The notes beneath the pieces were generated by a model. It had not been told where the DNA came from and did not search any database. It was given only the letters and a program-made list of their open reading frames with translations. Positions 1-22,786 of a stretch of 22,786 bases of DNA are shown here, one piece after another. The stretch is from a bacterium. GTDB taxonomy: Bacteria; Sysuimicrobiota; Sysuimicrobiia; Sysuimicrobiales; Humicultoraceae. The DNA is taken from positions 1 through 22,786 of the forward strand of contig JBGQGY010000054.1 of NCBI GenBank assembly GCA_041497675.1. Direction: 5' to 3'. Each line of letters starts with the position of its first letter. Position 1 is the first letter of the stretch. The translations under genes and the position numbers were made by a program.

Positions 1-834
1 CGTCTGGATGACCCCCGTCAGTACGCCGTCATCATCGACCGGATCTCACACGAAGTGCCCTACTATCGGGGGCACCTGAAGTACGCCGCCCTGACCGGCA
101 CGACCGTGATCAACAATCCGTTTTGGTGGTCGGCGGACGAGAAGTTCTTCGGGACCGCGCTGCTGGCGCGCCTGGGCATCGCCGTCCCGCGCACGGTGTT
201 GCTGCCAAACAAAGCCTATATCGAGGACATCACAACAGCGTCGCTACGGAATCTGCGCTACCCGATCCCGTGGGAAGAGATCGCCGAGTACATCCGGTTC
301 CCCGCTATCCTCAAGCCCAATATCGGCGGCGGCTTCAAACAGGTGTCCAAAGTACAGTCGCTTGAGGATCTCTGGCGCTGTTACGATGAAACCGGTCTGC
401 AGACCATGATCCTGCAAGAGTACATCGAGTTCGACCACTACGTCCGCTGCATCTGCATCGGCCGGCGCGAGATCATGCCGATTCGCTGGGACCCGCGCCT
501 CTACTGGACCGAACGGTACATCGTCGACCACCAGCACCTCACGCCCGATCTCGGCGCCCGCGTCGTCCACGACGCGCGGTTGATCTGCGAGACGCTGGGC
601 TTCGACATGAACACCGTCGAGTTCGCCATCCGCGATAATGTGCCGTACGCGATCGACTTTCTGAACCCCGCCCCGGACTTCGAGCAAGCGCGGGTCCGCG
701 ATGTCTACTTCCATTGGGTCGTGGAGAAAATGGCCGACCTGGCGATCAACTACGCGCGGATGGCGGAGCACCCACCGGGCCGGCTGCGTTGGGACCGCTT
801 CATCCGCGAAGTCGGAGTCGAGGCGTCGCTCTAG
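1..834 (+). CDS. ATP-grasp domain protein (RimK/glutathione synthase-like ligase), 5'-truncated by the window edge
   Basis: Frame 1 is open from base 1 (RLDDPRQYAVIIDRISHEVPYYR...), so the true start lies upstream. ATP-grasp motifs: VINNP..SADEK, PRT, FPAILKPNIGGG, ILQEYI, NTVEF..YAIDFLNPAPD. Confidence 0.85.
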   Translation, partial: RLDDPRQYAVIIDRISHEVPYYRGHLKYAALTGTTVINNPFWWSADEKFFGTALLARLGIAVPRTVLLPNKAYIEDITTASLRNLRYPIPWEEIAEYIRFPAILKPNIGGGFKQVSKVQSLEDLWRCYDETGLQTMILQEYIEFDHYVRCICIGRREIMPIRWDPRLYWTERYIVDHQHLTPDLGARVVHDARLICETLGFDMNTVEFAIRDNVPYAIDFLNPAPDFEQARVRDVYFHWVVEKMADLAINYARMAEHPPGRLRWDRFIREVGVEASL

Positions 835-1442
835 CGCCGCGCCGCGTAGCGCACGGCGGCTTGGATCCCCTGAACAGTCAGGCTGTGCGCGTACGGTCCG
901 TCGGGGTTGTCGAAGATCCACACGTGCATCATCTCGACGGCCTCGCCGAGAAACGTTGACCCCGGCGGACACTGCCCCGGGGCCATAGCCACATCCGCCG
1001 CGCCTGTGCTAGTGATGCACAGGTTGTCGTGGGCGTGCCACTCGGTCACGGGGCCGCCGGGCCGCGGACCCTGCCCCTTGGGAGCGAGAAACATCACGCC
1101 GATCAACACGCTACGGCCATCCTGCGTCCTCATGTAGACCAGGGCCGAGGGTCGCTCAGGATCGAGAAACCGCTTCTCACGAGTGTACTGCCGGTTGTTG
1201 AAGTGCGCCGGTCCCCACTGGCCGAATCGGAACGGCGTCGTCTGCTGGTACCCTTCGCCGGTCGCGGTCTGGATGTTGGCCAACCGCGCGCTCCCGGTTT
1301 TCACATCGTCCACCAGTTTGGCGGCCGCCGCCTGCTGCTCTGGGGTGGACGGCGCAGGCCCTGCAGCATATCCACCAGGAGACAGCGCGACCAGGAAGCC
1401 CGCCAGCATTGTTGTCGCCAAAATCATCGCCCGCCGTCCCAT
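831..1442 (-). CDS. Hypothetical exported protein with conserved-looking His motifs (203 aa)
   Basis: ATG at 1442 lies 9 nt after GAGGAG. Signal-peptide-like N-terminus (MGRRAMILATTMLAGFLVALSPGGYAA). Motifs PAHF, LDPERPSALVY, WHAHDNLC and MMHVWIFDNPDGPY. Confidence 0.75.
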   Translation of the reverse strand: MGRRAMILATTMLAGFLVALSPGGYAAGPAPSTPEQQAAAAKLVDDVKTGSARLANIQTATGEGYQQTTPFRFGQWGPAHFNNRQYTREKRFLDPERPSALVYMRTQDGRSVLIGVMFLAPKGQGPRPGGPVTEWHAHDNLCITSTGAADVAMAPGQCPPGSTFLGEAVEMMHVWIFDNPDGPYAHSLTVQGIQAAVRYAARR

Positions 1443-1491
1443 ACCATCACGCTCCTCTGACCGGGTTAAACGGTACAAGGTCCTCGGAGGT

Positions 1492-2772
1492 TTACTGCCC
1501 AGAGAGACTCTCGAGACGCTCAAAGAAGTCGGGGAACGTCTTCGTCACACACTCCGGGTCGGCGATGCGCACGCCGGGCGCGCGCAACCCCGTGATCGCA
1601 AACGCCATCGCGATCCGGTGGTCGCCGTACGTTTCGATTACGGCCGGCTTGACCGGCCGTGGCATGATCTTCACTCCGTCCTCAAATTCCTCCACGTCTT
1701 GCCCCAACCGCCGTAGCGCGGCCGCTGTGGCCGCCAGACGATCCGATTCCTGGTGGCGGATGTGCGCCACGCCGCGGATCCTGGTCGGCCCGCTCGCGAA
1801 CGGCGCTACCGCGGCCAGCGTCATCGTCTGATCGCTCAAGGCGCTGAGATCGACGTCAAGACCTCGCAGCGTCTTACCGCCGCGGACCTCGAGATACGCG
1901 CCGGCGCGCTCGACCGTGCATCCCATGCGTTCGAACAGATCGACGATCCCGGCGTCGCCCTGGAGCGACGCTGCAGATAGCCCCAAGACGCGCACGCGGC
2001 CGCCGGTGATCGCCGCCGCCGCGAAAAAGTACGCGGCGCTGCTGGCGTCGGGTTCCACTGCATAGTCCCGCGCGCGATAGTGCTGCCCGCCGGGGATGCG
2101 GAACCGGCGCAGGTCTTCGTACTCGATGCGGGCGCCAAACTCGCGCATAACCGCCACGGTCATCTCCACGTACGGCGCGCCGACCAGCCGCCCGTCGACC
2201 GAGAGGTCGACATCGTGGGACGCGTAGGGCGCCGCCATCAGGATGGCCGAGACAAACTGGCTGCTGATCTCGCCACGCACCGTTGCCCGGCCTCCGCGGA
2301 GGCCGCGGGCGTCCACGACGACCGGCGGAGAACCGCCCGTGGACGACGCGGTCGCGCCCAACGCCGCCAGCGCGTCCAACAGGTCCTGAATCGGCCGCTC
2401 GCGCATCCGGGCCGACCCGTCGAGGCGGTACCGGCCCCGGCCCAGCGCGACCATCGCCGTCAAGAACCGCGCGGCCGTACCGGCGTTGCCGACGAAGAGG
2501 TCGGCCGCCGCGGCGGGAATCCGGCCGCCGAGACCGTGGACGATCATGCTCAGTGCCTCCGCCTGGACGTCCACGTCAAAGCCGAGCCGACGCAACGAAT
2601 CTACCATCACCACTGTATCGTCGCTGAACAATGCATTCGACAGCCGCGTCGCTCCCTGCGCGAGCGACGCGATGATGAGTGCGCGGTTGGTGAGGCTCTT
2701 GGAACCCGGGATGGGCACCACGGCATCGGGCGGTGCGGCAAGCGGTGTGATCTTCCGCACCACGGCCGGCAT
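1492..2772 (-). CDS. aroA: 3-phosphoshikimate 1-carboxyvinyltransferase (EPSP synthase)
   Basis: Motifs PGSKSLTNR, GNAGTAARF, SSQFVSA, EPDASSA, ESDR, DHRIAM and CVTKTFP. ATG 2772 (MPAVVRKI) is preferred over 2847, which lies inside aroH. Confidence 0.97.
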   Translation of the reverse strand: MPAVVRKITPLAAPPDAVVPIPGSKSLTNRALIIASLAQGATRLSNALFSDDTVVMVDSLRRLGFDVDVQAEALSMIVHGLGGRIPAAAADLFVGNAGTAARFLTAMVALGRGRYRLDGSARMRERPIQDLLDALAALGATASSTGGSPPVVVDARGLRGGRATVRGEISSQFVSAILMAAPYASHDVDLSVDGRLVGAPYVEMTVAVMREFGARIEYEDLRRFRIPGGQHYRARDYAVEPDASSAAYFFAAAAITGGRVRVLGLSAASLQGDAGIVDLFERMGCTVERAGAYLEVRGGKTLRGLDVDLSALSDQTMTLAAVAPFASGPTRIRGVAHIRHQESDRLAATAAALRRLGQDVEEFEDGVKIMPRPVKPAVIETYGDHRIAMAFAITGLRAPGVRIADPECVTKTFPDFFERLESLSGQ

Positions 2773-2779
2773 GGCAGAG

Positions 2780-3193
2780 TCAGCCTCGCTTTGCGCCGGC
2801 GCCTGCTGACTTGGACTTGAGGTCCGGGCGCAGGGTTTCTGCGCCATCGAGGTACACGTGGACGATCTCTGCCTGCGCTCTGGGCGTGTTCCAGAGCATC
2901 AGGACACGAACACAGCGGGGGAGCGCGCCTGGGACGTTCATCTCGATCGCCGACATGAGCGGAACCGCCTGCCACCCCAACTGCCGGGCCGCTTCTGCGG
3001 GGAACGCCGCGTTCAGGTCCGGCGTCGCGGTGAAAATGATCGCGGCAATCTCGTCGGATTCTACGTCGTTGGCACGGACGATCTCTCCCAACAGCCGCCG
3101 GGTGGCATCGCGAACCGCCGCCTCCTGGTTCGCCTCCACCGTAATGGCCCCGCGAATCCCACGTATGTGCATGAGATCTTTGACCCCGATCAC
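2780..3193 (-). CDS. aroH: Chorismate mutase, AroH class
   Basis: Motifs IRGIRGAITV, FTATPDLNAAFPA, EMNVPGALPRCVRVL and HVYLDGAETLRPD. GTG 3193 overlaps the upstream stop (GTGA); ATG 3172 is an alternative start. Confidence 0.95.
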   Translation of the reverse strand: MIGVKDLMHIRGIRGAITVEANQEAAVRDATRRLLGEIVRANDVESDEIAAIIFTATPDLNAAFPAEAARQLGWQAVPLMSAIEMNVPGALPRCVRVLMLWNTPRAQAEIVHVYLDGAETLRPDLKSKSAGAGAKRG

Positions 3194-4752
3194 GTCGCAG
3201 CCTGACAGGCGTGAAGCACTTCCCGCATCAATCCCTCCGGCACATCCACACCGAGCCGGGCATGGCCGATGCCTTCTGGAAGGCTACAGCGAATCCTGCC
3301 ACCACGGATCTTCTTGTCCAACCGCATGGCGTCGAGCACCAGATCGACGGGTCCCGCGGGCACATCAACAGGCAATCCCAGCCGCCCGAGCAGTGCGTTC
3401 TGCCGGCCGGCGTCGGCGACGGTCAACAGTCCGAGCCGGACGGCCACCTCGGCTTCCGCGCGCATCCCGATGGCGATCGCTTCCCCATGGACGAAGCGGC
3501 CGGGCAGCGCGGCTTCGACCGCATGCCCAACCGTGTGGCCGTAGTTCAGCACCTGGCGGGGGCCGCGTTCCGGCTCGTCCTGCTCCACGACGCGCGCCTT
3601 GAGCGTCACGCAGCGGGCGACGATATTGACCAATTCATCGCCGCGCTCCACGAGGTCAAGAAGCCCGCCGTCGAGCACCATCCCACACTTCACGGCCTCG
3701 GCCAATCCTGCGCGGCGCTCACGCGGCGGCAGCGAGCGCAACGTGTCGACGTCGGCGATGACCAGCGCCGGTTGCCAGACGACCCCGATCAGATTCTTCG
3801 CGCGTGGGTGGTTCACGGCGGTCTTCCCACCGATGCTGCTGTCCACCTGGGCAAGCAGTGTCGTGGGCACCTGCACCAGCCGCAGGCCCCGCATGTATGT
3901 CCCGGCGACGAAACCGGCCAGGTCACCAATCACCCCGCCGCCAAGCGCCATGATCGTGTCCGTGCGGTCCATCCCCGCAGCCGCACACGCGTCGAACAGG
4001 ATGGCGGCCTGCCGCAGGTTCTTCACCCGTTCACCGACCGGCACGATGACGGACTGGACGGTGAACCCCAAGCCTTCGAGCGACCTGGTAACGCCGGTCC
4101 CGAATCGTCGCATGAGCGCGCGGTGGCTCACGATCAGCACGCGACGACCTGCACCCAGGGCGTGCACATCGTGGCCAACGAACGGTAGGATGCCTGCGCC
4201 GATGTGTACATTGTACGACCGTGCACCGAGGTGCACTCTGATTGTCGCGCGGCTGGCACCCGCCACACGCGCGACGGTGTCCTGTACGACTTCATCAATC
4301 GGACGGTCTGCGTTAATGGTCAGGCTCGCTTCTTCGTAAAGCGCTCGCCGTTGATCGTAGAGACGCGCCAGCGCCGCACGTGGGTCCGCGCCGAGCAGCG
4401 GCCGGCTCGGATCGTCACCGAGTCGCTCGAGTAGCGCGCCGGGCGTAGCCTGTAGATACACCACCGGACCTGCCCGCTGCATCAATCGCCGGATCGCCGC
4501 CGACAGTACGACGCCACCGCCGGTTGCGACCACCGTCGACGTCCCCCGGGCCGCCTCGCGTACCACCGCCTGCTCCACTTTGCGAAAATATGGCTCGCCG
4601 GACGCGGCGAACATCTCGCTGATCGACCGGCCCTCGCGGGCGACGATCTCGGCGTCGGTGTCGACGAAGGTCCAGCCCAATCGCGTGGCCAGGGCACGGC
4701 CGACCTGTGTCTTTCCCGATCCCATCATTCCGGTCAGGAAGACGACCCGCAT
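3190..4752 (-). CDS. aroB: Bifunctional shikimate kinase / 3-dehydroquinate synthase (AroK-AroB fusion)
   Basis: N-terminal kinase motifs GMMGSGKT, DTD, GEPYFR, ATGGG and RPLL. C-terminal DHQS motifs GGGVIGD, PTTLLAQVDSSIGGKT, NYGHTVGH and HGEA. Single open frame; ATG 4752 is 2 nt after the upstream stop. Confidence 0.95.
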   Translation of the reverse strand: MRVVFLTGMMGSGKTQVGRALATRLGWTFVDTDAEIVAREGRSISEMFAASGEPYFRKVEQAVVREAARGTSTVVATGGGVVLSAAIRRLMQRAGPVVYLQATPGALLERLGDDPSRPLLGADPRAALARLYDQRRALYEEASLTINADRPIDEVVQDTVARVAGASRATIRVHLGARSYNVHIGAGILPFVGHDVHALGAGRRVLIVSHRALMRRFGTGVTRSLEGLGFTVQSVIVPVGERVKNLRQAAILFDACAAAGMDRTDTIMALGGGVIGDLAGFVAGTYMRGLRLVQVPTTLLAQVDSSIGGKTAVNHPRAKNLIGVVWQPALVIADVDTLRSLPPRERRAGLAEAVKCGMVLDGGLLDLVERGDELVNIVARCVTLKARVVEQDEPERGPRQVLNYGHTVGHAVEAALPGRFVHGEAIAIGMRAEAEVAVRLGLLTVADAGRQNALLGRLGLPVDVPAGPVDLVLDAMRLDKKIRGGRIRCSLPEGIGHARLGVDVPEGLMREVLHACQAAT

Positions 4753-4754
4753 CC

Positions 4755-5339
4755 TCACACCCACCATGACCGGCGCGCGCGCCGCCATTCACGTCTCAAC
4801 AGGCCGAACGCGACGCGATCGTAGGCACGCTGTGGTGTCACGTAGGCTTCGCGAAACCTGGCCTCCGGACGGAATCCCAGCCCGCGCGCCGTCCGGATCA
4901 TCCGGGCGTTCCCTGACCACGTGCGTAAACCGACCCGCCGGATCGGCATCACGTCAAACAGGTGCTCGACCCATAGTGCCAGCGCCGCGGTCCCATAGCC
5001 TTTTCCCCAGTGCCGCGACTCGTAGAGGCCGATGCCGACATCCAACCATTGCGTGCGCTCGTCGACCCAGTACCGTGACACCGACCCCACCGGCACGCCC
5101 CGCTGCGTCTCGATCACCATGCGTCTGGGTGGCGAGGCGGGGTCCCGGACCAGGACGGCCAGCCGGGACGGCACACTGCGGAGTTCCCGACGCGTGGGTG
5201 CACCTTCCCACGGCGTATCCCATCGCCACCACGTCCCGCGACGCATCGCCGCGACGAGCCAACGCTCGTCATCGAGGCGGAACGTTCGCAGGTTGACCCG
5301 GTCGCCAACGATCGTGAGCGCCACCGCGCCCGTCGTCAC
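4755..5339 (-). CDS. GNAT family N-acetyltransferase (RimJ/RimL-like)
   Basis: Motifs GDRVNLR, DVGIGLY..HWGKGYGTAAL, TWSGNARMIRTARGLGF and EARFR. GTG 5339 lies 7 nt after GGGAG; the longer ORF-track start at 5552 overlaps the divergent gene. Confidence 0.88.
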   Translation of the reverse strand: MTTGAVALTIVGDRVNLRTFRLDDERWLVAAMRRGTWWRWDTPWEGAPTRRELRSVPSRLAVLVRDPASPPRRMVIETQRGVPVGSVSRYWVDERTQWLDVGIGLYESRHWGKGYGTAALALWVEHLFDVMPIRRVGLRTWSGNARMIRTARGLGFRPEARFREAYVTPQRAYDRVAFGLLRREWRRARRSWWV

Positions 5340-5370
5340 CACATCGCTCCCAAGGGTACCGCGTGATCCT

Positions 5371-5398
5371 GTAGGGGTTTCGCTTGGGTCACCCGAAC
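5371..5398 (+). promoter_or_regulatory. Putative SigH-like promoter for the PaaK-like triplet (possibly leaderless)
   Basis: GTAGGG-N18-GAAC, followed 10 nt later by GTG 5409, which has no Shine-Dalgarno sequence. Confidence 0.4.
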
Positions 5399-5408
5399 AG
5401 CCTTTTCT

Positions 5409-6746
5409 GTGGTTCGGCTGCTTCGGTCGTTGGGGCGCAGCGCCTCGCTGCTTGACCAGCTGCGACGCGCGGTCGCGCTCGACCGCCTCGCTTACGACCC
5501 GGTCGCCCTTCACCGACACCAGAGCTCGCAACTGCAACGGTTGATCCGCCACGCCGCGCTGCGCGTCCCCTTTTACCGGGATCGGTATCGTGATGCCGGC
5601 GTTGATCCCGACGCGGTCCGGACGATCGATGATCTTTCTCGGCTCCCGCTGGTCTCTCGCGCCGATCTCCGCTCTGCTTTCCCCACCCGCCTGCTGGCCG
5701 AAGGATCGTCCCCGGCAGATTGCTTTCTCGTGGAGACGACCGGATCAACCGGGGAGCCCATCAGGCTCTACAAGGACTGGCCGGCGCTCGCCGCCTTTGC
5801 GGCCTGGAGTTCACCGTTCATGGTCCGCCGGTGGTGGGGTGTCTCCGGGCTCCGGTTGATGACGCTGCTGGTGCGCCACGAGCGCTCGATGGAGCAGGCG
5901 ATCGTCGGGGCGCTCCCGCGATTTCTCCTGCGCGTCCACGCCGCTGATGCGCTGACCTCACCGGACGAGCAACTCGGCGAGATCCATCGTGCCCGCCCCG
6001 ACATCCTTGCCACGTATCCATCGGTGCTCACGACGCTGGCGACCCGGATGCTGGAAACCGGGGCCCGCATTCCGCAGCCAAAGCTGCTGGCCACGTCGGC
6101 TGAAGTCCTGGATCCTCACGCCAGACGCCTGATCGGACAGGCGTTCACCGGCCGATTGGTGAACTTGTACGCCAGTACGGAAGCCGGTTTTATCGCGGTC
6201 GAGTGCCTGGCCGGACGCGGGCTGCACGTCAATAGCCCCCGCGTCATCGTCGAGGTGCTGAACGACGGCCGGCCCGCGGCGCCCGGCGAAGCGGGCACCG
6301 TGGTCGTTACCGATCTGACGAACTTCAGTTGCCCGATCATCCGCTATCAAGGTCTACACGATATCGCGCGGTGGAGCCCAGATCGGTGTTCCTGCGGCCG
6401 GCACTTCCCATTGCTGGAGGTCGTCGAAGGCCGCCGCGTGGACACGTTTGTCCTGCCCGATGGTCGCCTGCTGCATCCGTTTACGCTGACACTGGCCATG
6501 GAGCACATCCCGGGTGTCACGCGCTTCCAGATCGTGCAGGAAGCCACTGATCGTGTCCGCGTGCTCGTCGTTCCCAACGGTCGGGCGGCGCCTGAGCTCA
6601 TAACGCTTGTCGCCGGCGAATTCGGACGCATGCTCGGGCCGCGCGTGCGCATTGACGTGGACGCGGTCGACACCATCCCGGCTCCGGCAGGGGCACACTG
6701 GCCGCCGACGGTACGCTCCTTGATTGCACACCGGCAGGTGGACTGA
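5409..6746 (+). CDS. Phenylacetate-CoA ligase family (PaaK/CapK-like) adenylate-forming protein, copy 1
   Basis: Motifs VPFYR, P-loop ETTGSTGEP, TSAE, YASTE, EC...GLH, PIIRY..HD, CSCGR and EGRRVD. No Lys at the expected C-terminal A10 position (PAGAHWPPTV). Confidence 0.88.
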   Translation: MVRLLRSLGRSASLLDQLRRAVALDRLAYDPVALHRHQSSQLQRLIRHAALRVPFYRDRYRDAGVDPDAVRTIDDLSRLPLVSRADLRSAFPTRLLAEGSSPADCFLVETTGSTGEPIRLYKDWPALAAFAAWSSPFMVRRWWGVSGLRLMTLLVRHERSMEQAIVGALPRFLLRVHAADALTSPDEQLGEIHRARPDILATYPSVLTTLATRMLETGARIPQPKLLATSAEVLDPHARRLIGQAFTGRLVNLYASTEAGFIAVECLAGRGLHVNSPRVIVEVLNDGRPAAPGEAGTVVVTDLTNFSCPIIRYQGLHDIARWSPDRCSCGRHFPLLEVVEGRRVDTFVLPDGRLLHPFTLTLAMEHIPGVTRFQIVQEATDRVRVLVVPNGRAAPELITLVAGEFGRMLGPRVRIDVDAVDTIPAPAGAHWPPTVRSLIAHRQVD

Positions 6747-8231
6747 TGCCGGGCGCGTACGCCGAACGGGACATCGAGTGTGCTCCGCTCGGGCGACTGC
6801 GTGGGATGCACGACGCCGCCCTGGCCGGTGGGCTCATCCACCGCGCCATGCGGTCCGCTCTGTACCACCGCGTCTGGACCGAGGCGGGTGTCGCGCCTGA
6901 AACAATCCGGCGGGTCGACGACCTGCAGCGAATCCCGTACATCACCGGCGGCACGTTGCGTGACGCGTGGGAGTCGCACGCCCCAGACGAGATCCTCTGC
7001 AGCAACGATGTGCGCGTCTGGTTTGCCACCTCGGGGACGACCGGCGCGCCCAAGTGGACGCCGTATGGTCGCGCCGAACTCGATCTGCTGCAGCGCACGG
7101 CGCTTCGGGACTTCTATATGTGTGTGGGGGATGTCACGGGGCTCCGGTGTCTGGTGTTTGCCACGCCCGCGCCGTTTATCAGCGATGGCGCCGGGTACTT
7201 CAACCTATTCGGGCAGATCCGCCGCGGGATCCGCATCGAGTACCTGCTCACGTCTTACGCACCGGAACAGGCACGTGCGGCGCTGGGGCTCGCCGCCGTG
7301 AGACGTCCGTACGGGATCATCGCCTTTCCCAGCCTGGCGATGCGCGTCGCGGAGATCGTCGCAGACGAAGCGCCCGCTGCCGCGCGCGCCGCGTTTCGGC
7401 AGGACCGCACGCTGCGCGGGCTGGCCGGGGTCGTAGCGACCCGGGCGATGCGGGTCACCGCCCGTCACGTCCTGGGACCGCGCATCGGGGTATTTACCGG
7501 CGAGGCCCTCACCCCGTTTTCGGGACCCGCTGCGCCGCGCCTACGGACTGGACCCGTTTGAGCTCTACGCGATGACCGAGTTCCCGTGTTTTCATCTGGA
7601 CTGTCCCGAGCACGCCGGCATGCATTTTTGGACGGACACCTGTATCCCCGAAGTACTCCCCCAGGCCGAACTGTCACGGGAGGAACACGAGGGGATCGTG
7701 CCGCGTGCGGTGCCGCTGCTGGATGCGCCGCCGGGCACGACCGGCGAGCTCGTGCTCACCACCTGGACCGCGGCCCTGCCGCTTATTCGCTACCGGACCT
7801 CCGATCTGATCGAAGTCGTTGGGCTGGAGCGCTGCGGCTGCGGGCGCACGCATCCACGCGTGCGGATCCATGGCCGTCGCGACGACCTCATCAACTTCGG
7901 ATTGATCCGGTTCAGCACAATGGAACTGGAGAACCGTCTGCAGTCACTCACAGGACCCTCAGCCGTGTCGTCCTGGCAGCTCCACATCGTACGGGAAGAT
8001 TACCGGCCGCGGCCCATTCTCTTCATCGTCCCCGCGGCCGGCGCCGACCCCGCGCGGACGGCCGCGGACGCGCGCGACCGGTTGCTCGACATCGTCGCGC
8101 TGCGTCTCGGGGTCGAGAACGGGCTCGTCCTCAACCCTGAGATCCGCATCGTCGATCGCCTCGAGGACGAACGGACGTGGAGCGGCAAACCGAAACGCAT
8201 CATCGACCGGACGCCGGTCGCGCGGCCGTGA
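6746..8231 (+). pseudogene. PaaK-family adenylate-forming protein, copy 2, split by a single-base frameshift near 7512-7520 (pseudogene, sequencing error or recoding)
   Basis: ORF 6746-7561 carries ATSGTTGAPK and FTGE. ORF 7572-8231 carries MTE, DC..H.GMH, PLIRYRTSD, CGCGR, GRRDD and SGKPKR. Removing one base from CCCCGTTTT gives continuous GEALTPFRDPLRRAYGLDPFELYAMTEF (494 aa). TGATG overlap with copy 1. Confidence 0.85.
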
Positions 8232-9136
8232 GCGACCTCGCCGCCGAAGCCATCACGCTGGCGTGGCGGACGCGCTTTTATCGCCGCCGCTGGCATCGCG
8301 CCCCGACGGGCTCCGGGCCGCCCACCCTCGGCTCGGTGCCGGTGACCACTCCTGCCGCGTGGGAGCAGGCTGTGCGCAGGAATCCCGGCGACGTCCTCAC
8401 CGATGTCCCGGCGCTCTGGACCCGGACCCGCCAGGCCGATCGTGATCTGTGGTTCCCCATCGGCCACCGCGATCTGCCGCGGGCGGTTGCGCACGCCGAG
8501 GCGGCGCTGCGTCGTGTCGGTGTCAACGACGGTACCCGAATGCTCGCCGTCCTCCCGCCCGCGCCATCTATGTGGAACGCTCTGCCGTATCTCCTCCTCG
8601 AGTCCAATCTTACCGTGGAGGTTCTCCCGCTTTCGCTCGAGACCGTGACCTACAAACCGTCGCTGGCCGCCTTTCCACTGGCCAGACAGCCTGACGTCTT
8701 TCTCGCGTCCCGCGTCCTGGCGGCGGAACTGGCCCGTCTGGCCGGGTCGCTGCCCACGTGGCGCCGGACCATCCTGTACCTGGACGGCGGTCCGCCGCTC
8801 TTCGATGAACGCTTGCTGGCACTGCCGGGGTGTTGCGCGCCGATCGCACGCTGTGACGCCGCGGGGTGGCACGTGCCGCGAGATGCCGGAGTGGCCGAGA
8901 TCCACCCGGACGGCTTCGACGCCGGCGCGCCACCGGTACGTCCGGTCGCCGGCGCCGCAGAACACGAACGGGGTGTGCTGGTCTTTACCGCTTTTTCGTC
9001 AGTGGCTCCGGTGGTCCGGTTTGCCACCGGATTGACCATCCGCGCCGCCGGACCCCACCCGTGCCCCTGCGGTGACCCGGCCCCGCGATTCTTCCTCGAT
9101 GGGTCGCCCGACGGATCGCCTAGGTCGCCCGCTTGA
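8228..9136 (+). CDS. Degenerate PaaK-like protein, copy 3 (no P-loop, no C-terminal subdomain; 302 aa)
   Basis: GTG 8228 overlaps the upstream stop (GTGA). Collinear with copy 2: RFYRRRW, VPVTT, C...GWH, GVLVFTAFSSVAPVVRFATG, CPCG. The TSGTTG and YxxTE motifs are not recognisable. Confidence 0.7.
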   Translation: MSDLAAEAITLAWRTRFYRRRWHRAPTGSGPPTLGSVPVTTPAAWEQAVRRNPGDVLTDVPALWTRTRQADRDLWFPIGHRDLPRAVAHAEAALRRVGVNDGTRMLAVLPPAPSMWNALPYLLLESNLTVEVLPLSLETVTYKPSLAAFPLARQPDVFLASRVLAAELARLAGSLPTWRRTILYLDGGPPLFDERLLALPGCCAPIARCDAAGWHVPRDAGVAEIHPDGFDAGAPPVRPVAGAAEHERGVLVFTAFSSVAPVVRFATGLTIRAAGPHPCPCGDPAPRFFLDGSPDGSPRSPA

Positions 9137-10244
9137 CCTCGATCATGAACTGCTCGTAAGCCCGGCGGATGTGCGTCACCGCGTCGCCACCGAACTTTTC
9201 GAGAAATGCCTCGGCCAGCACGAACGCCACCATGGCCTCACCGATGACGCCCGCCGCGGGCACCGCGCACACGTCGCTGCGTACGACCACCGCCTGCACG
9301 ACTTCTTTCGTGCGGATGTCGACCGACTGTAGCGGCGTCCGCAGCGTCGAGAGGGGTTTCATCGCGACCCGCACGATCAAGGGATCGCCGCTCGTCGTCC
9401 CGCCCTCGAGGCCGCCCGAGCGGTTCGTCTTACGATAAAACCCTCGCGACCGATCGTAGAAGATCTCATCGTGCGCGCGACTGCCCGGGGTTCGGGCGAC
9501 CTCGAAACCCAGGCCAAACTCCACGCCTTTGATCGCATTGATCGACATCAGCGCCGCCGCAAGACGCGCGTCGAGTTTGCGGTCCCAGTGGACATGACTC
9601 CCCAGCCCCGGCGGCAGCCCCAGCACGACGACTTCGAAGACGCCCCCGAGCGTGTCGCCGCGCTCGCCGGCGGCATCGATGGCCGTCTTCATGCGCCCCT
9701 CGGCTTCCGCGTCCACACAACGCACCGCCGAGGCCTCGGACAGTGCGTGGATGTCTTCCAAGCGCTCCGGACGGGTGCGGATCGCCTCGCCGCCGATCTC
9801 GGTGACGTGACTCGAGATCCGCGCCCCAAACTCCTCGAGCAACCGCCGGCAGATCGCCCCGACGGCGACCCTCGTGGCCGTCTCGCGCGCGCTCGAGCGT
9901 TCGAGCACGCGGCGGACTTCATCGAACCCATACTTGAGCGCGCCGACCAGATCGGTGTGCCCGGGTCGGGGGCGGGTGATGTCGGGTTCGTCCTTGCGCC
10001 AGTCTCGGTTCGTGATTGACACTGCCACCGGTGACCCGATCGTCTCGCCCCGGATGACGCCGGCGAGGATTTCCGCGCGGTCCTGCTCCAATTGCATCCG
10101 GCCGCCGCGACCGTAGCCAAACTGCCGGCGGGCCAGCTGGCCGTTAATCGCGTCTTCATCGACCGGCAGGCCGGCCGGCAACCCTTCGAGGATAGCCACC
10201 ATTGCGCGGCCGTGTGATTCACCTGCGGTTAGAAAGCGAAGCAT
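9120..10244 (-). CDS. aroC: Chorismate synthase
   Basis: Motifs MLRFLTAGESHG, GYGRGGRM, PRPGHTD, ERSSARETA, TNRSGGLEGG, MKPLSTL and RSDVCAVPAA. Confidence 0.98.
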   Translation of the reverse strand: MLRFLTAGESHGRAMVAILEGLPAGLPVDEDAINGQLARRQFGYGRGGRMQLEQDRAEILAGVIRGETIGSPVAVSITNRDWRKDEPDITRPRPGHTDLVGALKYGFDEVRRVLERSSARETATRVAVGAICRRLLEEFGARISSHVTEIGGEAIRTRPERLEDIHALSEASAVRCVDAEAEGRMKTAIDAAGERGDTLGGVFEVVVLGLPPGLGSHVHWDRKLDARLAAALMSINAIKGVEFGLGFEVARTPGSRAHDEIFYDRSRGFYRKTNRSGGLEGGTTSGDPLIVRVAMKPLSTLRTPLQSVDIRTKEVVQAVVVRSDVCAVPAAGVIGEAMVAFVLAEAFLEKFGGDAVTHIRRAYEQFMIEVKRAT

Positions 10245-10254
10245 ACCCTTGAGA

Positions 10255-10281
10255 ATACGACGGGCGGAAAGCGGTACCTGT
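10255..10281 (-). promoter_or_regulatory. Putative promoter for a leaderless aroC transcript
   Basis: ACAGGT-N17-GTAT lies 10 nt before the ATG. An overlapping TATTCT (-10-like) lies 7 nt before the ATG. No properly spaced Shine-Dalgarno sequence. Confidence 0.4.
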
Positions 10282-10295
10282 GATGCGGGACCCGC

Positions 10296-10916
10296 TCAGC
10301 CGTCGGGACCCAGGTGGATCGTGTCGTTCAAGACTGCGATCCGCGCGGTACTCCCGTCCATCTCAACAATGTTCACACAGGCATTGCCCTGGCGGATCCG
10401 CCAGTGATGCGCGAGCGGGGCGTCCAGCAGTGTCAGCAGGATCGTCTTATTCACGCCGCCGTGTGCGACGATGGCAATGGTCCCGTCTGGATGGCGGGCC
10501 GCCACGTCGCCAAACGCGGCCACGGCTCGATGGGCGACCTCGGTCAGCGTCTCGCCGCCGGGCAGCCGTGTTTCAGCCGGTGAGTCGCGCCACATCTTTA
10601 GGCTCTCGCCGGATTCGGCGGCCACGTCCTCGACTCGGCGACCCTCCCACTCCCCTTGGTTCATTTCTCGAAAAGCCTCAATGGTGCTCGCGGTGAGCCC
10701 GTGGGCAGCGGCGAGCGCCCTGGCCGCGCCGTGCGCGCGCTCGAGCGGGCTGGAATAAACAGCCGCAAGCGGCACGTGTGTGAGCGCTTCGACGAGATGC
10801 CTCACCTGGCGCTGTCCTCGCTCGCTCAACGGGGCGTCCAGGGTTCCCTGGAGACGGCCTTCGGCGTTCCACGTCGTCTCCGGGTGCCGGATGAGATAGA
10901 TGCGTGTTAGAGACAT
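10296..10916 (-). CDS. Histidine phosphatase family protein (PhoE/GpmB/CobC-like)
   Basis: Motifs IYLIRHPETTWN, RLQG..D.PLS, YSSPLERA, REMNQGEWEG, PGGET, VAHGG and LNDT.HL. ATG 10916 lies 9 nt after GAGG. Confidence 0.92.
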   Translation of the reverse strand: MSLTRIYLIRHPETTWNAEGRLQGTLDAPLSERGQRQVRHLVEALTHVPLAAVYSSPLERAHGAARALAAAHGLTASTIEAFREMNQGEWEGRRVEDVAAESGESLKMWRDSPAETRLPGGETLTEVAHRAVAAFGDVAARHPDGTIAIVAHGGVNKTILLTLLDAPLAHHWRIRQGNACVNIVEMDGSTARIAVLNDTIHLGPDG

Positions 10917-10930
10917 GGACGGTAGCCTCG

Positions 10931-10958
10931 GTAGGGGCTGGCCCCTTCGGCGCCGTAT
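10931..10958 (+). promoter_or_regulatory. Putative SigH-like promoter upstream of the ABC permeases, containing an inverted repeat
   Basis: GTAGGG-N18-GTAT, including the inverted repeat AGGGGC-TG-GCCCCT (10933-10946). Confidence 0.35.
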
Positions 10959-11018
10959 CGTTCCTGCACACATGCGCCTGCGTCGTGACACCACCGCCCG
11001 ACCAGAAGAGGATCGCGG

Positions 11019-11969
11019 TTGGGCGTATACCTGATTCGACGCCTCCTGCTCACCGCGCCGACGGTGGTAGGCGTCGTCACCGCCGTCTTCCTGCTCATCC
11101 GTCTCGTCCCGGGCGACGTCGTCACGCAGATGGTTGGTCTGGAGGGCAGCCTGCCCCGGGGCCGCGTCGAAGAGCTGAAGGAACTGTTCGGACTCAACCG
11201 CCCACTGCACGTACAGTACGCCGAGTACCTGAGCAAAGTGGCCCACGGAAATCTCGGTAAGTCGCTCCGGACGGGCCGACCCGTCGGCCGCGAAATTGGC
11301 CGGCGGTTTCCCGTGACCGTGGAGCTGGCGATGATGGGCCTGCTGGTGGCGGTCGTCATCGGCATTCCGATCGGGATTCTCGCCGCCCTAAAGCGCGGTC
11401 GGATTGCCGACTACCTCGCGACCGCCTTCGTCTTGCTCGGTCTGTCTGTGCCTTCGTTTTGGTTGGGTGTCCTGCTCATCCTGCTGTTCTCGCTGCGCCT
11501 CGGCTGGCTGCCGCCGACCGGATACGAGTCGCTCGACGAAGGCGTCTTCGCGAACCTCCGGCACATGCTCCTGCCGGCGCTGTCGCTCGGCTTGATCCTG
11601 GCCGCGGCAAGCACGCGCATCGTACGCAGCAGCCTGCTCGAAGTCCTGGGCCGCCACTACATCCGCACCGCACGCGCCAAAGGCCAGGTCGAATCGGCCG
11701 TGGTGCTGCATCACGCGCTGCGCAACGCGCTCATCCCCGTGGTCACCGTCATTGGTCTCCAGTTCGGGACGCTGCTGGGCGGCACGGTCATCATCGAGCA
11801 GATCTTCAGCCTGCCGGGGATCGGGCGCTACGCGCTGGAAGGCATCAACCTCCGCGACTACCCCGTCGTGCAGGGGGCGGTGCTTGCCATTGCCTTGTCG
11901 TTCACGCTGGTCAACCTGTTCGTGGATTTCTGTTATGGCTTCATCGACCCCCGCATCCGCTACGAGTAG
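11019..11969 (+). CDS. Peptide/nickel ABC transporter permease (DppB/OppB family)
   Basis: YLIRRLL, PGD, GNLGKSL, PSFW, EAA-loop YIRTARAKG, HALRNAL, RDYPVVQG and DPRIRY. TTG start 6 nt after GAGGA. Confidence 0.95.
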   Translation: MGVYLIRRLLLTAPTVVGVVTAVFLLIRLVPGDVVTQMVGLEGSLPRGRVEELKELFGLNRPLHVQYAEYLSKVAHGNLGKSLRTGRPVGREIGRRFPVTVELAMMGLLVAVVIGIPIGILAALKRGRIADYLATAFVLLGLSVPSFWLGVLLILLFSLRLGWLPPTGYESLDEGVFANLRHMLLPALSLGLILAAASTRIVRSSLLEVLGRHYIRTARAKGQVESAVVLHHALRNALIPVVTVIGLQFGTLLGGTVIIEQIFSLPGIGRYALEGINLRDYPVVQGAVLAIALSFTLVNLFVDFCYGFIDPRIRYE

Positions 11970-12822
11970 CGCCCCTGCTGCGCGGCGGCGCCCGGGGCTC
12001 GGGGCGCGGTTGTCACGCCATCCCAGCGCCCGCCTCGGCGGTGTGCTGCTCTTGCTCGTCTTCGTCGGCGCCGTGTTCGCTCCGTTCCTCACACCACACG
12101 ACCCGATCAAAATCGCGCCGCCGGAGCGGCTGCAGGGTCCCAGCCGCGCCCATCCGCTGGGCAGCGATCTCTACGGACGCGACACGCTGGCCCGTGTGCT
12201 CTACGGCGGCCGCATCTCCCTGGGCGTGGGCGCGCTGTCCGTCGGCCTGGCGCTGATCGCCGGGGGGAGTGTCGGCGTGGCCTCAGGCTACCTGGGTCGC
12301 TGGTTCGACGCGGTCGTGATGCGCGCCACAGATATCTTGCTCGCGTTTCCCGCGATCCTGCTGGCCATCGGCCTGCTGGCCTTCCTCGGTGGTGGATTCT
12401 GGAACGTCGTGCTCGCCATTGCCATCATCTATACCGCACCCGTGGCGCGCGTCGCGCGCGCCGCCGTCATCTCGGTGCGTCATGAAGAGTACGTCGACGC
12501 CGCCAAAGCCATGGGCGCCGGCGACGTCCGCATCCTCCGCAAGCACATCCTCCCCAACGCCATCGCCCCGTTGATCGTCGAGAGCACGCTGCGGCTCGCG
12601 CTCGCGATCCTGGCTGAGGCTGCGCTGTCGTTTCTCGGTCTCGGCACGCAGCCCCCCGCGCCGACGTGGGGTCAGATGATCGCGGAAGGCCGGTCGGTCA
12701 TGACCTTCAGCGCGTGGCCCGCGATCGGGCCCGGGCTGGCGATCACCACGACGGTCCTGGGATTCAACCTGCTGGGGGATGGTATCCGCGACGCGCTCGA
12801 TCCGCACATGCCGGCGGGATAA
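11935..12822 (+). CDS. Peptide/nickel ABC transporter permease (DppC/OppC family); start uncertain
   Basis: Motifs HPLGSDLYGRD, GRISL, EYVDAAKAMGA, HILPN, LSFLGLG..PP.P.WG and NLLGDGIRDALDP. In-frame start candidates are ATG 11935, ACG 11962 and TTG 12010. Confidence 0.93.
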   Translation: MASSTPASATSSAPAARRRPGLGARLSRHPSARLGGVLLLLVFVGAVFAPFLTPHDPIKIAPPERLQGPSRAHPLGSDLYGRDTLARVLYGGRISLGVGALSVGLALIAGGSVGVASGYLGRWFDAVVMRATDILLAFPAILLAIGLLAFLGGGFWNVVLAIAIIYTAPVARVARAAVISVRHEEYVDAAKAMGAGDVRILRKHILPNAIAPLIVESTLRLALAILAEAALSFLGLGTQPPAPTWGQMIAEGRSVMTFSAWPAIGPGLAITTTVLGFNLLGDGIRDALDPHMPAG

Positions 12823-12831
12823 ACCCGCGGG

Positions 12832-14592
12832 TTATTTCTTGAGCAGCAACACATAATAATCTGTATCGCCGACGCGCCGCCAGCCCATCGAGGAGAAATC
12901 CACAACCGGTTCGTGTCCTTCATCCCGAAAGTTCGGCTGATTGATGACCGCGTCTGCGCCGGCTTCCGCGAACCGCTCGAGAATCGCCCGCCTGACCCCT
13001 TCCTCCGCCAGCCAGAAATCCCGCTTGGCCCAGGCGGGCACCTCGCCAACGATCCGGACCCGGGCCAACCACGCCCAGTAGGCGGCCCGGATGCCTGGAC
13101 CGATGACGGCCACGCGGTGCCCGGGTTCGATCCCCATCTGCCGCAGACCGCTGGCCACCTGCCAGGGGATATCCGCCGCAGGCGCGCGGTTGGGTGCCAC
13201 CAGCTCCCGCGCAATGTCGTAGGCGTGACGGCCGGACATGCCTGCGATGATGGCCCCGTGAAATAGGATGAGCACGGCCACCAGCAGGCCCGCCGTCCTG
13301 CGCACGTCCCGCGCCGGGGCGATCCGCACACTGGTAACCAGCCCCAGCCACAGCAGCACCATGAAGGGCGCAATGTAGCGCGACTCGAGATGGAGGCTGC
13401 CAAACGCCGCAAGCGCGGCCACACCGGGGACCCAAATGGCGGCGTGCTGCCGCAGGGCCGGCAGCGAAAGCCACCGTCGCCACGCGAGGAACGCGGCGGT
13501 ACCCAGAAAGACCACGGCGCCCGGCATCCAGTGGTGGAGCGCGTCGTCTGCGCCGTACAACCGGAGGCTCCAGCGTGCCGTGATCACGTGTCCCCTGAGA
13601 CTGAATCTCGGTTGGAGCCCCGCGTACCAATACGCCGGGTCAAACCACGGGGGGTAGGTCGCTTCCACGGGCCCCGCAAACTCATAGGCCGCCGGAGCCT
13701 TGGAGATCTGACGCGTCGGGTGAGTGGGTGTTCCAAATACTCGAAACTCGCCTTGATAGTGGAGGATCGGCAACCGATCAACATGCCAGAGGTAGTTGAG
13801 CCAGGCGCTGTCTCCCAGCGTGACGCGCCCCCTCGTCTGATAGAACCCGAAGACGAGGGTCGCCGCGATGCACATGAAGACGACAAGTGTGACGGCGGCA
13901 CGGCGCGCGGCCGCCTGCATTGACAGTCCGGCGGGAAGCGGCACGACGGACAGGAGGAGAAACACGAAGCCGATCGGAAACATCGGCGCCTTTGCCAGAT
14001 ACCCCACTCCGAGGGCGAGCCCCAGCACGGCGAACGCCCCCCACCGCTCCGGATGCATACGGCAGCGCAGCAGCCATCCGGCAGCCAGAAAGACGCACGT
14101 CGCCACCGCCAGGTCAGGCGCCACGAAGGCCATGCCCATCAAGTTGAGCGACGACCAAATGAAGATGACATACCCTGTTGTCACAATCACCCATTCGGGG
14201 ACCTGCTCGCGTCCATTGTCGACGGGGCGGGATGCGACTGTCTTCCGATAGCGCACCAGCTGACGCAGAAAAAAATCGAACGATGCAAGCGCAGCAAGGA
14301 AAATGACGAAGTTCACGGCGTGCACGACCGGGAACGCCCATCGCGCATCCGGCCGCGCGAGAGCCATCGCCAATGCGAGCAACCAGGGATAGAGCGGGCT
14401 CCAGTGGCCGTTGATCGCGCGCGGCCAGTCGCCTCGGAGGACGGCCCGGCTCATGTCGAGATAGGAAATGCCGTCGTGGGTCATCTCGTATCGACCGGCC
14501 CAGGCGGCAATCAGGGCGAGCGTGACGGCGAGCGCGATACCGGCGCGCCGGATGCGGTCTGTGCGACCGCGTTCGGCCTCCGGGGTCAACAC
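12832..14592 (-). CDS. Polytopic membrane protein, probable GT-C fold glycosyltransferase (ArnT/PMT-like)
   Basis: First TM helix followed by a loop with HDGISYLD..WSPLYP, then APD and GYLAK motifs, many hydrophobic segments, and RY near the C-terminal TMs. The start is probably GTG 14592 or TTG 14589 (GAGG upstream) rather than 14652. Confidence 0.65.
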   Translation of the reverse strand: MLTPEAERGRTDRIRRAGIALAVTLALIAAWAGRYEMTHDGISYLDMSRAVLRGDWPRAINGHWSPLYPWLLALAMALARPDARWAFPVVHAVNFVIFLAALASFDFFLRQLVRYRKTVASRPVDNGREQVPEWVIVTTGYVIFIWSSLNLMGMAFVAPDLAVATCVFLAAGWLLRCRMHPERWGAFAVLGLALGVGYLAKAPMFPIGFVFLLLSVVPLPAGLSMQAAARRAAVTLVVFMCIAATLVFGFYQTRGRVTLGDSAWLNYLWHVDRLPILHYQGEFRVFGTPTHPTRQISKAPAAYEFAGPVEATYPPWFDPAYWYAGLQPRFSLRGHVITARWSLRLYGADDALHHWMPGAVVFLGTAAFLAWRRWLSLPALRQHAAIWVPGVAALAAFGSLHLESRYIAPFMVLLWLGLVTSVRIAPARDVRRTAGLLVAVLILFHGAIIAGMSGRHAYDIARELVAPNRAPAADIPWQVASGLRQMGIEPGHRVAVIGPGIRAAYWAWLARVRIVGEVPAWAKRDFWLAEEGVRRAILERFAEAGADAVINQPNFRDEGHEPVVDFSSMGWRRVGDTDYYVLLLKK

Positions 14593-14642
14593 GCGCCTCG
14601 TGGGGGGGGCGAGGGGAACGCGGACGAACACATGCCGACGAA

Positions 14643-14651
14643 ATGGTACCA
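14643..14651 (-). promoter_or_regulatory. Putative extended -10 element for the GT-C-like gene
   Basis: The minus strand reads TG-G-TACCAT, matching TGnTAnnnT. Confidence 0.35.
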
Positions 14652-14678
14652 CACCCCGCCGGGAGAGGAAACTTTGTA

Positions 14679-14706
14679 GTAGGAAAACCCAGACGACAGG
14701 CGGAAT
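14679..14706 (+). promoter_or_regulatory. Putative SigH-like promoter for the solute-binding protein gene
   Basis: GTAGGAAAA-N12-GCGGAAT matches the Bacillus SigH consensus RNAGGAWWW-N11/12-RNNGAAT. Confidence 0.55.
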
Positions 14707-14747
14707 CTTCTATGCCCCAAAACTTGGGGGCCTAAGGGGGAGAAGTG

Positions 14748-16325
14748 ATGCGAACACGCACAGCGCTGCGCATGGCAGGGGTGCTGCTTGTCATCGGCAC
14801 GCTGCTGATGCTCGCGGCCGATCTGCAGCCAACCGCGGCCCAAACGTCGGGGCCGCGCTACGGCGGCACGCTCCGGTTGGGGATGCAAACCGACCCGGTC
14901 GGTCTTGACCCGCATCTGTCTAGCGCGACGGCCACGCGAAATATGATGGAGCACGTCTATGATACGTTGATCTTCTACAGCGCGGAGGGTCGGTTCAAAC
15001 CCGGGCTCGCCGAGTCGTGGAGCACCTCGAAGGACGGCCTGACCTGGACGTTCCGTCTGCGGCGAAACGCGAAGTTCCACAACGGGCGACCGTTCGTCGC
15101 CGACGACGTTGTGTACACGATCAACCGGATCAAGGATCCCAAGACCCGCTCGCCGCGCGCCGGAGATTTTGCTGATGTAGTTTCCGTAACAGCCGCCGAT
15201 CCTTACACCGCAGTGTTCACACTGAAGAAACCATTCGCCCCGCTGATCGCCAAGCTGTCCAACTCGCTGTCGGCGGCCATTGTGCCCAGGGAGGTCGTCG
15301 AGAAAGACGGCGACATGAACACCAACCCCGTAGGCACCGGGCCGTTCCGCTTCGTCGGATACACGCCGCAGCAGCGGCTGATCCTGGTGCGGAGCGGAGA
15401 TTACTGGGAAGCCGACGCGAGCGGACGCCGGCTGCCCTATCTCGACCGGCTCGAGTTCGTCTTCTTCCCTGACGCCGTCGCGCGCTCGACCGCCCTGCGC
15501 ACCGGCACGGTGGACTTCATCGAGTACGTCCCATCCTCGGAAGTCCGCAACCTGCGCAGCGATGCCAACGTTGAGGTGCTGGGCGGTCCGTCCGCCAACT
15601 TCCGATCGATCTACATCAACACCGCCGTGGCCCCATTTAACAACATGAAGGTCCGCCAGGCGATGGCGTGGGCGATCAACCGCAAGGAGATCATCGACAC
15701 CGCGCTGTTCGGGGTAGGCGGCATCGACGCCACCGGGTCGGTGATCCCGCCGGGGAACTACTTCGCCCTCACCAAGAACGTCTACGATAAGGTCGATATC
15801 GAACGCGGGAAGCGGCTGCTGGCCGAGGCCGGGCAGCCAAACGGTTTCGAGGCCGACTTGTACGTGACGAGCACCTACGACTTCTTGCGGACCCCCGCCG
15901 AGATCATCCAGGCGCACGTCGCCAACATCGGCATCCGCCTGCGCATCCAGGCCGCGGACTGGAGCGTGTATCTGCCGACCGTGTTTGCGAAGCGCTACGC
16001 GCTCACCCTGCTTGGGACATCTGGGCAGGTCGATCCGGACGACTATCTCTACAACAACTTCCGGACCGGCGATGCGCGAAACTACGTGAACTTCTCCGAC
16101 GCACAATTCGACAAGCTCGTCGAAGAAGGGCAGACGATCGCCGACGAGGCGCAGCGCAAGCGCCTCTACGAGCAGGCGCAGATGCGGTTGATGGAGACCG
16201 AACCGATGGTGATGCTCTTCCACTCGACCACGTTCGAGGCCGTCCGAAAGAACGTGCAGGGCTTCGAGCACTGGTCCAATCAATCGTACTACGGTCTTCG
16301 CCGCACCTGGATCGCGCCTCGCTAG
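14748..16325 (+). CDS. ABC transporter substrate-binding protein, family 5 (DppA/OppA-like)
   Basis: Signal peptide; GGTLRLG, LDPH, PGLAESW, TWTFRLR..KFHNG, PVGTGPF and VRQAMAWAINR. GGGGGAG lies 5 nt before ATG 14748. Confidence 0.95.
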   Translation: MRTRTALRMAGVLLVIGTLLMLAADLQPTAAQTSGPRYGGTLRLGMQTDPVGLDPHLSSATATRNMMEHVYDTLIFYSAEGRFKPGLAESWSTSKDGLTWTFRLRRNAKFHNGRPFVADDVVYTINRIKDPKTRSPRAGDFADVVSVTAADPYTAVFTLKKPFAPLIAKLSNSLSAAIVPREVVEKDGDMNTNPVGTGPFRFVGYTPQQRLILVRSGDYWEADASGRRLPYLDRLEFVFFPDAVARSTALRTGTVDFIEYVPSSEVRNLRSDANVEVLGGPSANFRSIYINTAVAPFNNMKVRQAMAWAINRKEIIDTALFGVGGIDATGSVIPPGNYFALTKNVYDKVDIERGKRLLAEAGQPNGFEADLYVTSTYDFLRTPAEIIQAHVANIGIRLRIQAADWSVYLPTVFAKRYALTLLGTSGQVDPDDYLYNNFRTGDARNYVNFSDAQFDKLVEEGQTIADEAQRKRLYEQAQMRLMETEPMVMLFHSTTFEAVRKNVQGFEHWSNQSYYGLRRTWIAPR

Positions 16326-16341
16326 GACGCCGGACGAATCG

Positions 16342-16385
16342 AACGAGACCGGGGGCGGGATCGTGCTCCGCCCCCGATTCGTTTA
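16342..16385. terminator. Probable bidirectional intrinsic terminator hairpin between convergent genes
   Basis: CGGGGGCGG (16350-16358) pairs with CCGCCCCCG (16368-16376); flanks AACGA/TCGTT extend the stem. Followed by ATTCGTTT on the plus strand. Confidence 0.65.
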
Positions 16386-16403
16386 CTCACCCGCGCGGGG
16401 CGC

Positions 16404-17867
16404 TCACGGCGCCACCCGCAGCGGGACGAAAGTTTCAGCATAGCCTGTTGTCACAAACTGCACGGACCGACCACCAACGACGCCCGCGACCGTGTACCGA
16501 CCTCTCATTTGCAGGAAGATATCCCGCCCGGACACCGGTGGATCCTGCGGCGTGGCGACGATATCCTCGGGGACGAATTCCACCACCAGTCGATCGCCGG
16601 CGTCGTTGGCCGCGCGGTATCGCAGGCGCGCCGGAACACGCAGCCGGATCCCGTTCCCGCGGGGGCCGGACGTCCAGCCGCTCGGCTCCGGCGCGCTCCC
16701 CCGGAGCAGCCCCATGACCCCCGAACGATCCCCTGTGGTCCCAAACAGCGTCACCAGCATCTCCTGACCCTTCACCGAGGGATGGCGGACCAGTCCCGCG
16801 AGTAGCGCATAGCTCGTCGTGCTGGCGGTCCCCCACTCCCACGTCACCGCCTGCCAGACTCCCCAGTTGTGATCGTGATAGCCGGTCCCGTCGATCCGCA
16901 GTGTCTTGGAACCAATAGTGACCGTCCCCGTGACCTCGGCCCGCAGCGCCGGGACGACGTATCCCGACCGAAGACTCGTCGACTGCTGCTCAACCGGCGG
17001 CAAGTACCATCCTTGCTCGGGTGTGACCAGGAGATCTGCGGACAGCCGCTCGTTGGGTCCGCCCATCTGGCGTAGGTTAATCCGGTAGGTGCCATCGCGC
17101 AATTCGGCCCGATGCGGTCCGGCCGCGATGATCGCCCGCTCGAAGGGCAGGGCCGATGCGGGGTGCGTGTCGGCCAACCGCAGGAGCCGGCCGCCGGGGC
17201 GATGCACGGTGACGGCCACACGCACGCGCCGTTCGCGGTCTGCGATAAACGACACGTACCCGTGTGTGCCGTCGCTGGTTGCAAAGTTGAAGTACCACCA
17301 CTCGGCCCAGGTGCGCCCCTCGGGACCGGCCGGTGGAGTGTGAAATCGATCGATCGCGGCCAACCGCTCCTGCGACGACGGGGTGATCCACGCACGGTCG
17401 CGATCGTCATCCTGCCAGCGCGCATCGGCGACTTCGAGAAGGCTACGTGTCGCGGCGGCCGCCGATGGAATCGCTCCGCTGGCCCTGGCCGCCGTCACCC
17501 GATCGCGCACGCGAACGTAGATGAGCTTGTCGATCATCTCGGGCGATGCCGCCGCGATCGTGTCCGCGTACCGTGGCCCCATCAGCACCTGCCGCGTCAA
17601 GAACCGTGCGTTTGGCATGACCAGAAACATGGCCGTCGCCGCGCCCGTCTTGAGGACTTCGGCATCGATCCCGGCCGGCACAAGCACCAGGTCGCCGCCG
17701 GCGACGACATCGCGGTCCCTCGCCTGCAAGAGCAACGCGTCTCCAACGGCCAGCAGCGCGATCATGACGGCGACACCGAGACCGTAGCCGAGCAGCAAAA
17801 TCAGCGTGCGCCGCGGCCGTACCAGCAGCATTCGAAGGGCCAACAGGCCGGCGGCCGAGATCTTCAT
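16404..17867 (-). CDS. Fusion protein: N-terminal half of a MacB/LolE-type permease plus an AttH/CrtC-like (lipocalin-like) domain
   Basis: The N-terminus LALRMLLVRPRRTLILLLGYGLGVAVMIALLAVGD...DLVLVP...AASP is a typical MacB amphipathic helix, TM1 and periplasmic start. The C-terminal part has EWWYFN and GTGYHDHNWG..WEW motifs and no FtsX TM helices. ATGA overlap with the ATPase stop. Confidence 0.75.
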   Translation of the reverse strand: MKISAAGLLALRMLLVRPRRTLILLLGYGLGVAVMIALLAVGDALLLQARDRDVVAGGDLVLVPAGIDAEVLKTGAATAMFLVMPNARFLTRQVLMGPRYADTIAAASPEMIDKLIYVRVRDRVTAARASGAIPSAAAATRSLLEVADARWQDDDRDRAWITPSSQERLAAIDRFHTPPAGPEGRTWAEWWYFNFATSDGTHGYVSFIADRERRVRVAVTVHRPGGRLLRLADTHPASALPFERAIIAAGPHRAELRDGTYRINLRQMGGPNERLSADLLVTPEQGWYLPPVEQQSTSLRSGYVVPALRAEVTGTVTIGSKTLRIDGTGYHDHNWGVWQAVTWEWGTASTTSYALLAGLVRHPSVKGQEMLVTLFGTTGDRSGVMGLLRGSAPEPSGWTSGPRGNGIRLRVPARLRYRAANDAGDRLVVEFVPEDIVATPQDPPVSGRDIFLQMRGRYTVAGVVGGRSVQFVTTGYAETFVPLRVAP

Positions 17868-18535
17868 GCGAGGCGGCCGTCCCGCAGCACAAGCGTCCGG
17901 TCGGCCAGCGAGGCGATCTCGGCATTGTGTGTCACCACCACGACGGCCACACCCTCGTGGTGAACCCGCTGCAAGAGCCGCCCGATCTCTCTGCCCGTTT
18001 CCTGATCGAGCTCTCCGGTCGGTTCGTCGGCCAACAGCAGCGACGGACGGTTGGCCAGCGCGCGCGCAACGGCGACACGCTGCATCTCTCCACCGCTCAG
18101 CTGTCCGGGCACATGACGGCGGCGGTGCGCCAACCCCACATACTCGAGCAGCTCGGCGACCCGGCGCGTGCGCTCGGCCGGCGGCACCCCCGCCTCGAGC
18201 ATTGGGAGGACGATGTTCTCTTCAGCCGTGAGCATCGGAAGCAAGAAAAAGCGCTGGAAGATGAACCCGAGGCGACGAAGCCGCGTGGCCGTCAACGCCG
18301 CGTCGCTCAGCCGGTGCGTCACGTCGCCGAACAACCACACTTCACCGGACGTCGGCAGGTCCACCCCACCCATGAGGTGCAGCAACGTCGACTTGCCGCT
18401 CCCCGACGGACCGACGATCGCGACGAACTCTCCGGCTTGTACCTGCATGGTCACGCCCCGCAGCGCCGCAACGGGAGCGCCGTCAAACTGATAGGTGCGT
18501 GCCCCATCGCGCAGTTCGACGACCGGGGCGGTCAT
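17864..18535 (-). CDS. ABC transporter ATP-binding protein (LolD/MacB/SalX family)
   Basis: Walker A GPSGSGKST, GFIFQ, signature LSGGEMQRVAVARAL, Walker B LLLADEPTG and VTH switch. Confidence 0.95.
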   Translation of the reverse strand: MTAPVVELRDGARTYQFDGAPVAALRGVTMQVQAGEFVAIVGPSGSGKSTLLHLMGGVDLPTSGEVWLFGDVTHRLSDAALTATRLRRLGFIFQRFFLLPMLTAEENIVLPMLEAGVPPAERTRRVAELLEYVGLAHRRRHVPGQLSGGEMQRVAVARALANRPSLLLADEPTGELDQETGREIGRLLQRVHHEGVAVVVVTHNAEIASLADRTLVLRDGRLA

Positions 18536-18539
18536 GGGG

Positions 18540-19715
18540 CTACTGCACCTCCTGGTGGAGGGTCGCCGCGATGTTCAGCCGTCCTACGATCCACGCGGGA
18601 TGGGCGGCACCAAGCGTACCGGTGATCATCAACAAGAGCACGGTCCTGACAACGGCCTGCGGGCTCATGACAAAAAAGTGCAGGTCTTGTGGAATCCCCG
18701 GCGTCGCGCGCAAGATCGCATCCAACGGGCGGCTGATGATCCCCCCGACCGCCAGCGCGAGCGGGGTGCTGACCGCGGACAGGACTGCGCCTTCGAGCAA
18801 GACGAGCAGCACCGCGCGCGGCCTCGAAAGGCCCACGGCGCGCAATGCCGCAAGTTCGCCGAGGCGCTCGCCGACCGACAGCGTCAGCACGGCGCCGATC
18901 AACAGAAACGCCACCAGCAGGCTGATACCGGTGAGAATGGTTGAGAAGTGCTCGAAGTATCGCAGTTGCTGCCGCACCTGGTGCAGCAGACCGGCGATCG
19001 AAAACGCATCAAGGGAAGGCCATTCAGCTGCGATCCAGCGCACGACGGACTCGGGATCGACCCCGGGCCGCGTCTTCACGACGACGAACGACGCGGGGTC
19101 GCCGTCCAGTCCAAGCAGATGCTGGAGATCCGCGAGCGGCATCGCGACCGTCCGCTGCGCCCGTAGATCGAAGGCGAAGTCGCCGATCGCCAGGACCCGC
19201 GCGGTGCTGGTCCGTCCGGGCCGACCGGTTTGCGGGTCGATCCGCGACGACAACTGTACGGCGTCGCCCGTCGACACGCCGATGCGTCGCGCCAGCTCTC
19301 TGTTGATGACCAACCCGTCGACGGTGTCGCGTCCAGATTCCAGTCGGATGATTCCCCGGACCTCCGGACGCAGCCCCAGCGTGACCGCCGCCAACCGGCC
19401 GGCCGGGCCTTCCACATACAGGTTCGTCGCCAGGACCGGACTCGCCAACACCACGCCAGGATGTGCCGCGACGCGACGCGCCACGGTCTGCGCATCGGGC
19501 ATCAACGCGTCCGTCGAGAGCGGCAGCGTCCCCCGGAGAACCACACGCACGTCATAGCCGAGCCGTCCCAACGCGCTCCCGAAACTGCGCTCCAGACCAC
19601 CGCTCAGCATGGACATATCGAACAGCAGCGCGCCGGCGACCGTGACCCCGGCAATCAAAAGTACCGTACGGGACGCCGCCCGTCGAAGGTTCTTCCCGGC
19701 CAGGAACCAGATCAC
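18540..19715 (-). CDS. MacB/LolE/FtsX-type ABC permease, full length (391 aa)
   Basis: LAGKNLRR..SRT plus TM1, a periplasmic domain (LVINRELARRIGVSTGD), ERLGELAALRAVG and three C-terminal TMs. GTG 19715 overlaps the upstream TAG by 1 nt. Confidence 0.9.
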   Translation of the reverse strand: MIWFLAGKNLRRAASRTVLLIAGVTVAGALLFDMSMLSGGLERSFGSALGRLGYDVRVVLRGTLPLSTDALMPDAQTVARRVAAHPGVVLASPVLATNLYVEGPAGRLAAVTLGLRPEVRGIIRLESGRDTVDGLVINRELARRIGVSTGDAVQLSSRIDPQTGRPGRTSTARVLAIGDFAFDLRAQRTVAMPLADLQHLLGLDGDPASFVVVKTRPGVDPESVVRWIAAEWPSLDAFSIAGLLHQVRQQLRYFEHFSTILTGISLLVAFLLIGAVLTLSVGERLGELAALRAVGLSRPRAVLLVLLEGAVLSAVSTPLALAVGGIISRPLDAILRATPGIPQDLHFFVMSPQAVVRTVLLLMITGTLGAAHPAWIVGRLNIAATLHQEVQ

Positions 19716-20572
19716 TACCGGCTGACCTGTTCCAGCGGCGACCGGCGTAGGATGCGCACGGCCGCCGCGGCGCCCGCTCCAAGTCCGAGCGCCATCGCCA
19801 GGCTCGCCGCAAACACAACCGTCCGCGGCTCGAGGACGGCGAACCGTAGTGTTGTCCCAAACAGCGGCTGGTAGTAGCCGTTGATGCCCCACACCATGAC
19901 GGCGCCCATGAGCACGCCCGCCAGGCACCCGGCAGCAGCAACCACGGTGGTCACAAGCATGATCGTCGTGCCGATCGTGCGGCGGCTCACGCCCATGAGT
20001 CGCAGCGCGCCGATCTCGCGCCGCATCTCCGTCAATCGAAGCACCATCAGGGTAACCAGGAAGATCCCACCGGCGAACACCGTGATCAGCCCGATTGCAC
20101 GATGGAATCGCGAAATCACGACAAATGTTTGCGACGTCCGCTCGACGAGCTCTCCCGCCGTATAGGCGTCAAACCCGAGGGCGAGCCCTCGAAGATCGTC
20201 GCGCGTCTGGGCTGCGACACTCGGGTCTGCGCCTTCGCGCAGGCGCACGACTACGCGATCAACCACATCGTGCCGTCCGAGTACATCTTCCAACACCGGG
20301 AGGTGCATCCGCACTTGCGCGTCCCCGCGGGCGACGTCCGCCGGGTGCTCCGGACCGGTCCAGATCGCCGCGACCCGAACCCGCCGCGCCCTCGCCATTG
20401 ATGGATCCGCACTCACTTCGATGACATCGCCGATCTGCAGCCCGAGCCGCCGGGCCGTTCTGGCTGAGACGGCGATGTTGTCGGGGGGGATTTCCGCTGC
20501 CACACCGATGGGGAGGGCAAGTGCCAGAACCACCGCACCCAGAGCAAGCCTTTCGCGGATGGTTCGGCTCAC
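19715..20572 (-). CDS. C-terminal half of a MacB/FtsX-type ABC permease with its own signal peptide (285 aa)
   Basis: GTG 20572 gives MSRTIRERLALGAVVLALALPIGVAA-E (signal-peptide-like), then IAVSARTARRLGLQIGD, EMRREIGALRLMG and three TMs. The longer ORF-track start overlaps the DinB gene. Confidence 0.8.
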   Translation of the reverse strand: MSRTIRERLALGAVVLALALPIGVAAEIPPDNIAVSARTARRLGLQIGDVIEVSADPSMARARRVRVAAIWTGPEHPADVARGDAQVRMHLPVLEDVLGRHDVVDRVVVRLREGADPSVAAQTRDDLRGLALGFDAYTAGELVERTSQTFVVISRFHRAIGLITVFAGGIFLVTLMVLRLTEMRREIGALRLMGVSRRTIGTTIMLVTTVVAAAGCLAGVLMGAVMVWGINGYYQPLFGTTLRFAVLEPRTVVFAASLAMALGLGAGAAAAVRILRRSPLEQVSR

Positions 20573-20609
20573 CGGCTCAATGTGCCACGTTGGAGACCGA
20601 AGCGCGGGA

Positions 20610-21065
20610 CTACGTCTGTACCAGCTTCGCCAGGATCTGCAGCTGCCCGAGGTGGTAGGCCAGGTGCCGCGTCGCGTGGAGCAGGGATTGTCCTCTCGCT
20701 TCCTTGACCGTCCCCTCCGGCCGCCGCACCTCCACGTCGGTGAGCAGGTCTGCCGCGCGTAGCCCGGCCAGCACCTGGCGCGTCGTTGCCGCGGCACGAT
20801 CCAGCGCGGCCAGCACCGTTGCCTTCTCCACGCGATCACTCCCAAACTCGGCCTCGCGGTTGCGGTTCGCGGGGATTCCGCCGACCACCTCGCCGACCCA
20901 GTAGCGCTCCGATCCGGCCATATGCCGCAGCAGCATGCCCACGGTATTCTGCAGGCCGGGCACGCGCCGGTTCACGGCGTCATCACTGAGTGGTGTAGCG
21001 ATGGCGGTGGCCGCGTTGTGCAGCTCGTCGAGAACCTTCGCGTACGGGGCGATCAGCGCATCCAT
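20610..21065 (-). CDS. DinB/YfiT superfamily protein
   Basis: NTVGMLLRHMAGSERYW and HATRHLAYHLGQL give the metal-binding His pattern. GAGGA lies upstream of the ATG. Confidence 0.88.
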   Translation of the reverse strand: MDALIAPYAKVLDELHNAATAIATPLSDDAVNRRVPGLQNTVGMLLRHMAGSERYWVGEVVGGIPANRNREAEFGSDRVEKATVLAALDRAAATTRQVLAGLRAADLLTDVEVRRPEGTVKEARGQSLLHATRHLAYHLGQLQILAKLVQT

Positions 21066-21077
21066 CGCTCGTCCTCC

Positions 21078-22481
21078 TCACTCCTCGGGCTCCTTGCCCG
21101 TCTCGCCCACGCTCGGCAGGCTCAACTGCCGCGGCGTCTGTTCGTTCATGCGTAGCGCGGGGATCTCCTCGCCCGTCGCCGCACCAAGATCCTTGAACCG
21201 GCGGGCCGCGGGGAGGATGCGCATCTCCAGTGAGCCTATGGCTCTGTTGTAGGCTTCAGTCGCTTTCTCCAGCCCCCGTCCCATCTCGGCGAGGTGCGCC
21301 GCCAGGGCTCCAAACCGTTCGTACAATTGTTTCCCTAACTCGCTAATATGTCGTGCGTTCTCGGCAATCTGCTCCTGACGCCACCCATGGGCCAAAGCCC
21401 GCAGCAGGGCGATCAACGTGGTCGGCGCGGCCAGCATGACGCGCCGGGTCGCCGCGTCCTCAATCAGGCTCGGGTCCGCTTCCATCGCGGCACCGAAGAA
21501 CGCCTCGCCGGGGATGAACATCACCACGAACTCCGGCGTCATCGCCAGCCGGTCCCAGTAGGACTTCTCCGCCAGGCTGTTCATGTGCGCGCGCACCTGC
21601 TGCGCGTGGCGTTGCAACGCCGCCCCGCGTGCGTCGTCCCCGGGAGCCGCCAACGCATCGAGATAGGCCTCCAGCGGCGTTTTCGCATCCACGACAATTG
21701 AGCGGCCCGCGGGCAGGTGAACGATCATATCGGGTCTGAGCCGCCCATCGGCGCCATCAATCGTCGTCTGTTCGACGTAGTCGCAGTGCTCGACCATACC
21801 GGCCAATTCGGCGACGCGATGGAGTGTGAGCTCCCCCCACCTCCCGCGTACCCGCGGCGTGCGTAAAGCGCTGACGAGATTGCCGGTCTCGCGCTGCAGC
21901 CCCTGGTGGACGGCATTGAGCGCCCGCATCTGCTCTTCAAGGCTTCCGTACGCGTTTTGCCGGCTCTCCTCGAGCGCCCCGATCTGCTCCTCGTAGCGTC
22001 GCAGTGCCTCCTGCAGCGGCCGGATCAGCGCATCGACGGCTTCCTGGCGCTTCCCGAGGTCGCCGCGGGCCTCGCTGACGACCACGCCCAGAGTCTGCCC
22101 GGCCAGCGCCATGAACGTTGCGTTGTTATCCCGCAGCACATCCGCGCTCAGGGCTTTGAACGTGTTGGTGAGTTCTGCCGTAGCCCGGTCCAGCAATTGC
22201 TGTTGCGCGGTCATGTTCTGCTGCGCGGCGTCGAGACGTGTTTGCGCCTCGACACGGTGCTGGCGTTCCTGATCCAGCGCCGACCGAGACTCCGTCAATT
22301 CCCGTTCTTGCTGCTCCACCCTGCGGCGCAATTCGTCGCGAACGTTCTCTGCGGCCCGCGCCCGCGCTTCCAGTTCAGTCATCCACGCGGTACGCGACGC
22401 GTTTGCCCGCGCGGTGGCCAGCAGCCACGCCACGCTCCCGGCCAGCAGGACGGACGCGGCAATCAGGAGTCCGCCGTTCAC
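21078..22481 (-). CDS. rmuC: DNA recombination protein RmuC
   Basis: N-terminal TM and coiled coil; [31 protein letters not shown] and [11 protein letters not shown] 22481 overlaps the upstream stop (GTGA). Confidence 0.95.
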
Positions 22482-22786
22482 CGGCGCTTCACCGTCCGGG
22501 CAACGCTCAACGACTTCTCCACGATCACCAGCCCGTCCGGACACCAAGCGTGGGGGGTGAAATTCGCCCGGATCCCTGACGGTGGCCCGGGTTCGGGCGT
22601 GAAGAGCGCGATCCGGCTCGCACCTCCTCCGCGTGCGTGCTCCGCGACGGCCCCAAACAGCGCCTCATGGTGTCCGCGCGGCCCCTCAAGGAAAAAGATG
22701 ACCGCGGCCGGGCCGTGAACGGCAAACGCCGCCACCCCTTCGACCGATTCCCCGGAGCGGACGACGCGGCCGTCGTTGATCAGACC
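22478..22786 (-). CDS. Hypothetical protein, C-terminal fragment (5' part outside the window)
   Basis: Frame is open from the window end ([25 protein letters not shown]...KRR*), and its stop is coupled to the rmuC start. Function not assignable. Confidence 0.6.

Follow-up and report, generated by a model that had tools for sequence, protein, structure and literature searches.

The closest described counterparts of the locus analyzed here are the Att-type ABC systems, AttEFGH (the AttE-H operon) of Agrobacterium tumefaciens and Rv0986-Rv0988 of Mycobacterium tuberculosis. As described in PMC3982062, each unites in one operon an ATPase resembling LolD with two permease units of the FtsX/MacB type and a protein of the AttH fold; neither permease unit is divided, the two being either separate (AttF, AttG) or fused (Rv0987), and AttH is a protein of its own. 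The gene context of NE1406 is reported to show the same Att-type combination, AttH-like proteins are linked there to LolD-type ABC systems, and NE1406/AttH itself is presented as a binder resembling lipocalins, for which a part in the transport of lipids was suggested (PMC2954199). Periplasmic partners associate with type VII systems, for which lipid extraction has been proposed (PMC12646458). The present locus is best viewed as a variant of the Att-type systems, in which one permease is split and its front piece is fused to a putative lipid-handling barrel, a layout that is undescribed for this transporter class; the new elements are the AttH/CrtC two-barrel fold of the extra domain and the break within the Sabre subdomain.

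The locus consists of four ORFs, denoted A to D (Table 1), that the initial annotation had placed at the same coordinates and that are tightly packed on the minus strand: the stop of A and the start of B have 1 nt in common, B and C are spaced by 4 nt, and C and D overlap by 4 nt. The permuted order in which the permease pieces had been reported is likewise evident from the layout A-B-C-D. Hydropathy analysis detects an N-terminal hydrophobic stretch and three TM segments in A, four TM segments in B, none in C and one in D. Within the window, that is, the entire analyzed stretch of 22,786 nucleotides, no MacA- or TolC-like gene adjoins the operon. Across phyla, the flanking genes provide no consistent functional hint.

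Table 1 Features of the split-permease operon and the evidence for each.
Feature	Coordinates	Strand	Start and length	Evidence
Whole operon A-B-C-D	16404..20572	(-)		order and junctions
Gene A	19715-20572	(-)	GTG start, 285 aa	
Signal-peptide-like N-terminus of A, residues 1-26	20495..20572	(-)		sequence
Gene B	18540-19715	(-)	GTG start, 391 aa	
Gene C	17864-18535	(-)	223 aa	
Gene D	16404-17867	(-)	487 aa	
D residues 1-140, front piece	17448..17867	(-)		Pfam, hhalign, TM1
D residues ~176-487, AttH/CrtC-fold double beta-barrel	16407..17342	(-)		AF2, VIA-align, Foldseek

Gene B, proposed at the outset to be an intact 4-TM permease of the MacB/LolC type, is recognized as such by Pfam, with MacB_PCD (positions 1-205, 6.1e-9) and FtsX (7.5e-9) both above their cut-offs, and by the matches of the B family profile to PDB entries of LolF (2e-16), LolC (2.2e-15) and MacB (5.3e-14); the NCBIfam lolCE equivalog cut-off is far from reached (35.3 vs 362 bits). 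Gene C is, judging by its sequence, an ABC ATPase of the LolD/MacB/FtsE type (Pfam ABC_tran, 1.3e-33), and is no LolD equivalog because its NCBIfam LolD match (1.2e-64) scores 217.8 bits, below the cut-off of 307.75.

Gene A encodes the back half of such a permease: the remainder of the Sabre subdomain, followed by the second Porter beta-alpha-beta motif and TM2-TM4 (hydropathy segments 160-178, 204-222 and 252-275). Pfam detects FtsX in residues 159-279 (2e-12) and, below the gathering score, positions 120-203 of the 207 of MacB_PCD in residues 30-122 (E 8.6e-4). Residues 31-272 align with B 133-376 in BLASTP (E 2e-13), and hhalign comparison of the two families places A 32-279 on B 134-382 (probability 99.6%, E 1.3e-24). 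The single-chain AF2 model of A (pLDDT 87.8) aligns with AaMacB 396-642 (Z 9.1), LolE 144-413 (Z 8.6) and YtrF 136-434 (Z 9.1). Given that Sabre spans residues 347-465 of AaMacB by the borders in PMC5985334 and that the A model aligns from residue 396 onward, the break lies inside Sabre and not at a domain border; a split within a compact subdomain is structurally demanding.

Ahead of the conserved domain, residues 1-26 of A comprise a basic start, a hydrophobic core and V-A-A, with a hydrophobic segment at 10-28 in the hydropathy profile. This signal-peptide-like start, already noticed in the initial annotation, recurs in the relatives of A, the start codons of which were assigned by a heuristic: an uncharged stretch of 10 or more residues, at least 8/10 of them hydrophobic, is found at the N-terminus of 52/52 aligned relatives, and a small-x-small motif is present within the last 15 residues of the N-segment (median 25.5 aa) in 50/52. 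The segment is presumably cleaved but could instead serve as an uncleaved anchor.

The front piece of D extends from the cytoplasmic N-terminus through TM1 and the first Porter beta-alpha-beta motif into the initial portion of Sabre. Its apparent permease likeness is visible only at the profile level and is the weakest link in the argument: BLASTP yields no significant alignment between D and B, and hhalign places D 5-136 on B 1-119 with a probability of 74% (E 2.8e-5). Positions 1-124 of the Pfam MacB_PCD profile match residues 21-160 of D (E 9.4e-4, below the gathering score), with such a match in 13/15 family members (best E 1.1e-5); the family profile also matches TM1 of MacB (5nik_J 257-295, E 0.0058), and the only TM segment of D maps to residues 23-41. 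The dN/dS value for D residues 1-170 is 0.124, compared with 0.145 for the ATPase and 0.110 for B, indicative of purifying selection.

The two halves were originally described as complementary, and this is what the comparisons show. D covers positions 1-124 of MacB_PCD and A positions 120-203; on the intact permease, they occupy B 1-119 and B 134-382, respectively, so that neither the substantial overlap nor the large gap that had been named beforehand as evidence against the split was found, the distance between the matches being about 14 residues. In the single-chain AF2 models, residues 50-160 of D are poorly defined (pLDDT 47-75), and the Porter segment 99-116 of A contains no strands, which fits domains in need of a partner.

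After the permease-like part, D switches, as first noted from the ORF translations, to another domain, a 310-residue beta domain with the AttH/CrtC two-barrel fold (AF2 pLDDT mostly above 90). The top VIA-align matches include Fsa2 (Z 25.1), AttH NE1406 (2ich, 24.0), kievitone hydratase (23.5) and 25-phosphosteroid lyase (21.9), the AttH/Diels-Alderase/hydratase/lyase matches spanning Z 21.6-25.1 and the next unrelated match having Z 9.0; the Foldseek E is about 1e-11. The structural matches of this fold encompass binders, hydratases, lyases and pericyclases; to our knowledge, AttH itself has no proven activity. The domain reaches no Pfam cut-off, its distant relatives match Pfam CrtC, Svf1_C, DA_N and DUF2804, and P0183, which carries the same YHDHNWG motif, matches CrtC with 1.4e-13. 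The motifs WxEWxYF and YHDHNWG are invariant in the D domain, the latter occurring in 132/150 representatives and Y.D.WG in 53/53 rows of A2; E189, H331, D332, H333, Q453 and E478, as well as Y330, are invariant across phyla. The catalytic residues of CrtC are H239, W241, Y266 and D268 (PMC4717167), and of this set, only the Y-x-D pair is recognizable by eye in D.

The four-gene system is not peculiar to this genome but represents a large family that spans several phyla. Among 8000 scored proteins, 2598 are relatives of D at E<=1e-3, and 555 D relatives come from species genomes; the sequences used derive nearly all from metagenome bins. The order A<B<C<D on one strand is present in all 60/60 loci with >2750 nt upstream of D and in 4/4 further loci from the phylum of the window. 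With starts extrapolated from BLAST, the A-B, B-C and C-D junctions are within +-30 nt in 56/60, 47/60 and 55/60 loci, respectively. Among the best 120 relatives of D, 116 are 443-512 aa long, the other four being given as 292, 411 and 576 aa plus an odd 456-460 aa group within the range; the best 120 relatives of A are all 216-332 aa. In a tree built from 27/52 A rows and 28/50 B rows, A and B form reciprocally monophyletic clades (SH-aLRT 96 and 99).

We consider it probable that the locus specifies an Att-type ABC machine of type VII (MacB/LolCDE/FtsEX class) that contains B and a two-piece A/D pseudo-subunit. A dimer of the ATPase C would drive the heterodimeric membrane part formed by the intact B and the pseudo-subunit. 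D would contribute the part that runs from the cytoplasmic N-terminus and TM1 via the first Porter motif to the beginning of Sabre, and A, exported via a Sec-type signal peptide that would place its N-terminus in the periplasm, would contribute what is left of Sabre along with the second Porter motif and TM2-TM4, so that the two would rebuild one 4-TM unit with the break within Sabre. Beyond the break, D would run via a linker of ~35 residues into the AttH/CrtC-fold double barrel, which would thus be attached to the periplasmic domain as it moves. In analogy to LolCDE-LolA and YbbAP-TesA, ATP binding and hydrolysis would move the stalk helices and periplasmic domains; a hydrophobic compound, probably isoprenoid-like or another lipid, would be lifted from the cytoplasmic membrane's outer leaflet, and the tethered barrel would receive this compound and bind or chemically alter it, perhaps in a hydratase- or lyase-like manner.

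That the split is an artefact or decay, that is, a strain-specific rearrangement, frameshift or misassembly of a once intact permease, appears exceedingly improbable. The window does come from a fragmented assembly (272 contigs), and a few related records (P0232, L023, L063, L067) contain frame errors or odd fusions, but the split with the same gene order persists in every testable locus over several phyla, two other genes lie between the pieces, the signal-peptide-like start is conserved, and dN/dS is 0.12. The full-length close homologues that the initial annotation had listed as potentially refuting were not found either: no close fused form was detected among longer proteins (3 weak matches) or in the 150 best representatives of the D domain. 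To the extent that sequences can decide, these results rule out decay or artefact and uphold the claim of a functional split. It is also quite unlikely that D is an accessory single-pass tethered periplasmic partner with a merely TM1-like anchor and that A is not completed by D, in which case A would act next to B as a subunit shortened to 3 TM segments, or the membrane part would be complete with A and B. Such a role would accord with the weak permease similarity of D in Pfam, BLASTP and hhalign, with the report that separate periplasmic partners are normal in type VII systems (PMC12646458) and with the separate AttH of AttEFGH (PMC3982062); however, the D match extends past TM1 over MacB_PCD positions 1-124 and ends where the A match starts, TM1 and the first Porter motif are missing from A in all of its best 120 relatives, Porter is reported in all type VII members and to require both beta-alpha-beta motifs (PMC5985334), and D 1-170 is under selection as strong as the ATPase.

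A possible, albeit rather unlikely, alternative retains the A/D assembly and makes the barrel non-enzymatic: it would serve as an acceptor similar to LolA, as a lid or as a sensor, would only bind the lipid or lipoprotein that has been extracted, and might hand the cargo on to the envelope of the cell or gate the cycle of the ATPase. The description of NE1406/AttH as a lipocalin-like binder (PMC2954199), the passage of cargo from LolCDE to a barrel-like chaperone (PMC12646458) and the only partly recognizable CrtC catalytic set are compatible with this role. A barrel anchored by TM1, though, cannot shuttle cargo, the invariant YHDHNWG, WxEWxYF and polar residues form a pattern expected more of active sites than of greasy pockets, and several structural neighbors are enzymes.

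The proposed split-permease machine can be compared with several known systems. LolCDE-LolA shares the heterodimer of two 4-TM permeases and the single ATPase gene, with LolF, LolC and LolE matched by the B family profile (E 2e-16 to 8.5e-14), and passes acylated cargo that it pulls out of the membrane to an acceptor resembling a barrel (PMC12646458), whereas here, the putative acceptor is joined covalently to a permease piece and adopts another fold, and one permease is split. YbbAP-TesA is described as a type VII ABC system with a periplasmic enzyme on its periplasmic domains, for which extraction of hydrophobic compounds for TesA has been proposed (PMC12646458); in YbbP, which has 10 TM helices, two units are fused, and TesA is a separate SGNH hydrolase, as opposed to the fission and the covalently attached AttH-fold domain seen here. 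MacB of MacAB-TolC has the same TM1-Porter/Sabre-TM2-4 plan, with the A model on AaMacB 396-642 and TM1 of D on MacB 257-295, but the ATPase of our locus is unfused, and the NCBIfam MacB cut-off is not reached. CrtC hydratases, kievitone hydratase, 25-phosphosteroid lyase and the pericyclases Fsa2, Phm7 and CghA have the double-barrel fold in common with the D domain; from the literature examined on these enzymes, no AttH-fold enzyme fused to a transporter piece is known. The resemblance is closest to AttEFGH and Rv0986-0988, with AttF, AttG and AttH compared at the level of their published descriptions and with the D domain matching AttH NE1406 at Z 24.0. Unlike in the Att systems, one unit here is cut in the periplasmic domain, with the AttH-like domain fused to its front piece and a signal-peptide-like start on its back piece, and the genes stand in permuted order.

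Four consecutive minus-strand genes, designated A to D, constitute the operon, with A encoding the back half of a split permease, B an intact permease, C an ATPase, and D the front half of the split permease joined to a barrel domain. The initial annotation described an intact permease between two complementary half-genes in a permuted, tightly packed order, and both the open reading frames and the Pfam matches agree with this description: the genes run A-B-C-D on one strand, the A stop and the B start have one base in common, B and C are separated by 4 nt, and C and D overlap by 4 nt.

Operon genes and neighboring features in the window
Feature	Coordinates	Strand	Description
A	19715-20572	-	285-aa ORF
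B	18540-19715	-	391-aa ORF
C	17864-18535	-	223-aa ORF
D	16404-17867	-	487-aa ORF
DinB_2 gene	20610-21065	-	DinB_2 / mycothiol-S-transferase-like
Large ORF	12832-14652	-	606 aa, many hydrophobic segments
Hairpin	16350-16376		GC-rich, 10 pairs

B is an intact MacB/LolC-type permease in which MacB_PCD (the periplasmic core domain) and FtsX (the C-terminal TM bundle) both exceed the Pfam cut-offs. The FtsX-type bundle (PF02687) was detected in A (2e-12) as well as in B (7.5e-9), in both cases above the 25.5-bit cut-off, and is complete in A. The MacB_PCD match is restricted to positions 120-203 of 207 in A and covers positions 1-124 in D, so that the two chains fall on complementary parts of the domain; the other Pfam matches of D are no better than noise. 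C is an ABC ATPase (ABC_tran, 1.3e-33) for which the top NCBIfam models are LolD, MacB NBD, and FtsE (E 1e-64 to 1e-62), all under the equivalog cut-offs. By hydropathy, D has one TM segment, A has three plus an N-terminal hydrophobic stretch, and B has four. As a single chain, B makes up a 4-TM unit with a large periplasmic domain between TM1 and TM2, and A and D fit the same plan solely as a two-chain composite.

The operon adjoins genes for a DinB_2 protein, RmuC, and a family-5 solute-binding protein (SBP_bac_5). The DinB_2 / mycothiol-S-transferase-like gene lies immediately upstream; a gene of this kind is also found near the operon in the locus of the closest named relative (L003:961-1422), with two genes between. 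The hairpin sits in the gap where the solute-binding-protein gene and D converge and could be a terminator shared by both. The large ORF has no Pfam match at E<=1e-4.

A direct BLASTP comparison places A 31-272 on B 133-376 (E 2e-13) and gives no match between D and B. When alignments of the families (53 D, 52 A, and 50 B sequences) are compared profile to profile, D 5-136 falls on B 1-119 (probability 74%, E 2.8e-5) and A 32-279 on B 134-382 (probability 99.6%, E 1.3e-24). There is no overlap between the two pieces, and about 14 B residues fall in neither, in line with the proposal that the halves together cover one permease with no large gap. The D family profile also matches TM1 of Escherichia coli MacB in the PDB (5nik_J 257-295, E 0.0058), 13 of 15 D relatives match MacB_PCD (best E 1.1e-5), and D 2-159 weakly matches the front of an ordinary 403-aa permease from the same genome (E 5.6e-4). 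At the level of profiles, the front piece of D thus appears to be permease-like. The initial observation is confirmed, and its interpretation, one permease subunit reassembled from two polypeptides, is supported; the architecture itself is established, and A and D would be in physical contact in the assembled subunit.

The N-terminus of A consists of a basic stretch, a hydrophobic core at residues 10-28, and V-A-A directly ahead of the conserved domain, which is the signal-peptide-like segment proposed at the outset. The segment is a family trait: an uncharged run of at least 10 residues, with at least 8 of 10 hydrophobic, is present in 52 of the 52 aligned A relatives, and a small-x-small motif immediately precedes the conserved part in 50 of the 52. 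The median N-terminal segment of these relatives comprises 25.5 residues, a length typical of a signal peptide rather than a TM segment. The start codons of the relatives were set by a heuristic that failed in 5 of 60 loci, with 2 more sequences being too short. Cleavage of this leader would leave the N-terminus of A in the periplasm, as the MacB topology demands.

The single-chain AF2 model of A (pLDDT 87.8) aligns to known structures from residue 30-31 on. In MacB of A. actinomycetemcomitans, the Porter subdomain of the periplasmic domain is formed by two beta-alpha-beta motifs (306-346 and 466-503), between which the Sabre subdomain is contiguous at 347-465 (PMC5985334). Taken together, the start of the alignment and these subdomain limits put the break inside Sabre, roughly 50 residues past its start, so that Porter and Sabre would each need two chains. 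In single-chain AF2 models, D 50-160 is poorly defined (pLDDT 47-75) and A 99-116, the expected site of a Porter strand, contains no strand; both observations would fit with a Porter and a Sabre built from two chains.

Structural comparisons of the A model and of the C-terminal domain of D
Model	Compared with	Range or length	Z	rmsd
A	A. actinomycetemcomitans MacB	396-642	9.1
A	LolE	144-413	8.6
A	LolC	140-397	7.2
A	YtrF	136-434	9.1
D C-domain	Fsa2	292 residues	25.1	3.3 A
D C-domain	CghA		24.2
D C-domain	AttH NE1406 (2ich)		24.0
D C-domain	kievitone hydratase		23.5
D C-domain	Phm7		23.2
D C-domain	25-phosphosteroid lyase		21.9
D C-domain	next unrelated entry		9.0

The remainder of D, approximately residues 176-487, is modeled with a pLDDT mostly above 90 and adopts an AttH-like double barrel, that is, two orthogonally packed lipocalin-like beta barrels, as the AttH-like fold has been described (PMC2954199). 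Foldseek matches it to AttH-fold structures at E ~1e-11, and VIA-align superimposes it on AttH-fold entries over 273-298 residues with Z 21.6-25.1 and rmsd 3.3-3.9 A. Used as a query against 1.84 billion representatives, D 165-487 retrieved 367 proteins at E<=1e-3, most of them with the D architecture; the more distant ones match Pfam CrtC, Svf1_C, DA_N, DUF7065, or DUF2804. Two motifs, WxEWxYF and YHDHNWG, are invariant across the D family, and the latter is found in 132 of 150 representatives of the C-terminal domain. Both are also common to bona fide Pfam CrtC-matching proteins, as shown by one representative of 799 aa (P0183) in which FEWWYF and GYHDHNWG occur in each of two tandem CrtC-like domains. 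D itself has no match to Pfam CrtC (PF07143) at E<=1, nor do 15 members of its family at E<=0.1, and a canonical CrtC was not found in the window's own genome. The residues essential in Rubrivivax CrtC are H239, W241, Y266, and D268 (PMC4717167). D keeps an invariant Y330-x-D332 pair that, judged by motif, may be equivalent to Y266/D268; some 27 residues upstream, again judged by motif, D has S-G-Y where CrtC has H-x-W.

Relatives of D are numerous, with 2598 among 8000 scored candidates at E<=1e-3. The top 120 are mostly 443-512 aa long, are called 'hypothetical protein' where named at all, and come from Armatimonadota, Gemmatimonadota, and Eisenbacteria bins. In a collection of species genomes, 555 stretches encode a D relative, and among the 80 loci that were kept, 74 are assigned to Gemmatimonadota by record title and one each to Armatimonadota, Eiseniibacteriota, Acidimicrobiales, a Kuenenia-labelled, a Bacillota-labelled, and an unlabelled bacterium, labels of bins that may be wrong. 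Within the window's phylum, D was detected at E<=1e-20 in 36 of 94 sampled genomes, a tally that counts the unpublished genome G039, and in 23 of the 54 high-quality ones; with a strong match in 13 of 30 close relatives, the distribution is patchy. Public records label A generically as an ABC permease and list D as hypothetical, so the family has gone unrecognised in annotation: the split system is both widespread and unannotated.

The split could in principle have arisen by decay or misassembly, in which case close homologs should be full length; as far as sequence can show, such an origin is excluded. The synteny survey argues for a functional split, as originally suggested: the A-B-C-D order on one strand is retained in every one of the 60 loci where the sequence upstream of D exceeds 2750 nt and in 4 further loci of the window's phylum, and the remaining 20 loci, cut at contig ends, show the partial order expected. 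Across the 60 loci, with extrapolated starts, the junctions are tight: the one for A-B falls within +-30 nt in 56, that for B-C in 47, and that for C-D in 55. The best 120 relatives of A are all 216-332 aa, without a single full-length form. The only matches of A to proteins longer than 500 aa are three weak ones (749-852 aa, 25-33% identity) with double-permease content, which is weak evidence, and no unsplit form with the arrangement TM1-PCD-barrel-PCD-3TM was seen among the 150 best representatives of the D C-terminal domain. Comparison of the window with one genome of the same genus gave dN/dS values of 0.124 for D 1-170, 0.356 for D 171-487, 0.145 for C, and 0.110 for B 117-391, the first of these again favoring a functional front half. 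A quick-search tree was built from the C-terminal halves of 27 of the 52 A sequences and 28 of the 50 B sequences. In it, A and B form two separate clades (SH-aLRT 96 and 99) with similar inner branching, which indicates that the duplication is older than the spread of the operon; by implication, the split itself would be older, too.

Several unusual forms came up in the survey. A fusion of the ATPase with D, suggested by open frames of 745-804 aa around D in genomes of the window's phylum, was rejected because C and D are in different frames in all four loci fetched. Likewise, representative P0232 (704 aa), with an ATPase-like start, a D-barrel-like end, and an arginine-rich out-of-frame middle, was dismissed as an artefact, probably a gene call spanning frame errors. 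Some representatives of 311-362 aa resemble free barrels; the six inspected start partway through a D-family protein and probably reflect truncated gene calls. In a Gemmatimonadales locus (L023:3101-5224), A and B are read as one 707-aa ORF with a directly repeated 15-residue linker at the joint; the topology would permit a natural fusion, and the alternative is an error of assembly. Two loci (L020 and L060) carry inserts of about 1.6 kb and 2.5 kb, respectively, between B and C, the rest of the operon being tight.

The flanking genes were scanned in 108 ORFs from 20 loci (out of 147 ORFs from 27 loci, after a size limit), and no neighbor common across phyla was found among them. In 11 of the 20 loci, all from Gemmatimonadota (L006, L010, L017, L018, L022, L032, L033, L043, L046, L061, and L065), metal-homeostasis genes (Nramp, a DtxR/FeoA-type repressor, or a ZIP transporter) adjoin the operon upstream of A, often with a 3-hydroxyacyl-CoA dehydrogenase gene close by. 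This linkage may be mere synteny among kin.

A trait of the type VII superfamily is mechanotransmission, that is, ATP-driven movement in the periplasm without transport across the membrane. In the mechanism we propose, a C2 pair would drive a membrane part consisting of B and the A/D composite, to which D would contribute the first Porter motif along with one or more initial Sabre strands, and A would supply what remains of Sabre plus the second Porter motif. A hydrophobic compound would be lifted from the membrane to the tethered barrel, which would bind or convert it. We infer the contact between A and D, the cleavage of the A leader, the class of substrate, and the chemistry. A bolder version, which we regard as speculative and rather improbable, is that the Sabre cut wires an AttH-fold enzyme into the moving periplasmic domain, such that ATP hydrolysis in the cytoplasm both extracts a membrane isoprenoid or other lipid and gates its hydration or lyase-type conversion by the tethered barrel. 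If this were true, the operon would encode an ATP-coupled periplasmic lipid-modifying machine and would open the long-unexplained Att-type ABC systems to functional study for the first time. A widespread, selected split of the periplasmic domain would mean that two chains can together make up a 4-TM unit, and would mark the Sabre loop as an attachment site for a partner domain. Because the partner is covalently bound, this would be a natural system in which to follow how the signal of ATP hydrolysis passes from the cytoplasm to a periplasmic partner. It may also offer an entry to the AttH-linked ABC systems.

The FtsX bundle, the 4-TM plan, and the LolD/MacB/FtsE-type ATPase are shared with the type VII superfamily (MacB/LolCDE/FtsEX). 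The operon departs from LolCDE in that B and A score 35.3 and 21 bits, respectively, against the TIGR02212 lolCE cut-off of 362.45, and C scores 217.8 bits against the LolD cut-off of 307.75. Unlike MacAB-TolC, in which the MacB ATPase is fused N-terminally to the permease, the ATPase is encoded by a separate gene; moreover, a MacA-type adaptor or outer-membrane duct is absent among the window neighbors, and the score for the MacB model NF007826 is far under its cut-off. A 2018 review of MacB describes layouts with the ATPase fused or separate, homodimers and heterodimers, as well as fused double units such as BceB and YbbP, and in its portions cited here does not name a unit split between TM1 and TM2 (PMC5985334). 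Nor did open-access papers and preprints yield a description of a split type VII permease or of this layout. A type VII ABC system that does carry a periplasmic enzyme is YbbAP-TesA, for which extraction of lipids for the enzyme has been proposed (PMC12646458).

The closest counterpart is the Att type. The attE-H operon and Rv0986-0988 encode an ATPase, two permease units, which are separate in AttF and AttG and fused in Rv0987, and AttH (PMC3982062), and a genomic linkage of NE1406/AttH to a LolD-like ABC system was noted in 2009 (PMC2954199). The parts list is the same here, a likeness drawn from published descriptions and, for NE1406, from the fold only. The differences are that one permease unit is split here whereas the Att units are whole, and that AttH is a separate exported protein whereas the AttH-like domain here forms the C-terminal part of D. 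The window's operon is best read as an Att-type type VII ABC system whose parts are cut differently.
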